Positions 1-32,540 of a stretch of DNA of 32,540 nt are shown piece after piece. The notes beneath the pieces were generated by a model. The model was not told the DNA's origin and made no database searches. It saw only the letters and a program-made list of their open reading frames with translations. The translations under genes and the position numbers were made by a program. The stretch spans positions 1 through 32,540 of the forward strand of contig CALVTA010000002.1 in the NCBI GenBank assembly GCA_944359735.1. Reading direction: 5' to 3'. The first letter of the stretch is position 1. Every line of letters starts with the position of its first letter. The DNA comes from an uncultured Bacilli bacterium. GTDB lineage: Bacteria; Bacillota_I; Bacilli_A; RF39; UBA660.

Positions 1-44
1 ACAGGATTTCCACCTGCTAAATTATACGACCTACCCAGTCGCAC
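1..44 (-). mobile_element. 5' terminus of a group II intron-like element that runs off the left edge
   Basis: From nt 44 down to nt 1 the minus strand reads GUGCGACUGGGUAGGUCGUAUAAUUUAGCAGGUGGAAAUCCUGU. It opens with the GUGYG 5' splice-site consensus, followed by a small stem-loop (GAC-UGGGUAG-GUC) as at the start of domain I. The tnpB-like reading frame degenerates exactly at this point, and the segment is locally much more GC-rich than its surroundings. Confidence 0.35.
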
Positions 45-73
45 CTAAATTTATATGCTTTGTATACCTCCAT
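45..73 (-). pseudogene. N-terminal stub (possible 5' exon) of an IS200/IS605-type TnpB/OrfB-like ORF
   Basis: The RBS AAAGGGAGG (complement of 81-89) lies 8 nt before the ATG at 73-71. The translation MEVYKAYKF(R) matches the conserved xAYKFR(I/L)YP N-terminus of TnpB/OrfB proteins. After codon 10 the frame reads CDWVGRII-stop, starting where GUGCG begins. Confidence 0.3.
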
Positions 74-175
74 AATATGAACCTCCCTTTAGTAACTTAA
101 GCCTACTATATAAAATATATGTTCGTCAATACATAAATTCGATTTTATCTAAAACAACGCACTTTCCTTATAGAC

Positions 176-206
176 AAAAAAATAGTATGTTATTTAACAC
201 ACTACT
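176..206 (-). terminator. Rho-independent terminator downstream of rubrerythrin
   Basis: The minus strand has an imperfect hairpin (AGTAGTGTGTT / AACATACT, 183-206) followed by a T7 run (176-182). A second perfect 9-bp hairpin, AAATCTATA/TATAGATTT, sits at 211-233 directly after the stop codon. Confidence 0.5.
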
Positions 207-233
207 TCTAAAATCTATAAAGAGTATAGATTT

Positions 234-776
234 TTACTCATAATTATTTGCTTTAACTTCCATGAAACTTCTTGGATGATTACATACTGGACAAACATCA
301 AGAGCATCTTTACCAACATAAACATGTCCACAATTACGACAAATCCAGATTTTATCTCCATCTTTGTGGAACACCCTATCATCTTTAACATTTTTAAGAA
401 GAGTTAAATATCTTTCTTCATGTTCTTTTTCAATTTTTGCTACACTTTCGAAAAGGTACGCAAGACGATCAAATCCTTCCTCCTTTGCAGTTTCTGCAAA
501 TTCTTTATACATATCTGTCCACTCATAATTTTCACCAGCAGCAGCATCTTCTAAATTAGTCATAGTATCAGGAATATCACCACCATGTAGCTCTTTAAAC
601 CATAACTTAGCATGTTCCTTTTCATTGTTAGCGGTCTCTTCAAAAATAGCGGCTATCTGTTCATAACCATCCTTTCTAGCTTTTGAAGCGTAATATGTAT
701 ATTTATTACGTGCTTGACTTTCTCCTGCAAAAGCAGTCATTAAATTTTGTTCAGTTTTTGATCCTTTTAATTCCAT
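234..776 (-). CDS. rbr: Rubrerythrin
   Basis: The N-terminus is an erythrin-type four-helix di-iron domain ([37 protein letters not shown]). The C-terminus is a rubredoxin-like CxxC...CxxC domain (CRNCGH...CPVCNHP). Confidence 0.93.
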
Positions 777-922
777 TAATATTACCTTCTTTCTAATTAT
801 TATTTATATTAAAGAGATAACCTCTTAATATATCTACTATTTTAATTACCTTCAAAATACTCAAGTACCTTTATTTTAACACTTTTTTCATTTTCTTCAA
901 GAGTCAAAATAAAGAATCAACT

Positions 923-1300
923 TTAAATATCCTTCTTCTTACACTCTTTACAAATCCCTTCAAAAACTAAATTAAAACGTAAAACCTCGTTTGGACTAGT
1001 AAAAGATAACAACTTGGTAATTATAAAATCAGGCAAAAATATATCTTTAATTTTATGACATTTAATACAATAAATATGAAAATGCTCTCTATTATAATCA
1101 TAACAAATTCCTTTAGAACATTCAATTTTTTGAACAACACCATCTTTAACCAATTTATTAATAGTTCGATATACTGTCGCTTGTCCAATATTAGAATACT
1201 TTTTATGAACTATATCACACAACTCTTTTATAGTTGGATGAATATTACAATTCATTAAAATTTCCATAATTTGTTGTTTTTGTATTGTATTCCTTTCCAT
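923..1300 (-). CDS. Fur-family metalloregulator (Fur/PerR type)
   Basis: There is a winged-helix N-terminus (ATVYRTINKLVKDGVV), a His-rich metal site (REHFHIYC) and two CxxC pairs (CIKC, CKEC). The RBS AGGTGA is present, and the gene's own 5' region carries a perfect Fur-type operator. Confidence 0.85.
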   Translation of the reverse strand: MERNTIQKQQIMEILMNCNIHPTIKELCDIVHKKYSNIGQATVYRTINKLVKDGVVQKIECSKGICYDYNREHFHIYCIKCHKIKDIFLPDFIITKLLSFTSPNEVLRFNLVFEGICKECKKKDI

Positions 1301-1312
1301 ATTTTCACCTTA

Positions 1313-1329
1313 TTGATAATTATTATCAA
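1313..1329. promoter_or_regulatory. Perfect 7-1-7 Fur-family operator (TTGATAAT-T-ATTATCAA)
   Basis: This is an exact 8-1-8 palindrome containing TGATAATnATTATCA, the Bacillus-type 7-1-7 Fur box. It lies 13 nt upstream of the regulator's ATG, which implies autoregulation. Confidence 0.75.
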
Positions 1330-1378
1330 TAAAATTATATTAAACAAAAAAAACAAAGTCAAGAGAATTTAAAAAATA

Positions 1379-2221
1379 TTAACTGACTTTTTTATTTTTT
1401 ATTTTATACAGCCTTAGTACCTCTCTAGCATAATCTATTATTGGATTTAAAGATTTATTATTAATAATAAATTTATCTAAAATTACTCCAGGAAATACAA
1501 ATTTCCCATCTTTAATATATGGCTCTTCAACATCAGTAACTATTTTAAGTATTTGCAAATATTCACGTTTAGTAATAGTTTCAGTATATCCTAACATTTT
1601 TGCAATTTCCCTAAATCTATCTGATTCAATTTTTTCTAAATCAAATATTAAATTTTCTTGTTCTGAAACATAAAAAATATTATCAAAGTATTTTTTTCTC
1701 TCACTTTTTAATAAAAATAAACAGTACTCCTCATAAACATGATTTCTAAAATATTCAACTAATGGAGTTGCACTTGATAGAATCCCTTTTTCAAAATCTA
1801 CAATAAATATCTTATCACTATTTATAATAATATTTCTAGGAGCGAAATCTATCCAAAATATTTTGTTTTTTATAAAAAAATCGAGCAATCCATTAATAAT
1901 ATCTCTTCCTTCAAAATGTCTAGTTTCACTCCTAAGATAAAATTCTAAATTTTCCCCTTCGCAATATTCTAAATATAATATATTACTAGCACTATCCCAA
2001 TTAATTATTCTAGGGATTCCCAATATATATTTTTTACCACTTATAGTAATTATTTCATTACTTATTAATTTTGTAATATATTTAATATTATCAACTTCAT
2101 CAAAATTTGTTTTTTTACAAAAAATTAATGAGTTATTTCGATTTATTATCCATGTTTTCTTAGAGTCATAAGATACAATATATTCCCCATTATAACAGCT
2201 ATTTTTATTTATACTGATCAC
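1379..2221 (-). CDS. Atypical protein-kinase-like fold protein (RIO/Kdo/APH-like), function unknown
   Basis: It has a hinge-like LYLEYCEG, a catalytic-loop-like WIDFAPRNIII (D-x4-N) and a DFG-equivalent IVDFEKG. The only usable start is the GTG at 2221, two nt after the upstream TAG, which suggests translational coupling. Confidence 0.55.
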   Translation of the reverse strand: MISINKNSCYNGEYIVSYDSKKTWIINRNNSLIFCKKTNFDEVDNIKYITKLISNEIITISGKKYILGIPRIINWDSASNILYLEYCEGENLEFYLRSETRHFEGRDIINGLLDFFIKNKIFWIDFAPRNIIINSDKIFIVDFEKGILSSATPLVEYFRNHVYEEYCLFLLKSERKKYFDNIFYVSEQENLIFDLEKIESDRFREIAKMLGYTETITKREYLQILKIVTDVEEPYIKDGKFVFPGVILDKFIINNKSLNPIIDYAREVLRLYKIKNKKVS

Positions 2222-2223
2222 CC

Positions 2224-3168
2224 CTATAATTTATAAATTCTTGTAATTTCATCATGCTGTTTCCAATAAAGACATGTAAAATATTTAAAAAATAATAATT
2301 CCTCCTCTATCACTTTATCTAAACCATAAGATTCCAAAAATATTTTCTCACATTCTCTTATTTTCTCTTTATCTTTTAATATCCCAGAAAAAATAATTAT
2401 CATAAACATTGTCCAAAAAATATCATAATGTCTATTACAAAAACCAGCATCACCAAAATCAATCATTTTAATATTTTGATCACTATTTATAAATATATTA
2501 TTAGGATTAAAATCACCATGCACTAAAGTTAAATTATGATATAAAATCTCTTTATTTTTTATTAAATATTTTTTCATTTCATCTATATTATCATAACCCA
2601 TATATTCAACCATATATACCAAACAAACATCATTTTTCATAGCTTCATTAAAACTAACTTCATATTTCTTTTGAAACAATTCTCTTTCCAATTCACTAAA
2701 ATCCTGTTTAATTAAGTTTTCATCATGAAACTGCCGTAATTTTCTTCCAAAGAATGTAGCTATTTCTTGATACGAATTAAAATAATATCCTGCTGTCGGT
2801 AAATTAATTTTTTCGGTAACCATAATTTCATATTCACCAAGATTAAAATATTTAAGAGGTTTAGACGTATAATTTTTTCTATAAAAATATTTATAAGCAA
2901 TATATTCATAATATAAATTACCGCTCTTAGAAAATTTAATAACAAATTCATCTTCGTTATTTTTATCTTTTTTTACAATTAAAACAGAATTACCTGAATA
3001 TCCTGATTTATCATATAAATCTCTACCATTTATCAATGATCGTATGTAATTAAATACTTTTTCACCTTTCAAATTTTTTTCTGCTAATATTTTAAAAAAT
3101 TCTCCATTAACTATAATTTTTTCATTAATTGGTTCAACACCATCTAGATGACTTCCTGTTTTAATCAT
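2224..3168 (-). CDS. Aminoglycoside/choline-kinase-type phosphotransferase (APH family)
   Basis: The Brenner motif LVHGDFNPNNIF and the metal-binding MIDFGDAGFCNRHYDI are both present, with an N-lobe SGNSVLIVKK...FVIKFS. The RBS GGAGG lies 9 nt upstream. The start overlaps the upstream stop in ATGATTAA. Confidence 0.8.
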   Translation of the reverse strand: MIKTGSHLDGVEPINEKIIVNGEFFKILAEKNLKGEKVFNYIRSLINGRDLYDKSGYSGNSVLIVKKDKNNEDEFVIKFSKSGNLYYEYIAYKYFYRKNYTSKPLKYFNLGEYEIMVTEKINLPTAGYYFNSYQEIATFFGRKLRQFHDENLIKQDFSELERELFQKKYEVSFNEAMKNDVCLVYMVEYMGYDNIDEMKKYLIKNKEILYHNLTLVHGDFNPNNIFINSDQNIKMIDFGDAGFCNRHYDIFWTMFMIIIFSGILKDKEKIRECEKIFLESYGLDKVIEEELLFFKYFTCLYWKQHDEITRIYKL

Positions 3169-3859
3169 AATTTATATCCTCCAGAAAATAATCAAGAGTA
3201 CACAATTTGCCTTTATAGTTAATAACAGCTTTACTCAAAATTAAATATGAACCATAATAATGTATATTTTCATTATCACCTATAATATAACAATCATCAT
3301 TCATAACTACTATATCAGAATAATACGAAGCTTCTTCTATGTCTTTCCAATGTTTTTTATTTTTAAAATCACAATGTGGTTCAATATTAATAGTTGTTAT
3401 TCCCAAACCTTTATAAATAGATAATTGTGGAATATTATCTTCTTCATCTTTTGCCAATACAACATTTTCTGCCATATTAATAGCACCAGCTGACATACCT
3501 ACAATAATTTTTTCTTTATTTTTTATTTCCTTCTTTAATTTATATTTATTTATATAATCTATTTGTGAAAGAGTATCCCCACCTAATAAAAACACTATAT
3601 TAGAATCATGAATATTTTTAAGCATCTGTTTATTATTTATTCGTTCATCAATAACATAAACCTGATCAAAAATCAATCCTTTCTTATCAAAAAGATTTAT
3701 CAATTTATTAATAAAATTATCATTTGCAGCATATGTATCAAAAGTTGCAGCAACAAAAGAAACAATTATTTTATCTACACAATTTTTTCTAATAAACTCT
3801 ACTATTTCCTCATCCATCTCCATATTTTTAAAAGAGCCACTTATTAAAACATATTTCAT
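3161..3859 (-). CDS. S51-family serine hydrolase (peptidase E / cyanophycinase-like)
   Basis: Recognisable motifs are VFLLGGDT (GGN/D), the nucleophile elbow GMSAGAINM and a downstream IEPHCD His. I placed the start at MKYVLISG (ATG 3859), 2 nt after the upstream stop, rather than at the ORF-track start 3928, which would overlap the upstream gene by 68 nt. Confidence 0.7.
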   Translation of the reverse strand: MKYVLISGSFKNMEMDEEIVEFIRKNCVDKIIVSFVAATFDTYAANDNFINKLINLFDKKGLIFDQVYVIDERINNKQMLKNIHDSNIVFLLGGDTLSQIDYINKYKLKKEIKNKEKIIVGMSAGAINMAENVVLAKDEEDNIPQLSIYKGLGITTINIEPHCDFKNKKHWKDIEEASYYSDIVVMNDDCYIIGDNENIHYYGSYLILSKAVINYKGKLCTLDYFLEDINYD

Positions 3860-3860
3860 A

Positions 3861-5045
3861 TTATCTTTTTCTCCGTTTCTGTGGATAATCCAATCCGATT
3901 GGATTAGCAACTGACACAATATTTTCAAAATCTAAAAGCATCTGTAACCATCTATCAATACTTAAACCTAAACTAACAGTCGAAGGAAGCCCCCATTCAA
4001 AATAACTCAAAGGATTAATATTGTTTCCTAATAACTTTTGAGCTTCTAATACTTCATCTATATTCTTCATATTATTTTCATCACTATAATAATGCGAAAC
4101 AAAATGTCCATTTACATACCATCTTACTTCTTTCCTTAAACCGTCACATTCATCTTTTTTTATAAAAGGTGAATTACAAGGAAAATTTAATACAATCGTG
4201 TTCACAAATTCCTTTTTCAATTGTTCATATTCAGTTTTACTATCCACAATATCTTTATAATCAATTATCTTCAATTTTTTATCTGAAATAATAATTTTAT
4301 ATTTTTCTGCTAATTCTTTTGATAAGTTATCAATTTGTTTAACAAAATCTGTTAATTTATTTAAATCATTTGAAATAGAAACTAACTCAAGCATCAAAAA
4401 TTCATTAATATGTGAGCTATCTTCACCCATATTCCTAAATACTTTGTCAATAGCATAAGTTGAATGCAATGTAAGTGCTGTCATTTGTTTTAGTTGATTT
4501 TCTAATGTAATTCGCAAATATCTAGGTACATTATTTTTTCTATTTTCAATTACAGCTTCCCTAACATTACTCCCATTAGCATAGTATTCAACGGTATTTA
4601 TCAAACCTGTCGCTTCTAAATAACCTAATGAATTAAGTATTTCCCTTATTCTATTAATCAATTCTCTCTTATATTTCAAAATTTGAATTTGAAAGCCACC
4701 ATTTCTAGCATCTAAATATTCTCTTTGCCTATAATCAATAACAGTTTTATTTATTCCTTTTCCAGACTCAAAATTATTACATGATACAATTTCTAAAATT
4801 TTAGTAATTTTTTTTATATTTCTCCCCTTACTATTAAGTTCATACATATATAAAACATTAATCAAATCACCACATTTAATATTAGCTAATAAATTATTAT
4901 CTATCATAAACTGTGCGTTATTATATTCCTTAGTATAAGCATTAATAAATGAAACATTTTTATGTTTCCTAATTGAAAGTACCCTTATATACACTTTATT
5001 AGCCCCCTCACTACTAAAGTAATTTTTTAAACGAGTATATAACAT
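3861..5045 (-). CDS. Divergent class IIb aminoacyl-tRNA-synthetase paralog (LysRS/EpmA-like), 394 aa
   Basis: The N-terminus is OB-like (VYIRVLSIRKHKNVSFINAY), followed by QREYLDAR (compare RYLDL). A motif-1 region reads RIREILNSLGYLEATGL. YLRITLENQLKQ resembles the LysRS segment YLRIAPELYLKR. Motif 2 is VFRNMGEDSSHINEFLMLE and motif 3 is GLSIDRWLQMLL. No Shine-Dalgarno sequence precedes the ATG at 5045. Confidence 0.7.
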   Translation of the reverse strand: MLYTRLKNYFSSEGANKVYIRVLSIRKHKNVSFINAYTKEYNNAQFMIDNNLLANIKCGDLINVLYMYELNSKGRNIKKITKILEIVSCNNFESGKGINKTVIDYRQREYLDARNGGFQIQILKYKRELINRIREILNSLGYLEATGLINTVEYYANGSNVREAVIENRKNNVPRYLRITLENQLKQMTALTLHSTYAIDKVFRNMGEDSSHINEFLMLELVSISNDLNKLTDFVKQIDNLSKELAEKYKIIISDKKLKIIDYKDIVDSKTEYEQLKKEFVNTIVLNFPCNSPFIKKDECDGLRKEVRWYVNGHFVSHYYSDENNMKNIDEVLEAQKLLGNNINPLSYFEWGLPSTVSLGLSIDRWLQMLLDFENIVSVANPIGLDYPQKRRKR

Positions 5046-5060
5046 TATGCTGTAGAAAAA

Positions 5061-5077
5061 TGTCGAATTTTGTCGAA
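5061..5077 (+). promoter_or_regulatory. Two tandem perfect Spo0A boxes (TGTCGAA-TTT-TGTCGAA)
   Basis: Exact matches to the 0A-box consensus TGNCGAA sit at 5061-5067 and 5071-5077. They are direct repeats with a 10-bp period, which is the arrangement bound by a Spo0A dimer at abrB. They lie 16-32 nt upstream of the aaRS-like ATG. Confidence 0.6.
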
Positions 5078-5142
5078 TTAAAAATAAATATTTAACTTTT
5101 ATTAAATTTATTATTTACACACATAAAAAGAATTAAATATTT

Positions 5143-5301
5143 CTACTTAATTCCTACAAATTTCTTCCTCCATTCTTCTCTATCTTTATAATAATTATTT
5201 TTAAAATCAACATCACCATTAACTAAACTTAAATTAACTTTTCCATGTTTTAACATATATAAATATCTAATCTTCATTAGATAATCTTTTTCACTTTTCA
5301 T
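5143..5301 (-). CDS. Small hypothetical protein (52 aa), absent from the ORF track
   Basis: The RBS GGAGGC (complement of 5306-5311, overlapping the sigE stop) lies 4 nt before the ATG at 5301. The translation is MKSEKDYLMKIRYLYMLKHGKVNLSLVNGDVDFKNNYYKDREEWRKKFVGIK. I recognise no homology. Confidence 0.35.
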   Translation of the reverse strand: MKSEKDYLMKIRYLYMLKHGKVNLSLVNGDVDFKNNYYKDREEWRKKFVGIK

Positions 5302-5310
5302 TATTGCCTC

Positions 5311-6003
5311 CTATGAATACTTAACAATATTTTTTAATCTTCTTATAACTTTTTTTTCAATTCTTGATATATAAGATTGACTAATACCAAGTAAATCTGC
5401 AACCTCCTTTTGAGTCAACTCTTTATGTCCCATCAAACCATATCGCAAAATTATAATATCTCTATCACGAGGATTTAGTCTCATGACTTCATCAAGCATC
5501 AATTTTTTATCAGTTTCCTCCTCTATTCCTTTCGTTACAATATCACCATCAGTGCCCAAAATATCCTCAAGATGTAATTCATTACCTTCTGCATCAAAAC
5601 TCAAAGATGCATCAATGCTAACTTCCGTTTTTGACTTTTTAATCTTTCTTAAATACATCAAGATCTCATTATCAATACACCTTGAAGCATAAGTTGCAAG
5701 TTTTATATTTTTGTCTTTTTTAAAAGTATTTATACCCTTAATAAGACCAATCGTACCTATACTAACTAAATCTTCCAAATCAACCTTTGTATTCTCATAC
5801 TTTTTAGCAAGAAATACAACCAGCCTTAAATTATGTTCTATTAAAACATCTCTTGCATGTAAATCACCATCAAGAGCCATAACAAGATAAGCTTCCTCTT
5901 CCTCTTTTGATAAAGGCTCTGGTAAAATATCACTACTTCCTACATAAAATATTTCATAAGATTTATCAAGCAAAAACGCAACTAAATAAAGTAAACTAAT
6001 CAT
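5311..6003 (-). CDS. sigE: Sporulation sigma factor sigma-E (pro-sigma-E)
   Basis: The sequence is near-collinear with B. subtilis SigE: FYVGSSDILPEPLSKEEE, HNLRLVVFLAKKYENT, LVSIGTIGLIKGINTF, ATYASRCIDNEILMYLRK, GISQSYISRIEKK. There is a hydrophobic pro-sequence. The gene directly follows spoIIGA, with the RBS GAGGAGG lying inside the spoIIGA 3' end. Confidence 0.93.
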   Translation of the reverse strand: MISLLYLVAFLLDKSYEIFYVGSSDILPEPLSKEEEEAYLVMALDGDLHARDVLIEHNLRLVVFLAKKYENTKVDLEDLVSIGTIGLIKGINTFKKDKNIKLATYASRCIDNEILMYLRKIKKSKTEVSIDASLSFDAEGNELHLEDILGTDGDIVTKGIEEETDKKLMLDEVMRLNPRDRDIIILRYGLMGHKELTQKEVADLLGISQSYISRIEKKVIRRLKNIVKYS

Positions 6004-6789
6004 TTAAAGTTCCTCCTCTATAATATTAGGTAAAATACAACTAGCTCCTTTTATTTTTAATTCTTTAGGACTGACTCCAAGCAGATATTTATTATTAAGT
6101 AAATTCCCGTCTATCTTAATTTCCTCTATTTCCATACATCTAAGCAACCCTCTATTACTAACTGTCTTAAATGGTACTAATATTGCCTCTTCTAAATTAA
6201 TTTTCACTTCTTTAGGATCAATAATAATAATTGACCTTTTTTTATAAGGATCCTTAATATTATTACCAGTATCTAAAAATCCTAAAGTATTAACTATACC
6301 CTTCTTATATTTAATTGTAACTTTGTGCAACAATTCAATTTTCTTTTTCTCTTTCATCATCATTTTATGATATAAATAGAAAATAATAGGACTACTAATT
6401 ATAATTATAATTAAATTTAAGCTAGTACCATCATGAATAAAAATAAAACCTTTCTGCTTATAACTAAACTGATTATTAAAAAAATAAATAAGGCCACCCA
6501 AAATAATACTATTTCCATATAAACTTTTAATAAGAGTGAAAAATAATTGTCTTGATTTAACTTTAAAGCCTACCAAGATCATAACAACACTTATTAGAAA
6601 TTTAAAAAGAAATAAAGAAAAATTATTAAGAGGTAGAAACAAAAGAAATGTACTTAAACTTCCTAAAAATGCTGATATAATTAATTTTCGTTTTTTAGAA
6701 AAGACTTTACATTCTATACTAACTGTCATTAAAAGGAGTAAATCAAACATAAAATTAATAAAGAATATTAAATCTAAATACACTTTCAT
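6004..6789 (-). CDS. spoIIGA: Sigma-E processing aspartic peptidase SpoIIGA
   Basis: The N-terminus MKVYLDLIFFINFMFDLLLL matches B. subtilis MKIYLDVIWLLNF. The protein has five TM-like segments and the catalytic FLDTGN motif. I placed the start at ATG 6789 rather than the upstream GTG 6807. Confidence 0.9.
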   Translation of the reverse strand: MKVYLDLIFFINFMFDLLLLMTVSIECKVFSKKRKLIISAFLGSLSTFLLFLPLNNFSLFLFKFLISVVMILVGFKVKSRQLFFTLIKSLYGNSIILGGLIYFFNNQFSYKQKGFIFIHDGTSLNLIIIIISSPIIFYLYHKMMMKEKKKIELLHKVTIKYKKGIVNTLGFLDTGNNIKDPYKKRSIIIIDPKEVKINLEEAILVPFKTVSNRGLLRCMEIEEIKIDGNLLNNKYLLGVSPKELKIKGASCILPNIIEEEL

Positions 6790-6812
6790 TTCTACCACCA
6801 CTATCACTATAC

Positions 6813-6843
6813 AAAAAAAGAAACGAATTATTTGTCGTTTCTT
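6813..6843 (-). terminator. Rho-independent terminator after comEC
   Basis: The minus strand reads AAGAAACG-ACAAATAATT-CGTTTCTT followed by a T7 run. It is preceded by a second 9-bp hairpin, ATCTATTAA/TTAATAGAT, at 6848-6871. Confidence 0.6.
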
Positions 6844-6877
6844 AAAATCTATTAAAAAATCTTAATAGATATTAATA

Positions 6878-8965
6878 TTAAGAACTATACTTTTCAATTT
6901 TATTATTAGTAAAATCAAACATAACCATTCCATTCATTCTAATATCATAAATAATCGTACCATTAGTATGTAATCTCTCTACTATTTCATCATGAGGATG
7001 ATTAAACTTATTATTAACTCCTGCTGAAATTAAAGCATAAGTAGGATTTACTTGTTTAATAAACTCTTCACTACTACTAGTCCTAGAGCCATGATGTCCA
7101 ACTTTTAATATTGTAACATTACTAATATCATAATTATTTAAAATATATTTTTCACTTCTAATACTAGCATCTCCCATAAACAATATTTTTCTATCATAAA
7201 TAGTACTATAAATGACAAGACTACTATCATTTTCATCATCGTATGTGTTAGAAATAATTAAAAAATTAAAATTACCCAAACTAAAACTATCGCCCTCTTT
7301 TAACTTATAATGGATAGAAGAATTATTCCAAATTTTTTTCTCTAAGTCATTTAATTGATTGTTATTAAAAAAAACTGTTTCAACATCTATCTCATCCATA
7401 ATAGTTAAAGCTTCTCCTGCATGGTCATAATCACCATGAGTTAAAACCAGATAATCAAGTTTAGTTATTCCTAACTGATAAAGAAAATTAACTATATACT
7501 CCCCCTTCTTTGTTTTTTCGTACACTTGCCATTCTTCCTTATAATACTCCATAACCCCTCCAGTATCTATCAGCATAGATCTATTATTAGATACCAGCAA
7601 AAAACAATCACCTTGTCCTACATCTATCATATAAAGAGCATCTTTAGAAAATACCAAAGGAAAAACATAATGCAAAATAATTCCTATAAAAAGGAAATAA
7701 AGAAAAATATAACTTTTCTTCTTAAAAAATAAATAGGCAAATATCAAAAGATAATATAAGAAATAAAAACAAATATTTATTCTTCTCAAGACAATAAAAC
7801 CAAATTTAAATTCAGAAAAAAAATTAACACTAACTTCAAACATATTTATAAAAAATTCCAAAACAAATGATAAATGCGGAATAAAGAAAACAATCATCGA
7901 TAATGGAAACATTATAATATTAATAAAAGGTACATAAAATAAATTGTATATTATACTAAGAGGATTAATATAAGAAAAATGATATAAAGAAATGGGTAAA
8001 CTAACCAAGAAGCTTACCCAAGATACTTTTAATAATTCTCGTATTTTCCCTATTTTCTTTTTATTATCCATATATAATATTAAAGTACAACTAATAACTG
8101 TAGAATACTGAAACCCAATATCATAAATATAATATGGATTCAAGAAAAATAAAATACTAAGAGAAAATAATATTAGAAAGAAAGGTTTTATTTGTAAATT
8201 GAGGATCTTATTTAAAGAAAAAACTATACTAAATACAATCGCTCTATCAATAGTAGCACAAGAATCAATAAAAAAATAATAGACAAATATAGCCAAATAA
8301 ATTAAAAGGAGTTTGCGTAAACTTACATTTTTTTTAAATCTACTGAATATCGCTTGTAATATTACAAACAAAAAACTTATTTGTGTACCAGAAAGAGCAA
8401 AGAGATGAGAAATACCTAACTTTTGAAATTTTTCTTCTAACTCTACATCAAAATTAGTATCATTTCCTAAAAAGAAAACATTTACATAATTACTAACTTT
8501 ATCGTTAGTAATACTATTTCTAAGGATAGTTTTCACCTCTTTTAAAATATTACTATTTTTATTTTCTATGGAAAATTCAGATGTTTTCAAAAGGTAAAAT
8601 ACTCCTTTACGTTTTAAATAGGCTGGGTAGGAAAAACTATAAAAATTTTTACTAGAAAGAGGTTTGACTAATTCACCCTCTAATTTAAGTACATCACCTA
8701 ATGAAAGATTCTTCTTTACTTTTTCTAAGGTATCCTCAGTATCAAAATAATATGTGGCAATAAGGTTTTCTTTTGCTTTAATCAACATTGTCATTTTATT
8801 ACCCTCATACTCCAAACTAACAACTTCTCCAATAAAATCTTTTTCACTCCCTCCATATTTAGAAGTATGATCAATATTTATACAAATAAATAGGTAAAAA
8901 ATGCTTATAACAAATAATAAAATATACAAATAATTAAGTAGTAATATTTTCCTTAATTTGATCAA
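6878..8965 (-). CDS. comEC: DNA internalization competence protein ComEC/Rec2
   Basis: It has an N-terminal OB/DUF4131-like region, a polytopic membrane core and a C-terminal metallo-beta-lactamase domain (DVGQGDCFLL, LTHGDYDHAG, GHHGS). Confidence 0.9.
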   Translation of the reverse strand: MIKLRKILLLNYLYILLFVISIFYLFICINIDHTSKYGGSEKDFIGEVVSLEYEGNKMTMLIKAKENLIATYYFDTEDTLEKVKKNLSLGDVLKLEGELVKPLSSKNFYSFSYPAYLKRKGVFYLLKTSEFSIENKNSNILKEVKTILRNSITNDKVSNYVNVFFLGNDTNFDVELEEKFQKLGISHLFALSGTQISFLFVILQAIFSRFKKNVSLRKLLLIYLAIFVYYFFIDSCATIDRAIVFSIVFSLNKILNLQIKPFFLILFSLSILFFLNPYYIYDIGFQYSTVISCTLILYMDNKKKIGKIRELLKVSWVSFLVSLPISLYHFSYINPLSIIYNLFYVPFINIIMFPLSMIVFFIPHLSFVLEFFINMFEVSVNFFSEFKFGFIVLRRINICFYFLYYLLIFAYLFFKKKSYIFLYFLFIGIILHYVFPLVFSKDALYMIDVGQGDCFLLVSNNRSMLIDTGGVMEYYKEEWQVYEKTKKGEYIVNFLYQLGITKLDYLVLTHGDYDHAGEALTIMDEIDVETVFFNNNQLNDLEKKIWNNSSIHYKLKEGDSFSLGNFNFLIISNTYDDENDSSLVIYSTIYDRKILFMGDASIRSEKYILNNYDISNVTILKVGHHGSRTSSSEEFIKQVNPTYALISAGVNNKFNHPHDEIVERLHTNGTIIYDIRMNGMVMFDFTNNKIEKYSS

Positions 8966-9629
8966 ATATTGTATCTCCTATACCTTCAACTTCTTTTAGA
9001 TCCTCAATAGTTTGAAATGGCCCTACTTCTTCCCGATATTTAATAATAGACTTTGCTTTTGCCTCTCCAATACCAGAAAGCGTCATTAGTTCCTCCAAAC
9101 TAGCCTCATTAAGTGAAACTTTACTATCACTTAATACACTATTCTTCGTACTATCATTTTCAATACAGGCTCCATTAATTATCTCACTTTGATTAATACA
9201 AGCAGACTGTTCTTCTTGTTCTTTTTCTTTTGTGGCAGTAAAATTAACAACTTCATCATAACTATAAACAATTATTACCATCTCATCAGTTACTTTTTTA
9301 GATAGATTGAGAACAGAAGTATCAGCATCAACAGTTAAATCACCAGCTAACCTAATTACATCAATTACTCTACTCCCCTTCTTAACAGTATATATACCTG
9401 GAGTATTAACTTCACCTTTAATATCTACTTGGTAATACTCTTCAGCCTCATCATTATTAGAAGAATCTTCTTTAAGTTTTTCATTTGTAGTTTTCATTAC
9501 AACGCCTTCTTTAGCATCATCTTTAGAAAACTGAATTTTGAAAAAAAAGAACAGAATTAAGACCAATAACAAAGCTATGCCTAAAACACCAATAATGATT
9601 TCTTTTTTATGACGATAAGTAAAAGTCAT
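8934..9629 (-). CDS. comEA: Competence protein ComEA (DNA receptor)
   Basis: There is an N-terminal TM anchor, an SLBB-like segment (DIKGEVNTPGIYTV..GSRVIDVI) and a C-terminal helix-hairpin-helix (LMTLSGIGEAKAKSIIKYREE..GPF). The RBS is AAGGAGG. Confidence 0.88.
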   Translation of the reverse strand: MTFTYRHKKEIIIGVLGIALLLVLILFFFFKIQFSKDDAKEGVVMKTTNEKLKEDSSNNDEAEEYYQVDIKGEVNTPGIYTVKKGSRVIDVIRLAGDLTVDADTSVLNLSKKVTDEMVIIVYSYDEVVNFTATKEKEQEEQSACINQSEIINGACIENDSTKNSVLSDSKVSLNEASLEELMTLSGIGEAKAKSIIKYREEVGPFQTIEDLKEVEGIGDTIFDQIKENITT

Positions 9630-9706
9630 TTCTAATTACCTCCTTTCCAATCACAACATTAACAAAAGTTAAAAAAAAGTACAAAAAGCCAATATTTTAA
9701 ATTGAC

Positions 9707-9740
9707 AAAAAAAAGAAGTTCAATTTGCTTTTTCACTTCT
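9707..9740 (-). terminator. Rho-independent terminator after the FtsW/RodA-family gene
   Basis: The minus strand reads AGAAGT-(15 nt loop)-ACTTCT followed by a T8 run. Confidence 0.45.
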
Positions 9741-9796
9741 ACAAATTTAAACTTTTGAGCTCTAACTTAAACTAAATTTACAAAATTCAAACTTTT

Positions 9797-10936
9797 TTAT
9801 TTATTTTTTTCTCTTAACTTATTCTCAATATTAACTCGCTGAACCATTGCTAAAGCTACCATCAAACAGAGAGTAAAACTACCACCATAACTCATAAAAG
9901 GAAGAGGAACTCCTGTCATTGGCATTAAACCAAACAATCCCATCAAGTTAATAACTACATGTAAAAATATATAAATTGCAACCCCATAACATAATAAAGC
10001 TCCTCTATTTGTATAACTAGCTCTACCTATTTTTAAAATTCTATATAAGAGATAAAGATATGAAAGTATAATTAAAACGCCAACTATTAAACCAAGTTCT
10101 TCAACAATAACAGCAAAAATAAAATCTGTATAAGGATATGGTAAATACAAATATTTTTGTGTACTATTACCAAGTCCTATTCCTGTTAATCCACCGTTAT
10201 TAATAGCAATATAACCATTACACACCTGATTACCAGTATCAAGAAGTCTATCACAAGGTCTAGTAAAATTAAATCTTTCCAATTGTCTTGTTTGTAAAAT
10301 ACTACCACCTGTCATAATAAGTACTGCAGCAACTAAAATAGCCATTCCCAAAAATAATAAAATAACTTTACTCTTTATAGGTTTAGAAATAGGTGCTGCA
10401 AAAAAAATCAAACTTGTAAGTGCTGCAAAAATAATGGCTGTACCTAAATCAGGTTGTAACATAATTAGAAAAGTAATAATAACGCCTATAATCAAAGGAA
10501 CAAGCGTTATAAAAAAATTATTTAATTTTTTTTCATGAACTTCATAATATCTTGCCATAAAAACAATCATAATAACTTTAATAAACTCACTAGGTTGCAA
10601 AGTAAAAGGACCTATCGGAATCCAACTAACTGCATAATTAGTCGCTTTACCATAAACAAGCAACAATATTAAAACAGCAATCATAATAATCAATAAAAAA
10701 TTAGACATCATTCCATAAAATTTTGTATTAAACTTAACTAAAAATATACAAACTATAAAACTAACTAATAAAAATAATCCCTGTCTTAAAAAATATGCAT
10801 AAGGACTTCCTCCATTCATATAAGAAGTAACATTACTAGCAGAAAAAATCATAATCAATCCTAAAACAAAAAGAACTAAAGTAATAAGAAACAATGGTTT
10901 ATCAATATTTTTAATAATATCTTTAAATTTAGTCAC
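9797..10936 (-). CDS. SEDS-family peptidoglycan glycosyltransferase (FtsW/RodA/SpoVE)
   Basis: The protein is polytopic and carries the SEDS signatures LQPSEFIK, QPDLGTA, LPYPYTDFIFAVIVEELG and PLPFMSYGGS. It starts at GTG with the RBS AAGGAGGG. Confidence 0.88.
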   Translation of the reverse strand: MTKFKDIIKNIDKPLFLITLVLFVLGLIMIFSASNVTSYMNGGSPYAYFLRQGLFLLVSFIVCIFLVKFNTKFYGMMSNFLLIIMIAVLILLLVYGKATNYAVSWIPIGPFTLQPSEFIKVIMIVFMARYYEVHEKKLNNFFITLVPLIIGVIITFLIMLQPDLGTAIIFAALTSLIFFAAPISKPIKSKVILLFLGMAILVAAVLIMTGGSILQTRQLERFNFTRPCDRLLDTGNQVCNGYIAINNGGLTGIGLGNSTQKYLYLPYPYTDFIFAVIVEELGLIVGVLIILSYLYLLYRILKIGRASYTNRGALLCYGVAIYIFLHVVINLMGLFGLMPMTGVPLPFMSYGGSFTLCLMVALAMVQRVNIENKLREKNK

Positions 10937-11065
10937 TTTAACCCTCCTTGTCTTTTTCTTTTAGAATACCACATTTCTCTCTTAGTTTAAAGTTACCTAG
11001 TCAAATTCATTAACAATTTGACATATATTTTCATATCTTATAATAGAAAAAGGAGGTTTTAGACT

Positions 11066-11245
11066 ATGTATTATTATGGTGGGGGATCATTCAATTCATT
11101 CCCATCTTGTGGTTGCAATACACAAAACCCTTGGTGGTTTTACCCTAGTTGTGGCTTTTATAATCAAAACAATAACAACTATGCTATTATTTTAGTATTA
11201 TTTATTTTATTAGTTATTGTTATTGGTGCAAGATTTACACGTTAA
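11066..11245 (+). CDS. YjcZ-family tiny sporulation membrane protein (59 aa), absent from the ORF track
   Basis: The RBS AAAGGAGG lies 8 nt before the ATG. The translation is MYYYGGGSFNSFPSCGCNTQNPWWFYPSCGFYNQNNNNYAIILVLFILLVIVIGARFTR. The Gly/Tyr-rich head plus AIILVLFILLVIVIG matches the FALIVVLFILLIIVG core of the YjcZ family. A strong terminator follows immediately. Confidence 0.6.
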   Translation: MYYYGGGSFNSFPSCGCNTQNPWWFYPSCGFYNQNNNNYAIILVLFILLVIVIGARFTR

Positions 11246-11270
11246 GAAAGGTTGATCCTTTCTTTTTTTT
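11244..11270 (+). terminator. Rho-independent terminator
   Basis: AAGAAAGG-TTGAT-CCTTTCTT followed by a T run. Confidence 0.7.
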
Positions 11271-11310
11271 AAATTTTATGTTAGAATATAGCAAGAAATG
11301 GGGTATTTAG

Positions 11311-11859
11311 ATGTTAAAAAATAAAGATATATTAGACGAAAAAGATAAAAGATTACGTTTAGTTAGTAAAGATGTTACATTTCCTTTAAGTAAAGAAGAC
11401 TTAAAAAATATTGATTTAATGGTTGAATACCTAACTAATAGCCAAATTGAACGATTAGCTGAAAAATATAATCTTCGTCCTGGCATGGGTATGGCTGCTA
11501 TTCAATTAGGAATTCCTAAAAGATATTTAACTATTGTTCATGAAGTTGGAGAAGAAGAATTCGATACTTATATTATATGTAATCCTAAAATTGTTAGTAA
11601 TTCAATGGAAAAAATTTATGTTGAAATGGGAGAAGGATGTCTTTCTGTAAATCGTGAGGTAGATGGAATTGTTCCAAGATATGCTAGAGTTACAGTTGAA
11701 GGATATGATATAAATGGAAATAAAATTAGAATTAGAGCAAGGGAAGAACTTGCCATTGCTTTCCAACATGAAATAGACCATTTAAATGGGATCATGTTTA
11801 CTGATTATATTGATCCTAAAGCTCCTTTTAAAGATGCTGATAAATATAGATCTATTTAA
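11311..11859 (+). CDS. def: Peptide deformylase
   Basis: All three catalytic motifs are present: GMGMAAIQLG (GxGxAAxQ), EGCLS and HEIDHLNG. Confidence 0.95.
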   Translation: MLKNKDILDEKDKRLRLVSKDVTFPLSKEDLKNIDLMVEYLTNSQIERLAEKYNLRPGMGMAAIQLGIPKRYLTIVHEVGEEEFDTYIICNPKIVSNSMEKIYVEMGEGCLSVNREVDGIVPRYARVTVEGYDINGNKIRIRAREELAIAFQHEIDHLNGIMFTDYIDPKAPFKDADKYRSI

Positions 11860-11885
11860 AAAAGTAGGAAATACCTACTTTTTTA
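11858..11885. terminator. Bidirectional terminator between convergent genes
   Basis: AAAGTAGG-AAATA-CCTACTTT is flanked by an A run upstream and a T run downstream. Confidence 0.65.
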
Positions 11886-12641
11886 CTTTATCCCACTTTT
11901 ATTGCCATAATATAAAGCTAATACTTGTAACTTATCATCATCACAAGATAAATCAGGTATCTCATATAACAACTTGTTAAATGAAGTTATTATCTCTTCA
12001 TAAGAAAGACTTTTTATAATCTTTCCTTGTAACACCTTTCTTGCTTCTTCTTTACTCATATACAAAGCATTGCTTGCTATATCCAAAGTCTTCTCATTAT
12101 TTTCTAAATAAGCATGATAATGACCACCCACAAACAGATTATTATCATAAGACAAAACAGCTTTGTAATCTTTATTTTCTTTAATAAAATCAAAACTGCG
12201 AGCAAAACACCATCCCTTCAAAGGCTTTTCAAATATATAGCTAGTTTTACTATTTTTAAAGAAATCACTTGCTCTTCGCACCATAATAATACCCTTATTA
12301 GTCTTCAATTTATAAATACCATCAAAAATACTAAAATCCTCTATTCCTGGCCACAACAAAGCCTTTTCATCCCCTTCTAACAAGTGATAAATTGCATTAT
12401 GAATAGATGAAATATAATTAAAACCATATTCATTTAAAATTTTTTCTAATACTAAATGTTTATGATCTTTTTTAAGATAAAAATAATTATATAAAAGACT
12501 ATTAAGTGGATTATCATCATATTTATGATAAAATCCTACCGTTTTATATTTATCAATAATGAATTTTGCTACCTGAACATTCTGATCAAAATACCTAATT
12601 TCTGTATCTAAATACTGTCTATCAACTACATTAAATTCCAT
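11883..12641 (-). CDS. Hypothetical cytoplasmic protein, possible transglutaminase/papain-like Cys-His-Asp fold
   Basis: There is no signal peptide. The order KGWCFARSFDF ... GGHYHAYLE ... LDIASN resembles the G-x-C / H-x-W/Y-x-E / D pattern of transglutaminase-like cysteine peptidases. The assignment is weak. Confidence 0.35.
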   Translation of the reverse strand: MEFNVVDRQYLDTEIRYFDQNVQVAKFIIDKYKTVGFYHKYDDNPLNSLLYNYFYLKKDHKHLVLEKILNEYGFNYISSIHNAIYHLLEGDEKALLWPGIEDFSIFDGIYKLKTNKGIIMVRRASDFFKNSKTSYIFEKPLKGWCFARSFDFIKENKDYKAVLSYDNNLFVGGHYHAYLENNEKTLDIASNALYMSKEEARKVLQGKIIKSLSYEEIITSFNKLLYEIPDLSCDDDKLQVLALYYGNKSGIK

Positions 12642-12709
12642 AACCTTACCACCCTATTACTAGTATAACAAATATTTCTGTAAAGGAATAGATATTTCTT
12701 TTTAAATGA

Positions 12710-12738
12710 TTTACAAAACATAAGACAACTGCTAAAAT
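12710..12738 (+). promoter_or_regulatory. Sigma-A-type promoter (TTTACA-17-TAAAAT)
   Basis: The -35 TTTACA is at 12710-12715, the spacer is 17 nt and the -10 TAAAAT is at 12733-12738. This is 16 nt upstream of the ATG of the transglutaminase-like gene (RBS AGGAGG at 12745-12750). Confidence 0.4.
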
Positions 12739-12754
12739 TAGATAGGAGGATACA

Positions 12755-13666
12755 ATGAAAAAATATATTACTTTAATTTTTCTAATAATACTATTTGGCT
12801 TTACATATACATTTAGAAAGCCTTTATATAATTTATATAGAACTTATCTTATAAAAGAAAATAAAAATATAACTTTAAATGAAAAAAATAATTATAGTAG
12901 AGATTACAACTTTAATTATGTAAGTTTAACTAATAATTTTAGTCCTAGTAATTACCAAGATTTATTGAATATATACTTTACAGTTCTAAACTCAGGAATT
13001 ACTACATTTTCATTTTACTGCCCTAATAATTATACAGAATGTATAAATGATGTTGATAGTCTTGCTAATAACCAAAAAACTCTATCTACTATTAACAACT
13101 TTGTTCATCCTTTTAATAGTTTCAAACATCTAGAAACTAGTTATGATGATTATGGCAAAGTCACTTTAAAAATAGAACATATCTATACCGATAGTGATAT
13201 TAAATTAATAGAATCCAAAGTCAAAAATATAGAAAAAGAAATATGGCAAAACAACATGACGGAAGAAGATAAAATAAAAGCAGCCCATAATTATATTATA
13301 AATAACAGTAAATACGATAAAGATAGAAGTGATAATAATATTGTAAAATACAAATCTGATACGGCTTATGGAACTCTTTTAGAAGGATACAGTCTTTGTG
13401 GTGGATATACTGATGCCATGGAATTATTTTTAGAAGATATGAATTTAAAAAGCTACAAAGTAGCCTCTGAAAATCACGTTTGGAATGCCTTATATATTAA
13501 TGAAAATTGGTATCATCTAGATCTTACTTGGGATGATCCTATTACAACCGATGGTAGCGATATTTTAGAATATAATTTTTTCTTAATAACGACAAGTGAA
13601 TTAGAAAGTCTAGAAGCCGAACAACATATTTACGATAAAACTATTTACAGTGAACTTGCAACTTAA
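12755..13666 (+). CDS. Membrane-anchored transglutaminase-like domain protein
   Basis: There is an N-terminal TM/signal anchor (ITLIFLIILFGF). The transglutaminase-core triad context reads YSLCGGYTDAMELF ... ENHVWNALYI ... WYHLDLTWDD. Confidence 0.75.
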   Translation: MKKYITLIFLIILFGFTYTFRKPLYNLYRTYLIKENKNITLNEKNNYSRDYNFNYVSLTNNFSPSNYQDLLNIYFTVLNSGITTFSFYCPNNYTECINDVDSLANNQKTLSTINNFVHPFNSFKHLETSYDDYGKVTLKIEHIYTDSDIKLIESKVKNIEKEIWQNNMTEEDKIKAAHNYIINNSKYDKDRSDNNIVKYKSDTAYGTLLEGYSLCGGYTDAMELFLEDMNLKSYKVASENHVWNALYINENWYHLDLTWDDPITTDGSDILEYNFFLITTSELESLEAEQHIYDKTIYSELAT

Positions 13667-13698
13667 AAAATGCTATGATTTTAAATCCTAGCATTTTT
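13665..13698. terminator. Bidirectional hairpin terminator between convergent genes
   Basis: AAAATGCTA-(13 nt)-TAGCATTTT with flanking A and T runs. Confidence 0.5.
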
Positions 13699-13720
13699 TA
13701 GTTATTACTAAAACATATTA

Positions 13721-16084
13721 TTAACTCCTAAGTTCTACATTTAAAGTAGACTCCACTTTTTTAATAATATTATCAAATACATTCATAACTTCTTCATCAG
13801 TTAGAGTCCTATTTTTATCCATAAATGTAAGATTATAAGCAATAGATTTTTTATCATCATCTAAGTTTTGATAGACATCAAAAACTTTAATTTCACTAAG
13901 CAATCTACCTCCAGCCTTTTTTATAACAGTTTCAATATCACTTGATAACATCTCTTTAGGAACAACAAAAGCAACATCTTTAATAATAGTTGGATACCTA
14001 GAAGCTTCTTTATATTTTAAAGCCTTTACTTTACCCATCAAAGCCTCCATTGAAATCTCACAAACATAAACTTCATCCTTGCAATTTTTAGGATGAACTC
14101 GTCCCATAATTCCAATTTTTTTACGATCTAATAATATATCAGAAGATATACCAGGATGTAATGAAGAAGTAGTTCCTCTAACAAATTGATATCTATTTTT
14201 AAAGCCTAAATAATTAAGCAGTTCTTCAACAATGCCTTTCACCAAATAAAAGTCTACCTTAAGAGATCCCTGCCAAGAATTAACAACATAATTTCCTTTC
14301 ATAAGAAATGAAATTTTACTTTCTTCATTATAATCATTATCATAGACCTTAGAAATTTCATAAATATTTATATTTTCTACTTTACGAGCTTTATTATAAT
14401 TATATACATTTAATAAAGATGGTAATAAAGTAGTTCTAATAACACTCTTATCAACACTCATAGGATTTGGAAGAACAATATTTTGCCTTTCTTCATAATT
14501 AAACATTTTAGACATTTCAGGTGATACTAAAGTATAAGTTTTAACTTCATTAAGCCCTAAACTTCTAAGCCGCTTAGATATAACTTTACGATATTTAACA
14601 TCACCTATATATTGACCTCTGCGAATTTCAACTTTAGGCAACGTAGAAACTAATTTTTGATAACCATAAAGTCTACCAATCTCTTCAGCAATATCATTAA
14701 CATTAGGATCAATATCCAGTCTTCTTTTAGGAATTGTAACTTTAAACTTACCATTTTTTAGAGTATATGGAAAGTCAAGACGTTCAAGTTCAAACTTCAT
14801 ATCTTCCTCAGTAATACAAATTCCTAACATCCTATCAATTTGTTCAGGAACAAATTCTACTATCTTTTCAGTTTTATCAACAACATCATGGCTTACTATT
14901 CCTGATAAAACAGTAGCATTAGCATATTTTTCTAACAAATAGCATGCCCTATTAATAGCATCTAAAGTATATTCATAATTTAACCCTTTACCATATCTAA
15001 TGCTTGCTTCACTTCTAAGATCTAAATGAGTCGCTGTATATCTAATACTAACAGCATCAAAGATAGCAGATTCAATTAAAATATTTTTAGTATTAGAAGT
15101 TACTTCAGTATTTTCACCACCCATAACACCAGCAACACAAACGGGTTTAACTCCATCAGTAATAACGATATCACTACTTTTTAAAATTCTTTCCTTTCCA
15201 TCTAAAGTAATTATTTTCTCTTCATCTTTAGCATCTCTTACTAAAATTTTATCTCCCAATACATCTTTATCAAAGAAATGAAGTGGTTGTCCAAACTCTA
15301 ACATAACATAATTAGAAATATCTACAACATTATTAATCGGTCTCATACCAACAGATAATAATCTTCTTTTAATAAAATCAGGAGACTCCTTAATTTCTAC
15401 ATTAGTAACCATCTTTGCTAAATAATAAGGACATTTATCAGTCTTAACTTCTAATTTAAAACAATCATTTATATCATTCTTAGATTCTTTATAAGATAAA
15501 TTAGGTAATTTTACTTTTCTATTTAGTATTGCCGATATTTCATAAGCGAAACCAATATGATAATAACAGTCATTATTGCGATGTTTATGAATATCTAACT
15601 CGTATAATGTATCCTCAAGTCCTAAGTACACTAAAGGATCGCTTCCCACTACAGCATCATCTTTTAACTCTGCAATACCTTTAGCATAAGTCTCATCAGT
15701 TTTTTCTTCAAACCCTAATTCATATAAAGCACAAATCATACCATTAGATTCTACTCCTCTAATTTTACTTGTTTTAATAATAAAATCTCCTGGTAAAACA
15801 GCACCTGGTAAGGCTACTATTACCTTTATACCTTCTCTAACATTAGGAGCTCCACAAACTATCTGTTGTAACTCATCTTTACCCACATCAACTTGACATA
15901 AATGTAAATGATCACTATCAGGATGATCTATACAACTCATAACTTTACCAATAACTAAATTATCTATTTTATTAGTAATAACTCTCTCAACATTTATACC
16001 AGCTTCTGTAATCTTAACCGCTAACTTCTCTAAATCTTGATCAGATATATCAATATAATCTTTTACCCACTCTAAATTAATCAT
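13721..16084 (-). CDS. pheT: Phenylalanine--tRNA ligase beta subunit
   Basis: The N-terminus is a tRNA-binding OB domain (GKVMSCIDHPDSDHLHLCQVDVG), followed by B3/4, B5 and a C-terminal FDX-ACB region. I placed the start at MINLEWVKDY (ATG 16084), which overlaps the pheS stop in ATGATTAA. The ORF-track extension to 16165 is rejected. Confidence 0.95.
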   Translation of the reverse strand: MINLEWVKDYIDISDQDLEKLAVKITEAGINVERVITNKIDNLVIGKVMSCIDHPDSDHLHLCQVDVGKDELQQIVCGAPNVREGIKVIVALPGAVLPGDFIIKTSKIRGVESNGMICALYELGFEEKTDETYAKGIAELKDDAVVGSDPLVYLGLEDTLYELDIHKHRNNDCYYHIGFAYEISAILNRKVKLPNLSYKESKNDINDCFKLEVKTDKCPYYLAKMVTNVEIKESPDFIKRRLLSVGMRPINNVVDISNYVMLEFGQPLHFFDKDVLGDKILVRDAKDEEKIITLDGKERILKSSDIVITDGVKPVCVAGVMGGENTEVTSNTKNILIESAIFDAVSIRYTATHLDLRSEASIRYGKGLNYEYTLDAINRACYLLEKYANATVLSGIVSHDVVDKTEKIVEFVPEQIDRMLGICITEEDMKFELERLDFPYTLKNGKFKVTIPKRRLDIDPNVNDIAEEIGRLYGYQKLVSTLPKVEIRRGQYIGDVKYRKVISKRLRSLGLNEVKTYTLVSPEMSKMFNYEERQNIVLPNPMSVDKSVIRTTLLPSLLNVYNYNKARKVENINIYEISKVYDNDYNEESKISFLMKGNYVVNSWQGSLKVDFYLVKGIVEELLNYLGFKNRYQFVRGTTSSLHPGISSDILLDRKKIGIMGRVHPKNCKDEVYVCEISMEALMGKVKALKYKEASRYPTIIKDVAFVVPKEMLSSDIETVIKKAGGRLLSEIKVFDVYQNLDDDKKSIAYNLTFMDKNRTLTDEEVMNVFDNIIKKVESTLNVELRS

Positions 16085-17126
16085 TATTATTGATCTCCTC
16101 TCTATCAAAATTTTTAATTTCTCGTAAATCCGTATTATAAAATACTCGTAAATCACTAATATCATATTTTAACATAGCCATACGTTCTGCTCCAAATCCA
16201 AAAGCAAAACCAGACCAAATATCTGGATCATAACCACTCATACGTAGAACATTAGGATGAACTACACCAGCTCCTGCGATAGTAATCCAACCTGTATGTT
16301 TACAGATACTACATCCATTCCCTTTGCAATTAAAACAACTAATATCTACTTCTACTGATGGTTCTGTAAACTGATAATAACTTGGACGAAAACGGGTTTC
16401 TACATCATTACCAAATAACTTCTTAACAACAACATCAATAGTACCTTTTAAATCTGACAAAGAAATATTTTTATCAACTAGCAATCCCTCTATTTGCATA
16501 AATTGATGTGAATGTGTAGCATCATCATCATCTCTTCTATAAGTTTTTCCAGGGCAAATTACTCTAACAGGTTTTTCCCCTTTTGCCTTTAACATACTAC
16601 GAACTTGTACTGGAGATGTTTGACTCCTAAGCAATACTTCTTCACCTTCAATATAAAAAGTATCTTGAGCATCTCTTGCAGGATGACCTTTAGGAATATT
16701 TAGCATTTCGAAATTATATTTATCTTCTTCCACCTCAGGTCCATCAACTACATCATAACCCATAGACATAAAGATTTCTTCTACTTCTTCTATTAGTTTC
16801 TCTAATATATGAGGAGCGCCAACTTCTATTTTTGTACTAGGTAAACTAATATCGATATATTCCTTCTCTAGTTTTTTATTTAACTCAATATCTTCGAAAT
16901 TATTCCTCATCTTATCATAATTTTCATTAAAATAATTCTTTAAGGAATTAACCTTCATACCAAACTCTTTTTTCTTATCATTAGGAACATCTTTAATCTT
17001 ACTATTTAACTCAGTAATAATCCCTTTTCTACCTAAATATCTAATATGTAATTCATTTAACTCTTTCAAATTCTTAACATCATTTATTTCTTTTTCTAAT
17101 CTTTCTTTAATATCTTCTATTCTCAT
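16077..17126 (-). CDS. pheS: Phenylalanine--tRNA ligase alpha subunit
   Basis: Class II motifs are present: HPARDAQDTFY, FRPSYYQFTEPSVEVD and GFAFGFGAERMAMLKY. I placed the start at MRIEDIKERL (ATG 17126), with the RBS AAGGAG 8 nt upstream. Confidence 0.95.
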   Translation of the reverse strand: MRIEDIKERLEKEINDVKNLKELNELHIRYLGRKGIITELNSKIKDVPNDKKKEFGMKVNSLKNYFNENYDKMRNNFEDIELNKKLEKEYIDISLPSTKIEVGAPHILEKLIEEVEEIFMSMGYDVVDGPEVEEDKYNFEMLNIPKGHPARDAQDTFYIEGEEVLLRSQTSPVQVRSMLKAKGEKPVRVICPGKTYRRDDDDATHSHQFMQIEGLLVDKNISLSDLKGTIDVVVKKLFGNDVETRFRPSYYQFTEPSVEVDISCFNCKGNGCSICKHTGWITIAGAGVVHPNVLRMSGYDPDIWSGFAFGFGAERMAMLKYDISDLRVFYNTDLREIKNFDREEINNND

Positions 17127-17175
17127 ATCATAAATCTCCTTTATCTTTTTAATATAGTTATTTATTAAAAAATAA

Positions 17176-17562
17176 TCAATATGCATTTTTTAATGACGAT
17201 AGGATCTTCACTTTTCTACCACTAACACACTCCTCAGCTTTATCATAGTAATTAGTTTGGAACCCTTTAACTCTAGCCTCAGTATATAACAAATAATTAT
17301 TACTTATAAAAATAATATCAGCAGGATAAATATATTTTTCTATATTTAACTCACCTTCTTTATTATTTGATCTTCTTATTTTAAGAAAAAAAGATTCTAT
17401 ATTATAAAAATCAAAAAAATTATCTTCTGAAAACAATTCTTTATCTTTTATTTCCCTAATCTAATTTTCTTTATCTCGCCCACGCAAATTCTCTAAAAGC
17501 TCCTTACCTAATTCCACATTATCTAATAAAACCTCATCTTAAAAAACAAATCTCTTACTCAT
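17176..17562 (-). pseudogene. Disrupted ORF (128 sense-equivalent codons, two in-frame stops) between the T-box and pheS
   Basis: The RBS GGAGGA lies 5 nt before the ATG at 17562. A single frame reads MSKRFVF-TAA(17541-17539)-DEVLLDNVELGKELLENLRGRDKEN-TAG(17463-17461)-IREIKDKELFSEDNFF...SSLKNAY-TGA. The last 86 codons correspond to the ORF-track entry 17176-17436, which is called from a TTG. No frameshift is needed to join the pieces. Confidence 0.5.
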
Positions 17563-17673
17563 AAACATCCTCCTAATCAGCAATAAATATTCTTATTTTA
17601 CTATAGAAGATAGGAAACAAAAACAAGCTTACTTCTTTCAAGTTGTTACCTTAAAACTTTCCCATTTCTACAT

Positions 17674-17897
17674 AAAAAATAACTATAACTTAAGGGAGTC
17701 TACAATGAGTATACTCGGTACCACCTTAATTTATAGTTATTTAACTATTCTCATTATCTTAACGCGAAAACAACGCCTATAATTTTATTATAGGAACTCC
17801 TAAGATGAATTCATAAACTATTCTTATCTATTTCCACCTACCATAGACTCTCTTTAAAGAAATCATTTACTACTACTTCTTAATCACAGCCATTTCA
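17674..17897 (-). promoter_or_regulatory. T-box leader (tRNA-Phe specifier UUC) with intrinsic terminator
   Basis: The minus strand carries an AGAGA bay and a GGUGGAAA distal-loop-like element. The specifier-loop context is GAA-UUC-A (codon at 17809-17807). The conserved T-box AAUUAAGGUGGUACCGAG is the complement of 17714-17731. A terminator follows (AAUAACUAUAAAUUAAGG ... CCCUUAAGUUAUAGUUAU plus U6 at 17679-17674), and its 5' arm overlaps the T-box. Confidence 0.85.
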
Positions 17898-17903
17898 TGA
17901 ATC

Positions 17904-17933
17904 ACTATATCATATTTGAAAGTTAATTGTAAA
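17904..17933 (-). promoter_or_regulatory. Sigma-A-type promoter of the T-box leader
   Basis: On the minus strand the -35 is TTTACA (17933-17928), the spacer is 18 nt, and there is an extended -10, TGaTATAGT (-10 hexamer at 17909-17904). Confidence 0.5.
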
Positions 17934-17942
17934 TAGAAAATA

Positions 17943-18044
17943 CTATTTTTTATTAAGTGAATACTTCTTTTCTAAATCTAAAACTCTATATATTCTATCT
18001 TTCATTATTTTTAAAGAATAATTAAATTTTTCTTTAGTAATCAT
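17943..18044 (-). CDS. Possible 33-aa small ORF with its own promoter-like signals
   Basis: Promoter-like TTAGAC-17-TAATAT is followed by the RBS AGAGAGG 8 nt before the ATG at 18044. The translation is MITKEKFNYSLKIMKDRIYRVLDLEKKYSLNKK. I recognise no homology. Confidence 0.2.
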   Translation of the reverse strand: MITKEKFNYSLKIMKDRIYRVLDLEKKYSLNKK

Positions 18045-18103
18045 CAACAATTCCTCTCTTTCTAACAAAGCATATTAATTATATACTAAAGTCAGTCTAA
18101 AGT

Positions 18104-18131
18104 AAAAAAATAAGTAGTGCTAAACACTACT
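18104..18131 (-). terminator. Rho-independent terminator of frr
   Basis: The minus strand reads AGTAGTG-TTTAG-CACTACT followed by a T7 run. The hairpin overlaps the frr stop codon. Confidence 0.65.
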
Positions 18132-18675
18132 ATACAGTCATTAATTCTTTTTCTTTATCTTTGTAGATATTATCTATATCTTTATTATAGTCATTAACTA
18201 AATCCTGAACATCCTTCATCATACCTTTTTCTTCATCTTCAGGAAGTTCCATCCTCTCTATCTTTTCATTAGCTTCATGTCTAATATTTCTAATAGATAC
18301 TTTAGCTTCCTCAGCCATCGCTTTAACTTGCTTAGCAAGTTCACGTCGTCTTTCTTCTGTTAAAGCTGGAATAACTATTCTAATAGTCTCACCATCATTA
18401 GATGGATTATATCCAAGATTGGCTAAATTTATTGATTTCTCAATAGCACTCAAACAACTTTTATCAAACGGTTTGATTAAAAGTTGTGTAGCTTCAGGAA
18501 CTGATATAGTAGCAAGACTCTTTAAAGGAGTCATAGAACCATAATAATCAACCATAACCCCATCTAAACTAGATGGATTTGCTCTTCCTGCTCTAACTGT
18601 AGTAAAACGTTTATTTAAACTAGCAATAGCGCCTTTCATTTTTTCCTCTACTTGATTTATAAATTCACTATCCAT
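18130..18675 (-). CDS. frr: Ribosome recycling factor
   Basis: It has the typical RRF sequence: VRAGRANPSSLDGVMVDYYGSMTPLKSLATISVPEA, IKPFDKS, NLGYNPSNDG, IRIVIPALTEERRRELAKQVK. Confidence 0.95.
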   Translation of the reverse strand: MDSEFINQVEEKMKGAIASLNKRFTTVRAGRANPSSLDGVMVDYYGSMTPLKSLATISVPEATQLLIKPFDKSCLSAIEKSINLANLGYNPSNDGETIRIVIPALTEERRRELAKQVKAMAEEAKVSIRNIRHEANEKIERMELPEDEEKGMMKDVQDLVNDYNKDIDNIYKDKEKELMTV

Positions 18676-18744
18676 TAATATCTCTCCTCTATTAAATTTT
18701 ACTATAAAGATAAGAAAATAGCAATTATTTTTATCAAATACGAT

Positions 18745-19749
18745 TTAAATTAAACTACTTCTAATATGAGTAGTAACTTTAGAATCTAAATATATATCAA
18801 CAGTACCTTTATTAACGATCTTAACAAAACCTAAACCATTAATACATAAATCTTCATCATAACCTATCTCATATGTTCTTTTCTGTAATTTTTTTAAAGT
18901 ATCATGTTTACTTGAAATTCTTCTTACCTTTAAATCATTAGACACAAAGAAAGTAAAACTATTTCTTTCTCCCTCAACATAATCTATACGTAAAAACTTA
19001 TCAACTACAACACTTTGTCCTTTTCTAAGCTGAAAAGTTTTAGGTTTTATCTCTTTCTTAGGACTAACTCTTTTAAAATCAGCAGCACCTATATAATTAA
19101 CTATACTACCGCTATCTACAAGACCAGGAGTATCTATTAAAGTTAAATACTCATTTATTTCTATTTCAACAGTATTTAAAGTTGTAGATGGAAGAGGTGA
19201 GATAGTTAATTCTCTCGTATTAGAAGAATAATTTCTTAATAATTTATTTATTAGAGTACTCTTTCCTGCATTAGTATGGCCTACAACATAAACATTATTA
19301 GTAGTCTGATACAACTTTATCTGTTTTAACAAATAATCAATATTATAACTTTTCTCACCACTTATAACAATAATTTTTGAAAAAGGATTATTAACATCTT
19401 TAAAATAGTTTACTAATTTTTCATCATTAACAGATTTAGGTAAAACATCTCTTTTATTTAAAACCAAAATCATTTTATTTGGAATAATTTCTCTAATTTT
19501 ACTAATATCTTTTTCTAAGTTAAGCAAATCTACTATATATAAAACTAAATCCTTAGTTTCACCTACACTTTTAAGAATCTCTATATATTCCTCATTACTC
19601 TTAGTAACGACTTGATATTCTCCATAATTTTTAATTCTAAAACATCTCTGGCACAAATTTTTATCTAAACTAGTAGTATAACCATCTCCTAAGATATTAT
19701 CATCCTGCAGTTTAACTCCACATCCCTCACAATATTTATCGTTTGTCAT
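18745..19749 (-). CDS. yqeH: Ribosome biogenesis GTPase YqeH (circularly permuted)
   Basis: There is an N-terminal Cys4 (CEGCG...CQRCF). The G motifs are in permuted order: NKRD (G4), SGEK (G5), GHTNAGKSTLIN (G1), DTPG (G3). Confidence 0.88.
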   Translation of the reverse strand: MTNDKYCEGCGVKLQDDNILGDGYTTSLDKNLCQRCFRIKNYGEYQVVTKSNEEYIEILKSVGETKDLVLYIVDLLNLEKDISKIREIIPNKMILVLNKRDVLPKSVNDEKLVNYFKDVNNPFSKIIVISGEKSYNIDYLLKQIKLYQTTNNVYVVGHTNAGKSTLINKLLRNYSSNTRELTISPLPSTTLNTVEIEINEYLTLIDTPGLVDSGSIVNYIGAADFKRVSPKKEIKPKTFQLRKGQSVVVDKFLRIDYVEGERNSFTFFVSNDLKVRRISSKHDTLKKLQKRTYEIGYDEDLCINGLGFVKIVNKGTVDIYLDSKVTTHIRSSLI

Positions 19750-20260
19750 AATAAGTTCCTTTCTTAAAAAGATTATTTTTTGTATATTTATTTATAATCT
19801 TTTGTTCTAAATATCTATTAACACTAGTTATCTTTAAATCTTTTTTACTAAGACAGTCCACAAATATTTTCATAATATTACCATTATAACCATACCCCAT
19901 ATCCGTTATAAATTGATCACCTATAATAGCAATTTGATTAGATTCTAAATTATATTTAGACTTTATCTTCTTTAAAGTTCTAACCATAGGTTTTAAAGCA
20001 AATGGATAAGCATCTACTTCTAAATCCATACTAAAGCTTAATACTCTTTTTTTAGGGCTATTAGAAACAATAATAACCAAAAAATCCTTTTTTAAATTAC
20101 TAACCAATTCTTTCACTTTTAAATCTACTTTATCACTATCTATAGGAGCCAAAGTATTATCCAAATCAAAAATTAAACATTTAATATTATCTTCTTTTAA
20201 TTTTCTATAATTAATATCAAAGATACTCTTTTTATATATATCAGGCAAATATTTTGTCAT
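19736..20260 (-). CDS. yqeG: YqeG-family HAD-IIIA phosphatase
   Basis: Motifs are LIFDLDNTL, IVSNSPKKRV, ALKP, GDQFITDM and the C-terminal TSVNRYLEQ. I placed the start at MTKYLPD (ATG 20260), with the RBS GAGGTG 4 nt upstream. Confidence 0.85.
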   Translation of the reverse strand: MTKYLPDIYKKSIFDINYRKLKEDNIKCLIFDLDNTLAPIDSDKVDLKVKELVSNLKKDFLVIIVSNSPKKRVLSFSMDLEVDAYPFALKPMVRTLKKIKSKYNLESNQIAIIGDQFITDMGYGYNGNIMKIFVDCLSKKDLKITSVNRYLEQKIINKYTKNNLFKKGTYYDKR

Positions 20261-20305
20261 AAAACACCTCACTATATTTAGTATATACTATTTCTACATA
20301 TAATT

Positions 20306-21715
20306 CTAGTTATTTAACTTCTGTCCTATAGGCATTATCTCAGCAGTTAAAACATCAAACCTATATCCATTACTACTAGCATAATCAATAATAGAACTTA
20401 ACGATTCCATAGTAACAACCTTAGTATCATGCATTAAAATAACATTGTATTTATCATGAGACAAGCTATTAATAACATTATTATACAATTTCATTTTATC
20501 TTTAGCAAAAGAAGCATCTCCACTATCTACATTCCAATCATAATACTGATAACCTTTATTTAACACCTCTTTTACTAAAATGCTCATAATACCTTCACTA
20601 TATTTTTTAGAAATGGTATTACTAGAGCCACCAGGAAATCTAATTAAATTAGTATCAATTCCTGTTAAATTGTATATTCTTTTTCTAACTATTTCTAAAT
20701 CATTAAAATAATTATCAACTGATGAATAAATAACATCATATCTATGACTTGCAGTATGAATACCTATAGAATGTCCTTCAGATACAATTCTTTTAATCAA
20801 ATCATCTGATCCATTATTAGTAACAAAAAAAGTCGCTTTTACCTCTTTTTCTTTTAAGACATCTAATATTTTATCAGTAACACCATCTCTTGGGCCATCG
20901 TCAAAAGTAAGATAAATAGTATTAGGCTCCAGATTTTTTCTCACTTTAATATTTCTTGTAATTGAAGCTTTATTATTTCCACTATCTTTTACTTTATAAG
21001 TAATCTTATAATCACCTATTTTAGTATTATCTATATTACTAATAGTTTTTAAACTTTTTTCTATATTATTATCACAATTATCAAAAACACTAACTCCATC
21101 TTCTTCATAATTACCATTAAGAGGAATAAAAATAGTACTATCACCATTAAGAACCATTGTAGGATTTTCTTGATCTTTAGCAACTATTTTTCTGATTACA
21201 GTACTCTTATTATTAGAACTATCTTTTATTTCATAGACAATTTTATCTCTATTTTTAAAAACTTTAACCAACTCAGTTATATCCCCATCAACATTATCAT
21301 AAGCAATATAACCTAACTCTTCGTATTCCTTATTAGGACAATAATACTCTTTTTTATTCCCTTTCAAAGTTATTACAGGCGCCTCTAGATCTTCAACTCT
21401 AACCTTTCTTTGTAAATAATACTTAAAAAAACTATCTTTATAAATATATTCTACTTTGTATGTCCCTAATCTTGAAGTATCAACATTATCTATAGCTTTA
21501 ACATTTTTTAATTCTTTAAACGAATCAATCTTAATACCTTGATCTTGATATTTTGAATTTACATTAACTGTAATAACTCCATTACCAGTTAAATGTACTT
21601 TAGGAACAATCAAAAAAAGAAAAAATACAAAGAAAAAAACTATACTAAAAACAACATTTATAAAAACAGTACCTTTAGAAATTCTTCTTCCTTTAACTTT
21701 TCTTTTAATCTTCAT
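20306..21715 (-). CDS. Membrane-anchored polysaccharide deacetylase (NodB domain) with two Ig-like repeats
   Basis: There is an N-terminal TM segment. Two repeats carry D(L/Q)E(A/N)P...L.G......Y.E.G..A/V.D..DG/N, which is DUF5011/Ig-like. The C-terminal NodB motifs are LTFDDGP, HTASH, IRFPGGS and ILMHD. Confidence 0.85.
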   Translation of the reverse strand: MKIKRKVKGRRISKGTVFINVVFSIVFFFVFFLFLIVPKVHLTGNGVITVNVNSKYQDQGIKIDSFKELKNVKAIDNVDTSRLGTYKVEYIYKDSFFKYYLQRKVRVEDLEAPVITLKGNKKEYYCPNKEYEELGYIAYDNVDGDITELVKVFKNRDKIVYEIKDSSNNKSTVIRKIVAKDQENPTMVLNGDSTIFIPLNGNYEEDGVSVFDNCDNNIEKSLKTISNIDNTKIGDYKITYKVKDSGNNKASITRNIKVRKNLEPNTIYLTFDDGPRDGVTDKILDVLKEKEVKATFFVTNNGSDDLIKRIVSEGHSIGIHTASHRYDVIYSSVDNYFNDLEIVRKRIYNLTGIDTNLIRFPGGSSNTISKKYSEGIMSILVKEVLNKGYQYYDWNVDSGDASFAKDKMKLYNNVINSLSHDKYNVILMHDTKVVTMESLSSIIDYASSNGYRFDVLTAEIMPIGQKLNN

Positions 21716-21775
21716 AAATTCACTTCCAATACTAGTATAACAAGTTCTACAATAATTAACAACACACTAATATTA

Positions 21776-22486
21776 TTAGCTAAAGTCTATGTCATTATAC
21801 TTATTATGTTTAATAAACTCTCTTAATATTTTAGTCAAAGCTCTTTTTTCAATACGAGAAACATAACTTCTAGAAATATTAAGTTTATCCGCTATCATTT
21901 TCTGAGTCCATTCATCATTACCATCTAACCCATATCTTTTAACTATTATTTCTTTTTCTCTTTTATTTAAAACCTTAATATAATCATTAAGTAATTTAAC
22001 ATTATCTTTCAAATTAATCTCTTCTATAAAATCAGGACGCGGAGCTTTAATAACATCTAATATTGATATTTCATTTCCTTCTTTATCAAAACCTACTGGT
22101 TCATTTAAAGATATATTTTTATTATTCTTATTATTAGCACGAAAATACATTAAAATTTCATTTTGAATACATTTAGCACAATATGTAGTAAGACGATTCC
22201 CCTTATTAGGAACAAAAGTATCAACTCCTTTAATAAGGCCAATTGTCCCAACACTAATAAGATCATCTTGATCGATATTTTTATAATCAAATTTCTTAAC
22301 AATATGAGCGACTAATCTAAGATTATGTTCTATTAATTTATTACGACTATTAACATCTCCTTTCCCCATTTTATTAATACATTCTTCTTCCTCTTCTTTT
22401 GATAGTGGTTCTTTAAAGACTTGATTAGAATAACTTGCTGTAAAAGTAAAGAAGCCTCTTAGACTATCAAATAAATTAAACAACAT
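21776..22486 (-). CDS. sigK: Sporulation sigma factor sigma-K (pro-sigma-K), uninterrupted
   Basis: The sequence is collinear with B. subtilis SigK: F(K/P)EPLSKEEE, GD..SRNKLIEHNLRLVAHIVKKF, LISVGTIGLIKG, TYCAKCIQNEILMYFR, FDKEGNEISILDV, ISRSYVSRIEKRAL. I placed the start at MLFNLF (ATG 22486), with the RBS AGGTGA 5 nt upstream. Confidence 0.9.
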   Translation of the reverse strand: MLFNLFDSLRGFFTFTASYSNQVFKEPLSKEEEEECINKMGKGDVNSRNKLIEHNLRLVAHIVKKFDYKNIDQDDLISVGTIGLIKGVDTFVPNKGNRLTTYCAKCIQNEILMYFRANNKNNKNISLNEPVGFDKEGNEISILDVIKAPRPDFIEEINLKDNVKLLNDYIKVLNKREKEIIVKRYGLDGNDEWTQKMIADKLNISRSYVSRIEKRALTKILREFIKHNKYNDIDFS

Positions 22487-22512
22487 TTTTATCACCTAAT
22501 AAATAATATGTC

Positions 22513-22538
22513 AAAAAAAAGGAGTTAGAATATCTAAC
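22513..22538 (-). terminator. Hairpin plus T8 terminator immediately upstream of sigK
   Basis: The minus strand reads GTTAGA-TAT-TCTAAC-TCC-TTTTTTTT and ends 26 nt before the sigK ATG. Confidence 0.45.
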
Positions 22539-22652
22539 CCAAATATCACCATAAATTAACAACTATTCTAATTAGTCTTGCCTTACTAGTACTTGTAGTT
22601 AAAATATAAATAGCAACACTCTAATCACAATTGAGAAGAGTGTCCATCAGCA

Positions 22653-22799
22653 TCAAATCTGTACTATAATGCGAAAATTTTTGTTAGATTCATCTTCAGT
22701 GTCTATTATAGTATATCTAAATAAATCCATATTATTTTCAATATAAAAAATATTTGCACCATGAATAATACTAACTATTTTTTCAAGGCTTTTATCCAT
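22653..22799 (-). CDS. Possible 48-aa small ORF downstream of priA
   Basis: The ATG at 22799 is preceded by GGGAGC. The translation is MDKSLEKIVSIIHGANIFYIENNMDLFRYTIIDTEDESNKNFRIIVQI. I recognise no homology. Confidence 0.25.
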   Translation of the reverse strand: MDKSLEKIVSIIHGANIFYIENNMDLFRYTIIDTEDESNKNFRIIVQI

Positions 22800-22826
22800 A
22801 ACAACCAGCTCCCATTATTTTCTATT

Positions 22827-24983
22827 CTACAAATGTATCGGATTAAAATCAACTTCTAAATTGACTTTATTAATTGTTGCATAATAATTAACTAATTTTT
22901 CTAAAACTTCATAAATATTATCTTGATACTGATACTTTAATATTAATTGATAATGATAGATATTTTGCTTTTTAAAAATAGTGGCAGGACTAGGTCCTAA
23001 GATAATAGTTTTATCTAAGTACTTATGACAGACTTTTTCACATTTTTTCGCTTCAACTAATGCTAACTTACTATCTTTACTAGAAATATTTAAGGATACA
23101 AGATAATAGTAAGGAGGATATTTCATTAACTTTCTTACTTTCATTTCTTCCTTATAAAAAGACTTGTAATCATTTTCTTTAGCATACCTAATTGCATAGT
23201 TATCAGAATTAAAAGTTTGAAATATGACTTTACCAGACTTAGATGCTCTCCCTGCTCTTCCTGCTACTTGACTAAGCAAATCAAAAGTCTTCTCACTACT
23301 TCTAAAGTCAGGAAGCATTAAAGAGGTATCAGCATTAATTACTCCTACCAATGTAACGTTAGGAAAATCTAAACCTTTAGCAACCATCTGTGTACCTAAC
23401 AAAATATTTGCTTTTCCTTTAGAAAAATCATCTATCATTCTTTGATGAGCACCCTTTCTACTTGTTGTATCAACATCCATCCTAATTATCTTAGAAACAG
23501 GAAATAAATCTTTCAATTCCTCTTCAATTTTTTCAGTACCAACACCTAAGTCTTTTAATGAATCCTCATGACAATTAGGACAAGTAACTTCATACTTAGT
23601 GGCATAGCCACAATAATGACATCTTAAGATATTACTACTCTTATGATATGTTAAAGTTATATCACAATTAGGACATTTAACAGATTCACCACAATTAGAA
23701 CAAGTAACAAATGAAGAATAACCACGTCTATTTAATAAAAGTATTACCTGTTCACCTTTTTCGATAGTCTTATTAATTTCATCTATTAAAGGAAGTGAGA
23801 AATATCCCTTAGACTTACCTACTTCTTTATTCATATCAATCAACTCTACTTTAGGCAATTCTTTACCATTAACCCGTTTATCTAAAGTAACAAGATTAAA
23901 GACATTTTTTAAGCCTCTAGCATATTCTTCCAACATAGGTGTTGCACTACCTAAAACTACTTTTGCCCCTAAGTCTTCTGCTCTTTTAATTGCTACATCT
24001 TTAGCATTGTATCTAGGGTTATTATCTTGCTTATAAGAATCACTATGACACTCATCTATAATGATAAGGCCAAGATTTTTTAAAGGAGCGAATACAGCAC
24101 TTCTAGCGCCTATTACAATATCAACTTCATCTCTTACAATTTTTCTATATTCATCATATTTCTCTCCCTCTGATAAAGCACTATGCAAAAGAGCTATATT
24201 ATTACCAAATCTTTCTCTAAATCTTTTAATTAACTGAGGTGTTAAAGCTATTTCTGGTACTAAAACTATACTTTTTAACCCCTTAGTCAAACATCTAGCA
24301 ATTAATTCCATATATACTTCTGTCTTTCCACTACCAGTAACTCCATATAATAAAGAAACTATCTTATCAGTATATAATATATTATCTACTACTTTTTCTT
24401 GGTCATTTGTCAAGTGATTAATTTTTCTTTTTAATTTTTCATAACCAAGTCTATACACTTCAACTTCCTCTACTCTTAAAACATTATTCTTAACTAAAGT
24501 ATTAAGTACAGAACTAGAAACATCTTTCAATTCATCTCTACTTAGTTTTTCCTTATTTTTAAATAAATCAACTATCTTTTGTTGTTTAGTAGTAATTTTT
24601 CTATCAATATCATTTAGATAATATAACTTTTTTAATTTCTTAGAAACTTTATTATTACTCTTAACATTTAAACCTTTAGGAAGCATAATCTGATAGCAAC
24701 TAACTAATGAAGCTAATGTTGTTTTATGTAAATACCTACCAAGATCTAACAATTCCTTATTTAAAATAACTTCTTTATCAAGAACCTTAAATATTTCCTT
24801 CAGATTAGAAATATCGCTACTATTTTTAAGTTCCAAAACAAATCCCACCAACGTTCTAGGCCCAAAGGGAACTTCCACTCTTTTACCAACTTTTATATCA
24901 TCTATTAAATGATCAGGAACTACGTAGTCAAAAACACGATCTAAACTCTTATTTGTTATTTCAACTAATACACCTGCAATCAA
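22827..24983 (-). CDS. priA: Primosomal protein N' (replication restart helicase PriA)
   Basis: Motifs are Walker A GVTGSGKTEVY, DExH IIIDECH, and zinc-binding CSNCG..CPNC..CHYCGY..CPNC. The gene starts at TTG with the RBS GGAGGAGG 6 nt upstream. Confidence 0.93.
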   Translation of the reverse strand: MIAGVLVEITNKSLDRVFDYVVPDHLIDDIKVGKRVEVPFGPRTLVGFVLELKNSSDISNLKEIFKVLDKEVILNKELLDLGRYLHKTTLASLVSCYQIMLPKGLNVKSNNKVSKKLKKLYYLNDIDRKITTKQQKIVDLFKNKEKLSRDELKDVSSSVLNTLVKNNVLRVEEVEVYRLGYEKLKRKINHLTNDQEKVVDNILYTDKIVSLLYGVTGSGKTEVYMELIARCLTKGLKSIVLVPEIALTPQLIKRFRERFGNNIALLHSALSEGEKYDEYRKIVRDEVDIVIGARSAVFAPLKNLGLIIIDECHSDSYKQDNNPRYNAKDVAIKRAEDLGAKVVLGSATPMLEEYARGLKNVFNLVTLDKRVNGKELPKVELIDMNKEVGKSKGYFSLPLIDEINKTIEKGEQVILLLNRRGYSSFVTCSNCGESVKCPNCDITLTYHKSSNILRCHYCGYATKYEVTCPNCHEDSLKDLGVGTEKIEEELKDLFPVSKIIRMDVDTTSRKGAHQRMIDDFSKGKANILLGTQMVAKGLDFPNVTLVGVINADTSLMLPDFRSSEKTFDLLSQVAGRAGRASKSGKVIFQTFNSDNYAIRYAKENDYKSFYKEEMKVRKLMKYPPYYYLVSLNISSKDSKLALVEAKKCEKVCHKYLDKTIILGPSPATIFKKQNIYHYQLILKYQYQDNIYEVLEKLVNYYATINKVNLEVDFNPIHL

Positions 24984-25023
24984 GTTGACACCTCCTCCTA
25001 TAAAACTATAGTTCGTAATTAAT

Positions 25024-25054
25024 AAGAAAGAAAAATTAGGCTAAAACCTAATTT
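25024..25054 (-). terminator. Hairpin terminator after the rhomboid gene
   Basis: The minus strand reads AAATTAGG-TTTTAG-CCTAATTT followed by TTCTTTCTT. The hairpin overlaps the stop codon. Confidence 0.4.
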
Positions 25055-26201
25055 ATGCAAATAAAGCCATATATACTAAAAAACAAAAATAAATTATACT
25101 TACAATTAATCCATTAACCTCTTCAAAACGACTACTTTTATATTTAACACCTACTCCTATCATCATAGAAAAACCTCCGATTAAACCACCTATATGAGCT
25201 GCATTATCTATGCCAGGAACCATAAATCCTAATAAAAGATTAATAACAATTAAAGGTATAATTTGACTTTTAATAACCGTACCTAAATAAATACGATAAT
25301 GATAGCCAAAATAAAGTAAAGCTCCAAGTAAACCAAAGATAGCACCACTAGCTCCTACACTTACAGCATCAGGAGTAATTATTACTGACAAAAGTGAACC
25401 TGTAATAGCACTAAATAAATACACTACCAGAAATCTCCATTTACCAATAAAACTCTCTAATTGCATTCCTATAATCCATAATGCATACATATTAAACAAT
25501 AAATGAGCAAGATTAGCATGTAAAAATGCTGCTGTTATTAATCTATAGTACTCTCCCATTTTAACAAATGGCCCATATGATGCAAAATGAGAATATATTA
25601 TATCGAAATTACCAAAAAATGTTGGTAATAAAAAAGCAAATAGATTTATTATAATAAGTATATAAGTAATAATAGGCTTCTTTGGAGTAAAAACATCCAC
25701 AACTTTCTGCTGATCTTTTTTACTATGATTATTTATATCATTAGTAACTTTAACAAATAAATCTACGCCTTCCTCACTAAATTTAAGTTTTTTAGACAAA
25801 TCAGGAAATTCTGACTTTAATAATTTATTTTTCTTAATATCAGCATCTTCATGAACTTCAACAACTGTTATATTATCACTCTTAAATTCATTCAAATTAA
25901 CAGCACCACCAAGATCTAAAAATATACTTAATGTATTTAATTTAAATGATAACGTCTTTTTCTTTATTTTTCTTAAAATTCTATTCATTTTAAAAATATC
26001 AAATTTATATTGTTCATCATTATGAATATATCTCATCACTAATCTGACTACCTTATAATCTTCATCTAAATTCTCAAGCCAAATCTCATCATCTGCTCCT
26101 TGTAATATTATAGGAGTATATCCTTTTTCTGTAATAAAATAATGTAAAAGTTTCATGGCCAGAGTATTTTTTTCATTCATATCTATAATATGTTCTTCCA
26201 T
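25053..26201 (-). CDS. Rhomboid-family intramembrane serine protease (YqgP/GluP-like)
   Basis: A cytoplasmic N-domain of about 190 aa is followed by the rhomboid core: HANLAHLLFNM, the catalytic GASGAIFGLLGA and AAHIGGLIGG. I placed the start at MEEHII (ATG 26201), with the RBS GGAGGAG 7 nt upstream. Confidence 0.88.
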   Translation of the reverse strand: MEEHIIDMNEKNTLAMKLLHYFITEKGYTPIILQGADDEIWLENLDEDYKVVRLVMRYIHNDEQYKFDIFKMNRILRKIKKKTLSFKLNTLSIFLDLGGAVNLNEFKSDNITVVEVHEDADIKKNKLLKSEFPDLSKKLKFSEEGVDLFVKVTNDINNHSKKDQQKVVDVFTPKKPIITYILIIINLFAFLLPTFFGNFDIIYSHFASYGPFVKMGEYYRLITAAFLHANLAHLLFNMYALWIIGMQLESFIGKWRFLVVYLFSAITGSLLSVIITPDAVSVGASGAIFGLLGALLYFGYHYRIYLGTVIKSQIIPLIVINLLLGFMVPGIDNAAHIGGLIGGFSMMIGVGVKYKSSRFEEVNGLIVSIIYFCFLVYMALFA

Positions 26202-26576
26202 AGATATCTCCTCCGATATATATTCTATCATATTTTACCCTAGAAATAAACACATTCTAAAATAATTGGAATAACTTTGCATTTTTAAAAACTTATCTGT
26301 TCACCACTATAATTTCTTTCCTACATATTTTTAACATAATATTCATAACCATATAATAAAGCAATAACAAAGATCATAAAAATGCCATTATTTTTAAAAG
26401 GATCTTTAGTAAACTTCCAAGCTCAAATATCATAATAATCTTTAGATGTTTTCTTATTTTAATTTTTTCTATATTCATTTTAGTATCCAAGTTTTATTTT
26501 TATAAATAAACTTTTAATATCATTAAAAATTTTAAAATTTATTTACTATATGTATTCATATTAGCTTACTACCTTA

Positions 26577-26861
26577 TCATCCTTCTTTAGATATATTAGG
26601 TATTTCACTTCTAGGGATTATTCTTACTTTAATTTTATCCATACCTAATAATTTACATTTTACTAATCTATGGAGCCCATCCAAAATAACTAATCTATTT
26701 TTATTCACCATAACATCAATTGGATAAGTTATATCAGAATGCATAACTCTATCATATTGTGATTTATACTTTACTGGATTATTTATAACATCAAGAGGCT
26801 TTAAAACATACCATTCATTATTCCAGTTCCAAAAAGGAATATATAAATGCCACTCTAACAT
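26577..26861 (-). CDS. ParB/sulfiredoxin-like domain protein, possibly a 5'-damaged pseudogene
   Basis: The VILDGLHRLVK motif (DGxHR) is typical of ParB-like N-terminal domains. The same frame stays protein-like for 33 more codons upstream, with one in-frame TAA at 26879-26877, up to the rluD stop, and there is no start codon in that stretch. Confidence 0.45.
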   Translation of the reverse strand: MLEWHLYIPFWNWNNEWYVLKPLDVINNPVKYKSQYDRVMHSDITYPIDVMVNKNRLVILDGLHRLVKCKLLGMDKIKVRIIPRSEIPNISKEG

Positions 26862-26960
26862 TTCAATATTAATTTCTTATTCAGGATAATCAAGCTTCCA
26901 AACATTTTTCTCATCACAATTAAAATCAAAACCATACTCTAAAACACTTTGAGGAATTTT

Positions 26961-27860
26961 TTATTCTTCTCCTTCACTCTCCAAACTCCTTAAATAATCT
27001 AAAAACTCATGAGGCGGTTCTTGCTCAAAATATAACTCTTTACCTGTAATAGGATGAACAAACCTAATACTCTTAGAGTGTAACATTTGTCCAAACTCTG
27101 TTACATTTTTATGATTCCCATAAACTGGATCATTACTAACAGAATGCTTAATATAATTTAAATGTACTCTTATCTGATGAGTTCTACCTGTCTCTAAAAT
27201 GCACTCTATTAAAGTATTATTCTTAAATCTTTTTAACACTTTAAAATTAGTAATGGCCTCTTTACTATTATGAGCAGTTACAGCCATCTTTTGTCTATTG
27301 GCCTCATCCCTTCCTATTGGCGCATCAATTGTTCCTGTCTCATGCATTATAACTCCATCAACAATGGCAAGATAATGTCTTTCTATCTTTTTATTTTTTA
27401 TCATCTCACTTAAAAGTTCCATCGTTTTAGCATCTTTAGCAACTACCATTAAACCACTAGTATCTTTATCAAGACGATGAACAATACCAGGTCTAAAAGT
27501 CCCATCTTTACTAACTTTAGAATGATAAAGAAGAGCATTAACTAAAGTATCTTTAACATGACCTGGAGCAGGATGAACTACAAGACCACTTTGCTTATTA
27601 ATAATCATTAAATATTGATCCCCATAAATAATATCAAGAGGAATATTTGCAGGTTCTAAATTTTCAAAATCAATTTCCTCTTCAATACCAACTTCAATAA
27701 TATCTCCTATTTTCACTTTATAACTAGCGCTTTTTTCTTTACCATTGACAAGTACTTTAGATTCACTAATTAACTTAGCTACTCTACTCCTAGATAAATC
27801 ACTATTTAACGCAATATAGCTATCTAATCTAATAGCATCTTCATTTACTTCTAACTTCAT
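26961..27860 (-). CDS. rluD: RluA/RluD-family 23S rRNA pseudouridine synthase
   Basis: There is an N-terminal S4 domain (RLDSYIA...SRSRVAKLI), the catalytic HRLDKDTSGLMVVAK and GRTHQIRVHL. Confidence 0.9.
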   Translation of the reverse strand: MKLEVNEDAIRLDSYIALNSDLSRSRVAKLISESKVLVNGKEKSASYKVKIGDIIEVGIEEEIDFENLEPANIPLDIIYGDQYLMIINKQSGLVVHPAPGHVKDTLVNALLYHSKVSKDGTFRPGIVHRLDKDTSGLMVVAKDAKTMELLSEMIKNKKIERHYLAIVDGVIMHETGTIDAPIGRDEANRQKMAVTAHNSKEAITNFKVLKRFKNNTLIECILETGRTHQIRVHLNYIKHSVSNDPVYGNHKNVTEFGQMLHSKSIRFVHPITGKELYFEQEPPHEFLDYLRSLESEGEE

Positions 27861-28320
27861 TTTTTCTTCCTCTTTCTTTAAAAATTTCTTTAATTACTAC
27901 AGTAATTACTCCTAGTACTATTAACATATCAGCAAAATTAAAGATAGGATAATTATATCCAAATATCTTAAAAGATAAATAATCAACAATATAGCCATCT
28001 AATAATCTATCTATAAAATTACCTAAAAGTCCAGCAAGTACCAAAGAATAACCTACACTAAGTACTCTATCGTCTAAATTATTTTTTAACTCATAAATAA
28101 TAAATAAAAGACACATTAAAGCAATAAGAATTAAAATATAAGTTCTACTAGCAAAAAGAGAAAAGGCTGCTCCATCATTTAAAACATAAGTTAAAGAAAA
28201 GAAATTATCAATAATATTAATGCTAGTTAAATAACTACTAACTAGATATTTTATAAATAAATCTAGTCCTAACAAAACACTAACTAAAATAATTACTAAT
28301 AAACAATTACGCTTCTTCAT
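27841..28320 (-). CDS. lspA: Lipoprotein signal peptidase II
   Basis: Four TM segments are present, with NDGAAFS and FNFADMLIVLG containing the catalytic Asp residues. Confidence 0.9.
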   Translation of the reverse strand: MKKRNCLLVIILVSVLLGLDLFIKYLVSSYLTSINIIDNFFSLTYVLNDGAAFSLFASRTYILILIALMCLLFIIYELKNNLDDRVLSVGYSLVLAGLLGNFIDRLLDGYIVDYLSFKIFGYNYPIFNFADMLIVLGVITVVIKEIFKERGRKNEVRSK

Positions 28321-31276
28321 TTTCTCTCCTTATATAATCAACTTTACTAACTACTAATTGTAACTCATCATATCTTTTTTCTACTGTCCCCGTAAATATA
28401 CAAATATCACCTTTTTTTACATTCATATTATTTTTATATACTTTTGGAAAAAATATAAAATCAAGCGAACCAGTCTCATCACTAGCAGTTACAAAAGCCA
28501 TATCTTCATTTTTTTTAGTCTTAATTGCTTTAACCTTCTCTACCATTATCATAACATTAACTATTTTATTAAAATAATTACTAACATTATTAATACTAAC
28601 AACATTCTGGTATTTACTTTTATAAGTTGTAACAGGATGATTACTAATATAAAAACCAAAATATGTTTGCTCCTGTTCTAATAAAATATTATTGGGAAAT
28701 TCATTAATAACAGTTATCTCTGGTTTTAATACCAAACTCTCATCTAAATCAATTGTAAGAGTTCCATAATTACTAAGACTATCTAAATTAGTTATTAAAG
28801 TTCTCTTATTATAACCAAAATTTCTAAAAGCACCAGCAAGTATCAAAGACTCCAATTGTTTTTTCGTAACTCCCGCTCTAACTAATTTAGAAAAAGCATC
28901 ATATATATCTACAAATTCTTTATCCCTTGCTTTTAATACTAAACTAGAAACACTAGTTCCTACTCCTTTAATGGTAGAAAAAGGAAAAATTATATTATTA
29001 TCGCTAACAACAAACTTATTAAAACTTTTATTTATATCAGGCTTTAACACTTTTAAATTATGACTTCTTATCTCTCTTAAATACTCTTGCATCTTAGATG
29101 ATGCACCTATAACATTGTTAAGTAAATTAGCATAAAACTCTAATTTATAATGAACTTTTAAATAAGCCATTTTATAAGCAACAAGTGAGTAAGCAACAGC
29201 ATGAGATTTATTAAAACCATAACCAGCAAATTTCATAATACTTGCAAATATTGTCTTAGAAGTATCATAATCATGACCCAATTCTTTTGCTTTATAAAGA
29301 AATTTAGACTCCTCTGCTTGTAAAACATCTATTTTTTTCTTACTAATTGCACGTCTTAATATATCAGCTTCTCCTAAAGTATATCCAGCATACATATGTG
29401 CTACCTGCATTATTTGTTCTTGATAAATCATAATACCATAAGTATCTCTTAATACTCCTTCTAAAGACTTATCTTGATAAATAACCTTTTCTCTTCCCTC
29501 TTTTCTTGCAATATATAAATCAATATTTTCAGCAGGACCAGGCCTAAATAAAGCAATCGCTGCTACTATATCATTAAAATTATTAGGTTTAAGTTTTCTA
29601 AGAAAACCTCTCATACCGCTAGATTCAAATTGAAAAATTCCACTAGTATCTCCTTTACTAAACAACTCATAAACCCTACTATCATCTAAAGGAATTGTAT
29701 TAAAATCTATAGCTATATTTCTATTTTCTTTAACCATTTTCATAATATTCATAATAATAGTAAGATTTCTAATACCTAGAAAATCCATCTTTAAAAGGCC
29801 TAATTCTTCAAGATAATTCATTGAGTATCCAGTCAAATACATATCATCATTTTTAGTTAGAGGAATTACTTCATCTAAATCTTTTCTACACATAACAATA
29901 CCAGCAGCATGTGTTCCAATTTGTCTTGGGAATCCCTCTATAATAAGAGCAACCTTATATACTTTAGTAAGTATATTATCATTTAAAATATATTGTTTAA
30001 AACTATTATTCTCATTAAAGAAATCAATTAATTTTTTATGAGACATCAATGGAATGAAAGATGTTAATCTATCAACTTTATATAAAGGCACATTGAAAAC
30101 ACGGCACACATCTCTCAATACTTGTTTAGCAGCCAAAGTAGAAAATGTAACAATTCCAGACACTTTTTTTTCTCCATATTTATTGGTAACATAAGAAATA
30201 ATATCTTCTCTATAAACATCCGGAATATCAGTATCTATATCAGGCATAGTTTTACGTTCAGGATTTAAAAATCTTTCAAACAATAGATTATATTGTATTG
30301 GATCTATTTCCGTAATACCTAAAGAATATGCTACTAAAGAACCTGCTGCACTACCTCTACCCGGTCCAACTAAAATACCATTTTTCTTAGCATACCTAAT
30401 AAAATCATAAACAACAAGAAAATAATTAGCAAATCCCATTTTATTGATTATATCAAGTTCATATTTTAATCTATCAAAATAAACTTTATTTACATTCCTG
30501 TTAAGCCTCTTACTAAGTCCTGCTTTAGCAAGATTTTCCAAATAGATTGATGCATCCACCCCATTAGGACACTCATATAAAGGCATTAATAAACTAAATT
30601 TTGGAAACTCTAAATTACATTCATCCCCGACTTTCAAAGTATTAAAAAGGCCAATATTTTCATAAGTATTAACTACATCACTAACAACTAATTCTTTATC
30701 TAAAACATCATATATAACATTATCATTTAATGTTTTTCCATCCCTAATTAAATAAAGATATTTCAAATAATCACAATCTTCTTTATTTTTATACAAACAC
30801 ATTTTTAAATATATAATGTCCTTAGTAATAACTAAAGCATCTAATTCCTCTTTTTTATTACTAAAACCAAGATAAATATCATCAATTTTATTTCTATAAT
30901 CTAAATAAAATTTCAAATCACTATAAGGAACTAAAAAAATCAAATTATCTTTATATTCACTTATATCTTCTAAAGTTAAAGTCCTATCGTTTTGGCGAGT
31001 ACAAATTTTAATTAAATTAAGATATCCTTGATAATTTTTAACAAATAACAAAACTTTATAATTTTCTATAGTAATCTCTAAACCTACAATTGGTTTTAAG
31101 CCTTGCTCCTGACATTTTTTTATAAATTCCATAGTGCCATACATATTATTATCACACAATATAGCTACTTTATTTTTTTTTTCAATATTATAATTTATAA
31201 TATCATCTATAGTTAAAAGACTATTCAAAAGAGAGTAATTACTCTTAACATAAAACATATTAAACACAACAACCAC
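28307..31276 (-). CDS. dnaE: DNA polymerase III alpha subunit, DnaE type (short form)
   Basis: The palm region has PDIDTDIP, GPGRGSAAGSLVAYSLGITEIDP, FERFLNPERK, KMDFLGIRNLT, IALFRPGP, IMIYQEQIMQ and KSHAVAYS. The start is ambiguous between GTG 31276, GTG 31267 and ATG 31258; GTG 31267 has the best spacing to GGAGAG. Confidence 0.9.
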   Translation of the reverse strand: MVVVFNMFYVKSNYSLLNSLLTIDDIINYNIEKKNKVAILCDNNMYGTMEFIKKCQEQGLKPIVGLEITIENYKVLLFVKNYQGYLNLIKICTRQNDRTLTLEDISEYKDNLIFLVPYSDLKFYLDYRNKIDDIYLGFSNKKEELDALVITKDIIYLKMCLYKNKEDCDYLKYLYLIRDGKTLNDNVIYDVLDKELVVSDVVNTYENIGLFNTLKVGDECNLEFPKFSLLMPLYECPNGVDASIYLENLAKAGLSKRLNRNVNKVYFDRLKYELDIINKMGFANYFLVVYDFIRYAKKNGILVGPGRGSAAGSLVAYSLGITEIDPIQYNLLFERFLNPERKTMPDIDTDIPDVYREDIISYVTNKYGEKKVSGIVTFSTLAAKQVLRDVCRVFNVPLYKVDRLTSFIPLMSHKKLIDFFNENNSFKQYILNDNILTKVYKVALIIEGFPRQIGTHAAGIVMCRKDLDEVIPLTKNDDMYLTGYSMNYLEELGLLKMDFLGIRNLTIIMNIMKMVKENRNIAIDFNTIPLDDSRVYELFSKGDTSGIFQFESSGMRGFLRKLKPNNFNDIVAAIALFRPGPAENIDLYIARKEGREKVIYQDKSLEGVLRDTYGIMIYQEQIMQVAHMYAGYTLGEADILRRAISKKKIDVLQAEESKFLYKAKELGHDYDTSKTIFASIMKFAGYGFNKSHAVAYSLVAYKMAYLKVHYKLEFYANLLNNVIGASSKMQEYLREIRSHNLKVLKPDINKSFNKFVVSDNNIIFPFSTIKGVGTSVSSLVLKARDKEFVDIYDAFSKLVRAGVTKKQLESLILAGAFRNFGYNKRTLITNLDSLSNYGTLTIDLDESLVLKPEITVINEFPNNILLEQEQTYFGFYISNHPVTTYKSKYQNVVSINNVSNYFNKIVNVMIMVEKVKAIKTKKNEDMAFVTASDETGSLDFIFFPKVYKNNMNVKKGDICIFTGTVEKRYDELQLVVSKVDYIRRENEEA

Positions 31277-31337
31277 TCTCCTTTATTCATTTATACCATA
31301 CACATGTACGAATAGTCAATATATTTCCATAAATTAT

Positions 31338-31366
31338 TTGACTTTCAAAGACAAATATGATAAAGT
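31338..31366 (+). promoter_or_regulatory. Sigma-A promoter of rpmB (TTGACT-17-TGaTAAAGT)
   Basis: The -35 TTGACT is at 31338-31343, the spacer is 17 nt, and there is an extended -10 TGa-TAAAGT at 31358-31366. The ATG lies 37 nt downstream, preceded by the RBS AAGGAGG. Confidence 0.55.
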
Positions 31367-31403
31367 TATAAAGCAGAAATGATTAGTAAAGGAGGAATAT
31401 TTT

Positions 31404-31586
31404 ATGGCAATAAAAGTTACTAACAAAAAACCTTTAACTGGAAATAGTAGATCTCATGCCTTAAACGCTACTAAAAAGCAACAAAAACCAAACTTACAAG
31501 TAATAAAACTTGCAGATGGAACTAAAATTAGAATGAGTGCAAGAGAAATTAGAAATTTAAGAAAAAAAGAAAAACTAGCAGCTTAA
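31404..31586 (+). CDS. rpmB: 50S ribosomal protein L28
   Basis: The 60-aa basic protein has GNSRSHALNATKKQQKPNLQ, which matches the L28 core G-N-x-x-S-H-x-x-x-x-T-K-R-x-x-x-P-N-L-Q. Confidence 0.88.
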   Translation: MAIKVTNKKPLTGNSRSHALNATKKQQKPNLQVIKLADGTKIRMSAREIRNLRKKEKLAA

Positions 31587-31614
31587 AAAAAGATAACTAG
31601 ATTATCTTTTTTTT
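31585..31614. terminator. Bidirectional terminator between rpmB and the convergent small gene
   Basis: AAAAGATAA-CTAGA-TTATCTTTT is flanked by an A run and a T run. Confidence 0.65.
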
Positions 31615-31827
31615 ATATGTCTTATCATCATAATAATAGTCATTACCATTAAAAACCTCTTGTTCATTGCTAGATGGTTTCTTTGAACTAATATCTTTAA
31701 CAGCTTCCCTTCGCATATCCATAGGAATAACAACAGGAGATTTTATAGGACCTTCCATAAAATTACCTACTCTTGCAGCCGCTAAAAACTCTGTTGTTAT
31801 AGGACTTCTTAGTTGTAAATTACTCAT
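31597..31827 (-). CDS. Hypothetical small protein (76 aa)
   Basis: A good RBS, AAAGGAGC, lies 5 nt before the ATG. The composition is not typical of random AT-rich ORFs (MSNLQLRSPITTEFLAAARVGNFMEGPIKSPVVIPMD...). I do not recognise a family. Confidence 0.5.
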   Translation of the reverse strand: MSNLQLRSPITTEFLAAARVGNFMEGPIKSPVVIPMDMRREAVKDISSKKPSSNEQEVFNGNDYYYDDKTYKKKII

Positions 31828-31937
31828 TAATTGCTCCTTTCTTACTGCGTGTTAAAATAATAACATTTTTTCTATAGTTTTGTCAAACATTTCATGCACA
31901 CTAAATAATATATGAGAAATTAATGAAAAAGTTTACA

Positions 31938-32447
31938 TTAAAATTCCAAATAATCAGCACCTTTATGAGGTTCTTCTTTTAATAAACCATTAAAATTTTG
32001 TTGTCTTAAAGCCTCATATATTACAATCGCTACACTATTAGAAACATTTAAAGCTCTAACATTTTCTGTCATAGGAATCCTAAGACAATGGTTTAAATCA
32101 TCTTTTAATATTTCTTTAGGTATACCAGTAGACTCTTTACCAAAAATAAAATACAAATCAAAGTTTTCTTTATTACTATAGTCAAAACTAGTATGTGGTT
32201 TTCTTCCATATCTAGTTAAATAATAATAAATACCTTTATTTTTAGATTTAAAATCAGCCCAATTCTCATATACTTTATATTTTAATTTATCTATATAATT
32301 AACTGCACTTCTTTTAAGATGAGACTCATCTAATGAAAAACCTAATGGTTTTATTAAATGCAATTTTGTATTAGTAGCAACACAAGTTCTCATAATATTA
32401 CCCGTATTTTGTGGGATTTCTGGCTCATATAAAACAATATGATTCAT
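31938..32447 (-). CDS. trmL: tRNA (cytidine/uridine-34 2'-O)-methyltransferase TrmL (SpoU/TrmH family)
   Basis: Motifs are IVLYEPEIPQNTGNIMRTC, LHLIKPLGF, YFIFGKESTGIP and LRIPM...RALNVSNSVAIVIYEALRQ. The RBS is AGGAGG. Confidence 0.88.
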   Translation of the reverse strand: MNHIVLYEPEIPQNTGNIMRTCVATNTKLHLIKPLGFSLDESHLKRSAVNYIDKLKYKVYENWADFKSKNKGIYYYLTRYGRKPHTSFDYSNKENFDLYFIFGKESTGIPKEILKDDLNHCLRIPMTENVRALNVSNSVAIVIYEALRQQNFNGLLKEEPHKGADYLEF

Positions 32448-32464
32448 TTCTAATCTTCCTCCTA

Positions 32465-32540
32465 ATCGAGTAGAGGAAATTAAATAATGGTAATTATTTA
32501 ATTTGCCCCTCTCACACCACCGTACATACGGTTCTCGTAT
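32465..32540 (-). mobile_element. 3' terminus (domain V 3' strand plus domain VI) of a group II intron-like element entering from the right edge
   Basis: The minus strand reads ...AACCGUAUGUACGGUGG-UGU-GAGAGGGGC-AAAUUAAAUAAU-UACC-AUUAUUUAAUUU-CCUCU-A-CUCGAU | UAGGAGG. It contains a GUACGG string like the 3' strand of domain V. This is followed by a long hairpin with a single bulged A (32471) seven nt from a ...AU 3' end. Compare the Ll.LtrB ending CCUCCCU-A-CUUCAC. Confidence 0.5.

Follow-up and report, generated by a model that had tools for sequence, protein, structure and literature searches.

Four co-directional genes on the minus strand of the window (i.e. the whole 32,540-nt stretch of DNA analysed here) form a cassette that is a conserved module in a few uncultured gut bacteria. 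They encode, in order, a short paralogue of class II lysyl-tRNA synthetase (LysRS; positions 3861 to 4994, 377 aa from a GTG start, PF00152), an S51-family Ser/His hydrolase (3161 to 3859, 232 aa, PF03575), an APH-fold kinase (2224 to 3168, 314 aa, PF01636) and a minimal, RIO/Bud32-like enzyme of protein-kinase fold (1379 to 2221, 280 aa from a GTG start, recognised from its AlphaFold2 model and Foldseek). The conserved core of the module is the pair formed by the short LysRS paralogue and its S51 hydrolase. As a tentative best explanation, the module may be non-translational, making or holding a lysyl (or lysine-like) ester, probably on tRNA, which the S51 enzyme would remove or transfer, while the kinases would phosphorylate a partner.

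All four ORFs were found where the preliminary description had placed them, as was every motif it listed, and the three coupled junctions read exactly as given there. At 3863-3857 (TAATATG) the S51 start lies 1 nt past the upstream stop, at 3168-3161 (ATGATTAA) the APH start overlaps the S51 stop, and at 2226-2219 (TAGGGGTG) the GTG of gene 4 lies 2 nt past the APH stop. Seven distinct cassettes (that of the window and six others), whose flanks represent five or six unrelated sets, contain these four genes in an unchanged order, with ends that overlap or nearly abut. This neighbourhood comparison supports a conserved, co-transcribed-looking unit rather than a chance association. Other copies follow suf genes, relA, ftsW/spoVE or a HIT gene. 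Among 185,579 species-representative genomes, only 3 have the cassette, all of them animal-gut 'Bacilli' MAGs. In one further, rearranged cassette (L008), that of the most divergent synthetase-like member (34% identity), the synthetase-like, S51 and APH genes are kept in a convergent layout and gene 4 is absent. None of the four proteins reached a curated functional family, and searches of defence, phage and plasmid libraries and of the literature returned nothing matching the cassette. The combination is, as had been supposed, an unrecognised one, covered by no curated family, defence-system model or paper found.

The start of gene 1 is almost certainly GTG 4994, because an RBS, GAGGGGG, is situated upstream at 5009-5003, the database gene call for an identical sequence has the same start, and the aligned homologues begin within a few residues of this site, at or just before the conserved IRVLSIRKHK. 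The 394-aa ORF from ATG 5045 assumed earlier is therefore replaced by one of 377 aa. An N-terminal OB fold (residues ~1-72) is followed by a truncated class IIb catalytic core with the motifs YLRITLENQLKQ, VFRNMGEDSSHINEFLMLE and GLSIDRW. The protein scored 61.9 bits against PF00152 and fell far under the cut-off of the LysS models. Nearly all of the top Foldseek matches to its AlphaFold2 model (pLDDT 84.1) were LysRS (E 5e-21, TMq 0.75), and a profile search of the PDB yielded 34 LysRS sequences and one weak AspRS. The score against TIGR00499 (72.8 bits vs a cut-off of 427.6) agrees with the earlier view that gene 1 is a paralogue derived from LysRS and put to another use, not the housekeeping enzyme.

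Bacterial class II LysRS (LysS/LysU) is the best match to gene 1 in both sequence and fold. The two have in common the N-terminal OB fold with its Arg/Arg/Lys/Phe/Gln signature, the three class II motifs with the motif-2 and motif-3 arginines, and the equivalents of Glu240 and Glu278. Unlike LysS/LysU, gene 1 sits in a hydrolase/kinase operon, far below the curated cut-off. It is also shorter, as had been reported, but by ~120 aa on alignment with genuine LysRS rather than by ~100 aa; it lacks the N-terminal helix (~65 aa) and a stretch of ~60 aa between motifs 2 and 3. The same alignment confirmed the replacement of the motif-1 Pro and of the motif-2 Glu (FRNE to FRNM). The pocket motif NAFxELND has become HxYxDEN, with changes at three positions (Asn424 to His, Phe426 to Tyr and Glu428 to Asp). 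The counterparts of Glu240 and Glu278 do not vary in any of the 23 aligned sequences, genuine LysRS among them. The side-chain pocket is remodelled, yet it has kept its acidic character. Both ATP-binding arginines are retained in the window branch. The two Mg2+-ligating glutamates of LysRS align with Arg and Phe (Trp/Tyr in most homologues), and the adenylation chemistry may differ as a result, although a Glu that is invariant and lies two residues upstream could substitute.

EpmA (PoxA/GenX), which beta-lysylates EF-P, resembles gene 1 in its LysRS ancestry, its shortened core and its reading as a non-translational ligase, and the radical-SAM genes near distant relatives of gene 1 are loosely reminiscent of its partner EpmB, also a radical-SAM protein. 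The 'EpmA flavour' previously attributed to gene 1 did not, however, survive. The anticodon-binding OB domain, which EpmA lacks, is kept in gene 1 and is among the most conserved parts of the short LysRS family, and the EpmA models failed (45-47 vs 264-287 bits). Unlike EpmB, the distant radical-SAM partners are of class-B (B12) or MoaA-like type, and the best 25 NCBIfam matches listed for them include no model of lysine 2,3-aminomutase. EpmA is not known to have an S51 or a kinase partner (PMC9437257).

The assignment of gene 2 to the S51 hydrolases was borne out by its match to PF03575 (58.4 bits), its intact nucleophile elbow (GMSAGA) and its His motif (EPHC). Its start in the mechanical ORF listing, an upstream TTG, was replaced by ATG 3859, which gives the 232-aa product. 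Neither the cyanophycinase nor the PepE equivalog model was reached (33 vs 127 bits and 23 vs 156 bits, respectively). Ser, His and Gly-Gly are invariant in eight sequences. The S51 protein beside a distant LysRS-like paralogue (L019) is 31% identical to that of the window (E 7e-34) and far closer to it than any solved S51 (E 0.004). Gene 2 is a dedicated S51 hydrolase of the module.

Gene 3 possesses the features of an APH-fold kinase, as described earlier: it matched PF01636 (37.3 bits) and has a Gly-rich loop (SGYSG), Lys78 and intact HGDFNPNN and IDFGD motifs. It did not reach the APH(3') model (49.5 vs a 205-bit cut-off), and the best PDB match of its family profile was APH(3')-IIIa (E 9e-7). 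Only 35 relatives were found, a family as narrow as the synthetase-like one (51 proteins); two members on contigs absent from the synthetase-like list were looked up, and both lie in a complete cassette. Gene 4, with the motifs DFAPRN and VDFE, fell under every Pfam cut-off, and its NCBIfam matches were also sub-threshold. Its kinase fold, proposed earlier, is evident from the AlphaFold2 model (pLDDT 91.4, with a C-terminal helical extension), which matched kinase folds at ~E 1e-4, most compactly RIO1 (4otp), Rio2 (6fdn) and Bud32 (3en9). Lys36, Asp125, Asn130 and Asp142 are the same in all 39 sequences compared. Since homologues also stand alone (L013, L015) and none is present in the rearranged cassette, gene 4 is an accessory member.

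A deep search revealed a wider superfamily of short LysRS paralogues in which the OB signature and the two amino-acid glutamates are kept. Of the eight distinct gene arrangements read, six have an S51 gene beside the paralogue; the distant subfamilies with this pairing (L019/L022, L025, L026, L021 and L029) are 22-30% identical to the window protein. In another distant cassette (L010), no S51 gene was found within the contig. The class IIb OB signature (Arg4, Arg9, Lys12, Phe16 and Gln28) aligns with identical residues in real LysRS, and all five rank among the superfamily's 31 most conserved positions. It is mostly retained even in branches that have lost both ATP-binding arginines. Among these are the sister proteins L008 and P0089, which, to judge from this loss, cannot be synthetases; catalysis by the paralogue is accordingly not universal. 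Some branches without the ATP site nevertheless have an S51 gene and a kinase.

In the lysyl-ester explanation, the paralogue would bind tRNA-Lys or a similar RNA via its OB domain and would make and/or hold a lysyl or lysine-like ester (lysyl-AMP, then lysyl-tRNA). The S51 serine would take the aminoacyl group, for hydrolysis or for transfer to an acceptor. The APH-fold kinase would phosphorylate a partner hydroxyl, on the acceptor, the product or the ribose end, presumably with the assistance of the RIO/Bud32-like kinase in most genomes. This tRNA-centred reading arises from the comparative data and stands as a third beside the two mechanisms suggested earlier, lysyl transfer with phosphorylation and immunity to an aminoacyl-adenylate mimic. 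This proposal is supported by the gene order kept in the seven cassettes, by the S51 pairing in distant branches and, for the amino-acid site, by the invariant Glu240/Glu278 equivalents. A tRNA link is suggested by the conserved OB signature and by class I LysRS genes linked to the class-II-type paralogue in distant cassettes (L019/L022, L025 and L028), in three different gene orders and with only 38-39% mutual identity. A kinase also recurs in non-homologous forms (APH fold in the window, a P-loop AAA_28 of NadR RNK-like type in L029, and a fusion with a dTMP kinase in P0087), although the substitution is documented by one 3.3-kb contig and by a fusion that may be an artefact. Other observations weigh against it. 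No tRNA gene, T-box or riboswitch was found near any cassette; tRNA binding is predicted from conserved residues, and an OB fold could serve protein contacts instead. Since lysine carries no hydroxyl, what the kinases would phosphorylate is left unexplained. The replaced Mg2+ glutamates, the sister branches without ATP-binding arginines and the cassette without S51 likewise count against it.

LysRS enzymes of classes I and II can act on one tRNA, as with tRNA-Pyl in Methanosarcina and tRNA-Other in Bacillus cereus (PMC2916919). The distant cassettes with a class I LysRS resemble these pairs in the genetic linkage of both classes; they differ in that the class II partner is a truncated paralogue and no special tRNA gene was found, and no class I LysRS adjoins the window-type cassette. 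Complexes for tRNA-dependent amino-acid transformation, i.e. the AspRS-GatCAB transamidosome and SerRS/PSTK/SepSecS, provide an analogy, not a membership. They show the same cast, an anticodon-holding class II synthetase-type protein with kinase-type and amidohydrolase-type enzymes, and act on a tRNA-bound amino acid, an attachment that is conjectural for the substrates of the cassette. The partners (S51 and APH fold) show no relatedness in sequence, and the pocket of gene 1 points to a basic amino acid, not to an acidic or hydroxyl one.

A tRNA-independent small-molecule pathway is possible, if somewhat improbable. The paralogue would adenylate lysine or an analogue and ligate it to a small acceptor, the S51 enzyme would trim or transfer, and the kinases would phosphorylate the product. 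If true, the cassette would make or salvage a phosphorylated lysyl conjugate, e.g. an aminoacyl-nucleoside or amino-sugar-type metabolite. The class-B radical-SAM, SAM methyltransferase, HAD and carbamoyltransferase genes beside distant branches are typical tailoring enzymes, and as such also argue against the lysyl-ester explanation. An APH fold is characteristic of kinases that act on small molecules (the closest solved relative being APH(3')-IIIa), P-loop nucleoside/nucleotide-type kinases take its place elsewhere, and the window branch keeps both ATP-binding arginines. Synthetase-like enzymes that build bioactive molecules are already known, e.g. SbzA and MshC (PMC9437257). Such a pathway leaves unexplained, however, the strong conservation of the anticodon-binding OB signature and the branches with S51 and kinase genes but without the ATP site. 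The residues of the amino-acid pocket hardly vary between branches whose accessory genes differ greatly, and the window-type cassette has no conserved transporter, carrier protein or regulator in the cassettes read.

Immunity or detoxification, the second hypothesis of the preliminary description, is considered unlikely. The target would be a lysyl-adenylate mimic or aminoacyl-nucleoside antibiotic from other gut microbes; the paralogue would serve as decoy or specificity subunit, the S51 enzyme would cut the aminoacyl-nucleoside bond, and the kinases would inactivate the nucleoside part. MccF, acting on microcin C, is a model for the cleavage step. Immunity to synthetase-targeting natural products (SbzA-type; MccF/MccE) shares with the cassette a synthetase paralogue in the cluster, a serine hydrolase able (putatively, here) to split an aminoacyl-nucleotide bond and modifying enzymes. 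In the distant cassettes, class I LysRS beside the class-II-like paralogue, i.e. a second target-synthetase copy of a different class, matches what is seen when a gene cluster includes a resistant target copy. Branches that lack the ATP-binding arginines but have kept the residues for amino-acid binding are consistent with a role in binding only, the APH-like kinase has an antibiotic-resistance kinase as its nearest solved relative, and the distribution is patchy and very narrow. Against this, no cassette copy is located on a phage or plasmid, base composition matches that of neighbouring genes, and the genes flanking the copies all belong to the chromosomal core. Why a decoy should need a conserved OB signature is not apparent, and the PADLOC and resistance-type NCBIfam models were not reached by the cassette proteins. 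MccF belongs to family S66, not S51, and the cassette has no precursor peptide, exporter or known product, the upstream 52-aa ORF not being conserved. To our knowledge, no natural bacterial aminoacyl-nucleoside directed at LysRS has been described.

A sporulation-stage module switched on by Spo0A or sigma-E, which would modify a spore or forespore component or employ its kinases in signalling, was the first hypothesis put forward earlier and is now very improbable. The cassette in the window follows spoIIGA-sigE, and no canonical sigma-70 promoter at 16-18 bp spacing precedes it. TGTCGAA, which we take to be the Spo0A-box consensus, occurs at only two sites in the 32.5-kb window, both perfect and 10 bp apart, at -83 and -73 from the GTG start of gene 1. 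They lie in a tandem 10-bp repeat, AATTCGACA(A)AATTCGACA (5061 to 5077, no strand assigned), 5' of the cassette, presumably Spo0A boxes and a possible local regulatory site. Other copies are found by cotE/spoIIID (L017), by an FtsW/SpoVE-family gene (L018) and ~7 kb from ylbD (L001). The boxes are absent 5' of homologous cassettes, however, and the sigE-adjacent position is not conserved; several other cassettes have unrelated flanks and sigma-A-like promoters (TTGACT/TTGATT-17-TATAAT-type). No CotS, YsxE or YutH spore-coat kinase model was present among the NCBIfam matches, and distant relatives have no sporulation context. The sporulation link is local to the window genome.

Finally, chance juxtaposition, or gene 1 as a compact housekeeping LysRS, is extremely improbable. 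No full-length lysS/lysK was found in the ~150 kb of window-type sequence read, as would fit a role as sole LysRS, but the gene order persists among different flanks, the TIGR00499 score is far too low, the motif-1 Pro, motif-2 Glu and both aligned Mg2+ glutamates are lost, and the L008 and P0089 sisters lack both ATP-binding arginines.

The cassette belongs to a larger family of synthetase copies that is undescribed, and the usual neighbour of these copies is the same hydrolase.

Four consecutive ORFs span positions 1379–5045 of the window on the minus strand: a synthetase-like gene (3861–4994), an S51 hydrolase gene (3161–3859), an APH-fold kinase gene (2224–3168) and a gene for a fourth protein (1379–2221). 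The three gene junctions were found exactly as given in the preliminary description (TAATATG at 3863–3857, ATGATTAA at 3168–3161 and TAGGGGTG at 2226–2219). The length of 394 aa given there for the synthetase-like protein requires correction, as initiation at GTG 4994 yields 377 aa. This is most likely the true start, because the database gene call for the identical sequence is 377 aa and because aligned homologues begin within a few residues of it, level with the conserved IRVLSIRKHK or slightly ahead of it. The sequence GAGGGGG ends eight bases before this GTG. The S51 gene starts at ATG 3859 and its product is 232 aa in length. The G+C content of the cassette is 22–25%, and that of the neighbouring genes is similar.

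The synthetase-like protein matched PF00152 with 61.9 bits. It fell far below the cut-offs of the models for housekeeping LysRS (72.8 bits versus 427.6 for TIGR00499; 70.2 bits versus 468 for NF001756) and for AspS (about 20 bits versus 353–368). The resemblance to EpmA that had been suggested did not hold, since an OB domain is present and the EpmA/PoxA models were matched with 45.3 bits (TIGR00462, cut-off 286.9) and 46.6 bits (NF006828, cut-off 264). No aminomutase gene, which would represent an EpmB-type partner, was observed in any cassette of the window type. In a PDB search with the family profile, 34 matches were LysRS and a single weak one was AspRS. The AlphaFold2 model (pLDDT 84.1, pTM 0.83) has an N-terminal β-barrel (residues 1–72) followed by a class II core, and its top Foldseek matches were nearly all LysRS (E 5e–21, TMq 0.75); the first 50 include two AspRS chains of archaeal origin. 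The structural claims made here derive from models and alignments, not from coordinates.

Residues were compared in a family alignment with genuine LysRS sequences, 23 in all, with LysRS positions numbered as in LysU (Glu240, Glu278, Glu414, Glu421 and Glu428). The paralogue lacks the LysRS N-terminal helix (about 65 aa), and about 60 aa are missing from the region that separates motif 2 from motif 3. It retains the anticodon-binding OB domain, with Arg4, Arg9, Lys12, Phe16 and Gln28 aligning with the LysRS OB signature. The glutamates aligned with Glu240 and Glu278 of LysRS are invariant (23/23), and the motif-2 and motif-3 arginines are both retained in the window paralogue. The departures from LysRS motifs 1 and 2 noticed earlier are apparent in the alignment, as EATGL without the motif-1 proline and as methionine in place of the motif-2 glutamate (FRNM). 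Further, the LysRS segment RFE..GxE..NAFxELND becomes xExRW..GH(F/W)..HxYxDEN in the paralogue family, which puts Arg at the position of Glu414, Phe/Trp at that of Glu421 and Asp at that of Glu428. As judged from the alignment, both Mg2+ ligands of LysRS are gone; their place might be taken by an invariant glutamate on the same strand, two residues before them. The side-chain pocket of the paralogue thus remains acidic, yet is remodelled.

The S51 protein reached PF03575 (58.4 bits versus a gathering score of 23.9), and Ser123 (GxSAG) and His162 (EPH) are invariant across the S51 alignment, in agreement with the intact GxSAG elbow reported previously. The nucleophilic serine aligns with that of the cyanophycinase 7uqv. 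The protein nevertheless scored below the curated cut-offs for cyanophycinase (TIGR02069, 33.2 bits versus 126.6) and dipeptidase PepE (NF003642, 23.1 bits versus 156). The S51 protein of L019, a distant cassette, is 31% identical to that of the window (E 7e–34), and is far nearer to it than is any characterised S51 protein. In the homologous locus L002, the cassette is followed by two divergent S51 paralogues (11692–12456 and 12595–13275) with 19–24% identity to the cassette S51.

The third protein reached PF01636 (37.3 bits versus a gathering score of 23.2). No variation was seen in its Gly-rich loop, β3 lysine, HGDxxxxN or IDF motif, with Lys78, His217-Gly-Asp219, Asn224 and Asp237 conserved in all 25 sequences, so its assignment as an APH-type kinase stands. 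It scored below the curated cut-off of the APH(3′) model NF033068 (49.5 bits versus 205), and its nearest solved relative, APH(3′)-IIIa, was matched with an E value of just 9e–7. The fourth protein was below all HMM cut-offs (Bud32, 23.4 bits versus 125; RIO1, faint). In its model (pLDDT 91.4), a protein-kinase fold carries a C-terminal helical extension, and all 39 homologues share Lys36, Asp125, Asn130 and Asp142; the earlier view that it is a second kinase-fold protein is thereby supported. The most compact resemblance of the model is to RIO1, Rio2 and Bud32, and is modest (E about 1e–4, rmsd about 5 Å, 160–190 columns). No CotS, YsxE or YutH model was present among the NCBIfam matches at E values up to 0.1, assuming that their TIGRFAM models are in the library. 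Taken together, the four cassette proteins look catalytically competent.

The synthetase-like protein has just 51 relatives in 5.8 billion clustered proteins; the full-length ones are nearly all 374–387 aa, and those that are named are called 'hypothetical'. Of 185,579 species-representative genomes, just 3 encode it. These are MAGs of uncultured 'Bacilli/Bacillota': the first was recovered from goat colon, the second, to judge by the bin name 'Lapin', apparently from rabbit, and for the third no source is stated. Wherever a window-type locus is long enough to be read, the gene order is synthetase-like, S51, APH-fold kinase, fourth kinase, and the genes overlap or nearly abut. The flanks differ: upstream and downstream, respectively, are sigE and fur in the window, the suf operon and an acyl-CoA-synthetase-like gene in L001 (the same locus as L007) and L004, relA and the two extra S51 genes in L002, a HIT gene and cotE in L017, and ftsW/spoVE and a NUDIX gene in L018; a P-type ATPase gene lies downstream in L006. 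Chance juxtaposition of the four genes is rejected on the strength of this recurrence.

L008 is the cassette of the family member that diverges most (34% identity); here the synthetase-like gene and an S51–APH pair are convergent, and no fourth kinase is present. With 35 proteins, the APH-like family is no wider than that of the synthetase-like protein, and the two members that were looked up, on contigs missing from the synthetase-like match list, both reside in a complete cassette (2/2). The fourth-kinase family is broader (73 proteins), and homologues occur alone in L013 (7001–7846) and L015 (7001–7798), where they are convergent to a conserved group of Zeta-toxin, MBL-fold (Apyc1-like) and radical-SAM (plus NUDIX) genes. 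The arrangement in L008, the solitary fourth kinases and the narrow APH-like family indicate that the first three genes are the constant unit and the fourth is an accessory.

Searches of phage and plasmid collections with tblastn yielded just ordinary lysS, at 20–35% identity, and no copy of the cassette. There were no matches in PADLOC-DB 2.0 for the synthetase-like and S51 proteins, and those for both kinases were short, covering the kinase catalytic loop alone (30–70 residues). Three of the four, the synthetase-like and S51 proteins included, had no match in PHROGs. Neither a special tRNA nor a T-box or lysine riboswitch was detected around any cassette using ARAGORN and Rfam. A tRNA-Arg(CCT) gene (L006, 8743–8822) is situated 1.2 kb upstream of the goat-colon cassette, the sole cassette with a nearby tRNA gene. 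A RelA/SpoT gene lies directly upstream of the LysRS-like gene in L002 (6484–7920), of the window type, and in L022 (1–1257), of the radical-SAM/class I LysRS type, and 4–6 kb upstream in L001 and L004; this proximity may be a trace of an ancestral chromosomal site close to relA-dtd-hisS-aspS in Bacillota.

When 1.84 billion representative proteins were searched with a profile, 2,163 matched, and the best-scoring of these include many LysRS-like proteins of about 350–410 aa, distinct from genuine LysRS. Members of this superfamily share the OB signature and the two amino-acid-site glutamates, with invariant Glu-x-(Arg/Lys)-Trp and His-Gly-Tyr-x-Asp-Glu replacing the LysRS motifs and N-x-L-G-(I/L) as the C-terminal motif. 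A metagenome scan with the subfamily alignment yielded 7 loci, and the survey of distant-branch neighbourhoods covers about ten. In L019 and L022, the gene order is paralogue, class-B radical SAM, a protein of 342 aa, HAD, SAM methyltransferase, S51 and class I LysRS; L025 contains the same set in a changed order. The orders elsewhere are class I LysRS, MoaA-like radical SAM, paralogue and radical-SAM/B12 fusion (L028); paralogue and S51 (L026); radical SAM, an unassigned gene, paralogue, S51 (weak) and carbamoyltransferase (L021); and P-loop AAA_28 (NadR RNK-like), S51 and paralogue (L029). No S51 gene was found within the contig of the distant cassette L010. The class I LysRS proteins of L022, L025 and L028 are just 38–39% identical to one another, so their adjacency to the paralogue has outlasted long divergence and rearrangement. 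A protein of 342–355 aa without Pfam or NCBIfam matches always follows the class-B radical-SAM gene (L019, 2653–3681; L010, 2063–3091; L025, 5429–6496). The 342-aa neighbour and one of 308 aa were considered as hidden kinases and rejected, as no kinship was seen with hhalign and BLASTP.

Both ATP-binding arginines have been lost from the paralogue of L008 (3314–4438) and from the superfamily proteins P0051, P0087, P0089 and P0093, and the L029 paralogue belongs to a branch lacking both. In the sister branches, FRN has become FYD, FYN or FFN, and IDR has become FDQ, IDA, VDA or IEK. These branches retain the amino-acid-binding residues and most of the OB signature, as well as the S51 neighbour where the neighbourhood is readable (L008 and L029), and from their sequences the proteins may be pseudo-enzymes. 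In two fusions, a radical-SAM domain is N-terminal (P0115, 621 aa) and a dTMP kinase C-terminal (P0087, 614 aa) to the short paralogue; both could be assembly artefacts. The terminal sequence of P0115 resembles such an artefact.

Three elements are thus seen repeatedly. The first is the pairing of the short LysRS paralogue with S51. The second is an enzyme that handles phosphate, either a HAD protein or a kinase, the kinases having three folds without kinship; the argument for kinase substitution is drawn from one short contig and one fusion. The third, in the distant branches, is a class I LysRS. Class IIb synthetases contact the anticodon through OB residues, as in the AspRS and LysRS complexes. 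These residues are among the most conserved positions of the superfamily and mostly persist where the ATP site is dead, which argues that the paralogue still handles tRNA. The same is argued by the partner synthetase being of the other structural class, as a class I and a class II LysRS can act jointly on one tRNA (PMC2916919). The acidic pocket, together with the invariant glutamates for the amino group, points to an aminoacyl ligand resembling lysine in every branch. On the strength of the OB domain, the class I LysRS and the pocket, a non-translational module is tentatively preferred, in which the paralogue would make or hold a lysyl ester, with tRNA as the probable carrier, the S51 protein would remove or transfer the acyl group, and the kinases would act on the partner molecule. 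Confidence in this proposal is limited, because tRNA binding is inferred, because a kinase would find no hydroxyl on lysine and because the partners in the distant cassettes resemble small-molecule tailoring enzymes.

A bolder form of this proposal, which is rather improbable, would give the short paralogues the part of scaffolds that hold tRNA in a tRNA-dependent pathway not seen before. Lysine would be charged onto tRNA by the paralogue or, in the distant cassettes, by the accompanying class I LysRS, and would then be altered, phosphorylated, transferred or removed by the S51, kinase, radical-SAM, methyltransferase and HAD enzymes. The outcome could be a non-canonical derivative of lysine, made by a new route and used in translation or in the synthesis of peptides or the cell envelope, for which the pyrrolysine and Sep/Sec systems would be parallels in kind; alternatively, the module could be a switch that disables tRNA-Lys.

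Of the alternatives to the lysyl-ester module, the one that survives best is a lysyl-conjugate pathway independent of tRNA. The tailoring-type partners of the distant cassettes are what such a pathway might employ, and the persistence of the OB residues points the other way; we regard it as possible, though doubtful. Ranked next, and unlikely, is a role in immunity, in which the cassette would protect against an antibiotic of the lysyl-adenylate type and the class I LysRS of the distant branches would be the resistant copy of the target.

A sporulation-specific role, ranked third, is very improbable. The rest of the 32.5-kb window is core chromosome, with dnaE, an rluD-type pseudouridine synthase gene, priA, pheST with a T-box leader, frr, comEA/comEC, spoIIGA and sigE, after which come the cassette, a Fur-family regulator gene and a rubrerythrin gene. 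A tandem 10-bp repeat, AATTCGACA(A)AATTCGACA, at 5061–5077, 73–83 nt upstream of the GTG start, contains two perfect TGTCGAA boxes 10 bp apart, the sole two in 32.5 kb; TGTCGAA is taken here as the Spo0A-box consensus. The first TTCGAC lies 22 nt before CATAAT, a spacing that recalls the Spo0A-activated spoIIG promoter. No σ70 promoter with 16–18 bp spacing was found between the boxes and the synthetase-like gene. Control of the cassette by Spo0A is thus possible in the window genome. The box pair was rejected as a conserved regulatory feature, being absent from the other loci, several of which carry σA-like promoters. A 52-aa ORF (MKSEKDYLMKIRYLYML..., 5143–5301, minus strand), which starts 10 nt past the sigE stop and has a GGAGG ribosome-binding site, gave no Pfam or PHROG match and was rejected as a precursor peptide, as it is conserved at no other locus. 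With the boxes, the sigE neighbourhood and this ORF absent elsewhere, and with σA-like promoters there, the sporulation link is local and not a property of the module; the role at sporulation onset suggested in the preliminary description is not sustained. Many spore formers carry sigG directly after sigE. No sigG was seen after spoIIGA-sigE (5311–6807 and downstream) or anywhere else in the window, and sigE is the sole sigma-factor gene among the ORFs scanned. The only Rfam match in the window is the full-length T-box leader (17689–17896, minus strand, 108.9 bits), about 500 nt upstream of pheS-pheT.

The ordinary explanation, chance juxtaposition or a compact housekeeping LysRS, is exceedingly improbable in view of the recurrence of the cassette and the LysRS model scores. 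In its favour, no housekeeping lysS or lysK was found within the approximately 150 kb of flanks searched.

New biochemistry has emerged repeatedly from repurposed copies of aminoacyl-tRNA synthetases, which lysylate EF-P, make asparagine, aminoacylate lipids or help to assemble antibiotics. In a 2022 review of duplicated synthetases, LysU, PoxA and LysX are the only entries for LysRS (PMC9437257). No curated NCBIfam, defence-system or phage-family model covers the synthetase-like or S51 protein, and nothing relevant came from literature searches on this combination of genes, on a part for LysRS paralogues in defence, on class I LysRS together with radical SAM or on self-resistance; the initial statement that the quartet matches no described pathway is borne out. 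Repurposed synthetase paralogues are thus known, but the architecture and partnerships of this cassette are undescribed. The data define a further LysRS-derived family, in which the anticodon-binding domain is retained and the core shortened, together with undescribed associations with a hydrolase in most arrangements read, with recurring kinases and, in the distant branches, with class I LysRS. The cassette proteins are small, soluble-looking and open to direct testing under either of the following readings. If the tRNA-centred reading is true, gut Bacillota would possess a tRNA-dependent pathway that is new; if immunity or biosynthesis is the role of the cassette, it would hint at an undiscovered natural product aimed at lysyl-tRNA synthetase.

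Follow-up and report, generated by a model that had tools for sequence, protein, structure and literature searches.

The site under study lies among genes that are all read from the minus strand, comprising comEC (6878-8965), spoIIGA, a sigma factor gene, a 52-aa ORF, a four-gene cassette and the genes of a Fur/PerR-like protein and a rubrerythrin, within a window (the entire stretch of DNA analyzed) of 32.5 kb. The sigma factor gene that follows spoIIGA (5311-6003) was best assigned as sigE, with a match below the NCBIfam cut-off, and its orthologue in Candidatus Onthousia faecipullorum, a close relative assigned to Bacilli incertae sedis, carries the name SigK in its public entry; the window's actual SigK-like gene is found at 21776-22495 and appears uninterrupted. 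Recognizing that spoIIGA, sigE and sigK are all present in the window, we regard the organism as a spore-former, and from the same three genes we infer that it also possesses spo0A, which is not among the genes of the window.

The cassette consists of a gene for a class II aaRS-like protein (LysRS/EpmA-like; 3861-4994, 377 aa, Pfam tRNA-synt_2), followed by genes for a Peptidase_S51 (3161-3859), an APH-type kinase (2224-3168) and a kinase-like protein (1379-2221), and in all related loci these four genes (1379 to 4994) are found together. The aaRS-like protein matches LysRS best, in NCBIfam as well as among solved structures. Across the family, motif 2 of the class II fold reads FRNMGED (about residues 187-192 of the 377-aa form) where LysRS has FRNEG, while motif 3 (GLSIDR) is kept; this change in motif 2 hints at an altered amino-acid substrate or an acceptor other than tRNA. 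In L019 and L020 a frameshift within an A7 run (TATAAAAAAAGTTAA) divides the aaRS-like gene at the same position (3088-3099 in L019) into 117 + 255 aa, with the full protein regained by a -1 shift or one extra A, and the split is seen in two independent assemblies. Few homologues of the cassette were found in scans of genome and metagenome collections, and it is present, in varied contexts, in many uncultured low-GC Bacilli. Beyond the cassette, the fur/perR-like gene (923-1300) is preceded by a canonical promoter (TTGACT, 17 nt, TATAAT), and between this promoter and the gene lies a perfect palindromic Fur/PerR-type box, TGATAATAATTATCA, at 1314-1328, which is conserved in L022.

No sigG gene follows sigE, unlike the arrangement in Bacillus and Clostridium; its place is taken by a conserved ORF of 51-52 residues (5143-5301 in the window, 2508-2663 in L019 and 4001-4159 in L022) which has a strong Shine-Dalgarno sequence, homologues found in this clade alone, and a stop codon positioned within a terminator-like hairpin. 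This hairpin (5123-5155, minus strand) comprises a 12-bp stem, which accounts for inverted repeat I9, with a dG of -9.1 and a T-run thereafter; the same fold is found in the window, L019, L021 and L022, with a G-U wobble at differing positions of the stem. The spoIIGA-sigE unit thus very probably terminates at the hairpin, and given a conserved terminator upstream, the cassette would need a promoter of its own.

Sequences of relatives part ways directly after the conserved hairpin, and the region just past the sigE-operon terminator is an insertion hotspot (about 5123 in the window, 4354-4470 in L026, 4354-4469 in L027 and 4160-4280 in L022) that holds, depending on the relative, the aaRS cassette, an IS605-type TnpB, an aldolase_II-like gene, or no insert at all. 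In the many relatives that lack the cassette and have SigE at least 90% identical, the small ORF is followed directly by the fur-like gene in L022-L025, L035, L036-L041, L044 and L045, by an aldolase-like gene in L027, L032, L034 and L042, and by an IS605-type TnpB in L026, L028-L031 and L033. Between the hairpin and the site under study, the window has an AT-rich insertion and duplication of about 45 nt (5083-5125, minus strand), absent from L019 and L021, which duplicates AAATATTTA..TTTTTA, a segment with a core, AAATATTT, that is its own reverse complement. The first-pass annotation had described an AT-only inverted repeat in this region; its first arm (5142-5133) is as described, but the second lies one base off, at 5095-5086, and the repeat is no independent element, because the first arm makes up the 3' side of the terminator hairpin while the second is the window-specific duplicate.

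The window contains exactly two copies of the heptamer TGTCGAA, at 5061-5067 and 5071-5077 of the plus strand with TTT in between, as first reported, and at 16-32 nt from the ATG at 5045, a distance that was also given correctly. Read along the gene strand, the pair is TTCGACAaaaTTCGACA and the whole site is TTCGACAaaaTTCGACAtttTTCTACAgcataATG. A third copy, TGTAGAA at 5051-5057, which was overlooked in the first reading, has one mismatch and keeps the same 10-bp register, and Tandem Repeats Finder independently called a period-10 array at 5061-5079. We have numbered the boxes along the gene strand: box 1 (5071-5077) and box 2 (5061-5067) both read TTCGACA, a perfect 0A-box core, while box 3 (5051-5057) reads TTCTACA and is degenerate at the contacted base C4. 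The argument that such CG-containing heptamers are improbable by chance needs to be divided: a single TGTCGAA is unremarkable, with about 1 expected per window and at least two in 26 of 100 shuffles, while the exact 7+3+7 pair has a first-order Markov expectation of 1.3e-5 per window or 8e-4 per 2 Mb. The tandem 0A boxes are clearly real and non-random.

The position of the boxes has to be reconsidered in view of the start codon of the aaRS-like gene. All 19 aligned homologues (34-69% identity) start with M-Y-I-R-V-L-S-I-R-K-H-K, which corresponds to the GTG at 4994-4992, in frame and 17 codons (51 nt) downstream of ATG 5045, and the 17 extra residues from this ATG have a counterpart in none of the 19. 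The GTG is preceded at 8 nt by a Shine-Dalgarno sequence, GAGGGGG (5002-5008), with equivalents at the same place in L019 (GGGGGA) and L021 (GAGGGA), and the 377-aa form has already been reported by some gene callers. Accordingly, the earlier statement that the gene has no Shine-Dalgarno sequence does not hold, since the apparent absence stems from ATG 5045 having been miscalled as the start; of the suggestion that initiation here is non-canonical or misassigned, the latter part proved right, whereas leaderless or non-Shine-Dalgarno initiation does not fit a GTG with GAGGGGG upstream. With the start at GTG 4994, the boxes are at -83 to -57, leaving space for a promoter downstream of them, and ATG 5045 comes to sit between box 3 and the -10 element, inside the predicted promoter.

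The synteny of sigE, small ORF and cassette seen in the window is shared by only two other species, represented by L019/L020 and L021; their aaRS-like proteins and that of the window are 69-74% identical, and three tandem boxes are found in each (ATCGACAaaaAACGACAataTTCGACA in L019 and TACGACAataTTCGACAataTTCGACA in L021). Box 1 corresponds to ATCGACA in L019 and TACGACA in L021, box 2 to AACGACA and TTCGACA, respectively, and box 3 to a perfect TTCGACA in both. Counted in an ungapped three-way register of the window, L019 and L021, 14 of 15 positions are identical in the CGACA cores of the three boxes, compared with 8/25 in the 25 nt upstream, 5/12 in the box edges and spacers, 3/11 in the 11 nt after box 3, and 9/30 in the 30 nt beyond the -10-like hexamer that follows. 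A gapped MAFFT alignment placed indels between the boxes and the leader, but the ungapped register fits better. G2, C4 and G5 (TGTCG) are kept in eight of the nine boxes, the exception being box 3 of the window (C4 to A), apart from which variation between species is confined to positions 6-7. Elsewhere in about 247 kb of loci, including cassette-free relatives and cassettes in other contexts, no tandem boxes were found, and they are absent from all of the above relatives in which SigE is at least 90% identical and the cassette is lacking. The boxes thus travel with the sigE-linked version of the cassette as its predicted promoter region.

The hexamer in question is TATACT in the window (5034-5039, minus strand), TATTCT and TATGCT in the two other species; five of its six positions are identical against about 30% in the flanks, and it qualifies as a predicted sigma-A -10 element with a transcription start near 5028-5026. 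In all three species, without gaps, TATnCT begins 11 nt after box 3 and exactly 21 nt after the CGACA end of box 2. The sole -35-like hexamer, TCGACA within box 2, is therefore 21 nt from TATACT rather than at the usual spacing of 17 nt, and against the canonical promoter geometry found elsewhere in this genome, as exemplified by the fur-like gene, promoters with 21 nt stand out. Relative to the predicted start, box 1 would occupy about -50 to -44, box 2 about -40 to -34, and box 3, in the promoter spacer, about -30 to -24. This layout of TCGACA, 21 nt and TATnCT, which would be of the spoIIG type, is kept in the three species; alternative -10 hexamers (TATAAA/TAAAAA, 19-21 nt after box 3) are also present, -10-like hexamers being common in a very AT-rich genome. 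The earlier claim that no -35/-10 pair fits downstream of the boxes falls once the start is shifted by 51 nt. Promoters for the sporulation sigma factors E, K, F, G and H were checked by eye, and none matched in a conserved register. For sigma-E/K (-10 CATAnnnTA), the candidate CATAATGTT of the window is out of register in L019 and L021 and the spacings to an AC or ATA -35 are wrong (12-15 nt); for sigma-F/G (GnATA with CATnnTA or GGnnAnAnT), GCATA/GAATA is present with no -10 at constant spacing; and for sigma-H, GAAT is found in L019 and L021 only, with no AGGA -35.

The spoIIGA gene of the same window provides an internal control. Its predicted promoter (6806-6839, minus strand) comprises AACGACA (6839-6833), 21 nt and TATAGT (6811-6806), and in all relatives read, the upstream region contains AAGAAACGACAAAT, TATA[G/C]T at 21 nt after CGACA, GGTGG and the ATG. 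Among these 17 relatives (23 contigs if those nearly identical to the window or L019 are included), AACGACA is invariant in 17 of 17, the conserved stretch extends just 3 nt beyond the box on its upstream side, and the box is kept whatever the upstream gene (comEC, Peptidase_S66, rluD-like or a HAD hydrolase), be it 70 or 640 nt away. An apparent hairpin at this place was considered as a comEC terminator and rejected, the distance to spoIIGA being fixed despite another upstream gene or a gap of 560-640 nt; moreover, changes in the 3' half of the hairpin (TTCGTTTC, CTTGTTTC, CTCGCTTC) are not matched by compensating ones in the 5' arm, the box, which stays constant, a pattern that favors a protein site over a structural element. 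The gene is listed as 6004-6807, with a GTG at 6807 that lies inside the predicted -10 TATAGT, but the start shared among relatives is ATG 6789, which follows GGTGG and gives a protein of 261 aa, the form called in L004; if TATAGT is the -10, spoIIGA would have a short 5' untranslated region of about 10 nt. The practical correction from this analysis is therefore two start codons, 4994 for the aaRS-like gene and 6789 for spoIIGA. The spoIIGA-sigE operon is activated by Spo0A and transcribed by sigma-A in Bacillus and C. difficile, and in the latter Spo0A binds upstream of spoIIGA, where a sigma-A promoter has been mapped (PMC3789822; PMC3485338). The predicted cassette promoter copies the geometry of the spoIIGA promoter of its own clade.

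Several lines of evidence bear on the identity of the protein that would bind the array. The core TGTCGAA, with contacts at G2, C4 and G5, is recognized by Spo0A of Bacillus and C. difficile, and single mutations of G2, C4 or G5 reduce the affinity of C. difficile Spo0A about 10-fold (PMC3485338). Two exact copies of TGTCGAA and one TGTAGAA are found here against the consensus TGNCGAA/TGTCGAA (PMC3485338, PMC2731898), arranged head to tail with 3-bp spacing (10-bp period) as would suit a Spo0A~P dimer, and a box of this kind, AACGACA, is also present in the same genome at spoIIGA, a canonical target of Spo0A. Taken together, the triplet in three species, the preservation of contact bases and the matching core at spoIIGA back the original proposal that the heptamers are 0A boxes, an assignment that is well supported by comparison of the sequences, and we consider it fairly probable that they are bound by Spo0A.

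With respect to the mode of action, we lean with moderate confidence toward the array overlying a sigma-A promoter of the spoIIG type that depends on Spo0A~P, with activation rather than abrB-like repression; binding by Spo0A, an activating effect and the position of the transcription start are what we infer from the arrangement. In such a scheme, transcription of spoIIGA, sigE and the small ORF would end at the hairpin (5155-5123), and RNA polymerase alone would be weak at the cassette promoter, with a -35-like TCGACA at 21 nt from the -10 and not 17. Upon phosphorylation of Spo0A at the onset of starvation or sporulation, Spo0A~P dimers would fill boxes 1 and 2, around -50 and -40, and the bound dimers would aid sigma-A polymerase at the -10 element, as at the spoIIG promoter of Bacillus subtilis. 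The mRNA would then start near 5027 with a leader of about 33 nt, leaving ATG 5045 untranscribed, and translation would proceed from GTG 4994 via the GAGGGGG Shine-Dalgarno sequence. Box 3 may add cooperativity, or may repress at high Spo0A~P. Regarding the leader itself, no T-box or other aaRS leader RNA was matched at the cassette, the only Rfam match being the T-box (17689-17896; RF00230, 108.9 bits) upstream of pheS-pheT; no stable or consistent leader fold was seen, z-scores being close to 0 for both the window and L021; and pairing of the -10 region with the start codon region (inverted repeat I6) was rejected, there being no covariation support.

An opposite effect of Spo0A~P, namely repression as at abrB, was advanced in the first-pass annotation, which took the boxes to lie at or after the promoter. 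If the promoter were upstream of box 1, the boxes would fall at about +5 to +35 and Spo0A~P would block elongation or promoter clearance. L019 has a perfect TATAAT ending inside box 1, and the window keeps the duplicated AAATATTTA..TTTTTA directly upstream of box 1 despite the 45-nt insertion; moreover, the head-to-tail 7+3 arrangement is, as that annotation stated, the geometry at abrB, and Spo0A footprints have been described on box pairs with a 3-bp gap (PMC2731898). However, comparison of the window, L019 and L021 revealed no conserved promoter upstream of box 1, the candidate -10 being TATAAT in L019, TAGATA/TTAGAT in L021 and TTTAAT in the window, and the -35 of such a promoter would fall in the terminator hairpin. 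By contrast, the downstream TATnCT with its 21-nt spacing is conserved and matches the spoIIGA promoter. As the positional argument for repression was built on ATG 5045 rather than on the true start, and the boxes cover the -35 region and the spacer belonging to a conserved -10-like hexamer, we deem an abrB-like effect unlikely.

Another possibility, to which we likewise assign a low likelihood, is that the direct repeats are bound by a different protein, either an OmpR/PhoB-type response regulator, for which CGACA half-sites would recur with a 10-bp period, or SpoIIID, with its GACA core. The invariant part of the site is limited to CGACA, direct repeats of 10-11 bp are generic for winged-helix response regulators, and the spo0A gene itself does not lie within the window. 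Nevertheless, two of the boxes match the full 7-bp core of Spo0A, beyond CGACA, and the same core recurs at spoIIGA, a known Spo0A target. At PhoP and WalR sites the period is 11 bp and the hexamers are of another sequence, while SpoIIID prefers RRACA, a preference at odds with the C that is invariant in eight of nine boxes.

That the array is no regulator site at all, having arisen as a 10-bp duplication by slippage, as a leftover of cassette insertion or as redundant -35-like hexamers, is very improbable: Tandem Repeats Finder does report a simple period-10 array, TCGACA equals TTGACA at five of six positions and the locus is an insertion hotspot, but the heptamers are identical even though the spacers between them differ (AAA vs. 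TTT), three diverged species retain the cores, inspection found no -10 at 16-18 nt from any box of the window, and neither a matching repeat at the distal end of the cassette nor dispersed copies in the window or the 45 loci were found, the last of these being a check that the first-pass annotation had itself proposed as able to refute its claim.

The genomic context of the cassette differs among lineages. The four-gene cassette begins 10-12 nt after relA/spoT (RSH) in L009, L011, L015 (2053-4646) and L017 (2037-4637), an arrangement which suggests that it is co-transcribed with this stringent-response enzyme in other lineages. It is found after serS fragments in L016 and divergent from proS in L010 and L018, and lies behind ordinary promoters (TTGAC(A/T), 17 nt, -10) in L007, L012 and L016; within 400 nt upstream of the cassettes in these other contexts, no 0A-type box was found. 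We speculate, as a tentative and rather doubtful proposition, that the cassette is an uncharacterized starvation-response module whose control has been rewired between lineages, by co-transcription with relA/spoT, by a plain sigma-A promoter, or, in this spore-forming clade, by placement behind sigE with a three-box Spo0A switch in which boxes 1 and 2 may activate while box 3 in the spacer may turn the promoter off when Spo0A~P is high.

If the activation model holds, the site, which is carried by only three independent species, would represent a well-footprinted Spo0A target in uncultured, very AT-rich gut Bacilli related to Candidatus Onthousia, and both the 0A-box code and the spoIIG-type promoter layout would reach this lineage. 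Its main interest is the tie between an uncharacterized aaRS-like cassette and the Spo0A-controlled transition state: the cassette would be linked to stationary phase or sporulation entry, in agreement with the relA linkage elsewhere, thereby giving a concrete condition in which to seek its function.

Among the targets of C. difficile Spo0A, a consensus box lies less than 100 bp from the start codon in spo0A (-75), sigH (-78), lplA and ssuA, and genes with no obvious role in sporulation are included (PMC3485338). The array described here has the same 7-bp core at a similar distance from the start codon (-83 to -57), but those targets are mostly single boxes validated by EMSA, in contrast to a three-box array known from comparative sequence alone. 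With the abrB operator of B. subtilis, the array shares a perfect TGTCGAA core in a head-to-tail pair with a 3-bp spacer; at abrB, however, the boxes are downstream of the transcription start, whereas here a conserved -10-like hexamer lies downstream of the boxes, which would place them in an activator position. Compared with the spoIIG promoter of B. subtilis, the site precedes a cassette not of the sporulation type (an aaRS-like ligase, an S51 peptidase and two kinases) and comprises three contiguous boxes, one of them in the spacer and possibly negative-acting, with no distal upstream site seen. The likeness to spoIIG resides in the 0A-type boxes over the predicted -35 region, about 10 bp apart and near -40 and -50, and in a -35-like hexamer too distant from the predicted -10, at 21 nt here and reportedly 22 bp at spoIIG, where 0A boxes are likewise said to overlap it.
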